Shown here piece after piece: positions 1 through 64,000 of a stretch of DNA of 64,000 nucleotides. The notes under the pieces are model-generated. The model was not told where the DNA came from. It was given only the letters and a program-made list of their open reading frames with translations, and searched no databases. Each line of letters opens with the position of its first letter. Positions within the stretch are counted from its first letter, which is position 1. Origin of the DNA: Candidatus Saccharimonadales bacterium (GTDB lineage Bacteria; Patescibacteriota; Saccharimonadia; Saccharimonadales; DATKHC01); assembly GCA_035510465.1 (NCBI GenBank), contig DATKHC010000001.1, forward strand, positions 6,799-70,798. The letters run 5' to 3'. Both the position numbers and the translations under genes were made by a program.

Positions 1-111
1 ACTGACTAGATCGCCTGTCAACGAGCCCAACAGTAGATTAAGTTTAACATATTTGATTCCTGACGAACTCCATTTCTCAATAAAGTTCACAAAATCTACA
101 GCCTCAGTCAT
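1..111 (-). CDS. hypothetical protein, 5' fragment (gene runs off the left edge)
   Basis: ATG at 111-109 (minus) opens a frame (MTEAVDFVNFIEKW...) that stays open to position 1. No family recognised. Confidence 0.3.
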   Translation of the reverse strand, partial: MTEAVDFVNFIEKWSSSGIKYVKLNLLLGSLTGDLVS

Positions 112-130
112 ACTGTAGTCTGGTTATCCT

Positions 131-207
131 GCCCCGTTAGCTCAGCGGATTAGAGCGCCTCGCTTCGGACGAGGAGGTCGGGGGTCCGAATCCCTCACGG
201 GGTACCA
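131..207 (+). tRNA. tRNA-Arg (anticodon TCG)
   Basis: Cloverleaf read by eye: acceptor GCCCCGT/ACGGGGT (G1-U72), anticodon arm CCTCG-CTTCGGA-CGAGG, encoded CCA. The T-loop reads TCCGAAT. Confidence 0.9.
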
Positions 208-243
208 TAGAAATTTATACTAATCACCAAGGGAGGCACCAGT

Positions 244-534
244 ATGAGTAAATTATCTTTTGAGGAAGCTGAAAAACACCTAGATAAGCTTCCGAAGTGG
301 GAATTAGTTGATGAAACTATTCATCGAAACTATGAGTTTAAAAGTTTTGAGGATGCAATCAAATTTATTGATGCTTTGGCGAAATTCGCCAGCAAACTTA
401 ACCACCATCCAGACCTAACTAACTCATACAACAAGGTTTCCGTCAGTTTGACCACTCACTCGGCCTCTGGGTTGACTTTAAAAGACTTTGAGCTAGCAAA
501 AATAGCTGAGAAAACTGCAGAAAAATTTAGTTAG
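244..534 (+). CDS. pterin-4-alpha-carbinolamine dehydratase (PCD/DCoH family)
   Basis: 96 aa with the HHPDL motif (LNHHPDLTNSYNKVSVSLTTH) typical of PCD/DCoH. Confidence 0.85.
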   Translation: MSKLSFEEAEKHLDKLPKWELVDETIHRNYEFKSFEDAIKFIDALAKFASKLNHHPDLTNSYNKVSVSLTTHSASGLTLKDFELAKIAEKTAEKFS

Positions 535-535
535 T

Positions 536-2260
536 TTATGCCGGGGCGGCTTTTTGCTCTAAAGACTTAGCGTTGGCAGCAGGTACGGTATCTGCCGGAG
601 CTTGTTGGAGTTCAGTTTGGCGAATAGTAGGTATAAGTACGAAGAAGGTGCTGCCTTTGTTGAGTTCACTCTCAAACCAGATTCTACCTTTCAAATATTC
701 AGTTAGCCTTTTGGCTATATATAGACCCAAGCCGGTCCCACGAGTACGTCTCGTTCTGTAGTCTTCGGATCTGAAATATTTTGAAAAAATCTTCGTCTTA
801 TCCGCCCGACCAATGCCAACTCCAGTATCTTTAACCCTAATTTCCAGGTTGCCCTGGCTATCCAGATTAGCCGAGACAGTCACACTACCCTGTTCAGTAT
901 ATTTAAGCGCATTGTCTATTAGAATTTGGACTATTTCACGTATATAATCAGCAGAACTAACAATTGGTCTTAAGCTAAGACTAAAGTCTGTTATTAACTG
1001 AAGGCCGGCTGCTGTTGCTCTATCGTTATAGGTTTGGGTTATTTTTGCTAGTAGCCCAACTATATCCAAGCGTTCTATTTTGGTCTCTAAGCGCTGCTTT
1101 TCTGCACTCGCGAAGACAGTTAGGTCATTTATTAGATCTGCCAGTGACATTACGCTTTCATGAGCTTTTTCTATCATTTTTTTATCATCATCTTTAAGAT
1201 CTGTGATCATTTTAGGATTCATTAAAATTGACAAAGAAGCCTCCGCAGTCGCAATTGGAGTTCTAAGCTCATGTGAAGTTATAGATATAAACTCGCTTCT
1301 TTCCTCATCCAAAGTTTTCTGCTTTGTAATGTCTCTCAGCTGAACGATAAAACCACCTTCTCCCTCTTTGTTAATACCTAGGTTAATTGAAGTTACATTT
1401 ATATATAAATCAATTTTCTCGCCGTTCTTGCTTAGTAAGTGCATATCAGAGATCTCGAGGGTGTGGTTGGACTTACGAGCCAGCGCGAATAGATCGACAG
1501 GCTGTGAGGAATTGTCATAGATAGCCACCACATTACTAAACTGCTTGTCAATTAAGCTGGTCGGTTGATCCAACAAGCCCAATGATGAACGATTATGGAA
1601 TAGGATTTTCCCGGTTTTGTCTGCGGCAATAACCGAATCGGACATACTATTAATTAGCGAGCTAAGCTGTTCCCTTTCCAGCACTACATTTTGACTAATT
1701 TTTTGGAACTGTTGCCTAATTCCTTCGTCTACAGATCCAGCACGTTCAAAAATCCCTCCAAGCGCAATTACAAGTATCGCAGTAAAATACGGATACAAAT
1801 AACCATAACTAACTGTGGGCACCCCATCTTTAATAGTTGATATAACCACCAAAGCAACGACCGTTACAACGGATACAAGAAATGCTCCGTGACCACGATA
1901 GTAAATTGTTATAAAAAGAACCGGAGGTAGTATTAGAACAAACGGACTAAAGATAGGCACAAACCAAATCAGTAGAATAGATATAGCAAGGTTATAGACA
2001 ATCAAAGCACCCAGACCACCGCTGTTAAAGGTATCCCAGTCCTTGGTAACGGGCAGAAAGCGGCTAACCGCCTGAATAGTTATTAGACCAACGCCTATGG
2101 CAAAACCTATTAAGTCTGATGAATGAATCTGGTGATGAATGCCTTTAGTTAGGACGTAGTAGGCAATTATGGTCAGAACATAGATGGCTGTATTTACGTG
2201 AACAAGCGGATCATTAGATACCTTCTGATCAATCCGTTTAATGTTAAATTCCGGAATCAT
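536..2260 (-). CDS. membrane-bound sensor histidine kinase with a PAS-like domain
   Basis: Multi-TM N-terminus, PAS-like segment, H-box SHELRTPI, and a C-terminal HATPase region (DTGVGI, GTGLGL). Confidence 0.85.
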   Translation of the reverse strand: MIPEFNIKRIDQKVSNDPLVHVNTAIYVLTIIAYYVLTKGIHHQIHSSDLIGFAIGVGLITIQAVSRFLPVTKDWDTFNSGGLGALIVYNLAISILLIWFVPIFSPFVLILPPVLFITIYYRGHGAFLVSVVTVVALVVISTIKDGVPTVSYGYLYPYFTAILVIALGGIFERAGSVDEGIRQQFQKISQNVVLEREQLSSLINSMSDSVIAADKTGKILFHNRSSLGLLDQPTSLIDKQFSNVVAIYDNSSQPVDLFALARKSNHTLEISDMHLLSKNGEKIDLYINVTSINLGINKEGEGGFIVQLRDITKQKTLDEERSEFISITSHELRTPIATAEASLSILMNPKMITDLKDDDKKMIEKAHESVMSLADLINDLTVFASAEKQRLETKIERLDIVGLLAKITQTYNDRATAAGLQLITDFSLSLRPIVSSADYIREIVQILIDNALKYTEQGSVTVSANLDSQGNLEIRVKDTGVGIGRADKTKIFSKYFRSEDYRTRRTRGTGLGLYIAKRLTEYLKGRIWFESELNKGSTFFVLIPTIRQTELQQAPADTVPAANAKSLEQKAAPA

Positions 2261-2341
2261 GGCTTAATCATAAGCTATTTGGTCCCATACTTCTAGACTA
2301 TTAACAGGTTTAAAACCGAGTGATTGGCGGCAAAAGAATAA

Positions 2342-2902
2342 CTAGTCGGTTTGTTTTCTACGTTTGAGCGATTTGTCTTGCGTTTTGTTTATGCGTTTAG
2401 ATTGAGAAGCTAGTGTGTCGTTTAGCAGAGTCACTAGGCTTTTGGCGTGCTCAAGACTCATTCCTAACCTCGCTATAGGTTGAGGCTGAGAGTTATTAGA
2501 TGCCTGAGCACTTTGCATAAAATTCATGGTTATGCCAAAACTAGTGGAGTTTACGTGGACTTGGTCGGTATATATGACTTTGTTATCAATCGGGATCAAG
2601 ACTAGCATCGTTGGAGAAGCAGAAAGCCCAAAACCTCCAACCGTGGTTTGATCTTTGTCATAACCTGCAAGCTGCCAAAGTTTAAAAGCTTCGGAATTAT
2701 TTAGCTCGAAATGTCTAATTATAAGTATTAGAATGTCTTCGTTAGGTAGTTTTACGCCTTTTTCAATTCCAATTAGTAAGTGGGTATCAATTTCAACTGC
2801 ACCGGAAACCTCAGCCAGAGTTTCATGGCTTTTTTCGCGGAGACTTCTAATTTTATTGCCAAGTGATTTATAGGGGTACTTCGGAACAGAGTTGTTTGTC
2901 AT
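2342..2902 (-). CDS. XRE-family helix-turn-helix protein with an uncharacterised C-terminal domain
   Basis: N-terminal HTH (LRSLREKSHETLAEVSGAVEIDTHLLIGIEKG). The C-terminal half is unrecognised. Confidence 0.6.
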   Translation of the reverse strand: MTNNSVPKYPYKSLGNKIRSLREKSHETLAEVSGAVEIDTHLLIGIEKGVKLPNEDILILIIRHFELNNSEAFKLWQLAGYDKDQTTVGGFGLSASPTMLVLIPIDNKVIYTDQVHVNSTSFGITMNFMQSAQASNNSQPQPIARLGMSLEHAKSLVTLLNDTLASQSKRINKTQDKSLKRRKQTD

Positions 2903-2930
2903 CTAAAATATAATCTTACGCCGCCAACTG

Positions 2931-3980
2931 TTGGCATGCAATAATGACTTTATGAATATCTCAAAGAACGTTTCGCTTAAAAATTATTCGACTATGAAAC
3001 TTGGCGGTAACGCAAGTTACGTAGTTGAGATTGAAAACAAGGACGATCTAGTTCAAGCGTTTGATTTCGCAAAAACTAACAATTTGAAAACAATTGCTGT
3101 TGGGACAGGCAGTAACTTGGTTTGGCGAGACGAAGGTTTCGATGGCTTAATTTTGGTATGTAAAACGAAACGCTACGATGTTTTTCGAGAGGATGACACT
3201 AACTTCTATATCACAGTGGGATCAGGTGAAATTTGGGATGATATCGTAGCCCGAACAACCTCCATTAACTTAAGTGGCATCGAGCAACTGTCTTTGATAC
3301 CAGGTACAGCTGGAGCTGCTCCAGTTCAGAACGTTGGTGCATATGGTCAAGAACTGTCTAATGTTTTAGTTAGCGTGGAAGTTTTCGATCAAAAGATAGG
3401 TGAACTCGTTAATATCCGTTCAAGTGAATGTGGCTTTGGATATCGAACTAGTCGTTTTAAAACCACCGACAAAGGACGGTTTTTCATTACCAATATTGTT
3501 CTTCATTTAAATAAATCAAACCCTCAACCACCTTATTATTCCGCTCTCAAACAATACTTTGAAGAGCATAAAATAAGTGATATAACCCCCACTGTTGTCC
3601 GTGACGCCGTAATTTCGATCAGAAAATCAAAATTACCAGACGTTTCTAAGGTTGCTAATTGCGGGTCTTTTTTTACTAATCCAATAATTGATGGGTCAAA
3701 GCTTGAAATACTTCGTTCATCCTTCCCGGCAGTCCCTTATTGGGAAAATGGAGACAATAAATATAAAATATCTGCTGCCTGGCTGATCGAACAGCTTAAC
3801 TTCAAAGACTATCACGATAAAGAGACAGGCATGGCCACTTGGCCCACCCAACCACTTGTTTTTGTTAACGAACATGCCCAGTCTACTAGTGACTTACTAA
3901 AATTCGCCCAAAAAGTAAGTGGTGCTGTGGCAGCTAGGTTTGACATTCAACTTGCTCAGGAACCCGAACTGCTACCCTAA
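2931..3980 (+). CDS. murB: UDP-N-acetylenolpyruvoylglucosamine reductase
   Basis: FAD-binding MurB-like N-terminus (LKNYSTMKLGGNASY, GTGSNLV) and MurB C-terminal domain. The track start is TTG at 2931; the in-frame ATG at 2952 is the more likely start. Confidence 0.85.
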   Translation: MACNNDFMNISKNVSLKNYSTMKLGGNASYVVEIENKDDLVQAFDFAKTNNLKTIAVGTGSNLVWRDEGFDGLILVCKTKRYDVFREDDTNFYITVGSGEIWDDIVARTTSINLSGIEQLSLIPGTAGAAPVQNVGAYGQELSNVLVSVEVFDQKIGELVNIRSSECGFGYRTSRFKTTDKGRFFITNIVLHLNKSNPQPPYYSALKQYFEEHKISDITPTVVRDAVISIRKSKLPDVSKVANCGSFFTNPIIDGSKLEILRSSFPAVPYWENGDNKYKISAAWLIEQLNFKDYHDKETGMATWPTQPLVFVNEHAQSTSDLLKFAQKVSGAVAARFDIQLAQEPELLP

Positions 3981-3984
3981 ATAA

Positions 3985-5262
3985 TTACAAATCATTTGGT
4001 AGGGGAAATTGTAAACTAAACTCCGTGACAGTTTTTTTAAGTTCAGCTAGGGCTTTGGTATCTTCTCTTTTATCTATGGCTCGGCGCATCCAGTCGGCTA
4101 GAAGTGTCATGTGTTTTTCTGTCAGTCCTCTCGTCGTTATAGCAGGCGTACCAAGCCTGATGCCGCTAGGTCTAAAAGGCGGCAGTGGATCATTGGCGAC
4201 AGCGTTTTTGTTAAGCGTCAGTCCAATACTATCTAGCGCATGCTCAACAATTGAACCATCTAGGCCAAATGACTTATAAACATCGGTTAAAATCAGGTGA
4301 TTGTCTGTGCCCCCAGATATAAGCTGGAAATCTCGGCTAAGCATTTCTTTAGCTAGCGCATGAGCATTTTTAAGAATCATTGCCACATACTCCTTAAACT
4401 CAGGTTTCATAGCTTCCCCGAATGCTACTGCCTTAGCAGCAATTATGTGCATATGTGGTCCGCCTTGGATACCTGGGAAGACTGTCCTGTCGATTAACGT
4501 AGGTAGATTATCTATAGTTTTATCAACTTTTTTTAGTGGATTAGAAACGGTTCCCTGACTGAGTATTAAACCGCCTCTAGGGCCTCGTAGCGTCTTGTGG
4601 GTCGTGCTGGTGATCACATGAAAACCATAATCAAACGGGTTTTTGGCTACACCCCCAGCTATCAGACCGGCAATGTGCGCCATGTCGGCGACTAAAACAG
4701 CGTTAACTTCCCTGCCAATTTCTGCAAATTTTTGATAATTTAACTCCCTTGGGTAAGCACTAAATCCTGCCAATATAATTTTTGGTTTGTGTTCAAGCGC
4801 CAGTTGGCGAAGTTGTTCATAATCAATTTCTCCGGTCGAGGGATCTTTCATACCGTAGCGAATAAACTTAAACTGGTGAGCTAGAACGGTGACCGGAGCT
4901 CCGTGAGTCAAATGCCCACCATGACTCAGATCCATCGCCAAAATTGTATCGCCGGGTTCCATCCAGGCATGGAAAACTGCTTCATTAGCCTGAGCTCCGG
5001 AGTGAGGTTGAACATTAGCGTGATCTGCGTTAAATAACTTCTTAGCTCTATCAATTGCCAGCTGTTCGACTTTGTCCGTGTTTTCTTGACCGCCGTAGTA
5101 GCGTTTGCCCGGATAACCTTCCGAGTACTTATTTGTGAAAACACTACCCATAGCGGTTAGCACATCCCTGCTAACATAGTTTTCAGACGGTATTAACTCT
5201 AGTCCAGATTGCTGGCGCTTTAGCTCTGCTTTGATTAATCTTTCTACAATCTTGTCCTGCAT
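3985..5262 (-). CDS. glyA: serine hydroxymethyltransferase
   Basis: Full-length SHMT with the PLP-lysine region TSTTHKTLRGPRGG. Confidence 0.95.
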   Translation of the reverse strand: MQDKIVERLIKAELKRQQSGLELIPSENYVSRDVLTAMGSVFTNKYSEGYPGKRYYGGQENTDKVEQLAIDRAKKLFNADHANVQPHSGAQANEAVFHAWMEPGDTILAMDLSHGGHLTHGAPVTVLAHQFKFIRYGMKDPSTGEIDYEQLRQLALEHKPKIILAGFSAYPRELNYQKFAEIGREVNAVLVADMAHIAGLIAGGVAKNPFDYGFHVITSTTHKTLRGPRGGLILSQGTVSNPLKKVDKTIDNLPTLIDRTVFPGIQGGPHMHIIAAKAVAFGEAMKPEFKEYVAMILKNAHALAKEMLSRDFQLISGGTDNHLILTDVYKSFGLDGSIVEHALDSIGLTLNKNAVANDPLPPFRPSGIRLGTPAITTRGLTEKHMTLLADWMRRAIDKREDTKALAELKKTVTEFSLQFPLPNDL

Positions 5263-5383
5263 AGTTAAGCCTCAAAACTTTATGAATTGATTTTACCCTA
5301 GATTAGTATTCTAACAGCCTATTAACGGGAATAAAAAGCTCTCTTGCTTTATATATCATCGGAGGTATAATACGTAAGTTATT

Positions 5384-6901
5384 ATGCAAGCTAACGAAAA
5401 AATTGGCCAACTTATTTACCAAATAAGGCAAGAGCGAGGCTTAACTCAATCCGAGTTCGCCAGCAAACTTGGCACCAGCCAATCAGCCGTTAACCGAATT
5501 GAGCATGGCCGACAAAACTTAAGCCTTGATACTCTAGCTAGAATTAGCGACGTCTTAAATAAACAGCTAATTAGCTTAGAAGGTACCGCTGTTAATCTTC
5601 GTATTGAGGGAGGTCGTGAGCTACACGGAAGCGTGGCACTAAAAACTTCCAAGAACTCTGCTGTGGCACTACTTTGCGCAAGTTTACTAAATCACGGGGT
5701 AACAAGATTCAAGGCCTTTCCAAGAATTGAAGAAGTCTTTAGGATCATCGAAGTACTAGAAAGTATTGGTGTATCTGTTAAATGGCTACCAGGTAACGAT
5801 GTTGAGATCCGACGTCCAGCTAAATTGGATCTTACTCATCTGGACGCAAAAGCCGCCCGTCAAACCCGGAGTGTTTTAATGCTAATTGGGCCTCTCATTC
5901 ATGAGGCGAATAACTTTAAAATTCCTTACGCTGGCGGTTGCAAACTAGGACGAAGAACCGTTGCGCCTCACTTGTATGCCCTGGAGGAATTTGGGGTAAA
6001 TATAGTTGCAACCAGTGGTCACTACAACGTTCAGGTTCACAGAAAAAACCCAGAGCCATTTGTTATGTACCAAACTAGTAATACCGCTACTAATAATGTG
6101 CTGATGGCAGCCGCTTCAACTGCAGCCAAAACCACAGTCCAAGCCGTTAGCGGGGATTACATGGTACAAGATCTTTGTTTCTTCTTACAAAAGTTAGGAG
6201 TTAAGATTGACGGGATAGGCAGCCATTTTCTAGAAATTACTGGGGTACCAAAAATTAAAAAGAATGTTACTTTCGCCCCTTCAGAGGACCCCATTGAGGC
6301 TATGTTTTTCATAGCTGCGGCCGTCGCAACTAATTCTAAAATCACGGTTGAGAGAGTCCCTTATAAATGGATAGGTCTTGAGCTTCTAAAACTGGATAAG
6401 ATGGGCTTAAAGCTCAAACTATCTAAGCCTTACAAGGCAAATAATGGTATTGTCGATTTAACTGATATAACTGTTGGAAAACACAATGGTGAGCTAAAAG
6501 CACTGGAGGATAAAATCGAGCCAAATCTTTATCCCGGCATAAACCCCGATAATCTTCCCTACTTCGTTCCAATCGCTGCTATGTGCAAAGGCAGAACCCA
6601 GATCCAAGACTGGATGTATGAGAACCGGGCAATCTATTTCACTGAAATGACAAAAATCGGCATGCAAGTTGAACTAGCCGATCCGCATAGATTGTTTATT
6701 GACGGTCCAACTCGTTTTTCGAGAGGGGATGTAGTCTGTCCACCCGCCCTAAGACCAGCCAGTTTGCTACTAATAGGTATGTTAGCGGCTAGGGGTGTAT
6801 CAACCCTTAGAAGTGTATACACAATAAACCGTGGATATGAAGATTTGGCCGAAAGACTAAATTCTATCGGTGCTCAAATAACTGTTTTACACGAGCTCTA
6901 G
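5384..6901 (+). CDS. murA: XRE-type HTH domain fused to UDP-N-acetylglucosamine 1-carboxyvinyltransferase
   Basis: Residues 1-65 are an XRE HTH (GLTQSEFASKLGTSQSAVNRIEHG). The rest aligns with MurA: KTSKNSAV (Lys22 region), GGCKLGRR (Cys115 loop), YPGINPD (Asp305 region), and the C-terminal INRGYE. Confidence 0.85.
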   Translation: MQANEKIGQLIYQIRQERGLTQSEFASKLGTSQSAVNRIEHGRQNLSLDTLARISDVLNKQLISLEGTAVNLRIEGGRELHGSVALKTSKNSAVALLCASLLNHGVTRFKAFPRIEEVFRIIEVLESIGVSVKWLPGNDVEIRRPAKLDLTHLDAKAARQTRSVLMLIGPLIHEANNFKIPYAGGCKLGRRTVAPHLYALEEFGVNIVATSGHYNVQVHRKNPEPFVMYQTSNTATNNVLMAAASTAAKTTVQAVSGDYMVQDLCFFLQKLGVKIDGIGSHFLEITGVPKIKKNVTFAPSEDPIEAMFFIAAAVATNSKITVERVPYKWIGLELLKLDKMGLKLKLSKPYKANNGIVDLTDITVGKHNGELKALEDKIEPNLYPGINPDNLPYFVPIAAMCKGRTQIQDWMYENRAIYFTEMTKIGMQVELADPHRLFIDGPTRFSRGDVVCPPALRPASLLLIGMLAARGVSTLRSVYTINRGYEDLAERLNSIGAQITVLHEL

Positions 6902-6914
6902 TTTTAGATTTTAA

Positions 6915-6964
6915 CGCTTTCGTCCTTTTGGACTCATCAGCCTGAACATACATTCAGAGAGCAA
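6915..6964 (-). ncRNA. hammerhead ribozyme, type III topology (stem III open)
   Basis: Minus strand reads UGCUC^UCUGAA-UGUAUG-UUCAGG-CUGAUGA-GUCC-AAAA-GGAC-GAAA-GCG. Both catalytic cores are intact. Stem I is 6 bp and stem II 4 bp, both loop-closed. Stem III is 4 bp. The cleavage triplet is CUC, with C17 at 6959. Confidence 0.8.
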
Positions 6965-7052
6965 AGACAAGCAGAAAAAGTTGGTAAAGGAACAACCCAG
7001 GGGGCAGGATTGGGTTTTTCGCTTTAGTCAGCTCAATCTGCTGTCCTTGCTC
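6959..7052 (-). other. long imperfect RNA hairpin at the 3' end of the islet-1 transcript
   Basis: GAGCAAGGACAGCAGA (7052-7037) pairs with UCUGCUUGUCUUUGCUC (6975-6959). That gives 16 bp with one bulge and one G-U that is valid only on the minus strand. The inner hairpin is AACCCA/UGGGUU. Confidence 0.55.
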
Positions 7053-7095
7053 AGTACATGTCCTTCCGATAGGTTCTTTGTCTGTTGTTACCTCC

Positions 7096-7578
7096 TTAGG
7101 TAGTAGGCAAGGGACGGATTCCCTCGGGCCTGAAACTTGGCCTTGAGATGGCACGTCCTCGTTTTACGGTTCTTCCCCCGTGAGATCTCGTCGTCTTCCC
7201 GCGAGACGGTGTTGTTGGTTGCGTTGCCGCCTGATTGTTCTGTTGTTCCCCAAGCCTCCGAAGAAGCTCGTTTGCAGCAGATTGGCCATAGGCCTTGATG
7301 AAGCCCGTGAGGTGGATTTTTGTGCCTTCAAACCCGATATGGAGTTTGATTTTCCCCTTCCGGACCACTGTTACGCGGCCGCTGTGCTGCTTTGGTACGT
7401 AGCGCAGAGCTTCACCGGGTGTCATTTTCTTGAGCTCTCTTGGTACGAGGCGTCTCCTCACGTCATGCTGTCTGGTCGCGATGTCGGTCGCAATCAGAAT
7501 GGCATTCGTTCGGTGCCTTACAACTGGCTCTGGAATCTCCTTTGCGTCGGGCTCGATTTCCGATAACGTTGTCGTCAC
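7096..7578 (-). CDS. orphan hypothetical protein (160 aa, basic disordered C-terminal tail) in GC-richer islet 1
   Basis: GTG start preceded by GGGGAGAAGGG. The composition is protein-like, unlike the antisense ORF. No family recognised. Confidence 0.45.
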   Translation of the reverse strand: MTTTLSEIEPDAKEIPEPVVRHRTNAILIATDIATRQHDVRRRLVPRELKKMTPGEALRYVPKQHSGRVTVVRKGKIKLHIGFEGTKIHLTGFIKAYGQSAANELLRRLGEQQNNQAATQPTTPSRGKTTRSHGGRTVKRGRAISRPSFRPEGIRPLPTT

Positions 7579-7615
7579 GGTTTTGCCCTTCTCCCCTACC
7601 TAGGCTAACGGTGCC

Positions 7616-7702
7616 ATAGCTAAACTAAAGCTATCTGTGTTTCCTTTACACAGTGAGGTGAGGGGGAAGCCCGCAATTACTTGCGAACTTTCTTCTCACC
7701 TC
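7616..7702 (-). promoter_or_regulatory. structured 5' leader of the islet-1 ORF (three consecutive hairpins)
   Basis: Hairpins at 7655-7702 (GAGGUGAG/CUCACCUC enclosing CGCAA-GUAA-UUGCG with a GNRA loop), 7635-7653 (CUGUGU/ACACAG) and 7616-7634 (AUAGCU/AGCUAU). Confidence 0.4.
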
Positions 7703-7791
7703 ATGATTTCTGCTTGTCAAAATACATCTTTGGATACACTAGCAATATCTTCAAAACTTGAAAAATTTGTGTCTCAACAAAGAATTTAGTT

Positions 7792-7820
7792 AATCTACTC
7801 CCAACGTGCTTGTGTGTCAA
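7792..7820 (-). promoter_or_regulatory. putative promoter for the islet-1 transcript
   Basis: Minus strand reads TTGACA, 17 nt, TAGATT, immediately downstream of tRNA-His. Confidence 0.35.
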
Positions 7821-7828
7821 TAGGTCCT

Positions 7829-7903
7829 TGGGGTGTCCAAAGGGAATCGAACCCTCGTCGCCGCGACCACAGTGCGGAGCTTTACCACTAAGCTATGGAC
7901 ACC
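7829..7903 (-). tRNA. tRNA-His (anticodon GTG)
   Basis: Encoded G-1 opposite C73, acceptor GTGTCCA/TGGACAC, anticodon loop CTGTGGT, T-arm GAGGG-TTCGATT-CCCTT, encoded CCA. Confidence 0.9.
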
Positions 7904-8036
7904 AAAAATATTTCCTATTCCGTGGCCATATTATCACATACAGGCAGCCCCTTAAGAAAGACTGATAACTCAAGTCCGGAATAAAAATAAATGCTTGCAA
8001 GTACAATTTTCTAGGTATATACATATCATTAAAGGT

Positions 8037-8774
8037 ATGGGAGAAAGATTAGCAAAACTCACTAGGCCAAATAGAAGGTCAATGGTACTTAAGTCTCTAG
8101 GGGCCTTAACAGCTGTTTCGCTAGTCGGCGGCTGCGGAAGTGATATCCCAAATTTGGCTGGCTCAGTAGAGATACCAGCTAAATTTGTACCAGTAAATTG
8201 CAATAACACTTTAGAGGAAGCAGAAATTAAAGACAAGGTCGGAAGCCCAATAACACCTCCTGAAGAAGCTATAGATAAAAAAGTTTGCGAGACTGTTAAT
8301 GCCATCGGCAAACAAACCGTCAATAATAATCTTGAAAACCCTAATTTGTACCCGAACAATTCTGATTTCGGCGGGGAGATTGATTTCTTCCTCCAGACCA
8401 ACACCGGACCATATTCGGAGGTAGCATATGCGACTAACTCAAGGGGTGAGCCGATTTACTCTAAGCCACTATATACAATGGTGGGCAATCAATCAAATGG
8501 TATGAAAGGAGACATTGTAATTGTTGAGTCTTCTCCCATTACTCAGCCATTTACTCTGAATGGTACGACTGTGAACGCAACAGGTGTTCAATGGGATGAA
8601 TCTACTCAGGGGCAAGGTAGTCCTACGCCTACTAACTTTGACTCTCTAACCTTCCCGGAGTTCACTGGTGATAATCTAAGTCCTTTACAAATAGAACAAT
8701 CGGATCTGCAGTTATTGCAAATGTACCATCAAGTCTATGTGGATGAGCTTTTAATGTTGCACAATAACCATTGA
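8037..8774 (+). CDS. putative lipoprotein, function unknown
   Basis: Signal peptide with a lipobox-like SLVGGC. The track ORF starts at TTG 7995; ATG 8037 or ATG 8085 is the more plausible start. Confidence 0.55.
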   Translation: MGERLAKLTRPNRRSMVLKSLGALTAVSLVGGCGSDIPNLAGSVEIPAKFVPVNCNNTLEEAEIKDKVGSPITPPEEAIDKKVCETVNAIGKQTVNNNLENPNLYPNNSDFGGEIDFFLQTNTGPYSEVAYATNSRGEPIYSKPLYTMVGNQSNGMKGDIVIVESSPITQPFTLNGTTVNATGVQWDESTQGQGSPTPTNFDSLTFPEFTGDNLSPLQIEQSDLQLLQMYHQVYVDELLMLHNNH

Positions 8775-8784
8775 GAGGCTTTGT

Positions 8785-9102
8785 TCACTGCCAAACTCTT
8801 GACTCATTTTTCGTTTCTTTGGCCTGGAAGGCTTTTTCTAGGTCAATATCGAGTCTGTTGCATAGATCAATAAGCAGCCAAAAAACATCCGCCGCTTCTT
8901 CACTTATTTCGTGTACTTTTGATGCATGGTCAACCTTCTGACCACCGGCCTTACGAATTGCTTTGGCTAGCTCACCTATTTCTTCAATGAGCAGCGTGAA
9001 GACCTCTGACACTGTCTCTTCCCCAAAACCTCGTTCAGTGACTAACTTGCTAATCAGTTTCTGGTATTTTGGCAGCGAGTAGCCTTTATTTGAGTTGCTC
9101 AT
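8785..9102 (-). CDS. MazG-like nucleotide pyrophosphohydrolase
   Basis: 105 aa with an EEIGELAKAIRK ... EEAADVFWLLIDLCNRL pattern typical of MazG/NTP-PPase. Confidence 0.75.
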   Translation of the reverse strand: MSNSNKGYSLPKYQKLISKLVTERGFGEETVSEVFTLLIEEIGELAKAIRKAGGQKVDHASKVHEISEEAADVFWLLIDLCNRLDIDLEKAFQAKETKNESRVWQ

Positions 9103-9284
9103 TTAACTTAAATAGTACAGCTAGAGAGATAAAAAGTTTAGTTTTGATTTAGCCACTTATGCTAAACTTTCTTTCAGGAGTTTTATAGTCTTGATAGGAC
9201 TAAAACGAAAAACACTAACTAGTAAAATAGAAATAGCGGTGGGGCAACCTACCGTTTTTAAATTGGGTAGATGGGAGCGGAAAA

Positions 9285-10334
9285 ATGGTTGGTCTAATTA
9301 GCCCTGAGATTAGAGATGTTGCAGTGCCAATTGCCGGAGAACCTAAGGGCAAAAATTTGTTATCAATGCATCAACTTAACGAAGATGATATTTATATATA
9401 TCTGGAAGAGGCACAAGCTGCTTCAAGACTAGTTGATGACCCATCACTAAGAGGTATCAGGCTCTTACCGCATGCTGTTATGAAGGCGGTCATGAGACAA
9501 CCGTCGACACGTACCGGGGGTAGTATGACCACCGCCATGTTCAAGCTTGGAGGCGCTGGAGAACTTATAAGTGGTATGAGCAGTTCATCTGAAGCAAAGG
9601 GTGAGTCTTTGGCAGATTCCTGGATAGCTTTTGCTACCCAAGCCGACATCCTTGGTATACGTACGGCTGAGGATAACGGACCCGCCTTTGCTGCTAGAGT
9701 TATCGCAGAGTCAGCAGCAGCAGGTAAGTTACCCAGAACCATTCCAGTAATCAACCTAGGAGATGGTAGAAACGAACACCCAACGCAGGCACTCGGCGAC
9801 GAATTTACTATCTTCAGAAAGTTTGGGAGATTTGAGGGACTAGTATTGGCAGTCGTCGGTGATCACGAAAGATACCGCGCTCACCATTCTCTAATGATTG
9901 GTGCTGCGATGCTGGGTATGACCGTAGTGGCGGTCGAGTCGAAGGCAGCAAAAGTTCCCCCAGATCTTGTGGCAGCTATGGGAAACAAGCTTAGCCGAAC
10001 TTACGACTTGGACGAGGCTATGCGATATACTGATGCGCTATACGTAGGCCGAAAACCCGACGAGTATGCTGGCCGCAAATGGCAGGAAAAGCGGCGAGAG
10101 CGCCGACTAGACAGAGACTATAGAAAGTGGGTAATCGACAATGACAGGCTTCAGCAGATGAGTCCCAATGCCTTAGTGCTTCATCCTAGACCACGAAGGG
10201 GTGAACTTCACCCTAGTGTTGACTCAGATCCAAGAATGGGTGATGTAATGCAGATGTATAACATGATAGCTATGCGTATGGCTATTATTGCTCTGCACCT
10301 CGGTGAGTCTATCTCAGAGTATGTAATGTGCTAG
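9285..10334 (+). CDS. pyrB: aspartate carbamoyltransferase-like protein
   Basis: Carbamoyl-phosphate motif STRTG, HPTQALGD, and HPRPR near the C-terminus. Confidence 0.7.
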   Translation: MVGLISPEIRDVAVPIAGEPKGKNLLSMHQLNEDDIYIYLEEAQAASRLVDDPSLRGIRLLPHAVMKAVMRQPSTRTGGSMTTAMFKLGGAGELISGMSSSSEAKGESLADSWIAFATQADILGIRTAEDNGPAFAARVIAESAAAGKLPRTIPVINLGDGRNEHPTQALGDEFTIFRKFGRFEGLVLAVVGDHERYRAHHSLMIGAAMLGMTVVAVESKAAKVPPDLVAAMGNKLSRTYDLDEAMRYTDALYVGRKPDEYAGRKWQEKRRERRLDRDYRKWVIDNDRLQQMSPNALVLHPRPRRGELHPSVDSDPRMGDVMQMYNMIAMRMAIIALHLGESISEYVMC

Positions 10335-10416
10335 TTACTATAAGACCAAATCGATTATAAAAACCCACTCACTGGTGACGTTAATCTAAACATAACGCTA
10401 AAAGCCGAGTAGTTAA

Positions 10417-10884
10417 TTAAATATTGCCAGGGTCTATAGGTTGACGAGTGGCGCTGCTCACGTCGTTCCAAAACTTGTCCGTGGAGACATACGATTTGTT
10501 ATCTATAGTCACTCCTCGGCAACCAGTTGTCGAAGCTGTAGCAGTAAGAGATGGATTCGTGAAAGTGAATGTGTATTCAACGCCGTCGTCCATAGGGCAA
10601 TTATAAATACCAGACGGTGTAGATTTTAATGAGTCTATGTCATTTAAAATAGTAAGCGCAGAGGAACCGCTAACTTTCTTTGTAAAATTACTTACGCCTG
10701 GCTGGTTAAGTGTGTTCTCTCTTTCAATTGTTAGGCCAATTCCGGAAGAATTTTGGGATAGACTGCTGCTATTGTGGTAGTGCTTATATATAAGCCCACC
10801 AACTACTCCAAGCAAAACTATCACAAATACAGTTATTAAAACTTCAACAAGCCCAAAGCCTTGGTTATTTATTTTTTTAATCAT
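10417..10884 (-). CDS. type IV pilin-like protein
   Basis: N-terminal prepilin-type motif QGFGLVEVLITVFVIVLLG. Confidence 0.65.
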   Translation of the reverse strand: MIKKINNQGFGLVEVLITVFVIVLLGVVGGLIYKHYHNSSSLSQNSSGIGLTIERENTLNQPGVSNFTKKVSGSSALTILNDIDSLKSTPSGIYNCPMDDGVEYTFTFTNPSLTATASTTGCRGVTIDNKSYVSTDKFWNDVSSATRQPIDPGNI

Positions 10885-10907
10885 GGCTTGATTATACCTC
10901 TTGTACT

Positions 10908-10984
10908 TGGTACCCCGGGAGGGATTCGAACCCCCGACCTTGAGCTTAGAAGTCTCCTGCTCTATCCAACTGAGCTACCGGGGC
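10908..10984 (-). tRNA. tRNA-Arg (anticodon TCT)
   Basis: Acceptor GCCCCGG/CCGGGGT, D-arm GCTC..GAGC, anticodon loop CTTCTAA, T-arm GGGGG-TTCGAAT-CCCTC, CCA. The anticodon stem has only 3 Watson-Crick pairs. Confidence 0.85.
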
Positions 10985-10992
10985 AAATTAAG

Positions 10993-11067
10993 TGGTGCGG
11001 GATACCGGAATCGAACCGGTCTCTCCAACTTGGAAGGTTGGCATACGAACCACTATACGAATCCCGC
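10993..11067 (-). tRNA. tRNA-Gly (anticodon TCC)
   Basis: Acceptor GCGGGAT/ATCCCGC, anticodon arm CCAAC-CTTCCAA-GTTGG, T-arm ACCGG-TTCGATT-CCGGT, CCA. Confidence 0.85.
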
Positions 11068-11153
11068 ATCGAACATTAACTTACTTTGTGAAACGCTCGA
11101 GCGTATTATATCAAAACCTCTGTTATAATTGAGTAAACTTAAGAAAAACTCAT

Positions 11154-13013
11154 TTGAAAAACGTTTTAAAGACCGTTATTAAATTTCTAAAAGGCTATAA
11201 ATTACTTAGTTTTGTTTTGGTGTGCCTGATAGCAGGGATTGTTTTATATTCCCTCGGTTATCACGTTTTAGCCAATTGGATATTAGGCATAGCCTCTTCG
11301 ATTGCCGTAATCCCTCTAATTATTGATATGACCCAGACGATTAGAGGCGGTTCGTACGGTATCGATATCCTAGCAGCCACTGCAATTATCGCTTCTGTAA
11401 TTTTAAGACAAGACTGGGCTGCGATCATTATCGCCTTGATGCTTACTGGGGGAGAAGCGCTTGAGGACTTTGCCGAGAATCGAGCTAAGACAGAACTCAA
11501 AGCACTACTGGACAATAAACCAAAAGTTGCTCACCTGTTAAAGGGTGATAAAACCATCGATATCAAAGTCAGTGAGATTAAAATCGGCAACAAGCTTCAA
11601 ATCCTACCTGGGGAGGTTGTGCCTGTAGACTGCGTAATTATTTCCGGGGAATCAACTTTCGATGAATCTAGTTTAACCGGGGAAAGTGTACCTGTAGATA
11701 AAGACCCAGAGGATCAGATACTTAGTGGTTCTGTGAATATTTCCGGGTCTATCACCGTCAGAGCCATTAGAACTGCAGAAGATAGTCAATATGAACAAAT
11801 TCTAACTTTAGTTAGGGCTGCCTCTTCAAGTCAATCACCCTTCGTCCGACTAGCTGATCGATATAGTATTCCATTTACTGCGCTTGCCTACTTTCTGGCC
11901 ATTTCAGCTTGGTTTATATCAGGTCACCCAATTAGATTCCTAGAAGTTATCGTAGTTGCAACACCGTGTCCTCTACTTCTTGCTGCACCAATCGCGCTTA
12001 TATCGGGTATGAGTCGAGCGGCTAAAGCCGGCATTATTATAAAGAATGGTTCAGCGCTAGAAAAACTAGCCGAAATAAAATCCATCGCTTTTGATAAAAC
12101 TGGCACTCTAACTAGCGGAGAGGCAGTAGTTAGCAGTGTCCAGGTATTTAAACCATTTACAAAAACTGATGTTTTGCACTTTGCATCGGCGCTTGAACTG
12201 AATTCAAATCATGTGCTCGCCAAGGCAGTCGTAAACGAGGCTGAGGAGAATAAACTAAAACCCCGACCAGCTAAGAATGTAAAGGAAATCGCTGGACATG
12301 GTTTATCTGGAAAGGTTGCTGGGAAAGACATAGTGATAGGGCGGCTCAGCTTGATGGAAAGTTCAGGCATAGAAATGAGCAAGGAGTTCAAGCCAAAGAG
12401 TATTGAAGCGACCTCTACATTTGTGGCAGTGAATGGGAAACTTGCAGGTGTGATAAGTTTTTCGGATAAGCTACGGCCCGAGACTAAAGGTATGATCAGC
12501 CACCTAAGGAAAGCAGGGATTAAACACTTCCTGATGGTTACAGGAGACAATGAAGAGGCAGCGAAGTCTGTAGCCCAAGAACTCGGTATTGATAATTTTA
12601 TGGCAAATGCTCTCCCAGCGGATAAAATGCATTTTATCGAGAATGCTTCTGATCGCCCGGTAGCCTTTGTTGGTGATGGCGTTAACGATGCTCCTGTTCT
12701 GACACTTTCTGATGTTGGAATTGCCCTAGGAGCACGCGGATCAACTGCCGCGAGCGAGTCTGCCGACGTAGTCATAATGCTAGACGACGTTAGTAAAGTC
12801 TCGATTGCTTACGATATAGCTAAGCGTACTTTTTTCATCGCTAAACAGAGTATCCTTGTTGGTATTTTTATTAGCTTTGGCTTGATGATTATATTTGCAG
12901 GAGGACATTTTAAACCAATTGTTGGTGCCATCTTACAAGAAGTGGTTGATATTATCGTGATTTTCAACGCCCTAAGAGCACATATCGATAAAAAGAAACC
13001 TGCCACACTTTAA
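11154..13013 (+). CDS. P1B-type (heavy-metal) P-type ATPase without an N-terminal metal-binding domain
   Basis: TGES, DKTGTLT and GDGVNDAP motifs. The transmembrane motif is TPCP. TTG start. Confidence 0.85.
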   Translation: MKNVLKTVIKFLKGYKLLSFVLVCLIAGIVLYSLGYHVLANWILGIASSIAVIPLIIDMTQTIRGGSYGIDILAATAIIASVILRQDWAAIIIALMLTGGEALEDFAENRAKTELKALLDNKPKVAHLLKGDKTIDIKVSEIKIGNKLQILPGEVVPVDCVIISGESTFDESSLTGESVPVDKDPEDQILSGSVNISGSITVRAIRTAEDSQYEQILTLVRAASSSQSPFVRLADRYSIPFTALAYFLAISAWFISGHPIRFLEVIVVATPCPLLLAAPIALISGMSRAAKAGIIIKNGSALEKLAEIKSIAFDKTGTLTSGEAVVSSVQVFKPFTKTDVLHFASALELNSNHVLAKAVVNEAEENKLKPRPAKNVKEIAGHGLSGKVAGKDIVIGRLSLMESSGIEMSKEFKPKSIEATSTFVAVNGKLAGVISFSDKLRPETKGMISHLRKAGIKHFLMVTGDNEEAAKSVAQELGIDNFMANALPADKMHFIENASDRPVAFVGDGVNDAPVLTLSDVGIALGARGSTAASESADVVIMLDDVSKVSIAYDIAKRTFFIAKQSILVGIFISFGLMIIFAGGHFKPIVGAILQEVVDIIVIFNALRAHIDKKKPATL

Positions 13014-13027
13014 GCTCAATGTTCTAA

Positions 13028-13687
13028 TCAAAGAGACTTAAGTACCAGAGTGACTACTAAAGGCACGAGCAAATCGTCCGTACCAAGGGCTGCTATGTTC
13101 TCAGTTAGTGCTACAAGCACAGCCAGCATAAAGACGCCAAACCAACTAAGTAAAACCAGTTGAGGCCCGTCCACAAATTTGGCCACAGATAAAATAAGAA
13201 TCGAGGCAAGAAACGCTGATGTGGTGCCTGTCACTGACTTGGTTTGTCCAAAGACCTTATATTTATTTGAGTCACCAAATTTTCTGCCTATAAGAGCTGG
13301 GAAACCATCTGCTAAACCAAGGTTTAACATAGCAAGCGTAAAAATTAGATGCTCCGGTTTAATTAACGCCAGCACCAGTATACTGATCGGGAAAAGATAG
13401 GCTCCAAAGCTTTGTCGGCTAACTTCGTGGATGCTACCAAGTATCGCTAAACGGCTAGATAAAATAGTAATTATCAGCAGTAGAATTGCTATAAAGCCAA
13501 TCGTTTGATAACTCAGATAAAGTGGCCAAAATGCTACGAAACAAGCAATACATATGTGTACTGATTTTCGAGATATTTCATTGGGTATTCGCCACACTCG
13601 CCAGGCTATTTCGGCTAGGACAACTATTACTAAACCAACTAATCCTGTTGCGAATAATTTCAGCATATTTTCTACATTGTAACCCAA
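13028..13687 (-). CDS. polytopic membrane protein, dolichol/phytol kinase-like (CdsA superfamily)
   Basis: All-TM 219-aa protein with an SRKSVH motif. The family assignment is tentative. Confidence 0.45.
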   Translation of the reverse strand: MGYNVENMLKLFATGLVGLVIVVLAEIAWRVWRIPNEISRKSVHICIACFVAFWPLYLSYQTIGFIAILLLIITILSSRLAILGSIHEVSRQSFGAYLFPISILVLALIKPEHLIFTLAMLNLGLADGFPALIGRKFGDSNKYKVFGQTKSVTGTTSAFLASILILSVAKFVDGPQLVLLSWFGVFMLAVLVALTENIAALGTDDLLVPLVVTLVLKSL

Positions 13688-13738
13688 ATTCTACATATGA
13701 TGTCTTATAGCATAAACGTATATACTTACTTATGTTTG

Positions 13739-13815
13739 TGGTCGGGGTGGCCGGATTTGGACCGGCGACCTCAGCGTCCCGAACGCTGCGCGCTACCAAG
13801 CTGCGCCACACCCCG
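13739..13815 (-). tRNA. tRNA-Pro (anticodon CGG)
   Basis: Acceptor CGGGGTG/CACCCCG, anticodon arm CAGCG-TTCGGGA-CGCTG, CCA. Confidence 0.9.
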
Positions 13816-13860
13816 TACTTAGGTTGATAAGTAATTATATTCTCAGTTTAGGAGACAATC

Positions 13861-13882
13861 AAAAAAGCCATGGTCGCATGGC
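13861..13882 (-). terminator. rho-independent terminator (usable in both directions)
   Basis: GCCATG-GTCG-CATGGC hairpin flanked by an A-run on one side and a T-run on the other. Confidence 0.55.
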
Positions 13883-13985
13883 TTGGTTTTCGTCTTTTTT
13901 GGATCTAATTTTAAGTTATAAGATTTAACTTGAAGTTAAAACCGAAAAGATTAAGCGTTTCTTAGACTGATATTTATTTAACTAA

Positions 13986-14070
13986 CGAAAAAGTACGACA
14001 AGCAGACAGGGAGAAGAAAGGACAGTGTTGCCCAAAAAATTGTCCTTGCTATCTCCCCGCCTGTTTGTCG
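13986..14070 (-). terminator. very long imperfect hairpin plus U-tract at the 3' end of the islet-2 ORF
   Basis: CGACAAACAGGCGGGGAGAUAGCAAGGACA pairs with UGUCCUUUCUUCUCCCUGUCUGCUUGUCG. The G-U pairs are valid only on the minus strand. It is followed by UACUUUUUCG. Confidence 0.5.
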
Positions 14071-14088
14071 AGTCATCTCGATCTGAGG

Positions 14089-14364
14089 TTAATTGCTAAT
14101 GAAAGCAAGTCTCGGATCGACAATGATGTCGCCACGCGGTGTTCTTATAAACTTTGGGTCTTCTTGTTGGGTCGGCACAAATGGTACTGATTGCAAGATT
14201 GTGACTGTGTCACAGTGTTTGCAACGACCTACTAGCCGACACTCCATTTCCCCACCAAGGTGAGGTACGTCGTAACCAGGACAGTTGTGCTCGTCCTCTT
14301 CTGTGCAGAAAAGAACGACGTGATCAACCGAATGTACTACCTTGCAACCGAAGCAATCGGGCAT
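14089..14364 (-). CDS. orphan Cys-rich small protein (91 aa) in islet 2
   Basis: Eight Cys including CFGC and CKHC pairs, which looks like a zinc ribbon. AAAGGA lies upstream of the ATG. No family recognised. Confidence 0.45.
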   Translation of the reverse strand: MPDCFGCKVVHSVDHVVLFCTEEDEHNCPGYDVPHLGGEMECRLVGRCKHCDTVTILQSVPFVPTQQEDPKFIRTPRGDIIVDPRLAFISN

Positions 14365-14508
14365 TGGACTTTTACATCCTTTCTTGGCTATATCCCCAGA
14401 AGTTTTATATAGATAACAAGGAAAAGAACTAGGAATGTTCCTCTAGCTTTTCCCAAAATCTGCTTGTCAATGTTCATCGGAGCAAAGAAGCTCTACAACG
14501 AAGCTAAT

Positions 14509-14537
14509 ATGATAACACGATCTGTAATAAATGTCAA
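14509..14537 (-). promoter_or_regulatory. putative promoter for the islet-2 transcript
   Basis: Minus strand reads TTGACA, 17 nt, TATCAT, downstream of tRNA-Pro(TGG). Confidence 0.4.
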
Positions 14538-14605
14538 ACGCTAAAGCTTATGTGTGGTTTGTTTCTGAGGTAAAATATTGGTCGCTTTAACAGAGATAAA
14601 GAAAC

Positions 14606-14682
14606 TGGTCGGGGTGAGAGGACTTGAACCTCCGACCTCCGCGTCCCAAACGCGGCGCGCTAGCCAACTGCGCCACACCCCG
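14606..14682 (-). tRNA. tRNA-Pro (anticodon TGG)
   Basis: Acceptor CGGGGTG/CACCCCG, anticodon arm CCGCG-TTTGGGA-CGCGG, CCA. Confidence 0.9.
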
Positions 14683-14835
14683 TTATTTCTCATAAAATAT
14701 AGACTTATCTACCAGACACGCGAATAAAGATGTAAGCTAGATAGGGATATATTGCCGCTAGATTATAGCTTAGCAATCTATAAAAAACTAGTCCTAGCTA
14801 TAGCATTATTATCTTAAATATGATATAACTCGGTT

Positions 14836-14994
14836 ATGAAATACGCTTCAACGTTTTTTACAATCTTACTGGTTTGGGTAGCTATCATCCTGATGACCCT
14901 AACTATATCAAACTCAACCCAAGTTTTTGAATTATATTTGGCAGCTATGCTATCAAGTGTACTTTTGTTTTTGATTGGCTTCGGCAGAACTTAA
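14836..14994 (+). CDS. small two-TM membrane protein (52 aa, below the ORF-track cutoff)
   Basis: Translated by hand: MKYASTFFTILLVWVAIILMTLTISNSTQVFELYLAAMLSSVLLFLIGFGRT. It ends 8 nt before the ABC1 kinase gene. Confidence 0.4.
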   Translation: MKYASTFFTILLVWVAIILMTLTISNSTQVFELYLAAMLSSVLLFLIGFGRT

Positions 14995-15002
14995 CAAATT
15001 AA

Positions 15003-16562
15003 ATGAAACCACAAACTATCGCCTCAATAAAAAGGCATCGTACCGCTAAGATGGCAAAAGTCGCCACCCGAGCTCTATACCTTCAAAGACGTGGTAGAAG
15101 TGCTGAGATGGCTGCTTTTATTGCGAACGAAATGGTCGCTCTTGGTGGTGTATACGTAAAGTTCCTACAAGGCGTGCTGCTACAGAGTGAGTTCTTTAAA
15201 CAGTGGGACAACCCTAATCGCTATAACATCTTCGAGAACCTAGATACTGAGATGATAGATCTACCAACTCTACTACAAAAAGAGTTACCGAAATCTAAGC
15301 TGGCTCAAATTGCCCAAGTTCAACCGCAACCTTTTGCGGCTGGTAGTTTTGGACAAGTCTATTTTGGCGCTTTAAGAGACGGATCACCGATAATCATTAA
15401 GGCTCTGCGCCCCCTTGTTAGAGAAACACTTCAATACGATTTGAAATTAATAAACGTTTTTGCAAAAAAATTCTTCATTAAGTTGTTTGAGAGCAATGTA
15501 GACATTAACGCCTCTAATGCTTTGGACGAATTTAAACATTCAACTCTCAATGAGACGGATTATGTATCAGAAGCTAACTTTGCTGCCGAATATCACGAAG
15601 CCTATAAATCTCACCCAACACTGTTTATACCCAAAACTTATTTAGAACTTTGTACACCAAATATTATTGTCCAGGAATATGTCGGGGGTATCTCTGCTGC
15701 TCAACTTATAAAGTTAAAAGAGCAAGGAATTGAGCCACTAAACTACGTTTGGGAACACCTGGGTTCAAACTTGGATGAACAGTTAACAAGCTTAGGGATA
15801 GAATTCATTAAGGGGATTTTTACATTACCGAGAATTCAAGGCGACCCACACCCTGGAAACATAAAGCTGCTTGAGAATAACCGTGTTGGCATAGTCGACT
15901 TTGGTATTATTGCTCCAGCTCCGCAAGATAGCCCAGCATTTTTTGCTTTAATGGAAGAATACGCCAAATTATATGAAGGTAATTTGGATATCGAAGAACT
16001 GTTCGGGAAGTTCCTTCGTTTTTTTGCCAGCGATCTCTATAGAGCATTCCGAAGATTGCACGACATGTCAAGTCACTCGTCTGAAGACTTAACTAAGACT
16101 ATCGGGAAGATTGCCAAAAAAGCGTTCGCTGGTCATATGAATCATACGAATGCTGATAAATTGATGCATGACGATAGTATATTGAGTATAATTAACCAGG
16201 TAGTTAACCGCCAAAACCGTTTCGGAATAGTCTTAACCGTCCACTCCTCAGAAATATTAAGAGCTGCACAAACCTACATTACCTTGGTAGAGACATTGGA
16301 CCGTGGTCCTAAAGTTTTGCCAGTTGTGTTTAGGCGAGGAGTTGATGAAGTCAAAACACTTAAGCCTGAGCTTAGTGTAGAAAAACCAGTGCATATGAGC
16401 GTCACAAAAGCAGTTGATACAGTTACGCGTTGGCTAGGTAGAGTGGCCGAGCGAGACCCCCAACTATTCCAGAAATTCATGAAGCAAATTCGAGGTGGTT
16501 CAGCAGAACCCGTAGAGGAAGCAGTAGAAAAAGTAAAGGATAAGGAGACCTTAAATGTTTAA
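15003..16562 (+). CDS. ABC1/UbiB-family atypical protein kinase
   Basis: GGVYVKFLQ, AAGSFGQVY, IIIKALRP, DPHPGNI and VDFG motifs. Confidence 0.8.
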   Translation: MKPQTIASIKRHRTAKMAKVATRALYLQRRGRSAEMAAFIANEMVALGGVYVKFLQGVLLQSEFFKQWDNPNRYNIFENLDTEMIDLPTLLQKELPKSKLAQIAQVQPQPFAAGSFGQVYFGALRDGSPIIIKALRPLVRETLQYDLKLINVFAKKFFIKLFESNVDINASNALDEFKHSTLNETDYVSEANFAAEYHEAYKSHPTLFIPKTYLELCTPNIIVQEYVGGISAAQLIKLKEQGIEPLNYVWEHLGSNLDEQLTSLGIEFIKGIFTLPRIQGDPHPGNIKLLENNRVGIVDFGIIAPAPQDSPAFFALMEEYAKLYEGNLDIEELFGKFLRFFASDLYRAFRRLHDMSSHSSEDLTKTIGKIAKKAFAGHMNHTNADKLMHDDSILSIINQVVNRQNRFGIVLTVHSSEILRAAQTYITLVETLDRGPKVLPVVFRRGVDEVKTLKPELSVEKPVHMSVTKAVDTVTRWLGRVAERDPQLFQKFMKQIRGGSAEPVEEAVEKVKDKETLNV

Positions 16563-16743
16563 AGATTTCATTTTATTCATAAAGTACCCCTACACAGCCG
16601 GAGTTATTGTAACCATTTGGCTGGGTAGTGCTTGTCTTATGGCTATCAATCGAGGCTTACCGGTAATAAAAATGGTTATTATCGATATGTTTGCGACGAT
16701 CTTTATTGCCCTAGTTGGCTTTAGTGGTCGAAAAGAACCTTAA
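16555..16743 (+). CDS. small two-TM membrane protein
   Basis: Overlaps the kinase stop (ATGTTTAA). The C-terminus LVGFSGRKEP resembles that of the 52-aa upstream peptide. Confidence 0.45.
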   Translation: MFKDFILFIKYPYTAGVIVTIWLGSACLMAINRGLPVIKMVIIDMFATIFIALVGFSGRKEP

Positions 16744-17549
16744 GTCAAGATTTTTTCTTGTACCAGCTCGGCCTTCGTGCTGAGTCCAGTTTTAGGATCA
16801 ACCTCGAAAAGTAGCGCGTTAAATTGAAGTGGGCCCATATCTTCGGGTGCATTGCGTAGAATCTGATTATCGCGCCATCGTTTTATGATGATATCTGTTT
16901 TAACTCCTATAGAAGACTCTATTGTGCCACACATACCTACGTCGGTAATATGAGCTGTTCCCTTTGGCAATACAGCTGCGTCAGCTGTTGGAATATGCCA
17001 GTGGTCACCAATGACTGCCGAAACTTTACCGTCTAAGTAATACCCAATCACATATTTTTCGCTACTGTAGTCACCATGAAAGTTAACGACTGTTGCGACT
17101 TTTGGTTTACGCGACTCCGCCTTTAGAATTTGGTCTATTTTGATGAGCGGGTTATCGATCGGCTTAGATGAATCACGCCCAACTACCGCACCCAATAAGC
17201 TAACAACCAATATCTTACCCCCGTTGGTCTTTAGGTACTTATAGCCCATACCAGGAGTAGGATCTGGGTAATTTGCCGGTCGGATGATTGGGGAGTTAGG
17301 GTCATTTAATGAAGGTATGATATCTGGTTGAGCCAAGCTCCAGTTTCCGCCTGTACAAAAATCTACTCCAGCTTTTATGAGCCTTTCATAATCTCTGACG
17401 TTAATCCCCCTGCCGTCTGTTACGTTCTCGACTTGGGCAATTACTACATCTACCTGATGTTTCTTTTTTATTTTCTTTAGTAGTAGATCAACTACCTTAA
17501 GGCCTGGCTCAGCGTAGATATCACCTAGGTATAGTATTCTCATAAACAA
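16740..17549 (-). CDS. YmdB-like metallophosphoesterase
   Basis: MRILYLGDIYAEPG N-terminus and YmdB-family length, located downstream of rny. Confidence 0.8.
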   Translation of the reverse strand: MFMRILYLGDIYAEPGLKVVDLLLKKIKKKHQVDVVIAQVENVTDGRGINVRDYERLIKAGVDFCTGGNWSLAQPDIIPSLNDPNSPIIRPANYPDPTPGMGYKYLKTNGGKILVVSLLGAVVGRDSSKPIDNPLIKIDQILKAESRKPKVATVVNFHGDYSSEKYVIGYYLDGKVSAVIGDHWHIPTADAAVLPKGTAHITDVGMCGTIESSIGVKTDIIIKRWRDNQILRNAPEDMGPLQFNALLFEVDPKTGLSTKAELVQEKILT

Positions 17550-17570
17550 AAAGAAGGAGTTTGTTAAGTG

Positions 17571-19088
17571 TTATTTGGCAAACTCAGTAGCCCGAGTTTC
17601 TCGGATTACGTTTACTTTTATAGTACCCGGATACTGCATAGTGGATTCAATCTTTGTGGCTATGTCCCGGGCTAGTTTAATTGCTGACAGGTCATCGATT
17701 TGCTGAGGTCTAACAAAAATTCTAACCTCTCTTCCTGCGCTAATAGCATATGTCTTTTCAATGCCTGGAAATCCATTAGCTACATTTTCGAGCTCACGCA
17801 TTCTCTCGACAAAGTTCTCGGCACTAATATTTCGTGCACCTGGTCTAGCTGCACTAACAGCATCAACAACCCGGATTATCAAAGCTTCTGTGGTAGTTGC
17901 TTCCACGTCGTCGTGGTGAGCTTCAGCTGCGTGGGCGACTTCTTCTGGTGCACCATATTTTCGCAGCATTTCACCACTGATGTGGTGGTGCTTGCCTTCC
18001 ATCTTGTGTGTCAAAGCCTTACCAAGATCATGTACAAGTGCGGCATATTTGGTGGTTTTCACGTTTGCTCCAAGTTCCTCTGCAATCATTCCAGCCATGT
18101 GAGCCATTTCAGTTGAGTGCTTTAAGACGTTTTGCCCATAACTAGTTCTATATCTTAGTTCTCCAAGTAGCTGCAGAACTTCCTTTGGTATACCTATAAT
18201 TCCAACTTCTCTGGCTGCATCTTCTCCGGCTCTAACGATTTCCTTCTGGACATTCTTTTGAGCTTTTTCAACAATTTCTTCGATCTTGGCTGGCTGAATA
18301 CGACCATCCTTGATTAGTGTTTCAAGCGTTTGTCGTGCAACTTCCCTCCGAATCGGATCAAAAGAGCTCAGGACTATTACACCGGGTGTGTCGTCGACTA
18401 AGATGTCTACTCCCGTTGCTCTTTGCAGGGCTTGAATATTTCGACCTTCTTTGCCGATTATTCTACCTTTCATTTCCTCGTCCTCAAGCTTTACTGTTGC
18501 AATAGTTCTCTCTGCCGTAACATCTGATGCCATTCTCTCCATTGCTGACACTAAAACAGTCCCAGCTAGCTCCTCGGCGTTGTCCCGAGCTTCGTTCTGA
18601 AGTTTACCTATCAACCCAACCAGGTCTTCGCGAATATCCTTTTCGGTCATCGTGAGCAGCTTTTCAGCTGCGTCGGCCTTCGTAAGCTTAGCTATCTTTT
18701 CTAATTTATCCTGTTGGTTTTTTCTAATTGCACGGATCTCATTTTTTAGCTCTTCTACTTCATCCTCAGCTTTACGAAGAGAATCTGATCGTTTATCTAA
18801 GTTGTCTAATTTTTTGACAAATTGCTCATCACGAGCTAGCAATCTTTGCTCGGTATCTTTTAATTCTCTGCGCCTCTGAGCTTCTTCTTTTCTAGCTACA
18901 TCTGCCATGTCAGCAGCTTTAGTTTTGGCTTCATTAATTATTTTGGCGCTTTCTTTCTTGGCTTTTTCAAGTTCTCCGTTAGCCTGATTCTCAACATTGC
19001 CTAGGCGCTGTTTGGTAACAACTGTGTTTGCACCAAACCCAACACCAATACCAGCCAATGCCAATACAATGGTAACCACTGGGTTCAT
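17571..19088 (-). CDS. rny: ribonuclease Y
   Basis: N-terminal TM, coiled coil, KH domain (GRIIGKEGRNI) and HD domain (HDLGK). Confidence 0.9.
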   Translation of the reverse strand: MNPVVTIVLALAGIGVGFGANTVVTKQRLGNVENQANGELEKAKKESAKIINEAKTKAADMADVARKEEAQRRRELKDTEQRLLARDEQFVKKLDNLDKRSDSLRKAEDEVEELKNEIRAIRKNQQDKLEKIAKLTKADAAEKLLTMTEKDIREDLVGLIGKLQNEARDNAEELAGTVLVSAMERMASDVTAERTIATVKLEDEEMKGRIIGKEGRNIQALQRATGVDILVDDTPGVIVLSSFDPIRREVARQTLETLIKDGRIQPAKIEEIVEKAQKNVQKEIVRAGEDAAREVGIIGIPKEVLQLLGELRYRTSYGQNVLKHSTEMAHMAGMIAEELGANVKTTKYAALVHDLGKALTHKMEGKHHHISGEMLRKYGAPEEVAHAAEAHHDDVEATTTEALIIRVVDAVSAARPGARNISAENFVERMRELENVANGFPGIEKTYAISAGREVRIFVRPQQIDDLSAIKLARDIATKIESTMQYPGTIKVNVIRETRATEFAK

Positions 19089-19273
19089 GATAAATCCTTC
19101 CCTTTTAAACCAAGTCTATCTAACAGTCACTATCACTTCTTTAGTCAGTAGTCTTAGTTATTTGTCTAAATATAGTTAATCGATAAATTGGACTTACTCC
19201 CAAAAACAGCAGAAAATCCACTGCTAACTATAAACTTAGGCGCAAAAACCGTCAATCACAAGAATTTGATCTT

Positions 19274-19666
19274 TCAGCGTTTTGGTGGCGTTATATGGGG
19301 TGGACTACCGTAGTTTGGTAAAATTAATTCTTTAGATTTGTTATTTAATAAATTGCTTATGCCAGATGATTCCCATTTTTCACCAGAGCTTGCCGCAATA
19401 GGTGCATCTAAACCATAGGCCAAACTATTTGCGATACTTATGCCAATTCTCAACCCAGTAAAACTGCCCGGGCCCTTATACACTACTATTCCATCAATGT
19501 CATTCCATGAGAGCTTTTTAGATTCCAACACTGCTTTAATTTTGGCGTGAATGGTCTCAGCCAGCCCCGTATGGGCATGCCAGCTGAACTTTGACAATTG
19601 AGTCTTGTCGTCAAACAGTCCAATCTCTGCTTCGGGTTGATCAGTTTTGATAGTTAAGATAGTCAT
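19274..19666 (-). CDS. tsaB: tRNA t6A biosynthesis protein TsaB (short form)
   Basis: GPGSFTGLRIGISIANSLA motif. Overlaps tsaE by 4 nt. Confidence 0.75.
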   Translation of the reverse strand: MTILTIKTDQPEAEIGLFDDKTQLSKFSWHAHTGLAETIHAKIKAVLESKKLSWNDIDGIVVYKGPGSFTGLRIGISIANSLAYGLDAPIAASSGEKWESSGISNLLNNKSKELILPNYGSPPHITPPKR

Positions 19667-20121
19667 AGTCCTTTTATTAAATACTCTGTTGGTTTTGGAT
19701 AGTTAAAAGTCAGTTGCCTGGCTTTTTCATCCTTAACGCTAAACTCAATTTTAAGACGATTGTCTGGCAATAGCTTTTCAACAATACCGGCCCATTCAAC
19801 TACAATAACGGTTTTTGGATCATCAGCTGACTCAGCCAGCTCATAGGCAATCACTCCAGCATCAGCCAAACGGTAGAAATCAAAATGTTTAATAGTTAGC
19901 TCGTTTGCTGTATAAATCTTGCTAATTGTAAAACTCGGGCTGGCAACTTGATCATTACTTCCGGCTCCAGCTACTAGTCCCGAAACAAAGGTGGTCTTAC
20001 CGCCACCCAAATCACTAACAAGTTCAATAACTTCTCCGCCTTTAAGCTTTTCGCCAATTAATTTAGCGATTCGTTTAGTCTCATCCTCCGACAAGCTGTC
20101 GAGTATCCTTTTCATTAACAA
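19663..20121 (-). CDS. tsaE: tRNA t6A biosynthesis ATPase TsaE
   Basis: P-loop GDLGGGKTTF and TsaE/YjeE length. Confidence 0.8.
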   Translation of the reverse strand: MLMKRILDSLSEDETKRIAKLIGEKLKGGEVIELVSDLGGGKTTFVSGLVAGAGSNDQVASPSFTISKIYTANELTIKHFDFYRLADAGVIAYELAESADDPKTVIVVEWAGIVEKLLPDNRLKIEFSVKDEKARQLTFNYPKPTEYLIKGL

Positions 20122-20190
20122 CTAATTATAGCTAAGTCTTTGATTTTTTAGTTTTCTAAGTTAGCTACTACGGCTTTATAATAAGTAATC

Positions 20191-20730
20191 ATGTTGCTGC
20201 TTAAATCCAGTTTAGTAAATAAACCCATTCTCTCGCTTCGCACAAACGGCGTGATTGCTACAAGTACAGCAGCAATTATCAATCCCAATAATTTGAAAAT
20301 TGAGGGTGTATACGTTATTGCACGGCAAAAAAAAGAAAGTTTAATTGTGCTCTATCAAGATATTCGAAGTCTAACCAGCCAAGGCATAGTTGTTAACGAT
20401 CATGATGCCCTGAGTCAGCCGGAGATTCTTGTCAGATTACAAGAAATTTTAAAACTCCATTTTGTTTTGGAAGGTAAGCCAGTTATCACGGCTCAAAAAA
20501 GTAGAGTTGGCAGAGTCCGCGATTACGCGTTTGATAGTGAGACTTTTTATATTCAAAAAATATACGTTGGGCAAAGCCTATTAAAAAATTTCACCAGTGG
20601 CCAACTTAGTGTGGATCGCAACCAAATAATTGAGATAACTGACAAGCACGTAGTTATATCAGACCTATTGAAGAAAGCTCCCCTTGGAGCCACTAACCCA
20701 GCAAGCTCACAAGTTAGTTCAGCTGGCTAA
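20191..20730 (+). CDS. hypothetical protein (possibly PRC-barrel-like repeats)
   Basis: Two similar halves resemble PRC-barrel/YlmC-type domains. Weak call. Confidence 0.35.
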   Translation: MLLLKSSLVNKPILSLRTNGVIATSTAAIINPNNLKIEGVYVIARQKKESLIVLYQDIRSLTSQGIVVNDHDALSQPEILVRLQEILKLHFVLEGKPVITAQKSRVGRVRDYAFDSETFYIQKIYVGQSLLKNFTSGQLSVDRNQIIEITDKHVVISDLLKKAPLGATNPASSQVSSAG

Positions 20731-21316
20731 GCGCTTGTTTGATTTTATCGTAACTAAAACCTCGCCTAGATAAAAAGCTCATTAAAACCTGACTGTCCTG
20801 ATAGCGAGCAATAGTCCTTTTTCTTTCGATCAGGATTTTAATTAAACTTAGTTCATCAATCTCGGCTTCGTCGAGAACTTGAGAAATAAGCTCTGCGCTA
20901 ATATGCTTTTTTCTTAGTTCAGTTTTTATTTGAAGGATGCTGGAATGTTTTAGGTTTATTCGATTACTAACCCAGGCTCGGGAGAACTTAAGATCATCTA
21001 CTAATCCCACCCTTCCCAACCTGATAATGGTTCTGTCTATTAAATCCTGATCAAGACGTTTGCGTTTCATATAATCAACTAGCTCACCTTCACTTCGACT
21101 ACGGTGAGCTATCAAACGCAAACATGCACTATAGGTTTTCTCCTCAATACTCTGTTTTTTTAAGCTGTTGAGCTCAGAAGTTGTAATGGTCTGATCAAGT
21201 TTGATGCCCAGTTCGGCTACTTTAAGTTCTGGTAGGGAAAAGCCATATCGACCATCAATAAAAATAGAATAATAATTTGTTTGTCTTAACTGCTGCTTGA
21301 TCTGAGTGACTTTCAC
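20714..21316 (-). CDS. recX: recombination regulator RecX
   Basis: Helical-repeat protein of RecX size, directly downstream of recA. Confidence 0.75.
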   Translation of the reverse strand: MKVTQIKQQLRQTNYYSIFIDGRYGFSLPELKVAELGIKLDQTITTSELNSLKKQSIEEKTYSACLRLIAHRSRSEGELVDYMKRKRLDQDLIDRTIIRLGRVGLVDDLKFSRAWVSNRINLKHSSILQIKTELRKKHISAELISQVLDEAEIDELSLIKILIERKRTIARYQDSQVLMSFLSRRGFSYDKIKQALSQLN

Positions 21317-21344
21317 GGGTCAGACTTTTCTTTAAAGAGAATGC

Positions 21345-22367
21345 TTAGACCGCTAGAGCTTTGTCTCTAACTTCTTTGGCTAGGGCATCTAGAACCTTGG
21401 GGTGCTCCCTCAGATATTGCTTAGCTGCTTCGCGTCCTTGTCCAATCTTTTCACCCTTGTAAGCAAACCAGGCACCCGATTTCTCAATAATTTCTTGATT
21501 AACTGCGAGGTCTAGTACGTCTCCGCTATATGAAATACCTTCGTTAAACATGATGTCGAACTCAGCTTCCCTGAAAGGTGCTGCAACTTTGTTCTTAACA
21601 ACTTTGACTCTGGTACGGTTTCCGATTGCCACGTCGCCTTGTTTAATTTGGGATATCCGACGAATATCCATACGAACAGTGGCATAAAATTTTAAGGCGT
21701 TGCCGCCTGTCGTAGTTTCGGGATTACCAAACATGATACCTATTTTCATACGGATTTGATTTATGAAAATGACGGTAGATTTAGATTTACTTATTACCCC
21801 TGCTAACTTGCGCAGCGCTTGGCTCATGAGTCTAGCTTGCAGACCAGGTAGGGAGTCACCCATATCACCCTCAATTTCCGCACGTGGGACTAAAGCTGCT
21901 ACCGAATCAATTACAACTAAGTCAACCGCGTTTGATCGTACTAACGTCTCCGCAATTTCAAGAGCTTGTTCACCGTTATCAGGTTGAGAAATGAGAAGGT
22001 TATCAATATCTACGCCTATTTTTTTTGCATAGGCAGGGTCAAGCGCATGCTCTGCGTCAATAAAAGCAGCTGTGCCACCAGCTCGTTGTACGGCTGCTAT
22101 GGCGTGTAGAGTTACGGTAGTTTTACCAGAGCTTTCTGGTCCATAGATTTCGATTACTCGACCCTTAGGTAGACCGCCCCCCAGAGCAATGTCAAGACTC
22201 ACGCTTCCACTGGGGATAGTCTCAACCACAGTTTTATGCGCTTCACCAAGTTTCATTATTGAACCCTTACCAAATTGTTTTTCAATAGTATCAACAGCCA
22301 AACTAAGCGCTTGTCTCTTGCCGCTTGATTCTTTAGGATGATCCTTGGGGGTGTCTTTCGTAGCCAT
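21345..22367 (-). CDS. recA: recombinase RecA
   Basis: GPESSGKTT Walker A and full-length RecA similarity. Confidence 0.97.
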
Positions 22368-22465
22368 TTATGTTCTTAATACTGTCAATGATCTAGTTGG
22401 TAAAGTCAAGCTTTGACAAGTTAGCTATCTAGTTAGCTTCTCATTTTATATAATGAGGTCTAAGC

Positions 22466-23764
22466 ATGACCGTTAAGAATTTAAATAAGGCTGAAAAGTC
22501 GTCCGTCGGAGAGTCGATAGACCAGATTATTAAGAGGGCCGTTGGACTCAAAGCAACTTATCTTCACATTGAACCCGATAAAGAAAAGGTGGGAATGAGG
22601 CTTAGGGTTAATGGGTTACTAAGAGATTTCGGTAGTTTACCCAAAGCTCGTTTCTCAAAAATCGTCGATAGATTAAAAACCCTGGCTAACCTCAACCCCT
22701 CTGAGCGAATGATACCTCAGGAAGGCCGCTTTAAATTAGACTCCATTGGAAAGAATCTCTCCTTAAGTGTCTCTATACTGCCAACCATAGATGGAGAAAA
22801 AGTGACGATACATATATTGGACGAGATGTCTGAAGTGCTTTCGCTCAGTCAATTGGGTTACTACGGCAAAAATCTCAGTGACATTAGAGAAACCATGGCT
22901 CATGACTCTGGTTTAATCCTTGTTAGTGGACCCGCAGACAGCGGTAAATCAACCAGCATGATATCAATGCTTAGTCTAATTGATCGTTCAGCCCGAACTG
23001 TCTTTACTTTGGAAGACAAGGTTGAACAGCGTCTACCGGGAACTTTACAAACCCAGATTAATCCTAGGCTTAAACTTAATTTTGCTACGGGACTAGCTTC
23101 TATTTTGCGACAAGATGCCAACGTCATTATGCTGAGTGGGTTGGCTGATTCTAAAACAGCAGGGCTGGTTTTTAGGGCATCACGAACTAATAAACTAATA
23201 CTGAGTGGCTTGGTTGAGAACTCTATTTCTAAACTTATTTCGAGATTAAAATATCTGGGTATAGACAGAAATTCGATCGGGAGTAGCTTAAAGTTGCTGA
23301 CTAATCAACGCTTAATGCGGAAGCTTTGCTCAAAATGCAGAGTTGAAGTAAGCCTTGACCAAACCCAAATAGAAAAACTCAAAAAAATGTTTGATATCGA
23401 ATCCCGAGCAAACATCAGTTTATTAAATCAACTCGAGAATAGTTACGTATCGGAACTTAAGGATCCGGGGAAAACTGAACTATCAACTACCTCGACCCGA
23501 ATTAAAAAATTCTACCGTGCTAGCGAAGACGGCTGTAAGGAATGTGAAAGTTCGGGTTACGAAGATAGGATTGGGGTTTTTGAAGTAGTAAAAATGAGCG
23601 ATAAATTACAGAGCTTGATTTCCACAGACTCTGACTGGAGTTCAATATATGCTGCTGCACTAAGGCAGGGCACAATCCCATTAATCGTCGACGCACTCGT
23701 AAAGTCTCTGGCTGGTCAAGTTTCATTTGATGATTGCCTAAAACTTTTAAGTAGCCCACTATAA
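22466..23764 (+). CDS. GspE/PilB-family secretion/pilus ATPase (divergent motifs)
   Basis: Walker A reads SGPADSGKST, followed by RQDANVIMLSG and a C-terminal CxxC..CxxC cluster. Confidence 0.75.
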   Translation: MTVKNLNKAEKSSVGESIDQIIKRAVGLKATYLHIEPDKEKVGMRLRVNGLLRDFGSLPKARFSKIVDRLKTLANLNPSERMIPQEGRFKLDSIGKNLSLSVSILPTIDGEKVTIHILDEMSEVLSLSQLGYYGKNLSDIRETMAHDSGLILVSGPADSGKSTSMISMLSLIDRSARTVFTLEDKVEQRLPGTLQTQINPRLKLNFATGLASILRQDANVIMLSGLADSKTAGLVFRASRTNKLILSGLVENSISKLISRLKYLGIDRNSIGSSLKLLTNQRLMRKLCSKCRVEVSLDQTQIEKLKKMFDIESRANISLLNQLENSYVSELKDPGKTELSTTSTRIKKFYRASEDGCKECESSGYEDRIGVFEVVKMSDKLQSLISTDSDWSSIYAAALRQGTIPLIVDALVKSLAGQVSFDDCLKLLSSPL

Positions 23765-23811
23765 TCTTTGGTTATTCTATTTTACACTAATTAGCTTTAG
23801 CTTTTAAATAT

Positions 23812-24300
23812 ATGGTAATGAATAAACAAAAAAACCTACGAAGACCCGCATCTAATTCGAGCGGTTTCACTGTCGTTGAGCTACTTGTTATTGTCTTAAT
23901 CATTGGCATACTATCAAGCGTTCTTGTTCTAACTTACTCTGGTATTCAACAAAAACAGCACAATAATACGCGCATCAATGACATCAAATTAATTCAAACT
24001 AATCTAGAAGCCTACTTTGCGCAAAATGGCATATATCCAACTCTCACAGATATTAATAGTAATTCCTGGGTACAAACAAATATGAAGACGCTCGATTTGG
24101 GTTCTATTAGAGATCCTCAAGAAAAAAGTTCTATTCCTGCATTTTCATCAGTTCCAATTAAAACTCAGTATGCTTACCAGCCAACTGCTTCTGATGGAAC
24201 CTCACCTTGTGATAATAAAACAGTAGCCTGCGCTAAGTACGTTCTAACTGCCACACTAGAAGGTAGTACTCAGACTTTTGTCGTGAAGAGTTTAAATTAA
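23812..24300 (+). CDS. type IV pilin-like protein
   Basis: Prepilin motif [18 protein letters not shown]. Confidence 0.7.
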
Positions 24301-25328
24301 AGTAACTTGGATTGCTTGGAGTTCGGAGACCGCCTTTTACCAAGATGAGAATAGGCTTTGGGGGTAGCTTTTCTGCCCCGATTAGTTCGCTCAATTAAAC
24401 CTATCTGGAGAAGATAGGGTTCAAAGAAATCCTCGATAGTAGAATTCTCTTCAGCAATGACAGCTGCAAGTGCTTCAATTCCAACTGGCCCACCATGATA
24501 ATTTTCGATAATAGCATTGAGTAGTAGTCGATCAGCCGGTTCAAGCCCTAATTGATCAATATCGAGAAGTTCAAGGGCTTTTTGATTTATTTGGTGATCA
24601 ATAATTCCGTCCCCATTGATATCGGCATAGTCTCTGACTCTTCTGAGCAAACGGTTGGCTATTCTTGGCGTTAGTCTAGCTCTTTTGGCGAGTTCAACAG
24701 CCGCATCATTATTGATCTTTACCCCCAAAATTTTTGCAGTACGTTTAATAATACGTTCTATTTCATCAGGATTGTAAAACTCCAAACGATGAATCATACC
24801 AAATCGATCACGTAGTGGTGCGGCCAAAGTACCTGTCCGAGTAGTAGCTCCGATAATTGTAAATTTAGGTAGATCGAGTCTAAGTGATTTAGCGCTTGGT
24901 CCCTTGCCTAACATTATATCTAGCTTGAAATCTTCCATCGCACTATATAAAACTTCCTCAATTGATCGATGTAAACGGTGAATTTCATCAATAAATAAAA
25001 TGTCGCCGTCCTGGAGAGCCGTCAGTAAACTTGCTAGGTCAGCCGCCCTTTCTATTGCAGGTCCAGAAGTAATCCGAATGGTCGCACCCATCTCGTTGGC
25101 AATTACGGTTGCCAGTGTGGTCTTGCCAAGCCCCGGTGGTCCATATAGCAATACGTGATCTAGTGGTTCATCTCGTTTTTTGGCGGCGGCTATTGAAAGC
25201 ATTAAATTTTTCTTGAGCCGTTCCTGGCCAATGTAATTAGCGAAGTCTTTGGGACGTAGAGAATTGTCAAACTCAATCTCCTGATCATCATCAGGCAGTT
25301 GGTTGTTTAGAATTCTTTCGACAGTCAT
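24297..25328 (-). CDS. ruvB: Holliday junction helicase RuvB
   Basis: GPPGLGKTT and full-length RuvB similarity. Confidence 0.95.
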
Positions 25329-25332
25329 GATT

Positions 25333-25911
25333 TTATTGTCCTCTTAGGGCTGCCTTCACTCGATTTTCAGTTGAGAGTTTAGGATCTACTTTAGCAAGCG
25401 CGGTCAATGCATCGGTTGGGGTATAACCAAGTGACACCAGAGCTTGAACGGCTTCATCTTGTTGAATAGCTTCTTCTGACACTAGTAGGCCGCTTTCATC
25501 AATGTTGCTCGGCAGTCCTACTTTATTTTTTAAATCAACCACAATGCGTTCAGCCACCCTCTTACCAACCCCTGCGGCAGATTGAATCAACTTAACGTTC
25601 CCATTAGCTATAGCTATTTTGAGTTCACTTGGGGTAGCAACATTTAATATAGACAGCGCAACTTTTGGGCCGACTCCATTAACTTCAATTAACTGCTCAA
25701 ATAGGGCTTTACTGACAAGTTCTGTGAAGCCAAATAAATCATAGGTGTTTTCTCTTACGTGTTCGTATATATAAAACTTGGTTTCATCACCCACGGTTAG
25801 CTTCAAATAATTATCGAGTGGCATAAGAAGGCCATAGCCAACACCCCCAACTTCAACTACTAGAATATTTGGTAATTTCTCGGCCACCTTACCGGTGATA
25901 GTCGCTATCAT
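25333..25911 (-). CDS. ruvA: Holliday junction DNA-binding protein RuvA
   Basis: RuvA N-terminus and HhH motifs ([22 protein letters not shown]). Confidence 0.9.
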
Positions 25912-25918
25912 AAACCTA

Positions 25919-26407
25919 TTATCGCACAGTCATTAAGTGGGTAATGGCTGCAGCCAAAGCATCAGCGCAATCATCTGGTTTCGGAATTGACTGAAGTTTT
26001 AGTATTACTTTGACCATCTCCTGCATTTGGTTCTTGGTTGCCCGGCCATACGAGGTTAGAGCTTGTTTAATTTGAAGTGGGGTATACTCAAAAACCTCAA
26101 GACCAGCTCTAGCGCCAAGAGCTAAGACTACGCCTCTAGCCTGAGACACAGTCATTGCGGTTGTTATGTTTTGGGCAAAGAAAAGTTTTTCTACAGCCAT
26201 TGATGAAGGTTTAAATTCATTTATTATTTGCTCAAGGTCGGTTTGAATGTCGGCTAAACGTTCGGCGTCCGATCTATCTGGGGTTGTTCTAATAACCCCA
26301 GCATCAACCAACTTTGGTTGGTTTGACTCGTCGGTATCAATTATCCCAAAACCTAGAATGCCGGTCCCAGGGTCAATCCCTAAAATCCGACCTTTTTTAA
26401 GATTCAA
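25919..26407 (-). CDS. ruvC: Holliday junction resolvase RuvC
   Basis: ILGIDPG start and the C-terminal DAADALA-like motif. Confidence 0.9.
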   Translation of the reverse strand: MNLKKGRILGIDPGTGILGFGIIDTDESNQPKLVDAGVIRTTPDRSDAERLADIQTDLEQIINEFKPSSMAVEKLFFAQNITTAMTVSQARGVVLALGARAGLEVFEYTPLQIKQALTSYGRATKNQMQEMVKVILKLQSIPKPDDCADALAAAITHLMTVR

Positions 26408-27128
26408 GTAATTCCTCCGGGATGTCGAAGTTCGTGTAAGTATTTGTTACCTCGTCAATGTCGTCCAACGCATCAAGCAGTCTCATTATTTTTCCTGCTG
26501 CTGCTTTGTCCTCAACTTTGACCATCTGTTTTGCTACATAACTAAGCCCGGACTCAGTAATTTTTAGGCCGGCTGAACGCAGCGCAGACTCAACCTCGGA
26601 TAATTTCTTTTGATTAGTATAGACAATTGATTCGCCGGCCTCTTCGTCAACATCATCAGCCCCCGCGTCTAGAGCAGCCAAAAGTATCTCGTCTCCCTGA
26701 CCATTAATTCTCAAAACGCCTTTCCTGTCAAATAAGAATGCAACTGAACCTTTTTCGGCAATCTTGCCACCGTGTTTTGAAAAAACCAAGCGAATATTTG
26801 GGTATGTCCTATTTATATTATCAGTTGCAGCTTCAGCCATAATGGCGACTCCACCCGGGCCGTAACCCTCATATAAAACTTCCTGGATTTGCTCGCCGCC
26901 TAGTTTACCGCTCCCGCGATCAATAGACCTTTGGATATTCACAGTTGGCATGTTTGCAGTTTTGGCCTTATCGATCGCTAGTCGCAGCGAAAAGTTAGTT
27001 GCAGGATCCGTCCCTGAACGAGCAGCTATTGCTATTGCGTGTCCAAGTTTAGTAAAAAGCGCTCCGCGTTTCGAGTCGGTAGCTTCTTTTTGCCTTTTAA
27101 TAGTTGACCATTTTGAATGTCCTGACAT
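26397..27128 (-). CDS. YebC/PmpR-family transcriptional regulator
   Basis: MSGHSKWSTIKRQK N-terminus. Confidence 0.9.
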   Translation of the reverse strand: MSGHSKWSTIKRQKEATDSKRGALFTKLGHAIAIAARSGTDPATNFSLRLAIDKAKTANMPTVNIQRSIDRGSGKLGGEQIQEVLYEGYGPGGVAIMAEAATDNINRTYPNIRLVFSKHGGKIAEKGSVAFLFDRKGVLRINGQGDEILLAALDAGADDVDEEAGESIVYTNQKKLSEVESALRSAGLKITESGLSYVAKQMVKVEDKAAAGKIMRLLDALDDIDEVTNTYTNFDIPEELLES

Positions 27129-27131
27129 GAG

Positions 27132-27719
27132 CTATTCCTGGATAATCCTTTTATATTCAGGTAAGTTCAATAACTGCTCAATAGAATCTATTCCCTCAAG
27201 TAAATCCTTTGGTAGATAACGCGCTTTAAGATTGCCAACCAACTTTTTCAGCTCCGCAAGGCTGAGTTCCAAAACCTTTATCTTTTCACCTGAATCTAGG
27301 GACTGTTTTACTTGATTTTGAAAATCAGTTGCTAAAAAGACGTATACAAATAATTCAACCTTCGAGAATGGTTGAGTAATATCAATTAATTTCCAATTCT
27401 TAAACGTCATTCCGGTTTCTTCAAGCAACTCTCTTTTTGTGCCTTCAAGTTCAGTCTCGCCACTTACGTCATGGCGACCACCTGGTAAATCGTAAAAAAC
27501 ATCCGAGGAGTCTGGCTGCTGCTGCTCAAGAAGTATTATCTTATTCTCTTTTACTGCCAATGCTTTCAGAGTATCTGGCCGTCTTAACATTTCAAAAGTT
27601 TCGTAAGAATCATCAAACATTTTCTGCTGCCACTGATATGTGTCATAGATAATGCCTTTGAAAACAAGCTTGGCATTTTTAGGTACTAACTTAGCATTTG
27701 TAGGTAATATGGTTCTCAT
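27132..27719 (-). CDS. NUDIX hydrolase
   Basis: Nudix box GGRHDVSGETELEGTKRELLEETG. Confidence 0.7.
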   Translation of the reverse strand: MRTILPTNAKLVPKNAKLVFKGIIYDTYQWQQKMFDDSYETFEMLRRPDTLKALAVKENKIILLEQQQPDSSDVFYDLPGGRHDVSGETELEGTKRELLEETGMTFKNWKLIDITQPFSKVELFVYVFLATDFQNQVKQSLDSGEKIKVLELSLAELKKLVGNLKARYLPKDLLEGIDSIEQLLNLPEYKRIIQE

Positions 27720-27867
27720 TGAACAAGCCTCTATATGGTCTTTCTACTATTGTACTCGAAAAAAACCGTGTTACTTGCAGTTTGTGAGACTTAGTTTTTA
27801 TAAACTTTTTTTGTAGATTATTGAGAATGCTTGTGCAAAAGCGGATGGTTTATTAGATAATATATAC

Positions 27868-29394
27868 ATGGCCGTTAATAAGCGTCAAAAGACACCAATA
27901 AAACGTAAGTTTTTCCTGCTGAAGATTCTCGGGCTAGCACTTTATAAAAGAGTTAGATACGGACAGGCCGAAATGATGACTACTTTGGCTGATGGTTTTT
28001 TAAACCTAGGTGGAGTCTACGTGAAGTTTCTGCAAGGTGTTCTATATCAAATTCCTATGATGAAACTATGGAAGAATGAAAATCGTTTTGACGTATACGA
28101 AAATGTTCCGATTGACGACATTGATGTTGAAACTTTCTTTTTAGAAAATTTATCGAAAGAACAGTTGGGAAAAATTAGAGAGGCTTCAAAGACTCCATTC
28201 GCCTCAGGCAGTTTTGGCCAAGTTTACAAGGGGAAACTTGAGAATAACAAAGAGGTTGTTTTTAAAATATTAAGGCCAAATACCCGTAAGATACTAAAAA
28301 GTGACTTACGGCTTATCGGACTGGTCTCGCGCTTTATCGCGGGAATGTTAACGAACTGGGATGTCGATCTTCGCAAATTGGTTAAGCAGTTTATCAGTTC
28401 AACTCTACGAGAAACTGACTATATTGCCGAGGCAAGCTTCGCTAATCGTCTTTATAAATACTATATAAACAGTGACGTTATTGTTATTCCAAAAACTTAT
28501 TCGGAATTGTCAGGTAAGAACATGATAGTACAAGATTATATAGGTGGGGTATCGCTAGCACAGTTACTCAGAGACAAAGAGCGAAATCTAAACAAGCAGG
28601 ATTTGGAAAAAATTGTTCGGGACGAGACCGGCTCAAGCCTAGAATTTCAGATAGAGCGTCTGGGCGTAGAAATAAATAAAGCTATATTAAATGGTGTATC
28701 AGTCCATGGTGATCCACACCCCGGCAACATAAGACTGCTGCCAGATAACAAAATAGCCTTTATTGACTTCGGGGTGGAGACTAAGCCGATAAAATCACCA
28801 GAGGCATATTACGGTGTTATAAAAGAATTTTGGAGAGCAGAGTATTTAAACAATCCTGACCCGGGTAAAATGTTCATTTCTTATATAAGGTTTTATTCCG
28901 GTAGGTTATACGAAAGCCTAAAATTATTCTCTGAACATGCCAGTACTAAATATATGAAAGTGATTAAGATTGATGACTGGATTGCAGAGTTCGGAAATAA
29001 GCTCTTTAAATCAAAGGTAAGTCAAGAAGCCTTATTGAACGGACTGGATAAGATTAGAAACGGCGAAAGTGCTAAAGAGATATCCGTAGATAAAATAGTT
29101 AACTCAGATAACCGATTCCAGGTAGGGGTAAAGATAGAGGATGGCTCAGTTTTACGAGTTGGGGCTAACTATATGAGTCTGGCAAGCGAGCTAGGTTTTA
29201 GATCAGTCGTACCGAGAGTTTATAACCAGATAGTCCAGTACGTCGAACAATCCATGCCGCAGTTAAACTATGACAAAGAATCTGGCATGGGAATATCCGA
29301 AGCTACGGAAACGGTTTATCTGTGGTTAGAAAAAATAGCTAATAAAGACGGCGATTTATACCAAGAGATCATTAGCTATATTGGTAACTCTTAG
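27868..29394 (+). CDS. ABC1/UbiB-family atypical protein kinase (second paralogue)
   Basis: GGVYVKFLQ, ASGSFGQVY, DPHPGNI and IDFG motifs. Confidence 0.8.
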   Translation: MAVNKRQKTPIKRKFFLLKILGLALYKRVRYGQAEMMTTLADGFLNLGGVYVKFLQGVLYQIPMMKLWKNENRFDVYENVPIDDIDVETFFLENLSKEQLGKIREASKTPFASGSFGQVYKGKLENNKEVVFKILRPNTRKILKSDLRLIGLVSRFIAGMLTNWDVDLRKLVKQFISSTLRETDYIAEASFANRLYKYYINSDVIVIPKTYSELSGKNMIVQDYIGGVSLAQLLRDKERNLNKQDLEKIVRDETGSSLEFQIERLGVEINKAILNGVSVHGDPHPGNIRLLPDNKIAFIDFGVETKPIKSPEAYYGVIKEFWRAEYLNNPDPGKMFISYIRFYSGRLYESLKLFSEHASTKYMKVIKIDDWIAEFGNKLFKSKVSQEALLNGLDKIRNGESAKEISVDKIVNSDNRFQVGVKIEDGSVLRVGANYMSLASELGFRSVVPRVYNQIVQYVEQSMPQLNYDKESGMGISEATETVYLWLEKIANKDGDLYQEIISYIGNS

Positions 29395-29978
29395 CCTTTT
29401 GCTCGAGCTGTTGCTAGCGCGTCAGAATACCACTTCAGGTCTTCTAACAATTTAGTCACCGCAGCTTGTGGGCCCATCGGGTTACTCTTTAATTCCTCAT
29501 TTAGATTACCTTTTTCGTCGATCACTTCTCCCACGCGCCCCATAAAATAGAGCGCATTTGGAGTTGTGAAAGTCTGTAGTCCTGGAAGCACTCCTCTTAA
29601 ATGGGCTATGGCTTGTGAACCACCAGTAACACCGTGTGATACTAGTGCAACTGGCTTTCTCCGAAGCTGAAAAGCTACATAGTCCAAGGCATTCTTTAAG
29701 ACCGCTGAGTATGATCGATTATATTCTGGTGTCACCAAAACGAAAGCATCGCCTTGATCTAATTTAGACAAAAATTTGGCAACGACCTCATCTGGTTTTC
29801 GATTAGGATTATACTGTGGCGACATTGCTTCGTCTAAAAACGACATGTCATATTCTGCTAGGTCAATTATCTCAACCTCTGAATCGGGTAGATTCTTGGC
29901 CTCATTCGCAACCCATTTTGCTAATTTATCAGTCACTCGACCTGGTCTTGTACTACCAACAATAATCTGTAATTTCAT
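29391..29978 (-). CDS. NADPH-dependent FMN reductase family protein
   Basis: MKLQIIVGSTRPGR N-terminus and flavodoxin-like fold signature. Confidence 0.75.
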   Translation of the reverse strand: MKLQIIVGSTRPGRVTDKLAKWVANEAKNLPDSEVEIIDLAEYDMSFLDEAMSPQYNPNRKPDEVVAKFLSKLDQGDAFVLVTPEYNRSYSAVLKNALDYVAFQLRRKPVALVSHGVTGGSQAIAHLRGVLPGLQTFTTPNALYFMGRVGEVIDEKGNLNEELKSNPMGPQAAVTKLLEDLKWYSDALATARAKG

Positions 29979-30058
29979 AAAAATTCTCCTCTGATTTTGC
30001 TGTGGTATACTTTATATAGTAATATTGAGTATACAGACAATACTATATTTTGTAAAGT

Positions 30059-30397
30059 ATGAAGACTCTATCTACAAAACTCCCCATTGAAGCAAAAGCT
30101 GGCTGTATAGCGAATGCTATGCAAATAATGGGAAACAAATGGACAGCATTAATTCTGCGCGACCTGACCAAAGGCCCAATTCGTTTTCATGAAATAGAAG
30201 AGTCCGTTCAGGGCATTAATCCCCGGACACTAAGTAAAAGACTTGATGATCTAGAAAGTTACGGAATCATAACTAAACAAAGCTTCGCAGAAGTACCACC
30301 TAGAGTTGAATACACACTAACCAAGAAAGGCCAGGACCTTATACCTATTCTTAAACAAATGGCAAATTGGGGAGAGAGATATTTTACGAAAACTTGA
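30059..30397 (+). CDS. HxlR-family transcriptional regulator
   Basis: GNKWTALILRDL ... PPRVEYTLT pattern. Confidence 0.85.
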   Translation: MKTLSTKLPIEAKAGCIANAMQIMGNKWTALILRDLTKGPIRFHEIEESVQGINPRTLSKRLDDLESYGIITKQSFAEVPPRVEYTLTKKGQDLIPILKQMANWGERYFTKT

Positions 30398-30474
30398 ATC
30401 ATTCCAGACAAAAAATCGTTTATGCTACATTAATAATGTAGTGGTCCAAAATAATGTGTGGAAAGGCACCGTCT

Positions 30475-30507
30475 AGAGTTGTACTAAATTAATATCAATA
30501 CAACTCT
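30475..30507 (+). promoter_or_regulatory. 9-bp inverted repeat upstream of the MFS gene (candidate operator)
   Basis: AGAGTTGTA, 15 nt, TACAACTCT. A second palindrome, CTACAT-TAATA-ATGTAG, lies at 30424-30440. Confidence 0.35.
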
Positions 30508-30524
30508 GATATAAACAACTAAAT

Positions 30525-31982
30525 ATGGAAAAGAAAGCAACTAATCACTGGTTTATTCTGGTAATCCTTGCCTTAGCTCAGTTTATGGTGGTGCTCGATA
30601 TATCAATCGTTAATGTCATGCTACCCACCGTTCAGAAAACATTTCATTTAAGCCAGCTAAATCTTCAATGGATAATAACTGCTTATACTCTAGCTTTCGG
30701 CGGTTTCTTACTATTGGGTGGACGTGCAGCTGACCTATTCGGTCGAAGAAAAGTCTTTTTGTCAGGCGTAGTTGTGTTCACACTTGCTTCACTTGCTGAT
30801 GGCCTTTCGCAATCTGGAGGTATGCTTATAAGCCTAAGGGTAGTCCAAGGTCTAGCTGGGGCTTTTATGTCACCGGCTGCACTTTCAATCGTCCTTGTTA
30901 CATACCGTGAAGGTCATGCCCGTAATCTAGCACTCTCTGTATGGGGTGCTGTGGCAGCAGGCGGTGCTGCTGTCGGAGTACTACTTGGAGGTATCGTTAC
31001 GCAGTACCTGGGATGGCGTTGGAACTTCTTTATTAACGTACCGATTGGTATTTTAGTCATAGCTTTTGCATGGAAACTAGTACCTAGACATGAAAATGAA
31101 GAGAAAAAATCTAATCTCGATCTACCAGGAGCAGTTTCAGTAACTGTTGGATTAATGTCGCTGGTTTACGCACTCACTAATGCTCCTACTAAAGGTTGGA
31201 CATCCCACTCGTCACTTCTGTTCTTCGGGATAGCTATTGTTCTTCTGGTCTTCTTTGTTATGAATGAACTGCGAGCAAAGCACCCGCTAATGCCAATGTC
31301 GATATTTAAAATTCGTAACGTAGCAGGAGCAAATCTAATACAATTAACAGTTGCAGCCTCACTATTTTCAGTTTTCTTCTTTACGACTTTATATGTACAG
31401 GAGATTTTAGGGTATTCCCCTGTTAAGACAGGAGTAAGTTTCTTGGCATTGCCGATTGTAATCGCAATCTGCGCGACTAATGCCCCGCATTTAATAAAAA
31501 GGATCGGGTTTAGACCAATCTTGATAGTTGCCCCCTTGTTTACTGCCACAGGTCTTTTTATGCTAGGACACGTCCCAGTACATGGTCACTATTTCCATGA
31601 CCTTCTTCCAGGATTTATCCTGATGTCTATAGGACTTGGCTTCTCATTTGTCAGTATCCTAGTTGCTGCAACTTCTGGAGTAGCAGGACATTTGTCAGGC
31701 TTGGCGTCTGGACTTGTTAACACAGCTCAACAAGTTGGTGGCTCGCTTGGGCTAGCAATCCTCAGTGGAATCGCAGCATCTAGTACAGTTAGGTATATCG
31801 CGCACGCTGGGATACCAACTCAGCTTACTGCGGTTGCCGCAAGGGTTCACGGATTTCAAACTGGCTATTATGCAGCTGTCGGATTCGCGCTTTTCGCATC
31901 TCTTCTTGCTATAGTCGTACTTAGGAAGCCTAAGCAACCGGCAGGTGGAAAGTCAGAAACCGAGCCTGTTGTTGCGCTATAG
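30525..31982 (+). CDS. MFS transporter, DHA2 (14-TMS, EmrB/QacA-like)
   Basis: About 14 hydrophobic segments and the motif GGRAADLFGRRKVF. Confidence 0.85.
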   Translation: MEKKATNHWFILVILALAQFMVVLDISIVNVMLPTVQKTFHLSQLNLQWIITAYTLAFGGFLLLGGRAADLFGRRKVFLSGVVVFTLASLADGLSQSGGMLISLRVVQGLAGAFMSPAALSIVLVTYREGHARNLALSVWGAVAAGGAAVGVLLGGIVTQYLGWRWNFFINVPIGILVIAFAWKLVPRHENEEKKSNLDLPGAVSVTVGLMSLVYALTNAPTKGWTSHSSLLFFGIAIVLLVFFVMNELRAKHPLMPMSIFKIRNVAGANLIQLTVAASLFSVFFFTTLYVQEILGYSPVKTGVSFLALPIVIAICATNAPHLIKRIGFRPILIVAPLFTATGLFMLGHVPVHGHYFHDLLPGFILMSIGLGFSFVSILVAATSGVAGHLSGLASGLVNTAQQVGGSLGLAILSGIAASSTVRYIAHAGIPTQLTAVAARVHGFQTGYYAAVGFALFASLLAIVVLRKPKQPAGGKSETEPVVAL

Positions 31983-32019
31983 AATCGTTTTAAGTCTTCA
32001 CTGTTTATAGGATTTATAC

Positions 32020-32637
32020 TTACGTTGAGGTGGGTCTGTCTACTATAAGCACACCCGCAGCTTCTAACTTGGTAAATATCTCAAAGCCTGGGTCTTTTGA
32101 GTGGAGCGCTTTTGCAAGAGACGTAACCGCAGCCAATCCTACTTCGAATTCTACTTCACCTATTCCTCCGCCTTCTCCTCTGGATACTTTGTGATAATCT
32201 TCTGAGTCAGCAACCGCAAACGAGGTATTGTATCCTCTACCAGTTGGGTTACGGTAACCTATGCTAGCTATTCTTCCCATTACGCCTACGGTCCTAATAA
32301 AAGCTAGTTTTGGGTCTACATTATCCAATTCGGTCCACCTAAACCTTGCTTCAAGGCCCGGGGTTTGTGACACGTACTCTAATTTCTGATTATTCGTACG
32401 AACTAAACCGTGACCACTTGCCCCAACTTTTACAATTGCGGTTGTTAGAGCATATTTCTGTCTTCCAATATTTTTAGCTAGATATACACCAAGTAGTGTG
32501 GAAATCCACTCCTGGGAAGAAAAAGAATCATCATCCCTGAAAAAAATGGCTATCCTACTGTTTTTTTCTCTAGCTTCCAGAGGTGGCAACTTTTTAAACA
32601 TGCTTGGGATACTAACATACATGTTCGTCATTGGCAC
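32020..32637 (-). CDS. hypothetical protein
   Basis: 205-aa ORF in an apparent operon with the HD protein. No family recognised. Confidence 0.4.
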   Translation of the reverse strand: MPMTNMYVSIPSMFKKLPPLEAREKNSRIAIFFRDDDSFSSQEWISTLLGVYLAKNIGRQKYALTTAIVKVGASGHGLVRTNNQKLEYVSQTPGLEARFRWTELDNVDPKLAFIRTVGVMGRIASIGYRNPTGRGYNTSFAVADSEDYHKVSRGEGGGIGEVEFEVGLAAVTSLAKALHSKDPGFEIFTKLEAAGVLIVDRPTST

Positions 32638-32677
32638 AAGCGAAAACCATAGATTGATATAATATCCTTATGTCATT

Positions 32678-33295
32678 TCAATCCTGGGATCGATAAAAAT
32701 ACTCAGGGTGAGATTCAAATATAGCCCACAGCTCTTCAAAATACTTACCAATCTCAGGATAAGTCTGAGCTTTATTACGACTTGGGGTAAGGCCCGCTAA
32801 GAACGCTCCCTTGGTAAGTTGCTTATCAATGTATGCCTGTCCTTTATCGATACGTCTGATAACTAAGGCAATTAGCTTGTCCAGAGCATAAACAAACTTT
32901 GCTTCTTTAGTATCTTGTCGTTCGTAGGTTTCAATAGTTGAAGATATCCAAGGTAGATGCGAAAAGCGTTCGGCTATACTCTGTTGTGCAGCGACTTCGT
33001 TCTGTTTCTTTTTGGCTAGTTTATCTGCTGAATCCCAGACGGAAATATCACTGGCATATACTTCGGGAATATCATGCACAATAGCAAGCTGCGCAATTAA
33101 ACCAAGATCTAATTCAGGATCAATTTGAGAAGCAATACTACAAGCCAAAAATGCAAGCGACCAACTATGCTCAGCATCTGTCTCATCTCTGCGAATAGTG
33201 CCAGGGATGACCATATCTCGTTCTATGTGATAGAACGGTATTACTAACTCACTGACGACTTCCTCGATATCATCGTATGTGGGTTTTTCTGACAT
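32678..33295 (-). CDS. HD-domain phosphohydrolase (YfbR-like 5'-deoxynucleotidase family)
   Basis: DAEHSWSLA ... VHDIPEVYASD HD signature. Confidence 0.7.
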   Translation of the reverse strand: MSEKPTYDDIEEVVSELVIPFYHIERDMVIPGTIRRDETDAEHSWSLAFLACSIASQIDPELDLGLIAQLAIVHDIPEVYASDISVWDSADKLAKKKQNEVAAQQSIAERFSHLPWISSTIETYERQDTKEAKFVYALDKLIALVIRRIDKGQAYIDKQLTKGAFLAGLTPSRNKAQTYPEIGKYFEELWAIFESHPEYFYRSQD

Positions 33296-33339
33296 AGCTA
33301 GAGTATCGCAGAGATAACATTTAGGTAAAAGCTTAATAT

Positions 33340-33368
33340 AAAAAAAATGACCTCAATACCTAAGGTCA
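33340..33368 (-). terminator. rho-independent terminator after non-coding element copy 1
   Basis: Minus strand reads UGACCU-UAGGUAUUG-AGGUCA followed by U8. Confidence 0.65.
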
Positions 33369-33381
33369 AAATGTTTATGCT

Positions 33382-33669
33382 TGGAGGTCGGGTCTGACTA
33401 TGGGTCACCCAATTAATGGCTGAGATAACACGTTGGTACTGTCATAGCTGCTGAGTACTCCCAACACGCTTTGGCTACATATAAAGTCTGATGTGTTCGG
33501 GGCTCTTAAGGTAGAGTTATTGGTTTTTAACCGAATCTACCTTAATTAAAAGCTCTTAATAGCTAAAAGGGATGGTTCGCTGGTTCCTTACGATACTACC
33601 CTTAGTTAACGCCTACCTAGTTTGAAAGTGCAAAAGTACAACTACTATAGTAGGAGACTTTTTGAGTTT
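33382..33669 (-). ncRNA. conserved structured non-coding element, copy 1 (unclassified; candidate RNA)
   Basis: About 290 nt directly after the PIN stop codon and homologous to 35384-35679. Shows compensatory changes and a GUAA tetraloop hairpin. Ends in CCTCCA and is followed by a terminator. Confidence 0.5.
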
Positions 33670-34068
33670 TCAGTTTAAGGCAAGTGTCGTAACACAATCC
33701 CTGACACTTATGATTTTGATATTTTTATGCTCTTTAAGTTCAAGTAAAAGCTTATCACCTGTTACTAAGTAGTCAGCATTACCTTTAACACTTGTTTCTA
33801 ATATTCTGTTATCGGGTTCGTCAGTTATAACATGGAGGAAAGGCTGAAAGTATACTACATCCGCTTCACTTAGCAGCTGCTGTAGTAGTTTTATATTAGT
33901 AGGCTGAGCTTTAAATCTATCCTCAAGTATACGGGTTGTTTCAGCAATGATATATGACGATAAAACCAATCCATGCAACCCTCCTAGCGTGCTAAGCAAG
34001 AGCTGCTCTGGCAAGCCATCAAATAGCAAAGCTGAAATGATAACGTTAGTGTCAAGAACAAGACGCAT
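33670..34068 (-). CDS. PIN-domain toxin (type II TA)
   Basis: MRLVLDTNVIISAL N-terminus, later acidic residues, and a 1-nt overlap with the upstream RHH gene. Confidence 0.8.
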   Translation of the reverse strand: MRLVLDTNVIISALLFDGLPEQLLLSTLGGLHGLVLSSYIIAETTRILEDRFKAQPTNIKLLQQLLSEADVVYFQPFLHVITDEPDNRILETSVKGNADYLVTGDKLLLELKEHKNIKIISVRDCVTTLALN

Positions 34069-34304
34069 TACTTAGCTCGGTGGGCGCGGACAACTTCTAC
34101 TACTTCATCTTCACTGAGTTGCTTGCCCTTATATTGGCTACGAACTTTGCTGGTTAAGCTTTCCCATTGCTCTAGGGTAGCTAATTGCTTTCTTACCGCT
34201 AGACGAACAAAATCACTACGGCTACTTCCTTGGCGCTTAGTTTGAGCGTCAATACGCTTTACGAGCTGTTTGGGCATTGATATGTTGAAAGTTTGTGAGT
34301 TCAT
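34068..34304 (-). CDS. ribbon-helix-helix (CopG-like) antitoxin
   Basis: FNISMPKQLVKRIDAQTKRQGSSRSDFVRLAV is an RHH pattern. Confidence 0.75.
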   Translation of the reverse strand: MNSQTFNISMPKQLVKRIDAQTKRQGSSRSDFVRLAVRKQLATLEQWESLTSKVRSQYKGKQLSEDEVVEVVRAHRAK

Positions 34305-34310
34305 ACAAAC

Positions 34311-34339
34311 ATTGTATGATACTATGCTTCGGTTGTCAA
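34311..34339 (-). promoter_or_regulatory. consensus-like promoter of RHH-PIN module 1
   Basis: Minus strand reads TTGACA, 17 nt, TACAAT, ending 6 nt before the ATG. Confidence 0.6.
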
Positions 34340-34394
34340 GTAGGAAATGTAAAAGTGCAGCACCTATGTATGTGCATTTTGCAGTTTCGGGATT

Positions 34395-35204
34395 CTAATT
34401 ATAGCTAACGCTACTCAAGATTTGATTTGCAGTTTGTACTTCGCTATTGCTAAACCATGCCTGGGCTTCAGCAATACTGCTGAAGTTGAGATAGTTCCCA
34501 CCTGCACTGTTATTTAATGAACCAACATTAAGGCACTGTAAGTTGCTTGTGCTAATAGTAGATTTAGTATTTTCAAAGAAGCCAGCAGCAGACTCATCAT
34601 CATTTCCTGTAGTGTTTGTATGTGAACCAACAGTAATGCCGTTTTGCTGAACAACTGCATTTGAAGTTAGATATAAGTTTTCTGAAATATTACTACTGCT
34701 ACTGCCTTGGTAAGACGAAACTGCCTTAACTATCTTAAAGCCCGGTGTTGAAGTTGGTGAAGTTACTGATAGAACATTATCGGTATAAGTTCCTGCTGGT
34801 GGGGCAGCTAATTGTGTGCAATAAGGTTGATATTCAACCGTTACATTACCTGATGGACTGGTTATATTGGCTTCTGTAGTTGTAGGCTCTGGAGCAATAG
34901 TCCCATCAGGGTCTACGCCAACTGATTTAGTGGCCAACGACCAGTTTGATGGATATTTAAGGCACAAGCCACCATAACTAGAACAGAAGGATTTCCAACC
35001 CGTATAGGGGTTAGTTACAGTGGTTGTTTTCGTTGAGCTGTATACTGGTTTTGCGGTCGAAACTGTAGCGGCAGAAGCGCTAGTAGTCTTGTGGTGGTTC
35101 TTATAGACTAACCAACCTACCGTACCAATTAAAGCCAATATAACTATAGCCAGTATTAGTTCGACAGCACTGAATCCTGAATCATTATTGTTTAGCTTTT
35201 TCAT
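34395..35204 (-). CDS. type IV pilin-like protein (large, Ser/Thr-rich)
   Basis: Prepilin motif SGFSAVELILAIVILALIG. Confidence 0.6.
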   Translation of the reverse strand: MKKLNNNDSGFSAVELILAIVILALIGTVGWLVYKNHHKTTSASAATVSTAKPVYSSTKTTTVTNPYTGWKSFCSSYGGLCLKYPSNWSLATKSVGVDPDGTIAPEPTTTEANITSPSGNVTVEYQPYCTQLAAPPAGTYTDNVLSVTSPTSTPGFKIVKAVSSYQGSSSSNISENLYLTSNAVVQQNGITVGSHTNTTGNDDESAAGFFENTKSTISTSNLQCLNVGSLNNSAGGNYLNFSSIAEAQAWFSNSEVQTANQILSSVSYN

Positions 35205-35259
35205 TAAGACTTATCCTTTTATTAGCTTCAGTTTAGCATTATAGATTAGGTGCATAGTT

Positions 35260-35383
35260 GGGTGTAACCAGTCGTAATTTTACTGGTTGAATTTAACTGT
35301 TTAAAATCAAAAGTGTTTACACCCCATGGATAACAGATATAGAAGCGGGATAATAACAGTAAAAATTGATGATTCTGTATTTG
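35260..35383 (-). repeat. direct repeat A' (copy of the sequence that follows tRNA-Lys)
   Basis: Minus strand CAAATACAGAATCATCAATTTTT...ATCTGTTATCCATGGGGTGTAAAC...GGTTACACCCAA aligns with 37425-37549. It contains a hairpin with a compensatory G-C to U-A change. Confidence 0.6.
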
Positions 35384-35679
35384 TGGAGGTCGAGACAGAC
35401 ACCAATGTACAACCTTTAATAGCTGAAGTACTGCGCTGGCGTAGTGTCATAGGTACTGTGTACTCCCAACAAGCTTTAACTACATACAAAGTCTGATTTG
35501 TTCGGGCTTTTAAGGTGGAAGCATTGGTTTCTCATCGAGCCTACCTTAATAACACCTCTTAATAGTTAAAAGGGATAGTTCGCTGGTTCCTTACGGTACT
35601 ACCCCTAGATAACTGCCTACCGACTTTGAAAGTGCAAAAGTACAACTACTATAGTAAGAGACTTTTTGCGTTTTCAGTG
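35384..35679 (-). ncRNA. conserved structured non-coding element, copy 2 (unclassified; candidate RNA)
   Basis: Homologous to 33382-33669 and located directly after the second PIN gene. It shares a 32-nt block (TACTATAGTAGTTGTACTTTTGCACTTTCAAA) and an 18-nt block (CGTAAGGAACCAGCGAAC), both identical. Confidence 0.5.
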
Positions 35680-36075
35680 CTAGCCTAAGATTTTATTGAA
35701 AGCTGTCGGAGTAATAATTGCTGTGCTTTTATACTTTTTAAGCACTGCCAAATCTTCATCAAGCGTAACAATATAGTCTGCTTTGCCATACAATGCTGTA
35801 GCTAAAATCATATCGTCATTAGAATCACGGGATATTTTCTCGATACTTTCTAGTTTCGCTACTTCAGATACTCTTACCAATAGATTAGTTCGTGATTTAG
35901 CAGCTTGTTTTGTTAAGCCGAACTTAGATGATAAAACTGTCTCTACTTCAGCTAGGATAGGAACTGAGATGACTATTACGATATTTCTAGAACTAACAGC
36001 TTGCTTCAGTTTTAATATCTGGTCTCTGCGTGATAGCAGCGTTACTAACACACTTGTGTCGTAGACAACACGCAT
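35680..36075 (-). CDS. PIN-domain toxin (type II TA)
   Basis: MRVVYDTSVLV N-terminus and PIN acidic residues. Only distantly similar to the other PIN. Confidence 0.8.
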   Translation of the reverse strand: MRVVYDTSVLVTLLSRRDQILKLKQAVSSRNIVIVISVPILAEVETVLSSKFGLTKQAAKSRTNLLVRVSEVAKLESIEKISRDSNDDMILATALYGKADYIVTLDEDLAVLKKYKSTAIITPTAFNKILG

Positions 36076-36078
36076 AAA

Positions 36079-36345
36079 TCAACGCTTTCTAGTTGAACTT
36101 CGTACTTCTTTAACTGCCCTAAGGTAGTCTTTGTCGCTTGCATAGCCAGCTTTCTTAGCACTTGCACGAACTTCGTCAGCACCAATTGCAAGTTCTCCCC
36201 ATATATCGTTATCTTGAGCTTTTAATCGTCTCACAATAGTTTGACGAATAAACTCGCTTCTAGAGGCATAATCCACACTAGCTGCATTATCAATTTTTTT
36301 TACTAATTCTTTGGGTAGTGATATATTTATAATCTGTGTAGTCAT
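36079..36345 (-). CDS. ribbon-helix-helix (CopG-like) antitoxin
   Basis: INISLPKELVKKIDNAASVDYASRSEFIRQTI is an RHH pattern. Confidence 0.75.
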   Translation of the reverse strand: MTTQIINISLPKELVKKIDNAASVDYASRSEFIRQTIVRRLKAQDNDIWGELAIGADEVRASAKKAGYASDKDYLRAVKEVRSSTRKR

Positions 36346-36373
36346 ATAAATCCTATATTAATTACATATAATT

Positions 36374-36402
36374 ATTATATGCCTATAGTCTACTGGTGTC
36401 AA
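36374..36402 (-). promoter_or_regulatory. consensus promoter of RHH-PIN module 2
   Basis: Minus strand reads TTGACA, 17 nt, TATAAT. Confidence 0.6.
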
Positions 36403-36495
36403 TACTATGTATTGGTCCATAACATACTAAACCTGCAAATGTAAAATCGTATATTACTACTTATTAAGACTCTAACTAAGTAACTCTGGCGGGAG

Positions 36496-37389
36496 CTACT
36501 CTTGATGAAGTATCTTTGCGAATACCGATGGACCATCTTCTTTAAGTGCAGTAGCTATCTGTACAGCAGACGCTCCTGCTGATATATAGTCTTTAACATC
36601 TGTAGCTGTGCTAATACCGCCTGCTCCTATAATATAAATGTCTTTTGGCAGTAAAGAACGCAATTGCTTAACAACACCCAAGCTAATTGGTTTAAGTGCT
36701 CTACCGGCTAGCCCTACGAGCTTATCGTCATAGAACTTATTATCTTTGGCCCCACTAGTAATCGCGGCATTAGGATAAGTATTTGTGGCTGTTACGATTT
36801 GGACAATACCGGAATCAATTATTGCTTTACTCACTTCTTGCAGAATATCTGGAGGGAGGGGCGAAATTTTAACACTTATTTTTATCTTAGGTGATTGTTT
36901 GCTAATAAAAGACAAGGCGTCCTTAACTAGCGAAGCATGATACGAAATTATACGTTTCTGATGGACTCCATCCCAAACATTCGGGCAACCAAAGTTAAGT
37001 TCCACTACATCAGCACCTGATTCTTCAGCAAACCCAACCAACTCCACAAACTCAGAGTTAGAGAAACCAATAACGTTTGCAACTAATGGTTTACCCTCAC
37101 TATGTGCGATTTTTACCATCTTGGGTAAAGCCTCTTTAAAATATGGGATTCCGCCATTGGGCAGTCCGTAAGAATTGAGCGAGAAGAAATGCTCTTTATG
37201 AAGCCAGTAGTTCTTCCCTGGATTTTTATTTCGCGGCTGAACTGAGATTGAGCCAACAACTACGGCGCCCGCCGCTGAGCTTACTAAAGCATTAATATCC
37301 TTAAGGTTCTTACTGTTTATATATGCGCCGTTCATGAGAGCATTGCCAAACTTAATGCCTGCAATGTTTACGGAAGATGATAGTTTCAT
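36496..37389 (-). CDS. pyrD: dihydroorotate dehydrogenase, class 1-like
   Basis: TIM-barrel DHOD pattern with the active-site ELNFGCPNV. Confidence 0.75.
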   Translation of the reverse strand: MKLSSSVNIAGIKFGNALMNGAYINSKNLKDINALVSSAAGAVVVGSISVQPRNKNPGKNYWLHKEHFFSLNSYGLPNGGIPYFKEALPKMVKIAHSEGKPLVANVIGFSNSEFVELVGFAEESGADVVELNFGCPNVWDGVHQKRIISYHASLVKDALSFISKQSPKIKISVKISPLPPDILQEVSKAIIDSGIVQIVTATNTYPNAAITSGAKDNKFYDDKLVGLAGRALKPISLGVVKQLRSLLPKDIYIIGAGGISTATDVKDYISAGASAVQIATALKEDGPSVFAKILHQE

Positions 37390-37424
37390 AACTTAATGAT
37401 AACAAAGCCCCTAAAACTAACTAT

Positions 37425-37549
37425 TGGGGGTAACCTCCTACGATTTTTACGTTAATTTTTAAACCTTAGGAAAAGTAAAAAGTTACCCCCACTGTGTAAC
37501 AGATGTAAAAAGATGGATTGTTTAGCAAAAATTGATAGTTCTGTATTCG
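37425..37549 (-). repeat. direct repeat A (immediately downstream of tRNA-Lys)
   Basis: Minus strand CGAATACAGAACTATCAATTTTT...ATCTGTTACACAGTGGGGGTAAC...GTTACCCCCAA. The 10-bp stem is TGGGGGTAAC/GTTACCCCCA. Confidence 0.6.
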
Positions 37550-37626
37550 TGGAGGGCCCAGTGGGACTCGAACCCACGACACCCTGCTTAAAAGGCAGGT
37601 GCTCTAACCAGCTGAGCTATGGGCCC
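37550..37626 (-). tRNA. tRNA-Lys (anticodon TTT)
   Basis: Acceptor GGGCCCA/TGGGCCC, anticodon arm CCTGC-CTTTTAA-GCAGG, T-arm GTGGG-TTCGAGT-CCCAC, CCA. Confidence 0.9.
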
Positions 37627-37720
37627 AAATTTTTAGAAATTAGCTAAGACTAGCCCAGATGTCACCAATAAGATTATCTATGCTTTAATTTAAATGTCAA
37701 ACAGGAGTAGTAAAGACCCA

Positions 37721-38215
37721 TCACTTATGTTTTGATTTATGGCTAGTCTTACCTTCAAGAATTACAACCACTAAACATACCAATACACTTACTCCAATTA
37801 ACGGTATTTGATATTGTTCAAGCAGGCTCCAAAGTTTATTGTCTGTTATATGATTTTGGGCAGAAGTCGAGAGTAATGGCACAATTAAAAGTGATCCTAG
37901 TATCCCTGTTGCTATGGCTGGAAGAACTTCTAAAGGCATTTTCGATGGCCCATGGGATTTGCGAAGCAGAACAGCAATAATTATCGCCGGTGCAAGCAGT
38001 AAACCAATTTCGAATCCAGAGCTATTTACACTAAAGTTATGCGGCAATAATTTGCTGTTCAGATGGCCATCCACATATGCCATGTTTTTATTTGCGAACT
38101 CCACGAGCACACTACCACCGCATAGTCCAAAGAAGACCATCGCTGCATTTGTTCGCAGAATCAATAAAATCACGGCAACCGCAGCTACAACAATTAATAA
38201 GGTCAGATTAGCCAT
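37721..38215 (-). CDS. membrane protein, function unknown
   Basis: Multi-TM. The track ORF (to 38332) overlaps the DUF192 gene, so the internal ATG at 38215 (MANLTLLIVV...) is the more plausible start. Confidence 0.5.
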   Translation of the reverse strand: MANLTLLIVVAAVAVILLILRTNAAMVFFGLCGGSVLVEFANKNMAYVDGHLNSKLLPHNFSVNSSGFEIGLLLAPAIIIAVLLRKSHGPSKMPLEVLPAIATGILGSLLIVPLLSTSAQNHITDNKLWSLLEQYQIPLIGVSVLVCLVVVILEGKTSHKSKHK

Positions 38216-38238
38216 GAGGTTATAATAACACGAGCATT

Positions 38239-38553
38239 TTACAGAGAAAGGATCTGGCCAACTCTTAAGTCCTCTTTCCTTGCAGTACCAGCATTTAACT
38301 CTATTGTATAAGAGCTCTTCTGGGGGTCGCAAAATGCTTCAGGGTAGGTACTTTGTAAGATATTTGATTTTATCTGGTTGATTTCTCCGTTACTATCTAA
38401 CCAGATAATATCCAGCGGGAACTGCATTCCTCTCATCCAGAAACATTGATACTTAGGAGTACCAAAGACAAATAGCATACCCTGATTTGCTGGCATCGAA
38501 CTTCGTCCACCCAGTCCTTGCTGCTGTTGAGCGGTCGTCTTTGCAACCAACAT
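38239..38553 (-). CDS. DUF192-family protein
   Basis: GLGGRSSMPANQGMLFVF ... FWMRGMQFPLDIIWLD pattern. The frame stays open upstream through a TM-like segment with no canonical start codon. Confidence 0.6.
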   Translation of the reverse strand: MLVAKTTAQQQQGLGGRSSMPANQGMLFVFGTPKYQCFWMRGMQFPLDIIWLDSNGEINQIKSNILQSTYPEAFCDPQKSSYTIELNAGTARKEDLRVGQILSL

Positions 38554-38715
38554 ATTAAACGAGCTAGAACCAATCCGTACAGTTTTTGATCCCGGATCTA
38601 GGTTTTTAACTAAAATAAAAACAATCGATATGACAGCAATTACTACGACTAATAGACTAAATTATAAGTCTCCAGGTGGGATCTCACGCTCTAATTATAG
38701 CGTGAGATGGGTCTC

Positions 38716-40041
38716 TTAAACTGTTTTAGTTTGCCCAGAATTGCTAGCTTTTCTACTAACAACTATGTCTACTGTTTGTTCAACTCGCCTTATGTCAGCG
38801 AGAAGTTTGGACCTAACTTTGTTTGACAGAACTATATCGAAAACTGGTTCGTCACCTTTACTAGCAAAATCACACATTTCTCCAACCTTTTTGTAAATCT
38901 TAATGTCGGAGTAAGACTCTAGTTTACGAATCTTGTTAATGCCGCCTATGCTCTTTAGTCTACCTCTCTGGGGGGGATAGAATTTCAAGGCTACGGTATA
39001 GCACAGAACTTTTTTAGTAAGCAATGGTTTTTTGGGGATTCTGATTAGGATGTCGTTTAGAGAGTGATCTATCCCATAAGCTAACCTGTATAGATCGTGT
39101 CTAAATCCACCTATTCTAGGACCAAGCTCAATAACTTTCCAACCATCTTCCGTTTTCATTAGCTCAATGTGGGCAGTCGTACTACGAAGTCCAAGCGCCT
39201 CAATAGCTTTTTCGGCAGTTTTTCTAGCAGCTTCAACTTTATGGGGCTTAAGAAGTACAGGAGTTATTCGGTAATAGTTAAAGAAATCTTCAAATCCCAC
39301 AGAATGGCCTGTCTTAACATGAACCAAGGGCATATGATAAATTACACCTCTTTGGTTAACGTAACTATCTATTGAATACATGGTGCCATCCATATACTCC
39401 TCAACTAACACCTGCGGTTCGCCGTTACGCTTTTTCTTTTTATAGGTTTGGTTAATTTTTCTAACGGTTGTTTTTAGAGTTTTTTCTAGTTCTTCTCTGT
39501 AATAACAAATACTTACTAGCAAACTAGAGTCGAGCCCAGCTGGCTTAATAATAACCGGGAAGCCAATTCGCTTTTCAATTCTATCTAGAGTTTCAACCGA
39601 GCCATCATGCACAACTAAGAATTTTGGTGCAATATTTTTATCATAACCTCGTAGCATCTGGCGCATTTTTATTTTGTCAGTCGCCCATTCAAGTGAGAGC
39701 TCAGTCGGTGTATTGACATAAGGGACATGGGGGATTGTTTTTCTAAGTAAAGCAATATTCTTTTCCTGGCGAGTAGTAACCGCCAGTAATCGGTGATTAT
39801 AAGGAGCTAGGCAAGCCTGTATCGCGGTGTGTGAGGAAAAGTCACATTCAACTATGATTGTACGGTTATCTTTAGGTATCTTCCCTCTTATATCGGGATC
39901 TGTTATGTCAATTAAAACCAATGCGAAAAGTCTCCTGTCTAAAAGTTCAGACAGCTTACGCATTGCTTCTTTTTGCACCTCTAGATAAGACCCAACGAAT
40001 AGGACCATATCTCTTTCTTGTGCTTCTTCAAATCCTGACAT
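38716..40041 (-). CDS. ATP-grasp domain protein
   Basis: Central ATP-grasp pattern (FPVIIKPAGLDSS ... VLVEEYMDG). Confidence 0.7.
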   Translation of the reverse strand: MSGFEEAQERDMVLFVGSYLEVQKEAMRKLSELLDRRLFALVLIDITDPDIRGKIPKDNRTIIVECDFSSHTAIQACLAPYNHRLLAVTTRQEKNIALLRKTIPHVPYVNTPTELSLEWATDKIKMRQMLRGYDKNIAPKFLVVHDGSVETLDRIEKRIGFPVIIKPAGLDSSLLVSICYYREELEKTLKTTVRKINQTYKKKKRNGEPQVLVEEYMDGTMYSIDSYVNQRGVIYHMPLVHVKTGHSVGFEDFFNYYRITPVLLKPHKVEAARKTAEKAIEALGLRSTTAHIELMKTEDGWKVIELGPRIGGFRHDLYRLAYGIDHSLNDILIRIPKKPLLTKKVLCYTVALKFYPPQRGRLKSIGGINKIRKLESYSDIKIYKKVGEMCDFASKGDEPVFDIVLSNKVRSKLLADIRRVEQTVDIVVSRKASNSGQTKTV

Positions 40042-40209
40042 GACTTAATAAAAACCTATATATCTTAAATCAACAATAGGTTTTTTTACTATCTTTCCGT
40101 ATTTATTAATATTAAGGGCAGATGATATCATTATTAGTGTAAATTGTCAACCGTAAAAACTATCCCTTACAGATGACAATGAGTCTTATTGGTTTCAATT
40201 ACTTTAATT

Positions 40210-40335
40210 TCACAAGGAAAGAGAAGAGGCGTGTTTCACGTGCACGTAGGCTAATATGATAGCTATTATTAAAATAGCCAGCAACAGTAGAAGAAGCGGA
40301 ATAAAACCTGAGTTATCTTTGAGAAATTTTTTCAT
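40210..40335 (-). CDS. possible small hydrophobic peptide (41 aa)
   Basis: Translated by hand: MKKFLKDNSGFIPLLLLLLAILIIAIILAYVHVKHASSLSL. The N-terminus is pilin-signal-like. Below the track cutoff. Confidence 0.25.
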   Translation of the reverse strand: MKKFLKDNSGFIPLLLLLLAILIIAIILAYVHVKHASSLSL

Positions 40336-40429
40336 TATCCAATAAGTAATTTAAGTTTCTGCTTTTAAACTTTACCACTTTGCGCAATAGCTTTGTAGTC
40401 AATAGTTTTTTCTGGGGACGGTTTTTTAT

Positions 40430-41515
40430 TTAAGGTCTTCGTAACTGTTCTAGTAGTTCACGCTCTCGTCGACCTAGCTTAGTTGGGGTATCCACGATCA
40501 TAGTTACAATATGTGATCCTCTACCTCCACCCTTTAAATGTGGCACCCCATGACCACTTAGCTTAAAATCGGCTCCGCTCTGAGTACCAGCAGGGACTTT
40601 CATGGTAACAGGGCCATCAACTGTTTCAACTTCTATTTGGGTACCTAGTGCCGCATCGGCCATTCCTACATGCTCCTGACTTAGTATCAGATCTCCGTCA
40701 CGAGTGAAGTGTTTATCCGATTTAACTCGGATATTAACGAATAGGTCTCCTTTTGTGCCTTTTGCAACTGCTTCACCACGTTCTCTTAGGCGTATAACAG
40801 ACCCATCATCAATACCGGCCGGTATTTTCAAACTAATGTGCTGGTTTTTGACCTGAGTTCCTTTGCCATGACATACACTGCAAACTTTTTCAGGAATTTT
40901 TCCGGCACCAGAACATTTTGGACAAATACTAGCTTGTTGAATATTACCAAAGATGGTTCTAGAGACACTTACCACCTGGCCTGAACCATTGCATTGATCA
41001 CATGTTTTAAGACCGTAGCCAGGTTCGGTTGTGGTGCCTTTGCAGTGCTCACACACATCTGGCAAATTAAGCCGTAGTTCTACATCCGTTCCAAAAACTG
41101 CTTGCTCAAAGCCAATTTCAATGTTAGTTTCGACATCCCTACCTTGCTCAGGTCTCCTTTGCTGAGAACCTGACCCAAAGCCACCACCAAAGAAATTATT
41201 GAAGATATCACCTAGCCCTAGATCACCAAAATCGAAATTGACGCCTTGGGCTCCCCCGAAACCGGCTCCTCCATATCCTCCGCCGTCACTCGCGGCCGAA
41301 GATCCTACACCAGCATGCCCAAACTGATCATAGCGTTGACGTTTGCCCGGATCTTTTAAGACTTCATATGCCTCGCCTAGTTCCTTAAACTTAGTCTCGT
41401 CACCTCCTCGGTCAGGGTGATGCTCAATCGCTAAGCGACGATAAGCTTTTTTAATCTCGTCATCACTAGCATTTTTACTAATGCCCAAAATCTCGTAGTA
41501 ATCTCTTTTTGCCAT
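40430..41515 (-). CDS. dnaJ: chaperone DnaJ
   Basis: J-domain with HPD, a G/F region and four CxxCxGxG repeats. Confidence 0.95.
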
Positions 41516-41835
41516 TACTCAATCACCTCATCGAGCCAAAGTTGTGCTTTTTTAGAAATTTGGTCTACTGGTAAAGCTTGTAGCACAAACGTGTCATAGC
41601 TGTGATGAGCTCTTACGACTTTTTCAATAGACGTAAATTTTGGCTTAGTTGTTAACATTATAAGTTTAACCTCTTTTGCTTGATTAAGTTCTCCCTGCCA
41701 AGCAAATTTCGACTTTACTTCCAGAAATTCCGCACAGGCGATCAGCTTCTTGGCAAATAGATCATCAACGATATTCTGGGCTTCTTGCCAAGATCCGCAG
41801 GTTAATAGAACCTCTGTTAACTTAGCCTTTGTCAC
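41515..41835 (-). CDS. cutA: CutA divalent-cation tolerance protein
   Basis: 106 aa with a CutA1-like pattern (CAEFL..., HSYDTF). Confidence 0.75.
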
Positions 41836-43762
41836 CGTCTTCGACGACCTCTCCCTCGACTACATTGTCGTCCTTGTCGTCTTTCGGTTTATCACCAGCT
41901 GTTTCAGTTGAATCTGTTTTGCTGGCGTCTGCGCCTGATTCATCAGTTTTCGCAGATTCATACATCTTTGCACCAATTGGTGAGACTTTCTCATTTAATT
42001 CTTTAGTTGCTTTATCAATTGCTTCTTTATCAGACTTCTCATCACCGGCAACTTTTTTCGCAGCCTCGACTGCTTCAGTTAGACTTTTTGTGTCTTCCTC
42101 TGATAGTTTTTTATCATTTTCACGACGGAGTTTATCTGCCTGGTATATAGCGTTATCTAGCAGATTTCTGGCTTCAATTACTTCACGTTTTTGTTTGTCC
42201 TCATCAGCATGGGTTTCAGCATCTTTGGCCATCTTCTCAACATCGTCTTTTGACAGATTACCGCTACCAGAGATTGTGATACTTTGCTCTTTGCTAGTTC
42301 CTTTATCTTTTGCGGTAACATTTAGTATGCCGTTGGCATCAATGTTAAAGGTAACTTCAATTTGTGGAACACCGCGAGGGGCTGGTGGTATACCATCCAG
42401 AATAAATCGGCCTAAACTCTTGTTGTCGGCTGCCATTTCTCGCTCACCCTGCAACACATGAATTTCAACTTGCGGTTGATTGTCTGCAGCAGTTGAAAAT
42501 ATCTCGCTTTTCGAGGTAGGAACAGTAGTATTTCGCTCAATTAACTTGGTACTAACTCCCCCCATGGTCTCAATTCCCAGACTAAGCGGTGTTACATCAA
42601 GCAGTAGGACATCTTTAACGTCTCCTTGTAACACTCCTCCTTGGATAGCTGCACCAACAGCAACAACCTCATCTGGGTTGACGCCCTTCATTGGTTCCTG
42701 ATCAAAAATCTGTTTAACTTTCTCTTGAACAGCTGGCATTCTAGTCATTCCACCAACCAAAACTACGGCATTAATGTCTTTTGCTGTCAGCTTGGCATCT
42801 TTTAAAGCTTTCTCGCACGGGCCAGCAGTTTGATCTATTAATCCAGAGACTAGTTGTTCTAGCTTTGCTCTTGATAGTTTGTACTCAAAGTGTTTTGGAC
42901 CGTTGGCATCAGCTGTCAAGAAAGGTAGATTAATGTCTACTTCATTGGTGGTAGATAGTTCAATCTTAGCTTTTTCGGCCTCATCCCTTAACCTTTGCAT
43001 GGCAGCTTTATCAGAGGTAATATCTATGCCTTGTTCTGATTTAAATTGTTCAACTAAGTGATTAACGATGGCTCTATCAAAGTCAGCGCCACCTAGGTGA
43101 GTGTCTCCATTCGTACTCTTGACTTCAAAAACCCCATCTCCTAGCTCTAGGATTGAAACATCAAATGTTCCGCCACCGAGGTCATAAACTGCAATCTTTT
43201 CGTCCTTTTTATCGCCTTTGTCTAAGCCGTAAGCTAGAGCGGCTGCCGTTGGCTCATTTATGATTCGTTTAACTTCTAGTCCGGCTATCTTACCAGCGTC
43301 TTTAGTAGCTTGACGTTGTGAGTCGTCAAAATAAGCGGGAACCGTAATTACTGCTTCATAAATCGACTCACCGAGGAATGCCTCAGCATCTGCTTTCAGC
43401 TTTGATAGGATCATACCGCTAATTTCTTCAGGTGAGTAATCTTTGTCGGCCATTTTAACTTTAACGCCGTTTCCACTCTTAACGATTTGATAAGGCATCA
43501 GTTTGAGGTCACGTTGTACTTCCTTATCCTCAAAACGACGACCAATTAAACGCTTTACTTCAAAAATAGTATTGGTGGAATTGGTGACGGACTGCCGCCT
43601 GGCAACTTGGCCGACTAGTCTTTCACCATTCTTATTAACAGCAACGACACTTGGTGTAGTTCGGGCACCCTCGCTATTTGCGATAATTTCCGGTTTCCCG
43701 GCCTGCATTACTGCCATTGCCGAGTTAGTAGTTCCAAGATCGATCCCGATTATTTTTCCCAT
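41822..43762 (-). CDS. dnaK: chaperone DnaK (Hsp70)
   Basis: [17 protein letters not shown] and full-length Hsp70 similarity. Confidence 0.97.
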
Positions 43763-43798
43763 AATTTATATCTCCTTATACTTATTTATATATGATTC

Positions 43799-44275
43799 TT
43801 AGCTTAGTTTTACCTTGACCATGGCGTGTCTTATGACTGAATCACCAAGACTGTAACCAGGTTGAACTTCGTCGCTGACTATCTCCTCGTTGCCGTCACC
43901 TTCATCCATACTGACAGCTTCATGGAAACGAGGGTCAAAAGGCTCGCCAACAGTTTTGATTTTCTCGACACCAAGGTCTTCTAATACCTTCTCAAACTGT
44001 TTAACGATGTTTTTAATCCCGCTTATGTAGTCATTGTTCTCCAGATCTTTTGGAACGTGCTTAAGTGAACGTTCGAAATTATCGATAACCGGTAGCAGTG
44101 CTCTGACTGTGGTAGCAGTTACGAAATTCTTAAGCTCAGCTACTTGCTCTTCGTGTCGGCGACGAATATTTTGACTATCGGCTCTTTCACGTTGCAGTGC
44201 TAAAGTTAGTTCCTCAATTTGAGCTTGTAACCGTTTTAGATTAAGTTTGGGTTGATGACTGTCCTGTTTACTCAT
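43799..44275 (-). CDS. grpE: nucleotide exchange factor GrpE
   Basis: Coiled-coil N-terminus and the GrpE C-terminal pattern (FDPRFHEAV). Confidence 0.9.
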   Translation of the reverse strand: MSKQDSHQPKLNLKRLQAQIEELTLALQRERADSQNIRRRHEEQVAELKNFVTATTVRALLPVIDNFERSLKHVPKDLENNDYISGIKNIVKQFEKVLEDLGVEKIKTVGEPFDPRFHEAVSMDEGDGNEEIVSDEVQPGYSLGDSVIRHAMVKVKLS

Positions 44276-44994
44276 TAAAGTGCCGCCTCCAATGCTTCAC
44301 CTGTTCGCTTAACTAAATTCATAACGTCACGATAACTTTGTCTGGTCGGTCCGAGTGTGCCAACGTAACTGTGGTCACTGTAGGGGCTACGGAACCTACT
44401 TATGATCAGAGTACAGCCAGCTGTTCGTCCAATTGGGTTTTCGCTACCAATATAAACACTTAGAGGTTTGTTTGGAGCAGCCTCAATTAACCAAGGCTCT
44501 AAATTGTCCAGCAACCTCGCAACTTGCTGGACCTGAACACGATTAATAAACTCTGGTTGATCAAATAAATTTGATAAACCGCTCATATAAAGACTGCTAC
44601 CAATTGTAGCTAGTCCTAGGTTATGCGTAAGTTCAACTAAGGTGTCAACAGCGTTTCTAATGGTTTGTTCTGGTAAACCGCCGCCTCCAACTCGAGCCAT
44701 AATAGCCCGTTCACCCCTAAGTTCAGATGCATTGGCGTCTTTTTTCGTCATATCGTTAACGTACAAGCGATAACCTCGATCTGTTGGAATACGACCCGCG
44801 CTGGTATGAGGCTGGGTAATGTAACCCATTCGCTCGAGCTCAGCCATTTCGGCCCTAACAGTTGCACTACTGACATGAAAAAGTTTAGCAAGAAGCGAGC
44901 TGCCAACCGGGCTGGCTACTTCAGCATATTGCTCAACTATAGCTAGTAAAATCTGTTTTTGTCGTTCACTCATAATGGCACTTAAGTATACCAA
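44275..44994 (-). CDS. hrcA: heat-inducible repressor HrcA (short form)
   Basis: N-terminal winged helix (LSERQKQILLAIVEQY ... PVGS), with CIRCE upstream. Confidence 0.85.
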   Translation of the reverse strand: MVYLSAIMSERQKQILLAIVEQYAEVASPVGSSLLAKLFHVSSATVRAEMAELERMGYITQPHTSAGRIPTDRGYRLYVNDMTKKDANASELRGERAIMARVGGGGLPEQTIRNAVDTLVELTHNLGLATIGSSLYMSGLSNLFDQPEFINRVQVQQVARLLDNLEPWLIEAAPNKPLSVYIGSENPIGRTAGCTLIISRFRSPYSDHSYVGTLGPTRQSYRDVMNLVKRTGEALEAAL

Positions 44995-45011
44995 GTGCTA
45001 GTTTAGCGCTT

Positions 45012-45038
45012 TTAGCACTCAATAGTCAAGAGTGCCAG
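45012..45038 (-). promoter_or_regulatory. CIRCE operator
   Basis: TTAGCACTC-N9-GAGTGCCAG against the consensus TTAGCACTC-N9-GAGTGCTAA, 18 nt upstream of hrcA. Confidence 0.8.
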
Positions 45039-45059
45039 TTTACAATTTCTACAGATTGT

Positions 45060-45776
45060 TTATAACAATTTAACGAGTAACTTCGTCGCGACAGCTCTGC
45101 CTTCCTGTTGCGTTTCCACGCTTGATACATTAGCATCTAACAGCTCTTTTATTTTACGAACTGTTTCTTCAAATTCATTGTTAACTAAAAAAATGTAATG
45201 ATTAGCCTCAAGTGCCCCTTCTAGTTCTTCTTTTGCGCTGTTTAGGCGTCTTTCTCTTTCTTGCTCCGACATTTCTCCCCTGTTATTTAAACGTGACATC
45301 CATTCTTCAAAAGTTGGTGGCAGCAAGAAAATAGTCACGGTGTCGGATTTTAGTTTTAAAATATTTTCAGAACCCTGAACTTCAATGTCGGTTATTGCAA
45401 TCTTATTTTGAGTGGCAATTTTCAATAATTCAGTGGTATTAATCCCAGAAACTTGTTGACCATGAATTATTGCAGCTTCTAGGTAGTGGTGGTTTTTTAG
45501 ACCTTCCAGGAATTCGCGTTCACTTTTAAACCAATATTCTCTTCCGTTTTGTTCTGGTACGCCGTTGTTAACTCTAGGCTCTCTGGTGGTGTCAGATGCT
45601 AAATACTCGAATTCTCGAGACTGGGCAAGTCTAGTTATAACGGTGTTTCGGCCGACCGCAGTAGGACCTACCATCAAAATAAGTCTGGCTTGATCTAATA
45701 CCGATCTTGCTTCTGGCGAAAGATTGTGTTTAAGAAGCAAGTGCTTGAACTCAGATAGATGTTCTAGTTTTGGCAT
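45060..45776 (-). CDS. guanylate kinase-like protein with a degenerate P-loop
   Basis: GMK fold markers are present (SDTTREPR, YWFKSEREF). The P-loop reads GPTAVGRNT instead of GxxGxGK[ST]. Confidence 0.65.
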   Translation of the reverse strand: MPKLEHLSEFKHLLLKHNLSPEARSVLDQARLILMVGPTAVGRNTVITRLAQSREFEYLASDTTREPRVNNGVPEQNGREYWFKSEREFLEGLKNHHYLEAAIIHGQQVSGINTTELLKIATQNKIAITDIEVQGSENILKLKSDTVTIFLLPPTFEEWMSRLNNRGEMSEQERERRLNSAKEELEGALEANHYIFLVNNEFEETVRKIKELLDANVSSVETQQEGRAVATKLLVKLL

Positions 45777-45824
45777 TAGATCAGTTATAACAGACTAATC
45801 TCAATAAAACTACATCTTTACAAA

Positions 45825-46496
45825 CTAGTTCTTAACCAACTTGCCATCCTGTAATCTAAATGTCTTATCAGTTCGATCAACGATTGATAAGTCGTGAGTT
45901 ACGACCACTATTGTGGTGTTTTGGCTTTTAGCTAAACTTCTCAGGAGTTTAAATATTACTTCTCCAGTTTGTGAGTCTAAATTTCCAGTTGGCTCATCGG
46001 CCAAGATTAGCTTTGGTTTGTTGGCGAGCGCTCGGGCAATTGCTACTCTTTGCTGCTCACCTCCTGATAAACGGGTGGGTTTACGAGTCTGTTTATCACC
46101 TGACAATCCAACTTTGTCTAGCAGTTCCTTTGCTCGTGAAATTCGCTGTCCTTTTGGAACATGAGCAAATTCCATAGGTAACGTCACGTTCTCTAGCGCA
46201 GTCAGGTTAGGTACCAAATTATAGCTTTGGAAAACAAAACCAATACTCTTGCAGCGATACGCAATTAGGCTATGAGCGGATAATTTGGTTATGTCCTGGT
46301 CCTCAACTTCAATTTTGCCGCTAGTTGGTTTATCGAGAGCTCCGATCAAACTAAGTAGTGTGGTTTTACCACTTCCACTCTTACCTATAATGGAGGCAAA
46401 CTGGCCAGTCTCTACTTCTAAACTCACTCCATTAACTGCCGTCACATTATTGTCACCTGATTTGAAACTTTTCTTTAGATCAACAACTTTTAACAT
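45825..46496 (-). CDS. ABC transporter ATP-binding protein (MacB/LolD-like)
   Basis: [18 protein letters not shown] and ILADEPTG motifs. Confidence 0.85.
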
Positions 46497-46497
46497 C

Positions 46498-47919
46498 TTA
46501 TTCCGTCCTTAATACTTCTGCTGGCCTAATTTTTGAGATAAAGAATGCCACAAACACACTACCAACAATAGCTATAACAATGGCCCCAACAATACCGTAG
46601 ATAATTATGTCCCAACCAACTGCAGCATGAATGTTAGACAGGTTATTTTTCAAGAATCCACCAACGCCTCGACCACCACTCACGAACCTCGCCGCGCCAC
46701 CGCCGCCGCCAAAGCCACCAGCCCCACGCGTCAACCCACCTGCAGTAGGTGATGGGCTACTTGAACTGTTATTAACAAGTAGTTTCGTAATAGGATTCCC
46801 AGCAACTACCCCAAGTACGATACCTACAACTGCTCCCATAAGTGTCAATGTTACAGCCTCTGTCGCAAATTGGGTAATGACCTTTAAATCAGAAGCACCA
46901 ATAGCTTTTACGACTCCAATTTCCCGACGTCTTTCTCTTACAATCATAACCATAGTTAGCAGTATTATTACTCCGCCTGCGATAACTGCTCCGATTACAG
47001 AATAGAGTGAAACCGTTTTTACACTATTTAGGGGAGCAACTGTATTATTCGCCTCAGTTTGGGCACTTGTAACGTCGGCTGAAGAACCAAGTATATTCTT
47101 TATAGACGTTGTGGCTGAGTTTAAGTTATCTAGTGAATCAACAGTTGCAACGGCACTAGTAACGTCACCGGCTTGGTTGCTGAGTCTCTGCTCAGTTGGC
47201 AGCGACACCAAGACAGTATTAGCACTGGCCTGATCACTGCTAACCGTAAAAACTCCTGTTACGGTCATAGTTGTAGAGTAGGCAGTGAATGTAGAACCAA
47301 CTTTCAGGCTATTTTTGCTAGCCATGCTTTGACTGATCATTGCATCATTGCTATCGCTGGCACCATTTATGGCTGTGCCGCTAGTTATAGTTAGATACGT
47401 ACCATTTATGCTAGATGTATCATTAGTGCCAGTAATTGTTATAGGAGGAGTAAAGTTTGCTGGCAAACCTCCACCACCTGATATAAAGGTACGACCACCA
47501 CCTGAGCCACCACCAGTATTTATAGTTACAGGTGAGGTTAGACTTGTCTGATTAGTAGTGCTAGAAGTTGACGAGCTACCTCCGAATCCTCCAAAGGATG
47601 GTGCGGTCGAACCGATGGTTGTTAACCTATCTGTCAACGATTCTTGAACACTAACAACATGTGGCAACGACGTAACTTTAGATAGTTCAGCAGTCGTAAG
47701 TGAATTATTAACTTGGCTAAACCCGCTAAAACCAGCTGGAGCAATTGATATGGTGTTCCCGATCGAACCCTTTACAGAAGCTATTTTAGTACTAACCGCC
47801 TGATGAGCGACCAACATAGCTAGCGCTAGCCCTGTACTTAGACCAAGGATAACTACAATTGAAATGGTTCTGACACTATTTCTAAATGCGTTTCTAATTC
47901 CGCGCGATACTACATTCAT
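46498..47919 (-). CDS. FtsX/MacB-type ABC permease with Gly/Ser-rich inserts
   Basis: N-terminal TM, large periplasmic domain and a C-terminal FtsX-like TM bundle. Confidence 0.75.
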   Translation of the reverse strand: MNVVSRGIRNAFRNSVRTISIVVILGLSTGLALAMLVAHQAVSTKIASVKGSIGNTISIAPAGFSGFSQVNNSLTTAELSKVTSLPHVVSVQESLTDRLTTIGSTAPSFGGFGGSSSTSSTTNQTSLTSPVTINTGGGSGGGRTFISGGGGLPANFTPPITITGTNDTSSINGTYLTITSGTAINGASDSNDAMISQSMASKNSLKVGSTFTAYSTTMTVTGVFTVSSDQASANTVLVSLPTEQRLSNQAGDVTSAVATVDSLDNLNSATTSIKNILGSSADVTSAQTEANNTVAPLNSVKTVSLYSVIGAVIAGGVIILLTMVMIVRERRREIGVVKAIGASDLKVITQFATEAVTLTLMGAVVGIVLGVVAGNPITKLLVNNSSSSPSPTAGGLTRGAGGFGGGGGAARFVSGGRGVGGFLKNNLSNIHAAVGWDIIIYGIVGAIVIAIVGSVFVAFFISKIRPAEVLRTE

Positions 47920-48017
47920 ATGTTTTCAAATACTTCTTAAACTGTTTGGAAATATATATGCAAATACTTTAGATTATCTGAATTTTTCTATTTATATAAA
48001 ACTACGGAGCCGGGTTA

Positions 48018-49796
48018 TTAACGTTTAAGCATGGCTGTGAATGCGTCGGTTGGAATATCAACTTTGCCAAATCGTTTCATCCTAGCCTTGCCTTTTGCCT
48101 GCTTAGCCCAGAGTTTCTTCTTTCTAGAAACATCTCCTCCGTAAAGATGAGCAGTCACATCTTTTTTCAGTGAACTTATATCTTCACGAGCAATTATTTT
48201 ACTGCCAACAGCTGCTTGAAGACTCACCTTAAATAACTGTTTTGGGATAACTTCTTTTAGTTTATTGACACTGGCCCGCCCGATTGATTCTGCTTCGGAC
48301 GCATGAACAATAGTCGATAGCGCGTCAACCCTATCGCCTGCCACTAAAATATCTAGCTTAACCAAATCTGCTGTGCGGTAGTCGATTAGTTCATAGTTGA
48401 GTGAACCATATCCGCTAGTAACGCTTTTCAATTGATCGTAAAAGTTTGTTAGAAGATTTGCTAGTGGTGCTTCGAAATTAACAACCAGCAATTCGTCATC
48501 AACATAGGACAGGTTTTTTTGCTTACCCCTAGCGCTAACTAATAAGTTAAGTACGCTGCCAAGGTGAGCTTTTTGACAGACTATCTCACCCTTAACCCAG
48601 GACTCTTTTATTTCCTCAATCCGGGAGGCATCCGGGAGATCAGTCGCTGATTTAATATCAACCAGTTTGCCATTTTTCAAAATTACTTGGTAGTTAGTTG
48701 AGGGACTAGTTAGTATCAGCTCGAGGTTGTACTCACGCTCTAGCCGTTCACGAACAATTTCAAGATGAAGAAGTCCTAAAAAACCAAGTCTAAGCCCAAA
48801 ACCCAAAACAGCTGAGTTTTCAGGGGCAAACTCGAGCGCAGAATCACTTAAACTGAGTTTCTCAACTGCCGTTTTTAGTATCTGAAAATCGTCGCTACTA
48901 CTCGGAAAGAAGCCTGCATACACAAAGGGTTTGATTTTAACATATCCCGGCAGAGCCTCAGAAGCTAGTTGGCTCGGCACACCCAAAGTATCACCCACTC
49001 TGGCTTGGTTTGCGCTTTTTAGGTTAGTGACAACGTAGCCAATTTCCCCACTTACTAGTTGAGGAAGTGGATTAGGTTTGGGCGATAGTGAACCGACTTC
49101 AAGCGCAATTCCCTCCGTTTTATTCCCTAAAGTCACGATTGGATCATTTTTTTTGAGCAATCCGTCTACTAACCTAACATATAAGACTACTCCCCTGAAT
49201 TCATCAAAATAACTATCGAATATTAAAGCCCTTGTTGGTGAATCTGACTGTCCACTTGGTGGAGGTACCAAAGCTATAACTTTATCGAGAACTTGTTCGA
49301 TTCCCTCGCCAGTTTTAGCTGAAATTTTTAAAATGTCATCAGCACTACCACCCAATAAATTAATAATCTCTCGTTCGGCCTTAGCTACTTGTGCTGCTGG
49401 CAAGTCAATCTTATTGATGATCGGGATAATTTTTAAGTCTGCCTCGACGGCCAGGTAAACATTGGCCAAGGTTTGGGCCTGAATACCTTGAGTAGCATCT
49501 ACTATTAGCAGCGCGCCCTCACAAGCAGCTAAACTTCTCGATACTTCGTAGCTAAAATCGATATGCCCGGGCGTATCTATTAAATTTAATTCAAGGCCTT
49601 TATAGCTCATTTTTACAGGAGCTAGCTTGATGGTAATCCCTTTTTCGCGCTCCAGATCCATTTGGTCAAGTACTTGAGCCTTCATATGACGTTTATCGAT
49701 GGTCCCCGTGATCTCTAAAATACGGTCGGCTAAAGTGCTTTTCCCGTGATCAATATGAGCAATTATGCAGAAATTACGTATTTTTGATTGGTCCAT
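48018..49796 (-). CDS. lepA: translation elongation factor 4 (LepA)
   Basis: AHIDHGKST G-domain and full-length LepA similarity. Confidence 0.95.
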   Translation of the reverse strand: MDQSKIRNFCIIAHIDHGKSTLADRILEITGTIDKRHMKAQVLDQMDLEREKGITIKLAPVKMSYKGLELNLIDTPGHIDFSYEVSRSLAACEGALLIVDATQGIQAQTLANVYLAVEADLKIIPIINKIDLPAAQVAKAEREIINLLGGSADDILKISAKTGEGIEQVLDKVIALVPPPSGQSDSPTRALIFDSYFDEFRGVVLYVRLVDGLLKKNDPIVTLGNKTEGIALEVGSLSPKPNPLPQLVSGEIGYVVTNLKSANQARVGDTLGVPSQLASEALPGYVKIKPFVYAGFFPSSSDDFQILKTAVEKLSLSDSALEFAPENSAVLGFGLRLGFLGLLHLEIVRERLEREYNLELILTSPSTNYQVILKNGKLVDIKSATDLPDASRIEEIKESWVKGEIVCQKAHLGSVLNLLVSARGKQKNLSYVDDELLVVNFEAPLANLLTNFYDQLKSVTSGYGSLNYELIDYRTADLVKLDILVAGDRVDALSTIVHASEAESIGRASVNKLKEVIPKQLFKVSLQAAVGSKIIAREDISSLKKDVTAHLYGGDVSRKKKLWAKQAKGKARMKRFGKVDIPTDAFTAMLKR

Positions 49797-49812
49797 AGTT
49801 ATTCAGCCTAGA

Positions 49813-51405
49813 TTAGTACTCAATCCTGATTGGCCGAAGAACAATTCTTCTAATTCGGTCAATGACAGGTCTTGCCTCTTCGAGTCCAAAAATAGAGGAA
49901 GTTCCAACATGGACCATAAACGTCACGGCTGTAATTAAACTAAGTTTGGCTCCAAGGGTTACAAAACCTCTGTCGTTAATACCAAGCGGTAAGATTGAAA
50001 TCATAATATATGTGGCCACCACAGAAAAGCCAGTTACAGACATAATTTTCAAAATACCTGCCCAGAAAAAGCGATCAAAGAATTTATGATCCCTAAGCAG
50101 CATAATTATCGTTAGTATCAGAACCTCTACTGCTGCGACCGTCGATTGAGCTAAAGCAAGCCCTGCTACTCCGTAAGCATTCGGTCGTGATAGTTTGTAA
50201 GCTAGAACTATATTTAAGGCAATAACGAATAGTGATATGAAAAGAGGAGTTTTTGTGTCTTTACGAGCATAAAACCAACGAGAGATTATTGTATAAATAA
50301 TACGGAAAAAAATTGCTCCTGAGAGATAACCAAATATTAGAGAAATCTGAGGGGCGTTTCTAGAAAAGATCAACCTAGCTAAATAACCTCTTGTAAAGAA
50401 AGAGATCACTACTACCGGTGCAGCTAACCAAATCATTGCTCTGAGTATTTGTAGGAAATCACGTCTAAACAAGTCAGGCCGATTCTGAGCTAAGCGGTGA
50501 GTTAGCCTTGGAAAGACAGCTGTTGAAATGGCAGAACCAATTAACATAATTGGCACGGTTTGGAGAGCGAAGGCGTTATTGTAATAACTTACATTTCCAA
50601 CTCCTAGCCCGCGAGCAAATCGAGTGTCTGCAATAGCTTCGATTTGGTCTATGCCTTGGTCAATAGAACGAGCCGGTAGGTTTCGGAGAACGGTGTGAAA
50701 GTCACGGCTTCTCCAGAGAATTTTCGGATTCCAACTGAATTTTGTTCCTATTAGTCCAAATAAAATTATTAGAAGTTGCAGTATGGCTCCAGCCAGAGCT
50801 CCAATACCCAATCCAACCAACCCGATATTATTTTTAAACACAAAAATGCTTACAATTATGCAAGCGTTATAGAACATTGGGGCAATAGCATAAAAAAAGA
50901 ACCTACCCATACTTTGCTGCAGAGCGGTCAAAATACCGGATATTGTAAAAAGAAGCGGGTTAAATGCAAGTAGTCGCATGATTGTTACTGAGTTTTTGAG
51001 TTGCTGAGGATCCAATCCTGGCGCGACTACGTTATGAATTAAAGGTTTAGCGAAGAAAAAGATCGCTAGTCCGACTACCGCCATAACAACCGCTAATAGA
51101 TTAAGTAGGCTTACGGATAGTTCAATTGCCTTCTTTTTCTCACCCTTGTTTAACTTATCGACTAGTACTGGTATGAAAGCTACTCCAAGAGCACCCGCAG
51201 CCAAGGTATAAAAGAAAAGGTCTGGGATGTTAAAGGCTGCAAAATAGGAGTCAGTGCTGTTGGGGCCAATAGCAGAAAAGTTGGCGTTTACCAGCTTGGT
51301 TCTCATGAAACCAAGAAGCTGTGCTAAAAAAGTCGAGGATACTAAGAGCAATGCGACATTGCCCAATCCAACTTTCTGATTGGCGCGCTGAACGAGTTTA
51401 TTCAT
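49813..51405 (-). CDS. murJ: lipid II flippase MurJ (MviN)
   Basis: 14-TM MOP-family protein with an MviN-like N-terminus. Confidence 0.85.
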   Translation of the reverse strand: MNKLVQRANQKVGLGNVALLLVSSTFLAQLLGFMRTKLVNANFSAIGPNSTDSYFAAFNIPDLFFYTLAAGALGVAFIPVLVDKLNKGEKKKAIELSVSLLNLLAVVMAVVGLAIFFFAKPLIHNVVAPGLDPQQLKNSVTIMRLLAFNPLLFTISGILTALQQSMGRFFFYAIAPMFYNACIIVSIFVFKNNIGLVGLGIGALAGAILQLLIILFGLIGTKFSWNPKILWRSRDFHTVLRNLPARSIDQGIDQIEAIADTRFARGLGVGNVSYYNNAFALQTVPIMLIGSAISTAVFPRLTHRLAQNRPDLFRRDFLQILRAMIWLAAPVVVISFFTRGYLARLIFSRNAPQISLIFGYLSGAIFFRIIYTIISRWFYARKDTKTPLFISLFVIALNIVLAYKLSRPNAYGVAGLALAQSTVAAVEVLILTIIMLLRDHKFFDRFFWAGILKIMSVTGFSVVATYIMISILPLGINDRGFVTLGAKLSLITAVTFMVHVGTSSIFGLEEARPVIDRIRRIVLRPIRIEY

Positions 51406-51469
51406 TGGCTCTTATTATAGAGTCAAGATTTTGGTTTATCCAAATAAAAGGCGAGTCTTTTTTGAGATG

Positions 51470-53335
51470 CTAATAAAGTGCAGCTTCTTTGGGCATAGTG
51501 GTGCCCTTTAAGATTTCATTTACTTCGTCACCTTCAACCGTTTCTTTCTCAACTAAACGGTCCTTGAGTAGTACAAGTTTATGTTTATTCGCTCTGATGA
51601 CAAAATGGGCGCGTTTTCCAGCTTCAGTAATTAGACTTTCAACTTCGTCATCAATCACTTTGGCTGTTTCGTCTGAATAGTCTCTCTCATGAACTAAGCG
51701 ATCTAACATCATGCCCTCATCAGTATGAAAAACCTGATCACGCAGTATTTTACCCATACCTTGATTGACTATCATGTCCCTAGCTAGCTCTGCTGCTTGT
51801 TGCAAATCATTACCAGCTCCGGTAGTTACGTGATCTCGACCATAAATGACCTCCTCGGCTACTCGGCCACCAAGCATTCTTGCTAGAACATCCTTGTACT
51901 CCACGATTGAGTGATAGCTTTTATCGTCAGGTGGGATAAACCAAGTTACTCCGCCGGTATGGCCACGAGGAATAATCGTAACTTTATGAACCATGTCAGA
52001 ATCTGGCAAAACATGTCCAACAACCGCGTGTCCAGCCTCGTGATAAGCACTTAGTTCTTTTTCTTTATCTGATAATATCTTGCTCTTTCGCTCTGGACCG
52101 ATGGCTACTTTTTCGAAGGCACTAGTCACATCCGCTTGAGTTATTTCGTGATGATTATTTCGGGCTGCCAGAATTGCTGCTTCGTTAGTAATGTTTGCTA
52201 GATCAGCTCCTGATGATCCGGCTGACTTTGCCGCCAGTGCATCAAGATCAACGTTCCTAGCAAGTGGCTTTTTAGCAAAATGGACCTTTAATATCGCTAA
52301 TCTGTCTTTACGGTCAGGTAAATCAATCGTTACCCTGCGGTCAAAACGTCCAGGTCGTAGCAAAGCTGGGTCTAGTACGTCAGATCTGTTAGTAGCCGCT
52401 AAAACTATAACGTTAGTACCTTGCTCGAAGCCATCCATTTCGACCAAGATTTGATTCAGGGTTTGTTCCCTTTCGTCGTGTCCACCACCCATGCCACTAC
52501 CACGCCGTCTACCGACAGCGTCAATCTCGTCTATAAAGATGATGCACGGAGAATTCTTTTTTGCTTTGGCAAATAAATCACGGACCCGGCTTGCTCCAAC
52601 TCCAACAAACATTTCTACGAATTCAGACCCACTTATTGAGAAAAACGGTACGTTTGCTTCACCAGCCACGGCACGGGCAAGTAGTGTTTTACCTGTACCA
52701 GGTGGACCAATTAAAAGTACGCCTTTGGGTATTTTTGCCCCAACTGATTCGAACTTTTTTGGATATCTTAGAAACTCTACAATTTCTTGTAAGTCCTGTT
52801 TGGCCTCGTTTGATCCGGCAACCCCACTAAAGTTAATTCGATCTTTCTCATTGCCATATAACCTTGCCTTGCTCTTACCAAAACTAAGGGCTTGGTTGCC
52901 TTGCCCTTGTGCAGTTCGAAGCATGAAGAACAAAAGCAAACTAATTACCAGTATTGGTAGTATGTCTATGCCTACTGTGGCAATCGTGGAAGCGGTTGAC
53001 GATTGAGGCTTATATTCTAGTTGAACCTTATTGAGATTAAGACCATCGGTCTTGATATCAAGTCCAGTGCCAATATATGACTGTTCAGTGGCCTTGCTGC
53101 CACCTTTTTTAGTTACTTGCAGCTGGTTACCGTTAATGACTATCAAGTGATCCTGGCCAGCATTGGCCTGTTGAATAACTTGGGAGAGTGGAACGGTTTG
53201 AAGATTGCTGGGGTGGTTGTAGGCAGCTAGAACAATTAACGCTAAAAGAACTACCAGAGCAATAAAGCCTATATTCTTAAACCCGCGTTGCTTAGGAGTT
53301 TTCGATTGATTAGATCTAAAAGGATTTTTATCCAT
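51470..53335 (-). CDS. ftsH: ATP-dependent zinc metalloprotease FtsH
   Basis: [14 protein letters not shown] region and HEAGH zinc motif. Confidence 0.95.
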
Positions 53336-53372
53336 ACTCGAAACAAATTATACGTGTAATTAAGGATTGATG

Positions 53373-54299
53373 CTAGCGCTCTCGCTCATTGAGTGCCAAG
53401 TATTCCTTACCTATCATAATAAAGTACTGTCCATTAACGTCAACTTTTTGACCCGGGCTATAAGTTTTCAGAGCAACTGTTATATCATCTAGTAGTTTTC
53501 GGTCAAAACTTCTTAACTTATTTTGCCTTAACCAATGAATAAGAACTTCAACAGCAACTTTATGTGGTAATAGAATGAATGACTTGCGTATCAAGCCAGC
53601 CTTATCGGAATTTAATCTTAAATATTGATTGAGCTCAATCTCAAGTTGCCGATTAGTTTCAGAGGTTTGATTAATAATATCTATAAACTTGTCCTGGGAT
53701 GGTTTATCTATTTTTGGTAGCAATCGATGCCGAATATAGTTTCTCTTATATTGAACATCCTGATTTGTTGAATCTTCGTTCCAGGCAAGATTATGATCTT
53801 TCGCGTAGTCGATTAGCGTTTGTTTAGGAAAGTTGAGAAAAGGTCTCACCACATACTCACGAGAACGAAGTGAAGACAATCCACGTCTACCAGTACCCCT
53901 AAGTAAATTGAAAATGGCTGTCTCAACTAAGTCATTTTGATGATGAGCAGTGATCACAGCGTTTGCTCCAGAGGCTTTTCTGACGCTATTTAAAAATTGA
54001 TACCTATATTTTCTGGCTTCGGCTTCGCTTGCACCTTCTCCTAAATTAGCCCGGTCGAAAACAAACGGCAGTTTATAACGAGCGGCAGCCTTTTGAACGA
54101 GTTTAAGATCCTGATTAGAGTTGCCACGGATTCCGTGATCAAAATGGGCTACCACTATTTTTAGTCCAGGCTGGCTGGCTAATAGATCGAGCAGGACCAT
54201 CGAATCAACACCACCTGAGACCGCCGCTACGTAGGTACCTTTGCTTAAATTAATCTGTGGGGGGGAATTTTGCATAATCTTTCCTCGTTTTAGTATCAT
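53373..54299 (-). CDS. tilS: tRNA(Ile)-lysidine synthase
   Basis: PP-loop SGGVDS and TilS N-terminal domain. Confidence 0.85.
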   Translation of the reverse strand: MILKRGKIMQNSPPQINLSKGTYVAAVSGGVDSMVLLDLLASQPGLKIVVAHFDHGIRGNSNQDLKLVQKAAARYKLPFVFDRANLGEGASEAEARKYRYQFLNSVRKASGANAVITAHHQNDLVETAIFNLLRGTGRRGLSSLRSREYVVRPFLNFPKQTLIDYAKDHNLAWNEDSTNQDVQYKRNYIRHRLLPKIDKPSQDKFIDIINQTSETNRQLEIELNQYLRLNSDKAGLIRKSFILLPHKVAVEVLIHWLRQNKLRSFDRKLLDDITVALKTYSPGQKVDVNGQYFIMIGKEYLALNERER

Positions 54300-54337
54300 C
54301 CAAGACTGCCAATTAATCCACTTGCTATACTTTTTTT

Positions 54338-54853
54338 ATGAGACATCTTTATTTTATCCGTCACGGTCTGTCTGTTACGAACGAATTGGGTGTATATTCT
54401 GGCCAAACAGAAACACCGCTATCTGAAACCGGACGTGAGCAGTCCAGACAAGCGGGTGAAATACTTAAGAAACTGGGCATTGATACGATTGCTTCATCTC
54501 CACTTAGTCGCGCACTAGAAACAGCAGAGATAATTGCAGACGTGCTTAGTTACCCAAAAGATAAAATTTACGTAAGTAAGCTGCTGACTGAGCGTGAACT
54601 GGGTGTACTTGAGGGCCAGCCCTACGAAGTGGGCCTGGCTGATGATGACAAGATCAAAGGCATAGAGCTTTCAGTAGATTTATTTGCCCGAGCTAAAAAC
54701 GCATTGCAGTGGTTGGACAGTCTAGATGGTGAAACGATTTTAGTTGTCAGCCACGGAGCCGTTGGCCGAGCTATTAGACACAGTATACCGGGAGGCTATA
54801 AGTTTGAGGACCCCAGAAAATTTAAAAACGGCGAAGTGGTGAAGCTGATATAG
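54338..54853 (+). CDS. histidine phosphatase family protein (PGAM-like)
   Basis: RHG motif (YFIRHGLS) and a later SHG. Confidence 0.8.
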   Translation: MRHLYFIRHGLSVTNELGVYSGQTETPLSETGREQSRQAGEILKKLGIDTIASSPLSRALETAEIIADVLSYPKDKIYVSKLLTERELGVLEGQPYEVGLADDDKIKGIELSVDLFARAKNALQWLDSLDGETILVVSHGAVGRAIRHSIPGGYKFEDPRKFKNGEVVKLI

Positions 54854-54917
54854 CTTATTTCGCCCTCAGCAAACTAGTAATAAATACGCTAAGAATGTTA
54901 TAACTTACTAGAGTTGA

Positions 54918-54994
54918 GGCGGCGTAGCTCAGTTGGTTAGAGCGCGGGACTCATAAGCCCGAGGTCATAGGTTCAATTCCTATCGCCGCTACCA
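54918..54994 (+). tRNA. tRNA-Met, elongator type (anticodon CAT)
   Basis: Acceptor GGCGGCG/CGCCGCT, anticodon loop CTCATAA, T-arm ATAGG-TTCAATT-CCTAT, CCA. The body resembles elongator Met, but Met versus Ile2 cannot be proven from sequence alone. Confidence 0.8.
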
Positions 54995-55032
54995 TATTTG
55001 ACTATTAGTAAAGCTTATGCTATACTAATAAC

Positions 55033-55626
55033 ATGTCAGAAAAACCAAAATCAAATCAAAACACCAGCCCAGAGAAAATTGCTGAGTTATTACACGACCC
55101 TGCTTTTAAAACCATGCTTGAGGGTCACACTGGAGAATATATAAGCTCTGGGTTAATGACTTACTACGGTAAAAGCATTAAACACAATAATAAAAGATTT
55201 GAAGATGAGCCTGATTTCTTAAAAGTGTTTCTGGCAAAGCACAATGATGAAGAGCAACTAGACAAGATAAAAGAGTCGCATGATGAACATCACGAAGTGG
55301 CCAGTGAATCACTGCGAGTTGAAGGTCCATTATTAGTAACCAGACATTTTCAAGAGCCCAATGATGCTGGAGTAGCTAAGACTTGGTACGGTCTTGAAAG
55401 ATATAACCCAACTGATGGTAATCCATTACCTTTATCACACTTTTTTGTCTGTGAGGTCGGTGATGACGGAAGCGTTGAATGCGGAATAGACCAGCCAGCT
55501 GATTTTGTTCCAGACGCACAATTACGCGAGTTTGCTGAAATGCTTGATCGACACTTTGATCAACAAGTTCAAGCAGGCTTAGTTATTGATGTTCCTGTGA
55601 AGTTCAGTATTAAAGGTATAGTGTAG
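55033..55626 (+). CDS. hypothetical protein (first cassette after tRNA-Met)
   Basis: 197-aa acidic ORF with TTGACT, 17 nt, TATACT upstream. No family recognised. Confidence 0.45.
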   Translation: MSEKPKSNQNTSPEKIAELLHDPAFKTMLEGHTGEYISSGLMTYYGKSIKHNNKRFEDEPDFLKVFLAKHNDEEQLDKIKESHDEHHEVASESLRVEGPLLVTRHFQEPNDAGVAKTWYGLERYNPTDGNPLPLSHFFVCEVGDDGSVECGIDQPADFVPDAQLREFAEMLDRHFDQQVQAGLVIDVPVKFSIKGIV

Positions 55627-55707
55627 GTCACATCTAGTTATAAGCTGCTCAACAGGTTCAATACCTCGCGATTAGGCTTTCGAACAAGTCTTACTCCTGG
55701 TTTGATT

Positions 55708-55777
55708 CACTATTTCCCACATCGCAATCAATTCAAGTTTGAGTTGGTTCCATTTCGTCCAACTCGTCTCTACCATA
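55708..55777 (+). repeat. 70-bp cassette-boundary direct repeat R1
   Basis: CACTATTTCCCACATCGCAATCA...TTGGTTCCATTTCGTCC...CTCTACCATA aligns with R2 and R3. Confidence 0.65.
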
Positions 55778-55785
55778 AAATCCTC

Positions 55786-55814
55786 TTGACATAAGTGGTC
55801 AGTGTGATTACAAT
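55786..55814 (+). promoter_or_regulatory. promoter of mazEF-like module
   Basis: TTGACA, 17 nt, TACAAT, directly after R1. Confidence 0.6.
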
Positions 55815-55824
55815 AGTAATTACT

Positions 55825-56061
55825 ATGCAGTCAACTATAATTCAAATCGGTAATTCTAAAGGTGTACGTCTACCCAAGGATGTTCTAACCCTAAGTGGTA
55901 TTAAAAAAGACATTGATATAAAGGTCAAACGAGGTGAAATAAAAATAGTCCCTATAAAGGAAAGTAAAAATATTGATGACTTCGCTATTGCTTCTGAGGA
56001 GTCGTTTGCTAAAGACTGGCTACGACCTGAGGAGGAAGAGGCATGGAAAGCTTATCAATAG
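55825..56061 (+). CDS. AbrB/MazE-family antitoxin
   Basis: MQSTIIQIGNSKGVRLPKDVL is a SpoVT/AbrB pattern. The track start 55795 lies inside the promoter, so ATG 55825 is preferred. Confidence 0.75.
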   Translation: MQSTIIQIGNSKGVRLPKDVLTLSGIKKDIDIKVKRGEIKIVPIKESKNIDDFAIASEESFAKDWLRPEEEEAWKAYQ

Positions 56062-56378
56062 GCCAAGTAGTCTTAGCTACCTTCCCTTTTTCAGACTTAA
56101 CGGCAACAAAACTTAGGCCGTGTTTGGTTATTGGCCTAGCTGAGTTTAATGATGTTTTATTGTGCCAAATAACAAGTAAGAACTATGGCAGTAGAAAAGC
56201 AATAATGTTAGCTATGAGCGATTTTGATCAAGGAGAACTCGTACGTGATAGTTTTGTTCGCCCAAACAAAATAGCTACATTAGATAAAAGCAAAATAAAA
56301 CGAACCTTAGGGACAATTAGCAGCAACAAGCTGGATGAGGTTAAAGAAAGGCTGAAAAGTATTCTTGAGATAAGTTAA
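56043..56378 (+). CDS. MazF/PemK-family toxin
   Basis: GQVVLATFPFSDLTATKLRPCLVI pattern. Overlaps the antitoxin gene. Confidence 0.8.
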   Translation: MESLSIGQVVLATFPFSDLTATKLRPCLVIGLAEFNDVLLCQITSKNYGSRKAIMLAMSDFDQGELVRDSFVRPNKIATLDKSKIKRTLGTISSNKLDEVKERLKSILEIS

Positions 56379-56419
56379 AAAGCTTCTGATTTTAAACTTT
56401 GTTCTTCTCTAATTTGTTT

Positions 56420-56489
56420 CACTATCTGCCACATTGCTATCAGTTCTCTCTTTATTTGATTCCAATTCGTTCCTACCACGCCTACCATA
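56420..56489 (+). repeat. 70-bp cassette-boundary direct repeat R2
   Basis: CACTATCTGCCACATTGCTATCAG...TTGATTCCAATTCGTTCCTACCACGCCTACCATA. Confidence 0.65.
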
Positions 56490-56518
56490 TTGACATGTTA
56501 AGTAATGTTTGATACCAT
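56490..56518 (+). promoter_or_regulatory. promoter of HTH-PIN module
   Basis: TTGACA, 17 nt, TACCAT, directly after R2. Confidence 0.55.
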
Positions 56519-56524
56519 ATAGTC

Positions 56525-56791
56525 ATGTCTAATAACATTATTCCTGATAAAGTATATACTCCTGAGCAAGTCGCAACTATGTTGCAGCTCTCTAAAAATA
56601 CTGTCTACGAATTGATCAGCAGAGGTGAACTTGTCGCTAAACGTTTCGGTAGAGTTTATCGAGTGCCTGCTAGCTCACTCAATTTTATCTTTACTGGTCT
56701 AGACGCCGACTTATACAATGCCGAGCAGATTGATTTGGCGTCCATAGATAAAGTTCACAAAGAACTGGCAGCAGTACGTAAAGGTTCGTAA
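56525..56791 (+). CDS. excisionase-family (MerR-like) HTH protein, probable antitoxin
   Basis: YTPEQVATMLQLSKNTVYELISRGEL is an HTH_17-type pattern. The next gene, a PIN toxin, starts 1 nt after the stop. Confidence 0.65.
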   Translation: MSNNIIPDKVYTPEQVATMLQLSKNTVYELISRGELVAKRFGRVYRVPASSLNFIFTGLDADLYNAEQIDLASIDKVHKELAAVRKGS

Positions 56792-56792
56792 T

Positions 56793-57230
56793 ATGACCTT
56801 CATTAGACCAATAAGGGTCTTTGTTGACACAGATGTAATAATATCTTCCCTTATTTCTAAGTCTGGTGCCGCTTTTGCTCTTATATCCCATACAGAGCAG
56901 GTAAAGCTCTATATATCAAACTATTCTGTATTAGAGTTTAATAAAGTTGTTGACAGACTCCACCTTCAACAAGAGGTGTTGCACAATGTCATTAAAAACC
57001 AATTAACCTCTGTTAAGATTGACCAGACATACAAAAAAGTGCAGATACGGTTTGCTGATTACGTTCGAGACCCCGATGATGCCCATGTCGCTGCTGGTGC
57101 CATGGAAGCTAAGGCTTCATTTTTAGTATCATATAATGTTCGGCATTTTAATGCTGAGAAACTAAGACAAGATTTTCAAATTATCCTTTTAACACCTGGT
57201 TTATTTTTGCAATACCTACGTAGTTTATAG
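56793..57230 (+). CDS. PIN-domain toxin
   Basis: VFVDTDVIISSL N-terminus and later DPDDAHV. Confidence 0.75.
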   Translation: MTFIRPIRVFVDTDVIISSLISKSGAAFALISHTEQVKLYISNYSVLEFNKVVDRLHLQQEVLHNVIKNQLTSVKIDQTYKKVQIRFADYVRDPDDAHVAAGAMEAKASFLVSYNVRHFNAEKLRQDFQIILLTPGLFLQYLRSL

Positions 57231-57249
57231 CCTCTCCCCTAACAGTCTT

Positions 57250-57319
57250 AACTATTTGCCACATCGTTATCAGTTCTCGTTTAATTTGGTTCCAATTCGT
57301 TCCTATCAGACCTACCACG
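57250..57319 (+). repeat. 70-bp cassette-boundary direct repeat R3
   Basis: AACTATTTGCCACATCGTTATCAG...TTGGTTCCAATTCGTTCCTATCAGACCTACCACG. The 3' part resembles the tRNA-Met 3' end. Confidence 0.65.
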
Positions 57320-57356
57320 ACTTTTATTTTTACAATTAAGGCTATAGAGTTAAATA

Positions 57357-58298
57357 ATGGCATATCAACCATACTTTTCTTCATATAGACCAAGCACACC
57401 ATCTTCGAACCCTAAGAAGCAAACAAAGAAAAAAACCAAAAAGACCCATAAGAAAGTCTTTTGGGCAGTTTTAGTACTGTTGATAGTGTTTTTTTTCGTG
57501 TTTTTTGGTAATAAAAAACCGTTATCGGACGTGACAAATACAATCGTAAAAATTAACCCAATCCAGAAAAAGACCACTCCACCAGCCCCCTCTCTCAACC
57601 TTACTCTGCTCAGCAACCAAATTAATGGTGTTATCACTGCAAACAGCGGTATAGATTTCTCCGTGAGCACTATAGATTTAAGTAATGGGCAACTAGAACA
57701 CTACGGTGACTCGGGTACTTTTTTAGCTGCCAGCACAAGTAAAGTTATTACGGCAGAGGATTTCCTAAAACAGGTCGAGCTTGGTAATGAAAGTTTAACC
57801 GAGACAATAAACGGCAGTTCTGCAGAACATGAAATCCAACAAATGATAGTCGTAAGTAATGATAACGCCTGGGATGCATTAAATAATGAACTAGGTTACA
57901 ACCAACTTGAAACTTACGCCTCTCAAATTGGTATCCCAGATTTTGATTCTGATGCTAATTCACTAACGTCCAACGACATAGCTGTAGCATTACAAAAACT
58001 ATACCAAGGCCAGCTATTAAACTCTAACGACACCCAACTCTTATTATCATATCTGTCAGAAGCCAACTATCGGCAATATATACTCCCAGCAATACCATCA
58101 GGTTATATGGTTTATCATAAAGTTGGATTTTATGAAGACTACGTTCACGACGCGGTTATTATAAACAAAGGCAATCAAACAATTGTTTTAGTAATCTTTA
58201 CTAATGGTAACGGTACGTACAATTGGACTCTTAGGGCACAGTTAATGCAACAAATTACTAAATACGTACTAGCTACTTACTTTACTAGTTCTTCTTAG
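57357..58298 (+). CDS. membrane-anchored class A beta-lactamase-like serine hydrolase
   Basis: N-terminal TM, SxxK (ASTSKV), SxN (VSNDN) and a KTG-like HKVG. Confidence 0.6.
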   Translation: MAYQPYFSSYRPSTPSSNPKKQTKKKTKKTHKKVFWAVLVLLIVFFFVFFGNKKPLSDVTNTIVKINPIQKKTTPPAPSLNLTLLSNQINGVITANSGIDFSVSTIDLSNGQLEHYGDSGTFLAASTSKVITAEDFLKQVELGNESLTETINGSSAEHEIQQMIVVSNDNAWDALNNELGYNQLETYASQIGIPDFDSDANSLTSNDIAVALQKLYQGQLLNSNDTQLLLSYLSEANYRQYILPAIPSGYMVYHKVGFYEDYVHDAVIINKGNQTIVLVIFTNGNGTYNWTLRAQLMQQITKYVLATYFTSSS

Positions 58299-59041
58299 CT
58301 TTCGATTTTCTTAAAACGCCAGACTGCAAATGCAATTAGAACTACTGCTGTAATACTAAGGACTATAAAATCCTTCAGATAACCATAGTGTGTTTGGTTT
58401 ATCAAACTAGTCCTCATGGCGTCAACCGCATAACTGATTGGGTTAACATTAGCTACGTAGCGCAGTACCTTAGGAGCCGTGTTTAGAGGATAAAGTGAGC
58501 CTGATAAAAAGAAAAGTGGGAATATTAAGAATTGGTTGATAGCCTGAAATCCTTGGAAGTCGTTCACGATTGCTCCGATACCTGAGCTAAAACTAGCCAG
58601 TGCTATAGCCAGCAAGCCTAGAACTAGGATTGACACTAATACCATGGCCCAGTTATATGGCCTGAAACCGATCATCAAAGCTAGAATAAAGACCAAAACT
58701 CCCTGGAAAACTGCAGTTGTCGCTCCGCCAAGTGCTCCTCCCAGCATAATTTTTGTTCGAGTAACGGGAGCCACTAAAGTCTCTTTTAAAAATCCAAACT
58801 GTTTGTCAAAAATAATGTTTATACCAAAGAAGATAGCTGAGAACAAAACGGTCTGAGCCATTACTCCTGGAACCAAAAAGTGTATATAGTCCCCGTGTCC
58901 GGCTGCTTTAAAAACCGAACCCAAACCGTAACCAAGTGCAAATAATAGTAGTAAGGGTTGACCAATCGCCCCAATTAATCTTGAAGGTGATCTAAAATAA
59001 CGTTTAAGTTGTCTTAGCCAAAGAATATGAATGACTCTCAT
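58295..59041 (-). CDS. ABC-2 type transporter permease
   Basis: Six-TM ABC-2 pattern. Overlaps the ATPase gene. Confidence 0.8.
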   Translation of the reverse strand: MRVIHILWLRQLKRYFRSPSRLIGAIGQPLLLLFALGYGLGSVFKAAGHGDYIHFLVPGVMAQTVLFSAIFFGINIIFDKQFGFLKETLVAPVTRTKIMLGGALGGATTAVFQGVLVFILALMIGFRPYNWAMVLVSILVLGLLAIALASFSSGIGAIVNDFQGFQAINQFLIFPLFFLSGSLYPLNTAPKVLRYVANVNPISYAVDAMRTSLINQTHYGYLKDFIVLSITAVVLIAFAVWRFKKIES

Positions 59042-59862
59042 TACCTTCTCCTCGCCCGGTTACGAAGACGCATACGGTCTGACGAATTTGCTTCTTCGTC
59101 TCTTATCTCTCTCCCCGTTAAAGCCAAATATGCTTCTTCGAGACTTGTAGTTCCGGTCTGCTTTTCTAGTTGTTTGGAAGTACCTGATGAAATGATCTTG
59201 CCGTGGTCAATAATCGATATTCTTTGAGCAACTGCCTCTGCTTCTTCTAAATAATGCGTGGTAAAGAAAATGGTAGTTCCGTTTTGTTTGTTGATCTTTT
59301 TTACATAATCCCAAAGTAGGGTTCGAGTTTGTGTGTCAAGACCTATCGTTGGTTCATCCAAGAAAAGGATTTTTGGAGAGTGCAGGAAACCTCTTGCTAT
59401 CTCGAGTCTTCTTTTCATCCCGCCGGAAAATTGACGAACCCGGTGGTCTTTGCGTTCCCACAAATCAACTAGTTTGAGTAGTTCGTGAATATGTGATTTA
59501 GCTGATCCCCTGCTCATGCCATATAAAACTGCATGTAACTCCATATTCTCATAGGCAGTTAACTCATCATCAACACTTGGGTCCTGAAAGACAATTCCAA
59601 AAGACTTACGCACATTCTCTTGATCATGCATGACATCGTAGCCAGCTAAACTGAGCTCCCCGGAGGTTGGTACAAGTAGTGTCGTTAACATTTTGATGGT
59701 AGTACTTTTGCCGGCTCCGTTTGGCCCTAAAAATGCAAATATTTCAGCTTTTTCCACCTCAAACGTAATATCATCAACAGCCACAAAGTCGCCGAATTTT
59801 TTAGTTAGGTTGTTCGCTTTAATAATGCCACTCATCAACAAGACATTATAACTTGAATTCAT
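59041..59862 (-). CDS. ABC transporter ATP-binding protein (DrrA-like)
   Basis: GPNGAGKST, FSGGMKRRL and LFLDEPT motifs. Confidence 0.85.
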   Translation of the reverse strand: MNSSYNVLLMSGIIKANNLTKKFGDFVAVDDITFEVEKAEIFAFLGPNGAGKSTTIKMLTTLLVPTSGELSLAGYDVMHDQENVRKSFGIVFQDPSVDDELTAYENMELHAVLYGMSRGSAKSHIHELLKLVDLWERKDHRVRQFSGGMKRRLEIARGFLHSPKILFLDEPTIGLDTQTRTLLWDYVKKINKQNGTTIFFTTHYLEEAEAVAQRISIIDHGKIISSGTSKQLEKQTGTTSLEEAYLALTGREIRDEEANSSDRMRLRNRARRR

Positions 59863-59948
59863 AATTCTTGTTGTGTTGATAAATTCAGTAAAAGTCTTTA
59901 CCTAAAACGGTTGTGTTTAGATAATCTTTGGGCAATACTTAAATAAGT

Positions 59949-60725
59949 ATGGATGATCAGAATCAACCTCCATCAAATGATCAGGTGGAAAATTTAAACA
60001 GTACGCCAGATTCTTCGGGCAGTACACCTCCTAGCTCCAACGAACCAATTGGTAGTTCTCCTGACGACCATGTTGCCTCACCGTTTAGCGTACCGCCAAA
60101 CGAAATCAGTACCGAAACTCCTAAAGATCCAAAACTCTCTAGCCCAATTTCAGATAATAAAATTCAAGTTCACAAACAAGGATTTATGCCACTGGTTCTT
60201 ACCATAATAGCTGTAATAATTTTTATTGGGACCGTTTATGGGGTTTATGGTTGGCAACATCAGAGTGTTAGCAAACTGAACTCTCAACTGTCAGCAGCTA
60301 ACTCAAATGTCAGTTCCCTAAAGACCAGTTTGGCCAACGCTAAAACCACAGCCAGCGCGCCCAATACCGTAAAGATAGCGCCACTAGGGATTAGTTTAGT
60401 TGTCCCGAGTAACTTGGCTAATCTTACTTACGTAGCAAACGCTCAAGGTAGTGTCGTTAACGTATCGTCACAAACTCTGACCGATCTTGATCCCGCCTGC
60501 ACAGCAACCAGCTCAGGTACCAACGCACTAGGTGATTTATCGAAAGTAACTGGTAACTATAGCTCATCTACTAGCGTTACATTGGTTAAACAATTCTCCG
60601 GTTACTATATTGGTTATAGTGCTGCAAAAACCCCGTGCTCGACCGTTTCTCAAGTTAATAGTTTAGTCACCACACTAACGACTTCACTAAAAACCAGTTT
60701 TTCATCAGCAAGTTCAACTGATTAG
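59949..60725 (+). CDS. hypothetical membrane-anchored Ser/Thr-rich protein
   Basis: Disordered N-terminus, a single TM, and an extracellular S/T-rich domain. Confidence 0.45.
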   Translation: MDDQNQPPSNDQVENLNSTPDSSGSTPPSSNEPIGSSPDDHVASPFSVPPNEISTETPKDPKLSSPISDNKIQVHKQGFMPLVLTIIAVIIFIGTVYGVYGWQHQSVSKLNSQLSAANSNVSSLKTSLANAKTTASAPNTVKIAPLGISLVVPSNLANLTYVANAQGSVVNVSSQTLTDLDPACTATSSGTNALGDLSKVTGNYSSSTSVTLVKQFSGYYIGYSAAKTPCSTVSQVNSLVTTLTTSLKTSFSSASSTD

Positions 60726-60976
60726 TTTAAAAAACTAACTTTTAGAAAGCTCAGTGTTCTTCTAAGACTCTATCAATCTTTGTTATTTCTGGGTTAGAAC
60801 TAGGGATCAGTTCGAATACAAGCCCCGAGGGCAAAGTAATTAATGACATTTTGTTTTCCTTTTTTGTTTTCTTATTAAAGGTTACCTATCATTATGCATA
60901 ATCTTGCGTAAATGTCAATATAAGGTTATCTTGACTACTTGCATACTTCTCTGTTATTCTAAGCATTATTAATTAT

Positions 60977-61051
60977 CGCGGGGTGGAGCAGCGGCAGCTC
61001 GCGTGGCTCATAACCACGAGGTCACAGGTTCGAGTCCTGTCCCCGCTACCA
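60977..61051 (+). tRNA. initiator tRNA-fMet (anticodon CAT)
   Basis: CGCGGGGTGGAGCAGC start with a C1-U72 mismatch, anticodon arm CGTGG-CTCATAA-CCACG, CCA. Confidence 0.85.
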
Positions 61052-61063
61052 TGAGTATTTTTG

Positions 61064-61086
61064 GCCTCTATGCTAAGAGGCTTTTT
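61064..61086 (+). terminator. rho-independent terminator after tRNA-fMet
   Basis: GCCTCT-ATGCTA-AGAGGC followed by TTTTT. Confidence 0.7.
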
Positions 61087-61111
61087 CATTTAAGTTTGTT
61101 ATGATTACTTC

Positions 61112-61837
61112 GTGGAAACGGTTGTCAAAATAAAGAATCTATCAGTTACACTAGGCAGTCACTTTCGAGCACTTAAAAACATAAATCTCGATCTGCCCGC
61201 GGGTAAAACGATCGGTTTCATTGGACCATCTGGTGCTGGAAAAACTACCTTGATACGTGGGATAGTTGGGAGTCTACGTGCTACATCAGGAGAGATAAAC
61301 GTTTTTAACGAAAAAGCCGGTTCGGCTAATTTGCGTAAACAAGTTAGCTACATGACTCAGGAGTTATCAGTCTACCCTGATCTCACGGTGAAAGAGAATC
61401 TCAAGTATTTCGTAACTATGGCTGGTCAGCCAAGGAGAAAAACAGAAGCAGTAGTATCAGAAGTTCTGGAGACAGTAGATCTTACCAGCAAATCTGCCAG
61501 TTTAGTGCGAGATCTCTCAAGTGGCCAAAAACAAAGAGTGTCTTTAGCCATAGCCCTAATAGGTTCGCCAAAACTATTAGTTTTGGATGAGCCTACCGTC
61601 GGTTTAGACCCGGTACTTCGTAAAAAACTTTGGAATTTATTTGCCGATTTGGCTAACAACGGAGCAACCTTAATTATCTCCAGCCATTCAATGGATGAGG
61701 CTGAGAGGTGTGACGATTTAGTCCTCATAAGAGATGGTCGGCTAATTGCTCATAGTTCACCAAAAAAGCTGCTACAGCGTACTGGAACTAAAACAATCGA
61801 AGAAAGTTTTTTAAAGTTAGTCGGAGACAAGGAGTGA
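61112..61837 (+). CDS. ABC transporter ATP-binding protein
   Basis: GPSGAGKTT, LSSGQKQRV and LVLDEPT motifs. GTG start. Confidence 0.85.
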   Translation: METVVKIKNLSVTLGSHFRALKNINLDLPAGKTIGFIGPSGAGKTTLIRGIVGSLRATSGEINVFNEKAGSANLRKQVSYMTQELSVYPDLTVKENLKYFVTMAGQPRRKTEAVVSEVLETVDLTSKSASLVRDLSSGQKQRVSLAIALIGSPKLLVLDEPTVGLDPVLRKKLWNLFADLANNGATLIISSHSMDEAERCDDLVLIRDGRLIAHSSPKKLLQRTGTKTIEESFLKLVGDKE

Positions 61838-62574
61838 GCATTAGAAAAACGCTTGCTACGTCAGCCCGTGTGCTTAGGCAGCTGCGCCATGACCCACGTA
61901 CTCTAGCTTTAATATTTGTTGTGCCGCCGGTACTTCTGACTATCCTGAAATATGTTTTTCAAGGTGATTCGGGGGTCTTCGGCCATATTTCTCCAATGCT
62001 ACTGGGTATTTTCCCAATGATCATGATGTTTCTTGTAACATCCATAGTTACCTTGAGAGAGAGAACTAGCGGCACATTAAATAGACTTATGACTATGCCT
62101 TTGTCCAAGCCCGATTTTATTTTTGGATACGCTATCGCCTTTTGCATACTAGGTTTGTTTCAAGCATTGATCTCCTGCGGGGTTATGCTTGGCTTGCTCA
62201 ACGTTATAGTTTTAGGAGGCGCACTATCAACTATCATAGCTGCTGTTTTGGCAGCGTTTTTAGGTACAGCCCTAGGTCTTTTCACGAGTGCTTTTGCGAC
62301 AAGCGAGTTCCAGGCTGTTCAATTTTTGCCAGCTTTCATTTTCCCCCAACTTTTGGTTTGTGGGCTGTTTATCGCACGCTCTGGAATGGCTAAACCACTG
62401 CGGTGGTTTTCTGACATAATGCCACTAACCTACAGCGTAGACGCGATGAGACGAGTCACCACTGACTCCTCGTGGACAGGCACATTAACCAGAGATTTAG
62501 TTGTTGTTGCGGCCTTTGCTGTAGTCGCGTTGGTTCTAGGATCCGCCACCATTCGCAGACAAGAAAAGACTTAA
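61834..62574 (+). CDS. ABC-2 type transporter permease
   Basis: Six-TM ABC-2 pattern. Overlaps the ATPase gene by 4 nt. Confidence 0.8.
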   Translation: MSIRKTLATSARVLRQLRHDPRTLALIFVVPPVLLTILKYVFQGDSGVFGHISPMLLGIFPMIMMFLVTSIVTLRERTSGTLNRLMTMPLSKPDFIFGYAIAFCILGLFQALISCGVMLGLLNVIVLGGALSTIIAAVLAAFLGTALGLFTSAFATSEFQAVQFLPAFIFPQLLVCGLFIARSGMAKPLRWFSDIMPLTYSVDAMRRVTTDSSWTGTLTRDLVVVAAFAVVALVLGSATIRRQEKT

Positions 62575-63020
62575 TCCTGGTTTCTATGGAAGTAGAAATT
62601 CATCCAAGCTTCAAAATTACTTTGATAGAGAGGTTTTGGGGGAGGGTTCTGGGATTGCGAATTGGTGTTACTCGGTAAAATTGCCAGTTGTGCCAGCGCA
62701 AGTGATGTTTGCACATTTAGAACCTTTTCTCCCGGCTCAGCTTTCCCGAGTAATTGCCTAGCCTCTAGTTCAAGGTATTCATTGGTATTGTAATACTGGT
62801 TCTGTAGCTGCAGATTATTGTTTTGCAGGGACTGGTTCTGATTTTGTTCCTGAAGGGCGGATATCTGTTTTTGAAGTGAGTAGTTAGTTTCTACCGCACC
62901 TATACCACTCCAGGTTACTAAAATAACAATGACACCAAAAACCGCCAGACCAATAGCTCTTATATCCTGAAATTGCTTGATCACAGATTGTAATTTTGTT
63001 ATTTTTGATTTTTCTGACAT
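62571..63020 (-). CDS. septum formation initiator (FtsB/DivIC-like)
   Basis: N-terminal TM, Q/N-rich coiled coil, and YLELEARQLLGKAEPGEKV. Confidence 0.65.
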   Translation of the reverse strand: MSEKSKITKLQSVIKQFQDIRAIGLAVFGVIVILVTWSGIGAVETNYSLQKQISALQEQNQNQSLQNNNLQLQNQYYNTNEYLELEARQLLGKAEPGEKVLNVQTSLALAQLAILPSNTNSQSQNPPPKPLYQSNFEAWMNFYFHRNQD

Positions 63021-63044
63021 CTTAACTGTATTTTAACAAATCCT

Positions 63045-63121
63045 TGGTGGGGCTGGTTGGATTCGAACCAACGACCAATCGGTTATGAGCCGACTGCTCT
63101 AAACCACTGAGCTACAGCCCC
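63045..63121 (-). tRNA. tRNA with CAT anticodon, probably tRNA-Ile2 (lysidine-modified)
   Basis: Acceptor GGGGCTG/CAGCCCC, anticodon loop CTCATAA. The variable loop and T-arm (TTGGTCGTTGGTTCGAATCCAAC) resemble ileX-type tRNAs. The Ile2 versus Met call is an inference. Confidence 0.75.
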
Positions 63122-63234
63122 AGACTGAAGTGAGTATAACAGATTGAGTGGTCAAAACGTCAGGCTGAACGGACGCAAAATAAAAATAGCACCTTTTACA
63201 GTGCTATTTTCAACTAAATTGTCTTTTATTTAGA

Positions 63235-63432
63235 CTATTTTCGCTTCAGTGTTAGGAAACCGTTTCGTGGGTTTTCGTTTACTGAGTAGCCGCTTGGTAA
63301 CTCGTTTACCGTCTCTGGGCGCTCGTCCTTACTAAAATAGTAGATAGTTTGTTTTTTACCACCACGGAGTGTGACGTCTTTTGAATTCAAAAAATATGTC
63401 ACCCCTTTTGAGTTTGTGTGCTTGTAAGCCAT
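63235..63432 (-). CDS. small hypothetical protein
   Basis: MAYKHTNSKGVTYFLN... preceded by AGAGGGAGAG. The upstream promoter (TTGACA, TATGGT) makes the track start 63474 unlikely. Confidence 0.5.
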   Translation of the reverse strand: MAYKHTNSKGVTYFLNSKDVTLRGGKKQTIYYFSKDERPETVNELPSGYSVNENPRNGFLTLKRK

Positions 63433-63670
63433 TATTACAACTCTCCCTCTCTTGTAATTAGTAATTGTACTCATACCATACTCTCGGCAGTTTTATCTTG
63501 TCAACCGGTTTTTTACAAAAGAACACCTTATCTTATACGAAAACCCACATTTAACAACTACAGAGTTGTAGTTATATTGGCAATGCCCATACGTTGATAT
63601 TGTGATCAAAACGGTTATGTATTACACTGTTAGCATTCAATAAAAGACGAAAGACGGGGAATTTTTAGTA

Positions 63671-64000
63671 TGGATATTGGCTTAAAACCGAAAATCGAAC
63701 AGCCGGTCCAACATCATAACCACTACTCCGAGCTAGCTAAAAGCACTGGCGGAGGAGAGGATCATCCTACGAAGAGTAAAAGAACCAAAGGAAATTTATA
63801 CGGGATGAGGTTTCTAACGTCCCTGTTACTCTTGGGTATCGCGGCTATAGTAGTTATGACAATTGCCTTTTTGGCAGTCGGGCGATATGTATATGGAGAG
63901 AACACATACGTCAATAAAAATGAATACCAGGCTGTTTTTGTTAATGTAACTGGCAGCAGTGGCGGCCAGGCCTACTTCGGGCATATATCTTCAATTTCTC
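63671..64000 (+). CDS. hypothetical membrane protein, 5' fragment (runs off the right edge)
   Basis: ATG at 63671, frame open to the window end, with one TM (FLTSLLLLGIAAIVVMTIAFLAV). Confidence 0.4.

Follow-up and report, generated by a model that had tools for sequence, protein, structure and literature searches.

A small transcription unit between two tRNA-Pro genes of a Saccharimonadales genome shares its leader, box pair and terminal hairpin with hammerhead-bearing units and lacks the hammerhead

Results

Location, borders and transcription signals of islet 2

The window referred to throughout is the whole stretch of 64,000 nucleotides that was analyzed. It holds two small units on the minus strand, here called islets 1 and 2, of which the second is the main subject. 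Islet 2 was originally predicted to lie between two tRNA-Pro genes in a minus-strand layout, and both ARAGORN and Rfam place them as expected: tRNA-Pro(TGG) at 14606–14682 (minus strand; Rfam tRNA 66.7 bits) is the upstream neighbor and one border of a variable slot, and tRNA-Pro(CGG) at 13739–13815 (minus strand) is the downstream neighbor. The promoter that had been proposed at 14537–14509, TTGACA-17-TATCAT, was confirmed as a sigma-70-type promoter with an extended −10 TG and 11 of 12 matches (14509–14537, minus strand). Its placement relative to the leader is that of the TTGACW-17-TATAAT-like promoters of the family members described below.

At the other end of the unit, the position at which the family has a hammerhead and its trailer is occupied by a spacer of 111 nt (13885–13995, minus strand) with no detectable ribozyme and with an AT-rich hairpin at 13896–13948. 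Beyond the spacer lies an intrinsic terminator (AAGCCAUG-CGAC-CAUGGCUU, then UUUUUG; 13859–13884, minus strand), the probable 3′ end of islet 2. This canonical terminator, called at 13865–13884, was absent from the original description. The islet-2 transcript most likely ends either there or at the long hairpin and U-tract that follow the ORF, and the terminators are probably used. A promoter-like site, TTGATT-17-TATAAT, at 13834–13862 (minus strand; 10 of 12 matches) is assigned to tRNA-Pro(CGG); it is outside the islet-2 unit and marks its end.

The tRNA-Pro slot is variable, with other genes framed by the same tRNA pair in related genomes. Synteny of the slot was obtained via protein homologues and their contigs; a search for related loci in genome contigs using the ABC1 kinase gave no match. 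Adjacency to tRNA genes is not a trait of the family, a tRNA being found within 1.5 kb upstream of only 3 of 126 hammerheads.

The 91-aa cargo gene

The cargo ORF was found where it had been predicted (14089–14364, minus strand) and encodes 91 amino acids with five His and seven Cys, one Cys fewer than had been claimed, at positions 4, 7, 20, 28, 42, 48 and 51. It is a real gene. Word-based protein searches with both islet ORFs returned self-hits only, and an exhaustive search was needed to find homologues: phmmer run exhaustively gave 12 distant homologues of the 91-aa protein (E 9e-8 to 7e-4). H11, D14, C20, D24, C28, G30, H35, G38, C42, R43, C48 and C51 are invariant among them and C4, G6 and C7 nearly so, and the protein conforms to the pattern CxGC ... 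H..D ... C ... C.G ... H..G ... CR ... CxxC. It is a distant relative of unnamed small Cys-rich proteins of Actinobacteria, the phylum hosting cultivated Saccharibacteria. No Pfam, NCBIfam, PDB, PHROGs or PADLOC family was matched, and plasmid and phage collections searched by tblastn with the cargo family contained no match. GC3 of the ORF is 0.46, compared with 0.36–0.39 in neighboring genes. Structure prediction was poor (pLDDT 50); judging by its Cys/His pattern, the protein probably binds metal, with zinc a likely ligand.

A further suggestion was that hammerheads might accompany homologues of the protein in other genomes. This did not hold, since the relatives are actinobacterial and have no hammerhead nearby. 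The conserved part of the unit is its RNA framework, not the cargo gene.

Leader, box pair and terminal hairpin

The family's conserved 5′ leader is recognized at 14455–14512 (minus strand) by covariance model R2 with 34.1 bits (E 7.5e-7), islet 2 itself having been included when R2 was built. In the fold, stem P1 is formed by 14496–14502 paired with 14473–14479, with a small hairpin inside. P1 is followed by a single-stranded stretch, at the end of which is the leader box UUGACAAGCAGA (14459–14470, minus strand), a perfect complement of a 3′ box; it is kept throughout the family and undergoes compensatory changes together with that 3′ box. Next comes a second 5′-UTR hairpin (GGGAAAAG...CUUUUCC; 14420–14453, minus strand), where folding confirmed the originally predicted leader hairpin GGAAAAG.../...CUUUUCC. 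Family members have a different hairpin at this position (ACACRAGGUGAG...).

Downstream of the ORF, the long imperfect hairpin predicted at 13996–14070 (minus strand), along with its U-tract, was also upheld. It comprises about 27 bp, is followed by GUACUUUUUCG, and has a predicted stability of −43.9 kcal/mol (z = −6.6) that was equalled by none of 200 shuffles. The leader box is imperfectly repeated on the 5′ side of the hairpin, and the opposite arm bears the 3′ box UCUGCUUGUC (13997–14006, minus strand), which in the family lies about 3 nt upstream of stem III and the hammerhead cleavage site. The two boxes of islet 2 can form 10 of 10 Watson-Crick pairs (14459–14468 with 13997–14006) at a distance of 472 nt, within the family range of 300–1060 nt.

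The 10-mer GACAAGCAGA, counted on both strands, occurs four times in the 64-kb window, always within the two islets: each has one copy in its leader and one, in reverse-complement form, on the 3′ side of its long hairpin. A control set of 20000 random segment pairs contained no such pattern. The original prediction had not singled out this motif. A third copy of the box at 1540–1551, inside a histidine-kinase gene, was dismissed as a chance match.

Islet 1 and homology of the two islets

Islet 1 (6909–7828, minus strand), the sister of islet 2 within the window, consists of a promoter, leader, ORF, long hairpin and hammerhead. The leader spans 7705–7791 with its box at 7709–7720, the ORF (7096–7578) encodes 160 aa, and the long hairpin (approximately 6959–7052; −41.2 kcal/mol) contains the 3′ box at 6966–6975, all on the minus strand. 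Measured together with its box, the type III hammerhead occupies 6909–6976 (minus strand). It scores 28.2 bits against Rfam RF00008, below the gathering score of 48.5; box and hammerhead together give E 1.7e-14 against a family HMM from which islet 1 was excluded.

The proposal that the two islets are homologous and share one architecture was substantiated by the box pair and by an independent leader HMM. When that HMM was built from other genomes only, without either islet, the islet leaders were the two best matches in the window (islet 1, E 1e-5; islet 2, second best, E 0.003). Direct alignment of the islets had been proposed as a check, and its whole-length collinear score was unconvincing: 2 of 300 shuffles reached that of the chained alignment, as did 11 of 170 controls drawn from real sequence. 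The signal is confined to the box pair and leader and does not extend over the full length.

Absence of a hammerhead in islet 2

Rfam cmscan of 13816–14100 at E ≤ 10 found no hammerhead. The family covariance model R1, run on islet 2 with filters off, matched only the CUGCUUGUC box (13970–14007, 11.4 bits, E 0.59), with all 38 ribozyme positions deleted, and a box-plus-hammerhead HMM built without the islets likewise matches only the box. The catalytic core CUGANGA ... GAAA does not occur in order and spacing within 13816–14100. Folds of 13860–13960 and 13985–14085 consist of simple hairpins only, not of three helices around a core with a cleavable NUH site. A hammerhead arrangement built by hand around 13885–13960 was rejected, having neither CUGAUGA nor stem II.

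A decayed hammerhead had been proposed at 13948–13970. Alignment of the 77 nt that follow the box, anchored at the box, does not bear this out: scores against the islet-1 hammerhead were equalled or bettered by 1357 of 2000 dinucleotide shuffles, and those against the family consensus by 1019 of 2000; real-sequence controls did as well or better in 98 of 144 and 96 of 144 cases. By the refuting outcome named with the proposal itself, alignment no better than shuffled controls, the relic is discarded. The best local match to the islet-1 ribozyme is at a different place, UCCAAAAAAGACGAAA at approximately 13888–13903, and has a score reached by 8 of 1000 shuffles, uncorrected for multiple tests; this candidate is marginal, is recognized by no model, and was not retained. 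The portrayal of the islets as live and dead copies of a ribozyme thus stands insofar as islet 1 has a bona fide hammerhead and islet 2 has none, and falls insofar as it called for a recognizable relic.

A family of units in Saccharibacteria

A genome scan with the hammerhead pattern gave at least 120 matches, almost all of them in Candidatus Saccharibacteria. Among the matches listed, 77 of 80 were named Candidatus Saccharibacteria, Saccharimonadales, Saccharimonas or Nanosynbacter, and several genomes had more than one copy. The family is present in a genome named as a Nanosynbacter strain (TM7-053); Nanosynbacter is a genus with cultivated members. The pattern had no match in viral contigs, and a metagenome scan found four relatives. 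Note that the pattern used for the first collection, TCTGCTTGTC N10-40 CTGATGA, was too loose: most of its 240 loci were chance matches, and filtering by regular expression left five real ones, one of which was the window's own organism.

In order, a unit has a sigma-70-type promoter, a leader made up of P1 and, after it, UUGACAAGCAG, an ORF that varies between units, a long hairpin with the CUGCUUGUC box, complementary to the leader box, in its 3′ arm, and a type III hammerhead. Promoter, leader and box are conserved among members, as are sequences upstream of the promoter between units. A CTGCTTGTC-type box precedes most of 121 hammerheads. A hammerhead lies within 3 kb downstream of 99 of 100 leaders (median 592 nt), in a sample biased by the fetching of loci via the hammerhead. 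Twelve hammerheads with enough upstream sequence had no leader match, and one subclass has a different 5′ flank. Terminator-like sites were found within 250 nt downstream of 52 of 114 family hammerheads, at a median of about 100 nt.

Covariation is found in P1, in the hammerhead helices and in the box pair. All six pairs of hammerhead stem I covary, with 99.2% of cells paired, and in the family alignment five of five P1 pairs covary. Leader box and 3′ box change together, as in GACAAGCAGATG/CATCTGCTTGTC, TGACAAGCAGACAT/ATGTCTGCTTGTCA and CGACAGACAACCAA/TTGGTTGTCTGTCG; the covariation score of the box pair exceeds all of 500 shuffles, in a test where invariance of the box core was partly imposed by the sequence-collection patterns. 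Terminal hairpins contain about four G-U pairs each, and the sense strand is the more stable one in 63 of 72 units. In 75 of 77 units, pairing within the predicted cleaved product reaches as far as 0–3 nt from the 3′ end, an arrangement that the islet-1 product shares.

The cargo ORFs of 87 units fall into 23 unrelated clusters. Many encode small membrane proteins; there are also soluble proteins of 90–250 aa, and one cargo is a homologue of a phage anti-defence protein. Compared with these units, islet 2 has the leader, the 3′ box, the long hairpin and a small variable ORF, and the type III hammerhead about 3 nt after the 3′ box is missing. A second unit without a hammerhead, L267, has a covarying box pair and a terminator. 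Islet 2 is a ribozyme-less derivative of the same kind and not a full family member. Literature searches on hammerheads or ribozymes in Saccharibacteria, TM7, Patescibacteria and Nanosynbacter returned nothing relevant and no account of such an architecture; units of this type seem to be previously undescribed.

Folding models

Stem III appears in the minimum-energy fold of 1 of 75 units when the 3′ region is folded alone, of 40 of 75 when the real leader is included, and of 6 of 75 when the leader box is shuffled. Islet 1 shows no help from its leader in this model, stem III costing 12–13 kcal/mol with or without it, and licensing by the leader fails for islet 1 itself in minimum-energy terms. 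When the parts of islet 2 are co-folded, the local hairpin is kept and the leader box is not paired with the 3′ box.

Discussion

Proposed origin and workings of islet 2

Islet 2 probably belongs to a family of small, autonomous transcription units specific to Saccharibacteria and has lost the terminal hammerhead of that family. In a standard unit, a strong sigma-70-type promoter would start an RNA that opens with the conserved leader (P1 and the single-stranded UUGACAAGCAG). After the leader would come a structured 5′ UTR, a small ORF that is variable and often of horizontal origin, and finally a hairpin of 20–30 bp. The 3′ arm of this hairpin would consist of CUGCUUGUC followed by the 5′ strand of hammerhead stem III, with the type III hammerhead directly after it and cutting at the hairpin base. 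Cleavage would leave an mRNA whose 3′ end, made by the ribozyme, is a nearly blunt and very stable hairpin. Pairing of the leader box with the 3′ box would loosen the hairpin, so that stem III, and hence the ribozyme, could form. It is the folding models that suggest this way of working for the leader box, and we infer from them the licensing of the ribozyme by the leader; the terminal hairpin would have a stabilizing role, and transcription, cleavage and 3′ ends of the units are predicted. Islet 2, with promoter, leader, box pair, ORF and hairpin intact, would still express its 91-aa Cys/His-rich protein.

Loss of the ribozyme from islet 2, rather than its primary absence, is the simplest reading. 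Since 99 of 100 leaders have a hammerhead downstream, a ribozyme-less unit is an exception; the direction of change is taken from this rarity only, in a sample biased toward units with hammerheads. That islet 2 contains no statistically credible relic of a ribozyme counts against loss.

On a broader and more tentative view, which we regard as possible though somewhat doubtful, the units would constitute an undescribed kind of modular cassette for gene expression, present throughout the phylum. Dozens of accessory genes, unrelated to one another and exchanged horizontally, would share one standard RNA framework, in which a leader bears the licensing box, a terminal hairpin closes the message and a hammerhead produces the 3′ end, with the ribozyme firing only on transcripts that have the matching leader. 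If so, cleavage would serve as a check on where a transcript came from, would seal the mRNA by means of a blunt hairpin and would insulate neighboring genes. Islet 2 would then point to a function of its own for leader-box pairing, because the pair has stayed perfect after loss of the ribozyme.

Alternative explanations

The covarying 5′–3′ pairing could instead indicate translationally locked mRNAs of a toxin-antitoxin-like, hok/sok-type kind, in which pairing keeps the full-length RNA inactive until the hammerhead processes the 3′ end; islet 2 would be permanently locked or permanently open. Long-range 5′–3′ pairing via fbi/tac elements is known from hok-type type I toxin mRNAs, in which 3′ processing alters the fold, and the units resemble these in the pairing of a short 3′-terminal element with a second element in the 5′ part of that mRNA. 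Complementarity under selection, a predicted processed 3′ end and the small membrane proteins among many cargo ORFs all fit. We nevertheless find this explanation unlikely: the cargo is heterogeneous, including the soluble 90–250 aa proteins and the anti-defence homologue, and is not made up of small hydrophobic toxins, and processing is predicted to be autocatalytic. Unlike for hok-type mRNAs, we know of no antisense RNA for the units. As to islet 2, its ORF encodes a soluble Cys/His-rich protein of 91 aa and not a hydrophobic peptide of less than about 60 aa, and its leader box lies at least 95 nt upstream of the start codon, with no overlap of the ribosome-binding site.

Rather than pairing in RNA, the boxes could be a DNA-level feature. 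They might be terminal inverted repeats bounding a mobile element that is small and non-autonomous, either a MITE or a mobile insertion cassette, or inverted repeats around an invertible, phase-variable segment whose inversion would reorient the ORF with respect to the promoter. An inverted repeat of 10–14 bp does flank each ORF, the cargo is diverse and often foreign in composition, and the tRNA-Pro slot varies between related genomes. The details of the repeats make this quite improbable. Partner helices hold G-U pairs and bulges, which are acceptable in RNA and would be mismatches in DNA repeats, and the arms differ between units yet remain complementary within each, as expected for pairing and not for one shared recombinase. 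Moreover, the conserved promoter and leader, including P1, lie outside the repeats, ORF, leader and hammerhead are on one strand in all units examined with no flipped copy, and no target-site duplication was seen at either islet.

Unrelated cargo between near-identical flanks in many genomes, along with the conservation between units of sequences upstream of the promoter, would also be expected if the flanks (promoter and leader on one side, hairpin and hammerhead on the other) served mainly as homology arms for cargo exchange in naturally competent Saccharibacteria, the RNA features being secondary. Natural competence is reported for Saccharibacteria (PMC10187176, PMC10633639). Covariation in P1, the hammerhead stems and the box pair indicates selection on RNA structure beyond sequence identity, and as a full account we judge exchange through homology arms very improbable; it can accompany the ribozyme-loss explanation but does not replace it. 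Lastly, islet 2 could be no more than an orphan gene of the ordinary kind, equipped with a promoter and a terminator and resembling islet 1 by coincidence or only in promoter-like words such as TTGACA. This is in keeping with the weak collinear similarity (chained score reached by 11 of 170 real-sequence controls) and the chance-level hammerhead relic, but is scarcely credible given a hairpin and 3′ box arranged as in the family, and, barring composition artefacts, is already refuted by the restriction of the 10-mer, in either orientation, to the two islets (none of 20000 controls) and by the match of the islet-2 leader to an HMM from other genomes.

Significance

Hammerheads are common in bacteria and their roles are mostly unknown. 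Here one variant recurs on many unrelated genes within a single phylum, in surroundings that are fixed and covary; it would cut at a hairpin base and is linked by base pairing to a conserved 5′ leader. This turns the role of bacterial hammerheads into a testable question. As the preferred explanation makes islet 2 a natural ribozyme knockout of such a unit, it offers a way to see what leader and box still do in the absence of cleavage. The units also mark accessory genes of reduced episymbionts, among them genes with relatives in actinobacterial hosts.

Comparison with known systems

With type III hammerheads (Rfam RF00008, clan CL00010), islet 1 and the family share the catalytic core (CUGAUGA ... 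GAAA), three covarying helices, the C17 cleavage site and stem III as the open helix. They differ in that the family ribozyme is fused to a fixed context, with a box 3 nt upstream, the 5′ strand of stem III shared with the long hairpin, and a matching leader hundreds of nucleotides upstream, all of which lies outside what the Rfam family covers; islet 2 has no ribozyme at all. Discontinuous hammerheads have reportedly been described in the 3′ UTRs of mammalian CLEC2 mRNAs by Martick et al. in 2008. There, too, a self-cleaving hammerhead 3′ of a coding region would define or control the mRNA 3′ end, whereas the present units are bacterial, continuous, of type III, found on many unrelated genes in one phylum and coupled by base pairing to a 5′ leader, and their new 3′ end would be sealed by a hairpin.

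Type III hammerheads also occur in retrozymes and viroid-like circular RNAs, which the units recall further in their end-to-end RNA complementarity. In contrast to these, each unit has a single hammerhead, no flanking direct repeats and no sign of circularization; its promoter-defined 5′ end would carry a triphosphate and not a 5′-OH, and the units are chromosomal and protein-coding.

Integron cassettes with attC sites are comparable in that an imperfect hairpin comes after each of many small ORFs that have no relation to one another, and phage morons in being self-contained modules of promoter, ORF and end. Every unit, however, has its own promoter and sense-strand G-U pairs in its hairpin, unlike integron cassettes; and unlike for morons, viral contigs gave no hammerhead-pattern match. 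In islet 2, which has its own promoter, the hairpin arms (CGACAAACAGG... and ...CUGCUUGUCG) contain no RYYYAAC / GTTRRRY core sites, so it is not an integron cassette. Intrinsic (Rho-independent) terminators share the stable 3′ hairpin, and islet 2 has both a hairpin with a U-tract and a canonical terminator. In standard units, by contrast, the 3′ end is predicted to arise by RNA cleavage and not by release of the polymerase, and the hairpin, at 20–30 bp, is far longer.

Islet 2 and its homology to islet 1

The window derives from a Candidatus Saccharimonadales metagenome-assembled genome and contains 10 tRNA genes. Islet 2 is bordered by two of these, tRNA-Pro(TGG) (14606-14682, minus strand) and tRNA-Pro(CGG) (13739-13815, minus), and its description in the original prediction was largely right. 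The promoter TTGACA-17-TATCAT placed at 14537-14509 (minus) was borne out as the top promoter-like site of the region (11/12 positions matched; extended -10 TG), and the leader hairpin that had been proposed lies at 14420-14453 (minus). The predicted Cys-rich 91-aa ORF is present at 14089-14364 (minus) and is identical to NCBI protein VMR34_00135; it encodes seven cysteines, not the eight claimed. The long imperfect hairpin called at 13996-14070 (minus) was likewise recovered (∼27 bp, -43.9 kcal/mol, z = -6.6), with GUACUUUUUCG directly after it. Downstream of this hairpin is a canonical terminator (13865-13884, minus) that the prediction did not include.

The two islets had also been proposed to be homologous, and this was confirmed. 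Sensitive local alignment of islet 1 (6909-7828, minus) with islet 2 gave a 20-nt leader block, GATGnAnnTTGACAAGCAGA, as the top match, and TCTGCTTGTC was matched exactly after each ORF. In the 64 kb, the 10-mer GACAAGCAGA has exactly four occurrences: one per islet leader and, as its reverse complement, one in the 3′ arm of either islet's long hairpin. Among 20000 random segment pairs, no pair had a 10-mer and its reverse complement common to both members. The islet 2 leader was also detected (E = 0.003) with an HMM from which islet 2 had been excluded. This homology leads to a larger finding, a Saccharibacteria family of such units that appears to be unreported.

Hammerhead searches in the two islets

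In islet 1, Rfam searches returned a type III hammerhead that scores below threshold (6912-6966; 28.2 bits, E = 0.011). When the window was searched with filters off, using a covariance model built on 23 family sequences spanning box and hammerhead, islet 1 scored 69.9 bits. With an HMM made without either islet, its E value was 1.7e-14, by which measure of sequence similarity the islet 1 hammerhead (6909-6976, minus; hairpin at ∼6959-7052) is a bona fide family member. Its arrangement is that of the family, with a -41 kcal/mol hairpin ending in ...UUUGCUC, the predicted cleavage site. The ribozyme abuts the stop codon of a convergent gene that encodes a 505-aa HTH/EPSP-synthase-like protein and ends at 6901.

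No hammerhead was found in islet 2 by Rfam search, even when the search was narrowed to 285 nt at E ≤ 10. The covariance model matched the CUGCUUGUC box alone (11.4 bits, E = 0.59), the entire ribozyme being deleted, and the HMM made without the islets also matched only the box. A decayed hammerhead copy had been proposed at 13948-13970. The 77 nt after the box were therefore aligned, anchored at the box, to the islet 1 ribozyme and to the family consensus, and compared with 2000 dinucleotide shuffles. Because shuffles equaled or exceeded the scores in 1357 and 1019 of 2000 cases, respectively, as expected by chance, the proposed relic lacks support. Elsewhere, UCCAAAAAAGACGAAA (∼13888-13903) gave the top local alignment with the islet 1 ribozyme, but it is marginal; only 8 of 1000 shuffles reach its score, uncorrected, and it is recognized by no model. 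A suggestive detail that lies beyond statistical testing is that UUUCG, right after the box, pairs with CGAGA, right before the hairpin. This is comparable to the family pairing of the stem III 5′ strand, UUCGCUC, with GAGCGAA at the hairpin base.

Distribution and architecture of the family

Metagenome contigs were searched for the 3′ box (the complement of the leader box in the terminal hairpin) followed by CUGAUGA. After filtering, four unrelated loci with the same arrangement were obtained (L047, L081, L091 and L092). The hammerhead pattern derived from them, TTCGCTC N14-24 CTGATGAGTC N6 GACGAAAGCGA, has at least 120 matches in a collection of species-representative genomes and none in viral contigs. 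Among the matches listed, 77 of 80 carry the names Candidatus Saccharibacteria, Saccharimonadales, Saccharimonas or Nanosynbacter (including Nanosynbacter sp. TM7-053), with multiple copies in several genomes. A few matches lie in records with other names: L258 (a Candidatus Nomurabacteria MAG), L330 (an Atopobium sp. MAG) and L291 (“bacterium”). The short 1.7-kb Atopobium contig looks like a binning error; L258, if named correctly, would place the family in a further lineage of Patescibacteria.

The conserved unit begins with a TTGACW-17-TATAAT-like promoter and a transcript start of (A)UCAGCUUUYRUUGA, followed by a variable hairpin. The 3′ part of the leader, UCCRAAAGYGYAYUUUGACAAGCAG, ends in the leader box and is followed by a structured 5′ UTR and an ORF. 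The 3′ box, CUGCUUGUC, lies ∼3 nt before UUCGCUC, the stem III 5′ strand with the predicted cleavage site. In fetched loci, a hammerhead lies within 3 kb downstream of 99 of 100 leader matches (median distance 592 nt), a proportion that is biased upwards because the loci were collected through the hammerhead. A terminator-like site is present within 250 nt downstream of ∼46% of family hammerheads (median ∼100 nt) versus 18% of random positions.

No leader match was found for 12 hammerheads whose upstream sequence extends for 3 kb or more. In one subclass (L282, L311, L321, the second copy in L337, L346, L356 and L364), ACGAATCTTAGCTGTA or a one-base variant replaces the CUGCUUGUC box and a nearby upstream GACAAGC leader box is missing; this subclass may represent another genomic setting of the ribozyme. 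Many units (e.g. L291, L292 and L320) carry the element ACACRAGRUGRG ∼8-12 nt after the leader box, where it provides the 5′ arm of the hairpin that follows. The islet 1 counterpart is AUGAGGUGAGAAG (∼7690-7703); islet 2 is without this element and has a GGGAAAAG hairpin in its place. A neighboring tRNA gene is no general feature of the family.

The cargo ORFs of 87 units fall into 23 unrelated clusters, in which small membrane proteins are frequent. A 132-aa cargo in the leader-hammerhead interval of L260 and L367 matches Pfam PF25186 Tad4 (27.4 bits; cut-off 25). Tad4 is a type I Thoeris inhibitor, and these two units carry an anti-defence-type gene in a bacterial chromosome.

The leader corresponds to no Rfam 15 family, with no match at E ≤ 10. 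No relevant paper on a hammerhead or ribozyme in Saccharibacteria, TM7, Patescibacteria or Nanosynbacter was found in full-text literature mostly outside subscription journals. The hammerhead itself is of a known kind; what appears to be new is that it is coupled, in a fixed arrangement, to a leader, box pair and sealing hairpin across many unrelated genes in one phylum.

RNA structure and proposed mechanism

In the family hammerhead alignment, 99.2% of cells are paired. Compensatory changes are present at 6/6 pairs of stem I, all of them unconstrained by the search pattern, and the covariation score was reached by none of 500 shuffles. Leader stem P1 has compensatory changes at 5/5 pairs. The leader box and 3′ box covary on the flanks of an invariant core (GACAAGCAGATG/CATCTGCTTGTC, GACAAGCAGG/CCTGCTTGTC and TGACAAGCAGACAT/ATGTCTGCTTGTCA), the box helix of the GACAAGU..GAGAGAGUU class extends beyond a bulge, and one unit has an entirely different 14-nt box pair (CGACAGACAACCAA/TTGGTTGTCTGTCG). 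In a fixed-register count, in which core invariance is partly imposed by how rows were collected, compensatory changes occur at 6/13 box pairs, G-U pairs are present and the covariation score exceeds 500 of 500 shuffles. Covariation in the hammerhead, P1 and the box pair is evidence, at the sequence level, that the conserved parts act as RNA.

In the 150 nt upstream, 73% of units have a sequence complementary to the combined box and stem III strand that is far stronger than in shuffles (mean -23 versus -15 kcal/mol; mean z = -3.6). The resulting terminal hairpins contain ∼4 G-U pairs each, and the sense strand is the more stable in 63 of 72 units. The predicted cleaved product is paired up to 0-3 nt from its 3′ end in 75 of 77 units.

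We propose that the 3′ box would have two mutually exclusive partners, the nearby 5′ arm of the hairpin or the distant leader box, and that the stem III 5′ strand would be common to the hairpin base and the ribozyme. When 3′ regions of 75 units were folded alone, stem III was missing from the minimum-energy fold in 74, and its mean forming cost was 5.0 kcal/mol. When the real leader was supplied in trans, stem III formed in 40/75 units (mean cost 2.1 kcal/mol); with a leader whose box had been shuffled, it formed in 6/75 (5.6 kcal/mol). The transcript's own leader may thus license the ribozyme, and once cleavage had occurred the strand would re-form the hairpin, sealing the 3′ end. Leader licensing in the family fits these folding results, which come from thermodynamic models only. 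Note that islet 1 departs from the model, as its stem III costs 12-13 kcal/mol to form with or without leader.

For some cargo, a hok-like translational lock is possible; it fits neither the soluble 91-aa protein nor the placing of the leader box 95 nt or more ahead of the start codon. The flanks may also serve as recombination arms alongside their RNA functions. The boxes could instead act at the DNA level, as inverted repeats that end a mobile cassette or flank an invertible segment, but this is very improbable: the box helices have G-U pairs and bulges, the conserved leader falls beyond the repeats, the parts keep one orientation in the units examined, and no target duplication was seen at either islet.

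Islet 2 as a ribozyme-less unit

Within this family, islet 2 is a rare member without a ribozyme. It retains the promoter, leader, a perfect 10-bp box pair, ORF and long hairpin, whose 3′ arm contains the box; at the position of the hammerhead and trailer are 111 ribozyme-free nt, and then the terminator. The preferred reading of islet 2 is a derivative that has lost its ribozyme and now ends by predicted intrinsic termination. Since the box pair is still perfect, either the ribozyme was lost recently or pairing serves some function besides cleavage. When the islet 2 leader was co-folded with the 3′ region, the local hairpin won.

A second hammerhead-free unit was found in the comparison locus L267 (3955-4700, plus), with covarying leader box GACAAGGTAGTC and 3′ box GACTGCCTTGTC. 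Its 3′ box is followed by GTACATTCCC and a terminator-like hairpin with a T-run, and no hammerhead is present. The GUCGUAC after this 3′ box resembles its islet 2 counterpart.

Cargo of the islets and the tRNA-Pro slot

Protein searches gave no close relatives of the 91-aa ORF, and an exhaustive profile-free search gave 12 homologues (E = 9e-8 to 7e-4), all metagenomic, with the common pattern CxGC...H..D...C...C.G...H..G...CR...CxxC. The protein matched no curated family, solved structure, phage family or defence family, is encoded by no plasmid or phage record searched, and has a poor AlphaFold model (pLDDT 50). A check for hammerheads near its homologues had been suggested; none was found on the three homologue contigs examined, whose gene content is typical of Actinobacteria (L002 6001-6234; L003 5524-5745 and 6001-6237; L004 5540-5761 and 6001-6237). 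These homologues directly follow genes that have MT3502_N and DNA_pol3_alpha (DNA polymerase III alpha) domains, a pairing that we take to resemble the imuA′-imuB-dnaE2 mutagenesis cassette. In L003 and L004 a 73-aa gene is called just upstream, the L003 copy being a tandem paralogue in the same Cys-rich family; L004 also has a TraG-like gene upstream.

The islet 1 ORF (7096-7578, minus) encodes a basic 160-aa protein that matched only itself in a word-based search; its GC is 0.55 (window, 0.41). GC3 is 0.57 for this ORF and 0.46 for the 91-aa ORF versus 0.36-0.39 for neighboring genes, which points to probable acquisition of both from outside.

In related Saccharimonadales (ABC1 kinase 65-71% identical), the leader was not found in the tRNA-Pro slot, which holds Band_7 or other genes. 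Compared with window positions 13739-14682, the slot contains a Band_7/SPFH gene in L008 (8587-9681) and Band_7, a 154-aa gene and an AAA ATPase in L005 (5963-9703); in L010 (∼9554), tRNA-Pro(TGG) is alone, with other genes beside it. Because its genes differ among related genomes, the slot is a site of gene turnover.

Follow-up and report, generated by a model that had tools for sequence, protein, structure and literature searches.

Introduction

In streptococcal ICE/CIME arrays, integrative elements and integrase-less CIMEs accrete in tandem at the 3' end of a tRNA-Lys gene. The pdif modules of Acinetobacter plasmids, which often carry toxin-antitoxin (TA) genes, are Xer-dependent and are bounded by 28-bp XerC/D sites in alternating orientation. 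The CPR bacteria, to which the Saccharibacteria belong, have tiny genomes, and little is known of how they gain and lose genes. To our knowledge, no integron-like system has been characterised in this phylum, and our search of the literature on islands, cassettes, tRNA-Lys or toxin-antitoxin systems in Saccharibacteria/Patescibacteria found nothing relevant.

Here we analysed a locus in the metagenome-assembled genome (MAG) of a Candidatus Saccharimonadales bacterium; the whole 64-kb stretch of DNA that was studied is called the window. An earlier note on this DNA had pointed to a non-coding sequence of about 290 nt behind two RHH-PIN toxin-antitoxin pairs. Our results suggest that this element, here called the tail, probably marks the boundaries of gene cassettes formed by site-specific recombination at a short motif, CCTCCA, that it shares with the end of a tRNA-Lys gene. 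All the evidence comes from MAGs and metagenome contigs.

Results

Two copies of a conserved repeat in an array behind tRNA-Lys

The window holds two direct copies of the element on the minus strand, tail copy 1 at 33382-33673 and tail copy 2 at 35384-35677, each of which begins at the stop codon of a PIN gene or within 3 nt of it, as the earlier note had described. Blocks of 32 and 18 nt are identical between the two copies and occur only these two times in the window, against a chance expectation of 0.00-0.02, and the mean column identity is 85% over about 390 aligned nt when both copies are taken with their flanks. The PIN proteins had been judged to be only distantly similar, and the two indeed share 30% identity, while the RHH proteins of the two pairs share 44% identity over 41 aa. 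The repeat of about 290 nt is real and under selection. Specifically, copy 1 consists of H1 (33624-33671), H2 (33569-33602), H3 (33506-33545) and a 3' block (33382-33503) with its CCTCCA core at 33382-33387; it is the last copy in the array, and its 3' block carries a 1-nt and a 2-nt deletion. Copy 2 consists of H1, a terminator-like hairpin (35628-35675), H2 (35572-35605), H3 (35510-35549) and a 3' block (35384-35507) with its core at 35384-35389. The hairpins named in the earlier note, GGGGTAGT/ACTATCCC with a GUAA loop and TTAAGGTAG/CTACCTTAA, are present. Two Logan contigs considered as strain variants of the window's own locus merely break within tail copy 1.

A tRNA-Lys(UUU) gene is located at 37550-37626 on the minus strand (ARAGORN; Rfam tRNA, 74 bits), and its last six bases, CCTCCA (37550-37555), are common to the tail ends. 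Both copies end in GACCTCCA and the tRNA ends in ...GGGCCCTCCA, which bears out the noted resemblance of the copies to a tRNA 3' end. The further proposal that the last 20 nt of copy 2 resemble the 3' half of tRNA-Lys holds for CCTCCA, and the likeness beyond this motif is weak. Tail segments that could derive from tRNA-Lys, the 9-mer CCCATAGCT and the 8-mer CCTTTTAA, are at chance level, since 147 of 2000 shuffles give such a match.

This tRNA-Lys is the anchor, or attB-like side, of an array of two cassettes, all on the minus strand. Cassette 1 starts directly after the tRNA CCTCCA with leader module 1 (37425-37549; about 125-130 nt), which is matched by the leader HMM at 37555-37425, by the tail HMM with flank at 37571-37502 (E=3e-4), and by blastn with the junction of locus L016 at 37556-37497. 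The cargo of this cassette (35680-37389) is a DHO_dh-family gene (36496-37389; Pfam DHO_dh, 8.9e-43), an RHH antitoxin (36079-36345) and a PIN toxin (35680-36075), with a promoter TTGACA-17-TATAAT at 36402-36374 (promoter scan, 12/12 matches). Cassette 2 starts with leader module 2 (35260-35383; leader HMM match 35389-35260), where both strands carry promoter-like hexamers and an imperfect inverted repeat of 23 nt is found at 35260-35282 / 35302-35324. Its cargo (33670-35204) is a pilin-like gene with an N-methyl motif (34395-35204), an RHH gene (34068-34304) and a PIN gene (33670-34068), with a promoter TTGACA-17-TACAAT at 34339-34311 in the promoter scan. The terminator that had been reported after copy 1 was recovered by the terminator scan as an intrinsic-terminator-like hairpin with a T8 run (33348-33368, minus strand). 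It lies in unrelated flank past the last core and is probably a piece of the original chromosomal flank; the next gene in minus-strand order encodes an HD-domain protein.

The tail is modular, clade-restricted and follows diverse cargo

To find further copies, we used a degenerate search pattern that fits all five copies then known. Among 185,579 species genomes it found 5 loci in 4 genomes, all of them Saccharibacteria, together with 5 metagenome contigs, while searches of the viral, phage and plasmid collections gave no match. The element is restricted to a narrow clade of Saccharimonadales (CPR). An origin from phages or plasmids was rejected, given that these collections gave no matches and that four viral matches to the leader motif are due to chance, neither HMM matching them.

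The tail is 230-295 nt long, always has the orientation of the upstream gene, and comprises H1, a variable middle with H2 and H3, and a 3' block that runs to CCTCCA. H1, of about 50 nt, starts at the cargo stop codon or just past it; its short palindrome has an A-tract of the CAAAAAG type on one side and a T-tract of the ACTTTTG type on the other. The AU-rich stem has folding energies of -10 to -16 kcal/mol on either strand, and the terminator consensus scan, which demands at least three G-C pairs, made no call on it; H1 probably serves as a terminator or insulator in both directions. The middle hairpins are optional, H2 with its GUAA loop being absent from three copies and H3 from one (4 of 12 in total). 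The 3' block of about 120 nt has a mean column identity of 86%, is free of indels in 15 of 16 copies and ends in (G/C)NCCTCCA. The leader of about 130 nt contains an imperfect inverted repeat of 23-25 nt and promoter-like hexamers on both strands; its TTTACA-N16-TATAAA is conserved, but the -10 hexamer lacks the final T and the promoter scan passed over it. The leader and the 3' block show no significant homology as two similar arms (local alignment score 28 versus 21.1 +/- 3.9 after shuffling, a score reached by 35 of 500 shuffles), and the two ends of the element share no inverted repeats. A MITE or IS end was rejected, as terminal inverted repeats are absent and the orientation is always that of the upstream gene. 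A group I intron, an IS200/IS605 end and a dif-like site were likewise rejected, with no terminal inverted repeats, no matching motifs and no Rfam intron match.

About 20 copies lie 3' of unrelated cargo genes. Locus L001 (extended as L024), which has an 82%-identical PIN, contains three copies, located after a peptidase S66 gene, a hypothetical gene and an RHH-PIN pair. Other copies follow an HD gene (L014), a gene for a 415-aa secreted protein (L017), an LCM-type methyltransferase region, and RelB-YafQ pairs with YafQ toxins (L021/L027). RHH-PIN pairs precede five or six copies (both window copies, L020, L024c, L032 and L019). PIN homologues of 70-80% identity are followed by no element or only by its first 70 nt, that is H1, and H1 alone is found 3' of RHH-PIN in more distant genomes (L002-L007, L031, L035).

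Cassette junctions at the tRNA-Lys 3' end

Arrays are anchored at tRNA-Lys in five genomes, namely the window, DATKHB01 (L017 and L014), ERZ25039454 (L024), PLTT01 (L016) and L032, and in all five the anchoring tRNA-Lys lies behind the same RimK/DUF192/membrane-protein genes. DATKHB01 carries 3.5 copies on one contig and ERZ25039454 carries 3. An intact tRNA-Lys is followed at once by a leader or cassette in the window, L017, L024, L016, L032 and L031. The cassette sets differ between genomes with the same flanks: the window holds [DHO_dh, RHH-PIN][pilin, RHH-PIN] and L032 holds [AAA_18, RHH-PIN]. In L016, RHH-PIN comes ahead of the pilin gene.

CCTCCA is common to the tRNA end and to every tail end, and the leader stands directly 3' of it in three settings: after the tRNA, after internal tails, and after at least three other, unrelated tail families, which likewise finish in ..CCTCCA(-like) ahead of the leader. 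In the terminal tails (window copy 1, L024b, L024c, L021, L022), homology is lost exactly past CCTCCA. The junctions are of three kinds, between tRNA and leader, between tail and leader, and between tail and unrelated flank, equivalent to BOP', POP' and POB'. Junctions of the types B-O-P', P-O-P' and P-O-B' are what repeated integration of circular units at a tRNA 3' end leaves behind. The cleanest single case is the more distant locus L031, in which an RHH-PIN cassette lies between a tRNA-Lys that ends in ...TGGGCCCTCCA, followed by AGAC, and a far end ...TGGGCCTCCA, also followed by AGAC; the direct repeat of 14 nt (attL/attR) is TGGGCC(C)TCCAAGAC. In L016 and L015 the break lies within the leader and not at CCTCCA, at about +20 and about +48, respectively.

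Two features of tRNA targeting are present, an insertion that abuts the intact tRNA 3' end and a distal direct repeat with a break in homology; an integrase within the element, as a further such feature, was not found. Short contigs show no terminal overlaps indicative of circular forms, and no empty site was observed. A second possibility in the earlier note was a recombination arm belonging to a small integrative element. The tRNA-Lys anchoring, the break at CCTCCA and the attL/attR repeat of L031 favour this proposal, which fits the evidence best.

Search for a recombinase

No recombinase was found among the cassette genes of any locus or near the arrays. Of the window's ORFs, ten are of integrase size; these are housekeeping genes or lack a Pfam match, and the 64-kb window contains no recombinase. 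Since the cassettes hold no integrase, the data fit only an integrase-less variant that is mobilised in trans. An IS110-family element in L027/L028 is a separate insertion within the leader, and blastn found no similarity between its ends and the tail. We therefore rejected the view that the tail is an IS110-family non-coding end, because the element of L027/L028 is separate, the cassettes have no adjacent DEDD recombinase, and the ends are not similar. The only lead to a recombinase is indirect. In L025, a very short contig, an AAA_25 RepA-like gene stands before a half tail, and in L040, which has neither tail nor leader, a homologue of this AAA_25 gene adjoins a large serine recombinase.

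Conservation and exchange of tails

To compare the tail with neighbouring coding sequence, we used orthologous RHH-PIN-tail cassettes. Between the window and L032, identity is 0.72 at third codon positions of the PIN gene, 0.89 in the 3' block and 0.87 in the 5' half of the tail; the corresponding values are 0.68, 0.95 and 0.83 for L020, and 0.53, 0.79 and 0.76 for L024. As judged from these comparisons, the tail is functional at the sequence level, because orthologous tails have diverged less than synonymous sites in the PIN gene beside them. Intragenomic gene conversion was rejected as the cause, as the nearest relative of each window copy is in another genome and often lies behind different cargo. 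Additionally, orthologous cassettes can bear different 3' block subtypes. These subtypes are common across genomes and cargo types, which indicates that tails recombine among cassettes.

Little sign of a structured RNA

The element is not a known RNA, in line with the earlier note, which could not assign it to any class: Rfam gives no match at the gathering threshold or at E<=10. Specifically, cmscan (Rfam 15) of the whole window returned only tRNAs, cmscan of the region 33300-35750 at E<=10 returned three chance matches, none of them on the element, and cmscan of L027, L017 and L014 again returned only tRNAs. A tmRNA, RNase P or tRNA-like end was rejected, as ARAGORN calls neither tmRNA nor tRNA in the element and no acceptor-like 3' helix could be drawn by eye.

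Folding of single sequences gave z-scores of +0.1 to -1.7 over both strands, the sense-strand scores of the copies lying between -0.9 and +0.1. RNAalifold on 12 full-length copies (299 columns) gave weak consensus folds (sense strand, -9.1 kcal/mol; antisense strand, -10.2 kcal/mol and without covariation), and on the 3' block (last 125 nt, 16 copies) it gave 0 compensatory pairs. The helices proposed in the earlier note and three local hairpins were then scored in 12 copies against 500 shuffles. The claim that differences between copies preserve pairing did not hold beyond chance, with 80.0% of cells paired versus 79.3% after shuffling (equalled or exceeded in 56 of 500 shuffles). The same 12 copies had 7 pairs with changes on both sides, versus 6.0 after shuffling (at least as many in 180 of 500 shuffles). 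The covariation score was 0.100 versus 0.084 (15 of 500), a level that, by the calibration of the tool, related sequences attain without structure. The asymmetry of G-U versus A-C pairs conflicts on the strand, H1 fitting the plus strand and H2 the minus strand. Together, there is little sign of a structured RNA, and significant covariation, as expected of a generic structured non-coding RNA, is not seen.

Alternative explanations of the tail

The main proposal of the earlier note was that the sequence is a large structured RNA with a genetic link to the PIN toxin. On this account the sense strand would encode a structured RNA of about 290 nt that acts as decoy, substrate or third TA component for the PIN RNase. 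Five or six copies do sit behind RHH-PIN pairs, the G-U pairs and the GUAA loop of H2 suit the sense strand, and the 8-mer after H2 equals the anticodon loop of tRNA-Lys, although this match is at chance level. The coupling itself fails, since most copies stand behind cargo other than PIN, and PIN homologues of 70-80% identity lack the element or have H1 alone. An RNA partner is unsupported because the element also accompanies other cargo, some copies lack an entire hairpin (H2 or H3 in 4 of 12), covariation is not significant, sense-strand z-scores stay between -0.9 and +0.1, and Rfam gives no match; we disfavour this explanation and consider it extremely unlikely. The case also serves as a warning, in that a conserved non-coding block beside a toxin gene resembled a dedicated RNA partner until more copies were gathered. 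It is also very unlikely that the tails are neutral relics, left over from old duplications or dead integrative elements and devoid of present function. No recombinase lies nearby and some copies are truncated (L016, the partial copy of L014, L025, L035), as relics might be, but orthologous tails are far more conserved than their neighbour's synonymous sites and the 3' block has no indels in 15 of 16 copies. Type III TA systems offered another RNA partner for a toxin, and an antitoxin RNA of this kind was rejected, the tail being a single downstream unit that is also found behind non-toxin genes.

Two further explanations were considered. The tail could belong to an independent small gene on the plus strand of the window, with promoters in the leader and a transcript of about 350 nt that crosses the core and the 3' block and stops at H1, encoding an sRNA or a peptide of 37 codons ((V/M/L)E.DS..GLPQLMAEITRWRTVIAAEYSQHALTTYKV and a stop) that travels with the cassettes. 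In 13 of 15 copies the frame is open and has no indels, though the rest of the tail is rich in indels; its pN/pS is 0.61, versus 0.9-1.1 in three of the five other frames (the overlapping sense frame rc1 has 0.63), and most copy pairs give 0.4-0.7. Nearly all copies have an NTG codon that overlaps the core, pairing in the extended H1 stem is better on the plus strand, where G-U pairs replace the A-C of the minus strand, leader 2 has promoter-like hexamers on the plus strand (35279-35307), and the leaderless terminal copy 1 is the only copy with frameshifting deletions. Against this, the variable sites are spread nearly evenly over codon positions (17/17/20), neither a Shine-Dalgarno sequence nor a conserved upstream start is present, a stop interrupts the frame in L018 and the stop codon is lost in L019. 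Moreover, Pfam gives no match, only 6 called ORFs were found among 5.8 billion proteins, the TTTACA-N16-TATAAA of the leader lacks the last T of its -10 hexamer and was missed by the scan, the antisense fold is weak and shows no covariation, and most of the five terminal copies, which lack a leader, are still intact. We regard such a gene as rather unlikely; a non-coding plus-strand transcript from leader to H1, lacking structural support, is possible. A doubtful explanation is a portable 3' UTR or insulator, made up of a bidirectional terminator and mRNA-end sequences, which would spread by homologous recombination or natural transformation and play no role in site-specific recombination. H1 at the stop codon, with its A-tract, palindrome and T-tract and its folding on both strands (-10 to -16 kcal/mol), the solitary H1 copies after RHH-PIN in distant genomes (L002-L007, L031, L035) and the mosaic of 3' block subtypes relative to cargo all suit it. 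It does not account for the conservation of the 3' block, which is higher than in any other part of the tail, or for the tRNA CCTCCA at every tail end with the break in homology there, and if H1 terminates transcription, the following 240 nt are absent from the mRNA.

Discussion

Our data suggest the following model. The tail would form the conserved, non-coding 3' terminus of small mobile cassettes that follow one another head-to-tail from the end of tRNA-Lys(UUU) onwards. A cassette would open with the leader of about 130 nt and its promoter-like signals, continue with one to four cargo genes, in many cases type II TA pairs, and close with the tail. Circular cassettes would integrate repeatedly and site-specifically at the tRNA 3' end, and an attP-like site of about 250 bp may be made up of 3' block, core and leader. 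This site would be read by a recombinase encoded elsewhere in the genome, as with integron cassettes or integrase-less CIMEs.

In its full form, this model makes the tail an integron-like or CIME-like cassette junction module whose 3' block serves as an att arm, and for this full statement we consider the balance even. Several observations weigh against the model. Neither a cassette nor the surroundings of an array contains an integrase or other recombinase, and neither a circular cassette nor an empty site was observed. The 3' block is absent from cassettes that have tails of other types and hence cannot be essential to every integration. Its continuous, indel-free conservation over 120 nt exceeds the normal need of a few protein-binding sites, its opposite strand carries a weak codon-like signal, and L016 and L015 break inside the leader. 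By analogy, one might go further and suppose an undescribed gene-capture platform, with tRNA-Lys as the primary site, promoter-bearing cassettes with an attP-like junction of about 250 bp and a recombinase acting in trans; most boldly, a transcript of leader, core and tail would be an RNA cofactor or guide of the recombinase, comparable to the bridge RNAs of IS110 elements. We think this extension improbable.

As a cassette array, the locus is a compact, repeat-delimited hot spot behind tRNA-Lys through which relatives exchange accessory genes, among them TA pairs and pilin-like genes. Should the cassettes be mobilised in trans, they would represent an integron-like system in this phylum, and the junction modules would offer a direct handle for the search for the enzyme.

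Several known systems share features with this locus. Type III TA systems such as ToxI have non-coding sequence beside an RNase toxin gene, yet ToxI consists of tandem short repeats upstream of a ToxN/AbiQ-type toxin, whereas the tail occurs as one unit 3' of a PIN_3 toxin gene, whose antitoxin is an RHH protein, and is also located after non-toxin genes. The ends of IS110/IS1111 elements, which carry bridge or seek RNAs, resemble the tail in placing a few hundred nt of structured non-coding sequence directly at the core, with promoter-like signals across the junction, and a real IS110-family element is present in the loci studied here. Unlike such elements, the cassettes have no similarity to these ends, no DEDD recombinase and no guide-like complementarity beyond chance. 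The pdif modules are likewise small, recombination-site bounded and frequently TA pairs, with the recombinase encoded elsewhere, but the present locus shows no evident dif-like site and is anchored at a chromosomal tRNA gene.

A lambda-type attP, with P arm, core and P' arm in about 240 bp, is mirrored by the 120-nt block, core and 130-nt leader, and the junctions correspond to those of tandem integration (BOP', POP', POB'); in contrast to lambda, we identified no arm-type repeats, the site has neither an integrase nor an excisionase gene beside it, and the similarity of the arms is not significant. Integrons share with this locus small cassettes in the same orientation that are rich in TA genes, a conserved recombination-associated repeat right after the cargo stop codon, and a recombinase outside the cassettes; here an IS110-family element targets the repeat as IS1111-attC elements target attC. 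They differ in that the array has no IntI beside it, its primary site is a tRNA end and its cassettes have their own promoters. The repeat of 290 nt plus a leader of 130 nt also contrasts with attC, an imperfect palindrome of 55-141 nt, and no pair of R''/R' boxes (RYYYAAC/GTTRRRY) is visible in it by eye. An integron attC site was accordingly rejected, as the tail measures 230-295 nt, its ends are not inverted repeats and no integrase lies beside the array. The streptococcal ICE/CIME arrays share the head-to-tail arrangement at a tRNA 3' end, the tRNA-end repeat that bounds each unit, the att-like internal junctions, and the occurrence of units without integrase that would need one in trans. 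Compared with them, the units described here are tiny (1-4 genes, about 2 kb), none of them carries an integrase, the host is a CPR bacterium, and the core is only 6-14 nt long and is flanked by the 120-nt 3' block and the 130-nt leader. Together, the locus is unusual in its long junction modules and in having no visible recombinase, and we classify it as tRNA-anchored tandem integration with CIME-like or integron-like cassettes.

Distribution of the leader and subtypes of the tail

The leader, a 130-nt module that begins each cassette (window 35260–35383 and 37425–37549; L008 3566–3697; L024 4827–4956 and 9586–9711), has a wider distribution than the 290-nt tail. It contains a 23–25-nt imperfect inverted repeat, GGGGTGTAAAC...GGTTACCCC, and also stands in front of cassettes whose upstream neighbour carries a different tail family at its end. 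In the related contigs L008–L013, the leader lies upstream of an RHH-PIN pair adjoining YebC-RuvCAB, and no tail was found at this site. The RHH-PIN cassette located immediately behind tRNA-Lys in L031 (8578–9660) is bracketed by a 14-nt direct repeat, TGGGCC(C)TCCAAGAC, comprising the tRNA 3' end and flank; of the tail modules it retains only H1, the hairpin at the cargo stop codon, together with a different tail of ~190 nt.

The cargo type does not predict the subtype of the 3' block, the module that ends the tail, as demonstrated by comparing window 33382–33516 with L020, L021, L027, and L032. Specifically, the 3' block of window copy 1 shares 92–93% identity with tails that other contigs carry behind YafQ toxins, whereas against the L032 tail, which belongs to the orthologous RHH-PIN cassette, the figure is only 84%, and against window copy 2 only 74%. 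Two Logan contigs carrying the HD gene of the window (L029 and L030) both begin ~84 nt inside tail copy 1, which indicates that short-read assemblies break at the tail repeat, and cassette arrays are probably under-represented in MAGs.

Signals and matches in and around the tail

On the + strand, the invariant 32-nt block of the tail (window 33622–33651 and 35626–35655) contains a promoter-like signal, TTGAAA-18-TATAGT (10/12), that faces into the PIN gene at its 3' end. The -10 part is not kept in either L001b or L015, whose palindrome reads CCTAGG, so that this likeness probably arises incidentally from the A/T-tract hairpin. The 9-mer CCCATAGCT, ~20 nt ahead of the core CCTCCA in L014 (1648–1656) and at the corresponding site of L017b, L016, L019, and L032, equals positions 4–12 of tRNA-Lys; CCTTTTAA behind the H2 hairpin equals the tRNA-Lys anticodon loop. 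Both likenesses may be chance, because such a match arose in 147 of 2000 shuffles. A weak match to Rfam TD-1 upstream of RHH1 (window 34279–34392, + strand; 24 bits against a gathering score of 64.5, E=0.47) was taken as chance.

Recombinase and insertion sequence

Contig L040 encodes a 538-aa large serine recombinase (11152–12768) adjoining an AAA_25 RepA-like gene, the latter 66% identical to the cargo of a half-tail cassette in L025. This recombinase could be of a type that acts as a helper, but L040 contains neither tail nor leader.

A 1.5-kb insertion sequence of the IS110 family (L027 473–2013, minus strand; L028 402–1942), encoding a 342-aa DEDD_Tnp_IS110/Transposase_20 protein, is inserted within the cassette leader at TATCT|GTTA, with right flanks that are unlike between the two contigs. 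Its ends, if joined, are predicted to form a TTGACA-17-TATACT junction promoter. The location inside a cassette leader is reminiscent of IS1111-attC elements, which target the attC sites of integrons.

Follow-up and report, generated by a model that had tools for sequence, protein, structure and literature searches.

Integrase-less miniature elements, probably inserted in series, downstream of a tRNA-Lys gene in a Saccharimonadales bacterium

Tandem accretion with cis-mobilizable elements is documented at the 3' ends of tRNA genes, in CIMEs/ICESt1-type and IME/CIME tandems (PMC5704250). Repeated integration next to tRNA genes is also described for the tycheposons and tRNA-proximal genomic islands of Prochlorococcus (bioRxiv 10.1101/2020.12.28.424599), and a passage of a Dehalococcoides study (PMC3146451) places genomic islands of this small-genome bacterium at ssrA, a tmRNA gene present in one copy. 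Arrays of small, mostly co-oriented cassettes are found in integrons, of which the chromosomal superintegrons are rich in toxin–antitoxin cassettes. In Dehalococcoides, the islands lie in tandem between direct repeats of the ssrA 3' end; they bring recombinases of their own and far exceed the cassettes considered here in size.

We observed two small cassettes downstream of a tRNA-Lys gene of an uncultured Saccharimonadales (CPR) bacterium, in a stretch of 64,000 nt that was analysed as a whole (the window). On balance, the two units are probably integrase-less miniature integrative elements, serially inserted by site-specific recombination at the tRNA-Lys 3' terminus, and growth of the array is best read as a variant of tRNA-targeted tandem accretion with the recombinase encoded elsewhere. 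As in the CIME tandems, insertion would occur at a tRNA 3' end with the gene preserved, att sites are retained in the absence of integration genes, internal junctions are attP-like, and successive insertions at one att site would build the tandem; but the units here, at 0.5–2 kb and one or two genes apiece, are not multi-kb islands in decay, an array can comprise roughly 15 units or more, neither a cognate autonomous element nor an integrase was seen anywhere, and several classes of cassette end share one core, which is only 6 bp long for the class found in the window (nc, below). Integrons offer a second parallel, in their conserved 3' recombination element, crossover at a short core, single fixed platform site, toxin–antitoxin cassettes with their own promoters and 3' element classes of very different length that share the core only; here, however, a tRNA 3' end takes the place of attI as platform, no intI lies beside this platform, the core is CCTCCA and not GTTRRRY, an attC-type folded palindrome is not supported, and the host belongs to the CPR. 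Tycheposons likewise occupy small streamlined genomes, where tRNA-adjacent islands arise by repeated integration, newer insertions push older ones outward, and partial tRNA copies and degenerate remnants are left between units, but they are several kb long and encode a tyrosine recombinase, in many cases together with replication modules, whereas the present units have no recombinase and a partial tRNA copy of 6–17 nt. The islands at ssrA, as far as that passage of the study describes them, differ in having a tmRNA and not a tRNA as target.

The anchor is a tRNA-Lys(UUU) gene with an encoded CCA (37550..37626, identified by ARAGORN and Rfam; minus strand, as are all features of the locus given below), the putative attB/attI-like left partner. 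Its 3' end is GGGCCCTCCA, and it is preceded by a promoter-like site (TTGACA-16-GATAAT, 11/12; 37673..37700). The last six bases of the gene, CCTCCA (37555-37550), mark every junction in the two-unit locus. Unit 2 (37549-35384, 2166 nt) consists of element A, a dihydroorotate-dehydrogenase (DHODH)-like gene, an RHH–PIN pair and the non-coding element nc2; unit 1 (35383-33382, 2002 nt) follows with A', a pilin-like gene, a second RHH–PIN pair and nc1, and then comes a terminator. This confirms the tandem layout, with its order of genes and elements and its CCTCCA junctions, that a first-pass annotation had described from the sequence. The segment after nc1 (F, 33296..33381) is taken as the displaced native trailer of tRNA-Lys from its position and a hairpin layout as in the empty site of a relative (L024, below); it is more diverged than other F copies and includes, directly 3' of nc1, a terminator-like hairpin with a T-run (33368-33348). 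The nc1–F junction is attR-like and the internal nc2–A' junction attP-like.

The 5' elements A (37421..37549) and A' (35255..35383) begin directly after the core. A contains ACAGA...ATCTGTTA motifs and an inverted repeat (GGGGGTAAC/GTTACCCCC), and the two copies are indeed direct repeats, being 69% identical with an alignment score of 39 (shuffles −12 ± 5.5, maximum 8). A compensatory change that had been noted in the stem amounts to one pair only, which among 15 copies of A is G-C in six, U-A in one and mismatched in eight; covariation measures over these 15 copies do not exceed those of shuffles. At the other end of the cassettes, three classes can be told apart across the arrays: nc, X (∼30 nt) and Y. 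Both nc copies in the window, nc2 (35384..35684, core 35389-35384) and nc1 (33382..33680, core 33387-33382), are conserved elements of ∼300 nt that end in CGA followed by CCTCCA; they are 88% identical and share the 3' end CGACCTCCA.

The cargo gene of unit 2 (36496..37389) encodes a 297-aa protein of the dihydroorotate-dehydrogenase family (DHO_dh, PF01180; E 8.9e-43), and the unrelated cargo gene of unit 1 (34395..35204) a 269-aa pilin-like protein with a prepilin N-terminus, whose N_methyl motif scores slightly below the Pfam cut-off; neither is preceded by a strong promoter-like site within the window. Each unit also encodes an RHH antitoxin-like protein (RHH_1 in Pfam) and a PIN toxin-like protein (PIN_3/PIN in Pfam): 88 aa (36079..36345) and 131 aa (35680..36075) in unit 2, behind a consensus promoter (TTGACA-17-TATAAT, 12/12; 36374..36402), and 78 aa (34068..34304) and 132 aa (33670..34068) in unit 1, behind TTGACA-17-TACAAT (11/12; 34311..34339). 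Across the 41 N-terminal residues that align, the RHH proteins are 44% identical; the PIN proteins are only 30% identical, despite the 88% identity of the nc copies, and the two units are therefore not a simple duplication. In unit 1, homology to two related arrays (L015 and L018) begins at 34391, the edge of a copy of the nc 5' hairpin (H1', 34345..34391) that starts a separately exchanged module, and this module (H1'-RHH-PIN1-nc1, 34391-33382) is found again in L015 with 86% identity behind a different cargo gene, while L017 has a pilin-like cassette homologous to the unit 1 cargo but without toxin–antitoxin genes. A unit is not indivisible, and cargo and toxin–antitoxin/nc module assort independently. 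Of the 'identical architecture' first ascribed to the units, the common element order stands, but the parts are modular and recur in other combinations.

The order upstream of the anchor is constant among relatives (DnaK-DnaJ-RimK-membrane protein-tRNA-Lys), and what follows the tRNA is not. L024 has an empty site, with F directly after the terminal CCTCCA of the tRNA; L015 has one unit between tRNA and F; and L004, L018, L047 and L048 have arrays of three to roughly 15 or more units. At this same anchor the unit count is thus 0, 1, 2, 3 or more, up to roughly 15 or more, and not two throughout. In L015, L018 and L047 the last nc is followed by F, and in the window nc1 by a more diverged form of it. 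These empty, one-unit and multi-unit sites fit successive site-specific insertions at the 3' end of the tRNA, as proposed by the first-pass annotation, and its view of the locus as a cassette array more than a classical genomic island is upheld. In L058 and L059, the native F follows the tRNA and the cassettes lie beyond F, a layout not explained by insertion at the tRNA core only.

We propose that a cassette would circulate as a circle whose attP-like site joins a 3' arm (nc in these units, elsewhere X or Y), CCTCCA and A, and that a recombinase acting in trans, most likely a tyrosine recombinase, would exchange strands between this hexamer and its counterpart, the same six bases at the end of the tRNA gene. 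The tRNA would be left intact, with the tRNA–A boundary becoming attL and nc–F becoming attR; the next insertion, at the tRNA-proximal junction, would create the internal nc–A' junction and push the older cassette and the tRNA terminator outward. The toxin–antitoxin pairs, with their own consensus promoters, would stabilise the cassettes, homologous recombination between the conserved nc, H1 and A may reshuffle cargo and toxin–antitoxin modules, and read-through from the tRNA promoter may express the cargo genes. At ∼300 nt nc is long for an attP arm, and the shorter X-type ends seem to serve too.

No recombinase was found in the window by a partial screen (a sequence-motif scan of all ORFs of at least 110 aa, and Pfam on 18 ORFs), where the earlier remark that no integrase is present thus holds, nor in the adjoining 7 kb beyond its start. 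Gene calls covering about 10 kb around the arrays of L047, L048, L054, L057, L058 and L059 showed none either. IMG/VR, phage and plasmid collections yielded nothing similar. Neither a circular form nor an excision junction was observed; the only terminal overlap, in L022, is a repeat artefact. The missing integrase would also suit units that no longer move, fossils or strictly defined CIMEs, left over from larger tRNA-targeting elements (prophages, ICEs or IMEs) that integrated in tandem and then lost the integrase and nearly all else, with the toxin–antitoxin genes kept through their resistance to deletion. Decay after tandem accretion is a documented route to CIME-containing tandems (PMC5704250), decayed cores (CCACCA and CCACTA in L047) and truncated nc copies exist, and six contigs of one species (99.8–99.99% identity) carry the same array, turnover therefore not being fast. 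Yet we consider such a history unlikely: the cassettes are uniformly small across arrays (one or two genes, 0.5–2 kb) and mostly co-oriented with the tRNA (21/21 called genes in L048, 6/6 in the window, about half in L054), no array contains phage or conjugation genes by Pfam annotation, dozens of intact copies of the short end classes X, Y, nc and A are spread over the genomes, and near-identical cassettes sit behind different neighbours in diverged genomes.

This last pattern is pronounced. Cassette RHH and PIN proteins are 80–92% identical and RelB 95% between genomes whose DnaJ proteins are 67–78% and anchor membrane proteins 28–46% identical, and the unit 1 PIN is 80–90% identical to array PINs of L011, L015, L047 and L048, all of which shows horizontal exchange of cassettes. 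Pairwise homology between genomes has its start (37555 or 35389) and its end (33382) at the edges of cores, and across the breakpoint lies nc, X or the tRNA, depending on the genome. CCTCCA has 46 sense-strand copies in six arrays (4.6 in shuffles, five antisense), nearly always intergenic and with a flanking consensus GGN before the core, similar to the tRNA end; in the related arrays at the same tRNA, too, CCTCCA bounds all units. Arrays might also grow and be shuffled by natural transformation and homologous recombination between nc, A and X, with no dedicated site-specific recombinase, these repeats being conserved for a function of their own, possibly regulatory. Natural transformability has been reported for Saccharibacteria, variant blocks make up the nc copies as mosaics, and the cargo gene in front of H1'-RHH-PIN-nc varies, while the module's upstream edge carries H1-like sequence. 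However, homologous recombination alone is a doubtful explanation, as it does not account for the ending of every junction class in the tRNA-terminal CCTCCA, for tRNA–A and nc–F boundaries exactly at the hexamer, or for X copying the tRNA 3' end and a tRNA-Met array (below) using its own terminal bases.

Improbable, too, is a role of nc as a structured tRNA-like or toxin–antitoxin-associated RNA gene ending in CCA (a PIN substrate, decoy or guide RNA) that was duplicated with its partner genes. It is true that nc (77–88% identical between copies) is much more conserved than the adjacent genes, adjoins the PIN stop codon in six of ∼16 copies (among them two PIN lineages that share only 30% identity), ends with the discriminator base and CCA of tRNA-Lys, has a promoter-like site within its 5' palindrome H1, and contains one hairpin (TTAAGGTAGA/TCTACCTTAA) with three pairs changed on both sides. 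But nc has no match in Rfam even at E up to 10, single-sequence folding z-scores (−0.97 and +0.02) support no fold, and RNAalifold (−15.6 kcal/mol over 306 columns, covariation term +0.76) gives no covariation support, substitutions in putative stems being mostly uncompensated. It also follows many non-PIN genes, and X or Y replaces it in many cassettes. Beyond CCTCCA it shows no significant similarity to tRNA-Lys, so that a regenerated tRNA-like end, as suggested for each unit, comes down to these six bases.

Least probable of all are non-autonomous transposons mobilised by a DDE transposase whose target preference is strong, with imperfect terminal inverted repeats and CCTCCA as a 6-bp target-site duplication: one core at the empty and two at the occupied site would be expected here as well, but the inverted symmetry beside the core (e.g. 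TCGGAGTCGG and CGAACTCAGA around CCTCCA, by eye) is weak and inconsistent between copies, X copies up to 17 nt of tRNA, exceeding a target duplication, and no DDE genes were seen beyond ordinary IS copies (an rve_3 IS with its own ends upstream of the tRNA, and a DDE_3 gene in L057 that is presumably another).

X-type ends copy 14–17 nt of the tRNA-Lys 3' end, a match that 1–25 of 500 shuffles equal in score; the last ∼30 nt of nc resemble X, with ATAGCTT in common (by eye from junction sequences). The window has a second array of the same plan behind tRNA-Met, with CTACCA as its core; its repeat, ∼85 nt long, includes a copy of 18 nt from the 3' end of tRNA-Met.

The window derives from a metagenome-assembled Candidatus Saccharimonadales genome. 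Its minus strand between 37700 and 33290 carries a tRNA-Lys(UUU) gene (37626-37550, ending in GGGCCCTCCA and preceded by a promoter-like site) and two tandem units of 2166 and 2002 nt, followed by a terminator. The unit next to the tRNA gene (unit 2) starts with A, a 5' element directly 3' of tRNA-Lys (37549-37421), and continues with a DHO_dh-family cargo gene (37389-36496), a perfect-consensus promoter, an RHH gene (36345-36079), a PIN_3 gene (36075-35680) and nc2, a non-coding 3' element (35684-35384, ending in CGACCTCCA). Unit 1 consists of the 5' element A' (35383-35255), a pilin-like cargo gene (35204-34395), a short hairpin copy, H1' (34345-34391), between the pilin-like gene and the RHH promoter, the RHH gene itself (34304-34068), a PIN_3 gene (34068-33670) and nc1 (33680-33382, also ending in CGACCTCCA), after which come a hairpin and a T-run (33368-33348). 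A and A' share 69% identity (well over shuffles) and nc1 and nc2 share 88%, and with this order of parts the tandem arrangement that the first-pass annotation had described at tRNA-Lys is confirmed. All six genes of the array are co-oriented. In both units RHH_1 and PIN_3/PIN domains are encoded by small, adjacent genes that overlap or abut, and both RHH-PIN operons have consensus promoters; by their operon layout these pairs fit predicted type II toxin-antitoxin modules (VapBC-like).

Related loci were collected with a conserved nc 18-mer and with a 24-mer pattern, which together matched one genome contig assigned to Saccharimonadales (L004) and nine contigs from metagenomes; searches for homologues of PIN1 and of the membrane protein encoded upstream added more loci. 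On the upstream side the gene order does not change: DnaK and DnaJ, then RimK-type ligases and a membrane protein of ~165 aa, then tRNA-Lys. The sequence 3' of tRNA-Lys varies between loci. For example, in L024 tRNA-Lys is directly followed by F, the native trailer with its terminator hairpin (CCTCCA-N-AACAGAT...hairpin...TATCTGTTAAAAAGTTCTAG), and then by ordinary genes, with neither A nor nc after the tRNA gene. In another example, L015, a single unit (A, a kinase-like gene, RHH-PIN and nc) lies between tRNA-Lys and an L024-type F. L004 has at least three units, in L018 and L047 a long array ends in an nc that is followed by F, and L048 has a ~13-kb array with about 19 sense-strand CCTCCA copies, mostly intergenic. 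The F of the window is more diverged, with position and hairpin as in the other copies. By our tally of the strand column, 21 out of 21 called genes of the L048 array are on the plus strand; in the L054 array co-orientation holds for only about half. Unit number thus varies among relatives, which do not all carry the same two units in fixed synteny, the finding that the first-pass annotation had named as speaking against its proposal of serial insertion.

Judged from sequence comparison, this pattern of empty and occupied sites is that of site-specific insertion: insertion at a tRNA 3' end, repeats at the ends, and an empty site (L024) versus occupied ones (L015 and the window) are all found. 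The tRNA-Lys end is directly repeated over 6 nt where the cassette end is of nc type and over 14-17 nt where it is of the shorter X type, and the core is intact at each window junction (tRNA/A, nc/A' and nc/F). Six contigs of the L048 species, at >=99.8% identity, have an unchanged array, with no strain-level variation among them. Same-strain short-read contigs break at nc. In L019-L023 (Logan contigs, SRR8676596/SRR8676597), assemblies break within nc and A, and each unit forms its own ~2-kb contig. The junction repeats explain the breakage of short-read assemblies at the tRNA-Lys locus, and in short-read MAGs such arrays will be systematically fragmented or lost. Some cores of L047 are decayed (CCACTA and CCACCA, at 9580-9590 and 10658-10663) with the adjoining nc, A and F still recognisable; these cassettes are probably old and immobilised.

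CCTCCA, the last six bases of the tRNA-Lys gene, is present at every junction. Six arrays contain 46 copies on the sense strand, versus 4.6 in shuffles and 5 on the antisense strand, and the bases preceding 67 distinct catalogued occurrences lean to GG(C/A), as in the tRNA. In BLAST comparisons between loci, homology starts at 37555 or 35389 (the first core base) and stops at 33382 (the last core base), and the partner across the junction differs. Three classes of cassette 3' end can be told apart: nc (~300 nt, with truncated forms that retain only the last ~135 nt), X (~30 nt, GGTTGCAATAGCTTCACAGTAGGC followed by CCTCCA; dozens of copies in eight loci) and Y (~100 nt, ...ATATAACTTAATTCCTTGGTGGG followed by CCTCCA). 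In X, 14-17 nt reproduce the 3' end of tRNA-Lys (1-25 out of 500 shuffles score equally high), and ATAGCTT, read by eye from the junction sequences, is common to X and the end of nc. Cassette 5' ends include A, a TTATG-type class and others; A and F look alike by eye in their layout (ACAGA...TATCTGTTA), a hint only that the 5' ends descend from tRNA trailers. A is not a universal tRNA-Lys trailer, as the direct trailers in L024 and L034 differ from it, and no motif common to all tRNA trailers of the window was found. Short junction motifs (GGN/CCTCCA with X, Y, nc or A) provide an easy handle for finding arrays in metagenomes. The Y elements of L048 (10555-10613, 12509-12567 and 16990-17048) have two CCTCCA copies ~50 nt apart, the first within a small hairpin (CTCC-ACCTAA-GGAG); the pair may be either an empty mini-cassette or a structural feature of the site.

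A second array is found on the plus strand (54918-57317) after tRNA-Met(CAT) (54918-54994), with copies of a CTACCA core downstream at 55770-55775, 56482-56487 and 57312-57317. Before each of these copies stands a repeat of ~85 nt, and the final 18 nt of the repeat reproduce the 3' end of tRNA-Met. A TTGACA/TTGACT hexamer, as read from the sequence, stands right after the tRNA-Met end and after the first two downstream cores, and is absent at 57312. The cassettes hold a gene without an assigned family, a MazF-type pair and an HTH/PIN_3 pair, and there is no integrase in this array. Because the same logic recurs with a different tRNA and a different core, the second array argues that tRNA-anchored insertion is a general way for this genome to gain genes.

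The explanation we favour, with moderate confidence, is that mini-cassettes lacking an integrase were inserted serially and site-specifically at the end of the tRNA-Lys gene, by a recombinase whose gene lies elsewhere. In CPR/Patescibacteria, which combine tiny genomes with an epibiotic life, gene gain and loss are poorly understood; here the tRNA 3' end acts as a fixed docking site gathering one- and two-gene cassettes, which encode toxin-antitoxin pairs, pilin-like proteins and surface proteins, enzymes of nucleotide metabolism and hydrolases. A motif scan of all window ORFs >=110 aa gave no recombinase candidate and Pfam assigned no recombinase domain to 18 window ORFs, bearing out the earlier remark that the window has no integrase. 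Precomputed Pfam lists for ~10 kb on each side of the arrays (six genomes; flanks of seven loci) contain no recombinase apart from one rve_3 IS and one DDE_3 IS (L057). A contig walk found none in the ~7 kb past the window start (the other end gave a 2-kb contig only), and no integrase was seen in any cassette examined. An autonomous ICE/IME sharing the att site was not found in the loci examined, IMG/VR, or phage and plasmid collections. Phage or plasmid origin was rejected: IMG/VR gave only chance hits in three pattern scans, and INPHARED and PLSDB had no match. No circular cassette contig was seen, the sole terminal overlap being a repeat artefact.

The reading as active mobility is weakened because no recombinase, nothing similar in IMG/VR, phage and plasmid collections and no circle were found, and because one species has an unchanged array in six samples. 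Decay of larger elements would leave the arrays as fossils, a record of serial invasions in which toxin-antitoxin modules dominate the survivors; we regard it as rather unlikely. The mechanism proposed here matches CIME-type tandem accretion (PMC5704250), in which att sites are kept, integration genes are missing and elements stand in tandem at a tRNA 3' end, and these arrays fit the CIME definition in structure alone. Tycheposon islands (bioRxiv 10.1101/2020.12.28.424599) are alike in repeated integration at tRNAs, a streamlined genome and partial tRNAs between units; however, the units here consist of cargo and toxin-antitoxin only, with no element-borne tyrosine recombinase.

Tandem duplication of a unit is ruled out, as the two PIN proteins share 30% identity, the RHH proteins 44% over their N-terminal halves, and the cargo genes are unrelated; the non-coding ends are thus far better conserved than the genes between them. 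The repeated unit of the first-pass annotation stands as an order of parts, and in fact combines two components, cargo and a toxin-antitoxin/nc module, since the latter is found behind differing cargo and L017 has a pilin-like cassette without a toxin-antitoxin pair. The stretch 34391-33382 (H1', RHH, PIN1 and nc1) is found in L015 at 86% identity after the kinase-like gene, and also in L011, L047 and L048 after other genes. In comparisons between genomes, identity is 80-92% for homologues of RHH and PIN1 and 95% and 88% for the two members of a RelB/RelE pair, against 67-78% for DnaJ and 28-46% for the anchor membrane protein of the same genomes. These identities indicate that cassettes are exchanged between genomes ~30% apart in DnaJ. 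Shuffling by homologous recombination alone could draw on such conserved ends, and is improbable given homology that starts and stops at the core.

Several identities were considered for nc and A. Rfam scans of nc (gathering threshold and E<=10) match only tRNA, and ARAGORN finds no tmRNA. Single-sequence folding z-scores of nc (-0.97 and +0.02) are no better than shuffles, and the RNAalifold consensus fold (-15.6 kcal/mol, 306 columns) has a covariation term of +0.76; both speak against a structured RNA, with no supported fold. Compensatory changes are seen in just one nc hairpin, and an RNA function for nc is, on these results, very doubtful. MAFFT aligned an anticodon-like CCCTTTTA as if nc were a diverged tRNA-Lys (with an intron?), and local alignment is no better than shuffles; the similarity of nc to tRNA-Lys is confined to CCTCCA, to which the earlier idea that each unit regenerates a tRNA-like end has to be reduced. 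Coding was rejected as well: reverse-strand ORFs of 56-79 aa cross the junction, and the copies differ by 1-2-nt indels. The inverted repeat of A is conserved (84% of cells paired) without covariation support as a helix, and the compensatory pair first noticed in its stem is a single case, with a mismatch at that position in eight out of 15 copies. We therefore read nc and A as DNA-level arms of an attP-like site, with reservations, since the far shorter X ends seem to serve equally. At its 5' end nc carries an imperfect palindrome, H1 (GAAAACGCAAAAAGT...ACTTTTGCACTTTC; 35626-35677 and 33622-33673), which is promoter-like on both strands (TTGAAA-18-TATAGT and CTGAAA-18-TATAGT) and possibly acting as promoter or operator. 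H1' (34345-34391) is its third copy, and homology to L015 begins exactly there.

Transposition is hardly credible as the source of the arrays. The rve_3 gene near tRNA-Lys in L058 and L059 was rejected as the recombinase sought: it belongs to an ordinary IS, which has inverted ends and a target duplication of its own and is inserted upstream of the tRNA. This IS, with a 321-aa transposase, lies between the membrane-protein gene and tRNA-Lys, in two tandem copies in L058 (29-2043) and one in L059 (4425-5390). In both loci the native trailer F adjoins tRNA-Lys, and X-bounded cassettes lie beyond F.

Integron arrays come closest in architecture, since they too have numerous very small cassettes in one orientation, a 3' element that is conserved and includes a short core, and toxin-antitoxin cassettes carrying promoters of their own; small co-oriented cassettes made of an ORF and a putative 3' recombination element are found in L048 and in the window. 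In contrast to integrons, there is no intI adjacent to the platform (in the window ORFs tested and the flanks in six genomes), and whereas attC is an imperfect palindrome with R''/L''-L'/R' boxes and a GTTRRRY core, here the core is CCTCCA and no fold is supported. Beyond serial insertion, we tentatively suggest, as a possibility short of a probable one, a Saccharimonadales gene-capture platform that is integron-like but made of other parts: a tRNA terminus, a remote recombinase and interchangeable 3' elements. The insertion site would be the tRNA 3' terminus (core CCTCCA at tRNA-Lys, CTACCA at tRNA-Met), a recombinase encoded off-platform would move cassettes of 0.5-2 kb, nc, X and Y would be interchangeable in the role of attC, and the array may be driven by the tRNA promoter. 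A bolder version makes the ~300-nt nc an RNA cofactor of the capture reaction, but there is no covariation and cassettes without nc exist. If actively mobilised in trans, the cassettes would represent a capture system that resembles integrons but differs in core, platform and recombinase, and would offer a natural defined insertion site for Saccharibacteria engineering. What sets these arrays apart is their integron-like scale in a CPR host with no recombinase found; we met no description of such arrays in the literature searched on Saccharibacteria/Patescibacteria.

Two further observations were made in the window. The tRNA-His trailer (~7785-7829, minus strand) contains GTTGGGAGTA, and the identical 10-mer also occurs in the 3' half of nc, which is conserved (AAGCGTGTTGGGAGTAC); the match may be a coincidence, with ~0.1 expected in the window. 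A 505-aa protein encoded at 5384-6901 (plus strand) has an N-terminal Cro/C1-type HTH fused to an EPSP_synthase-family domain, an unusual pairing.
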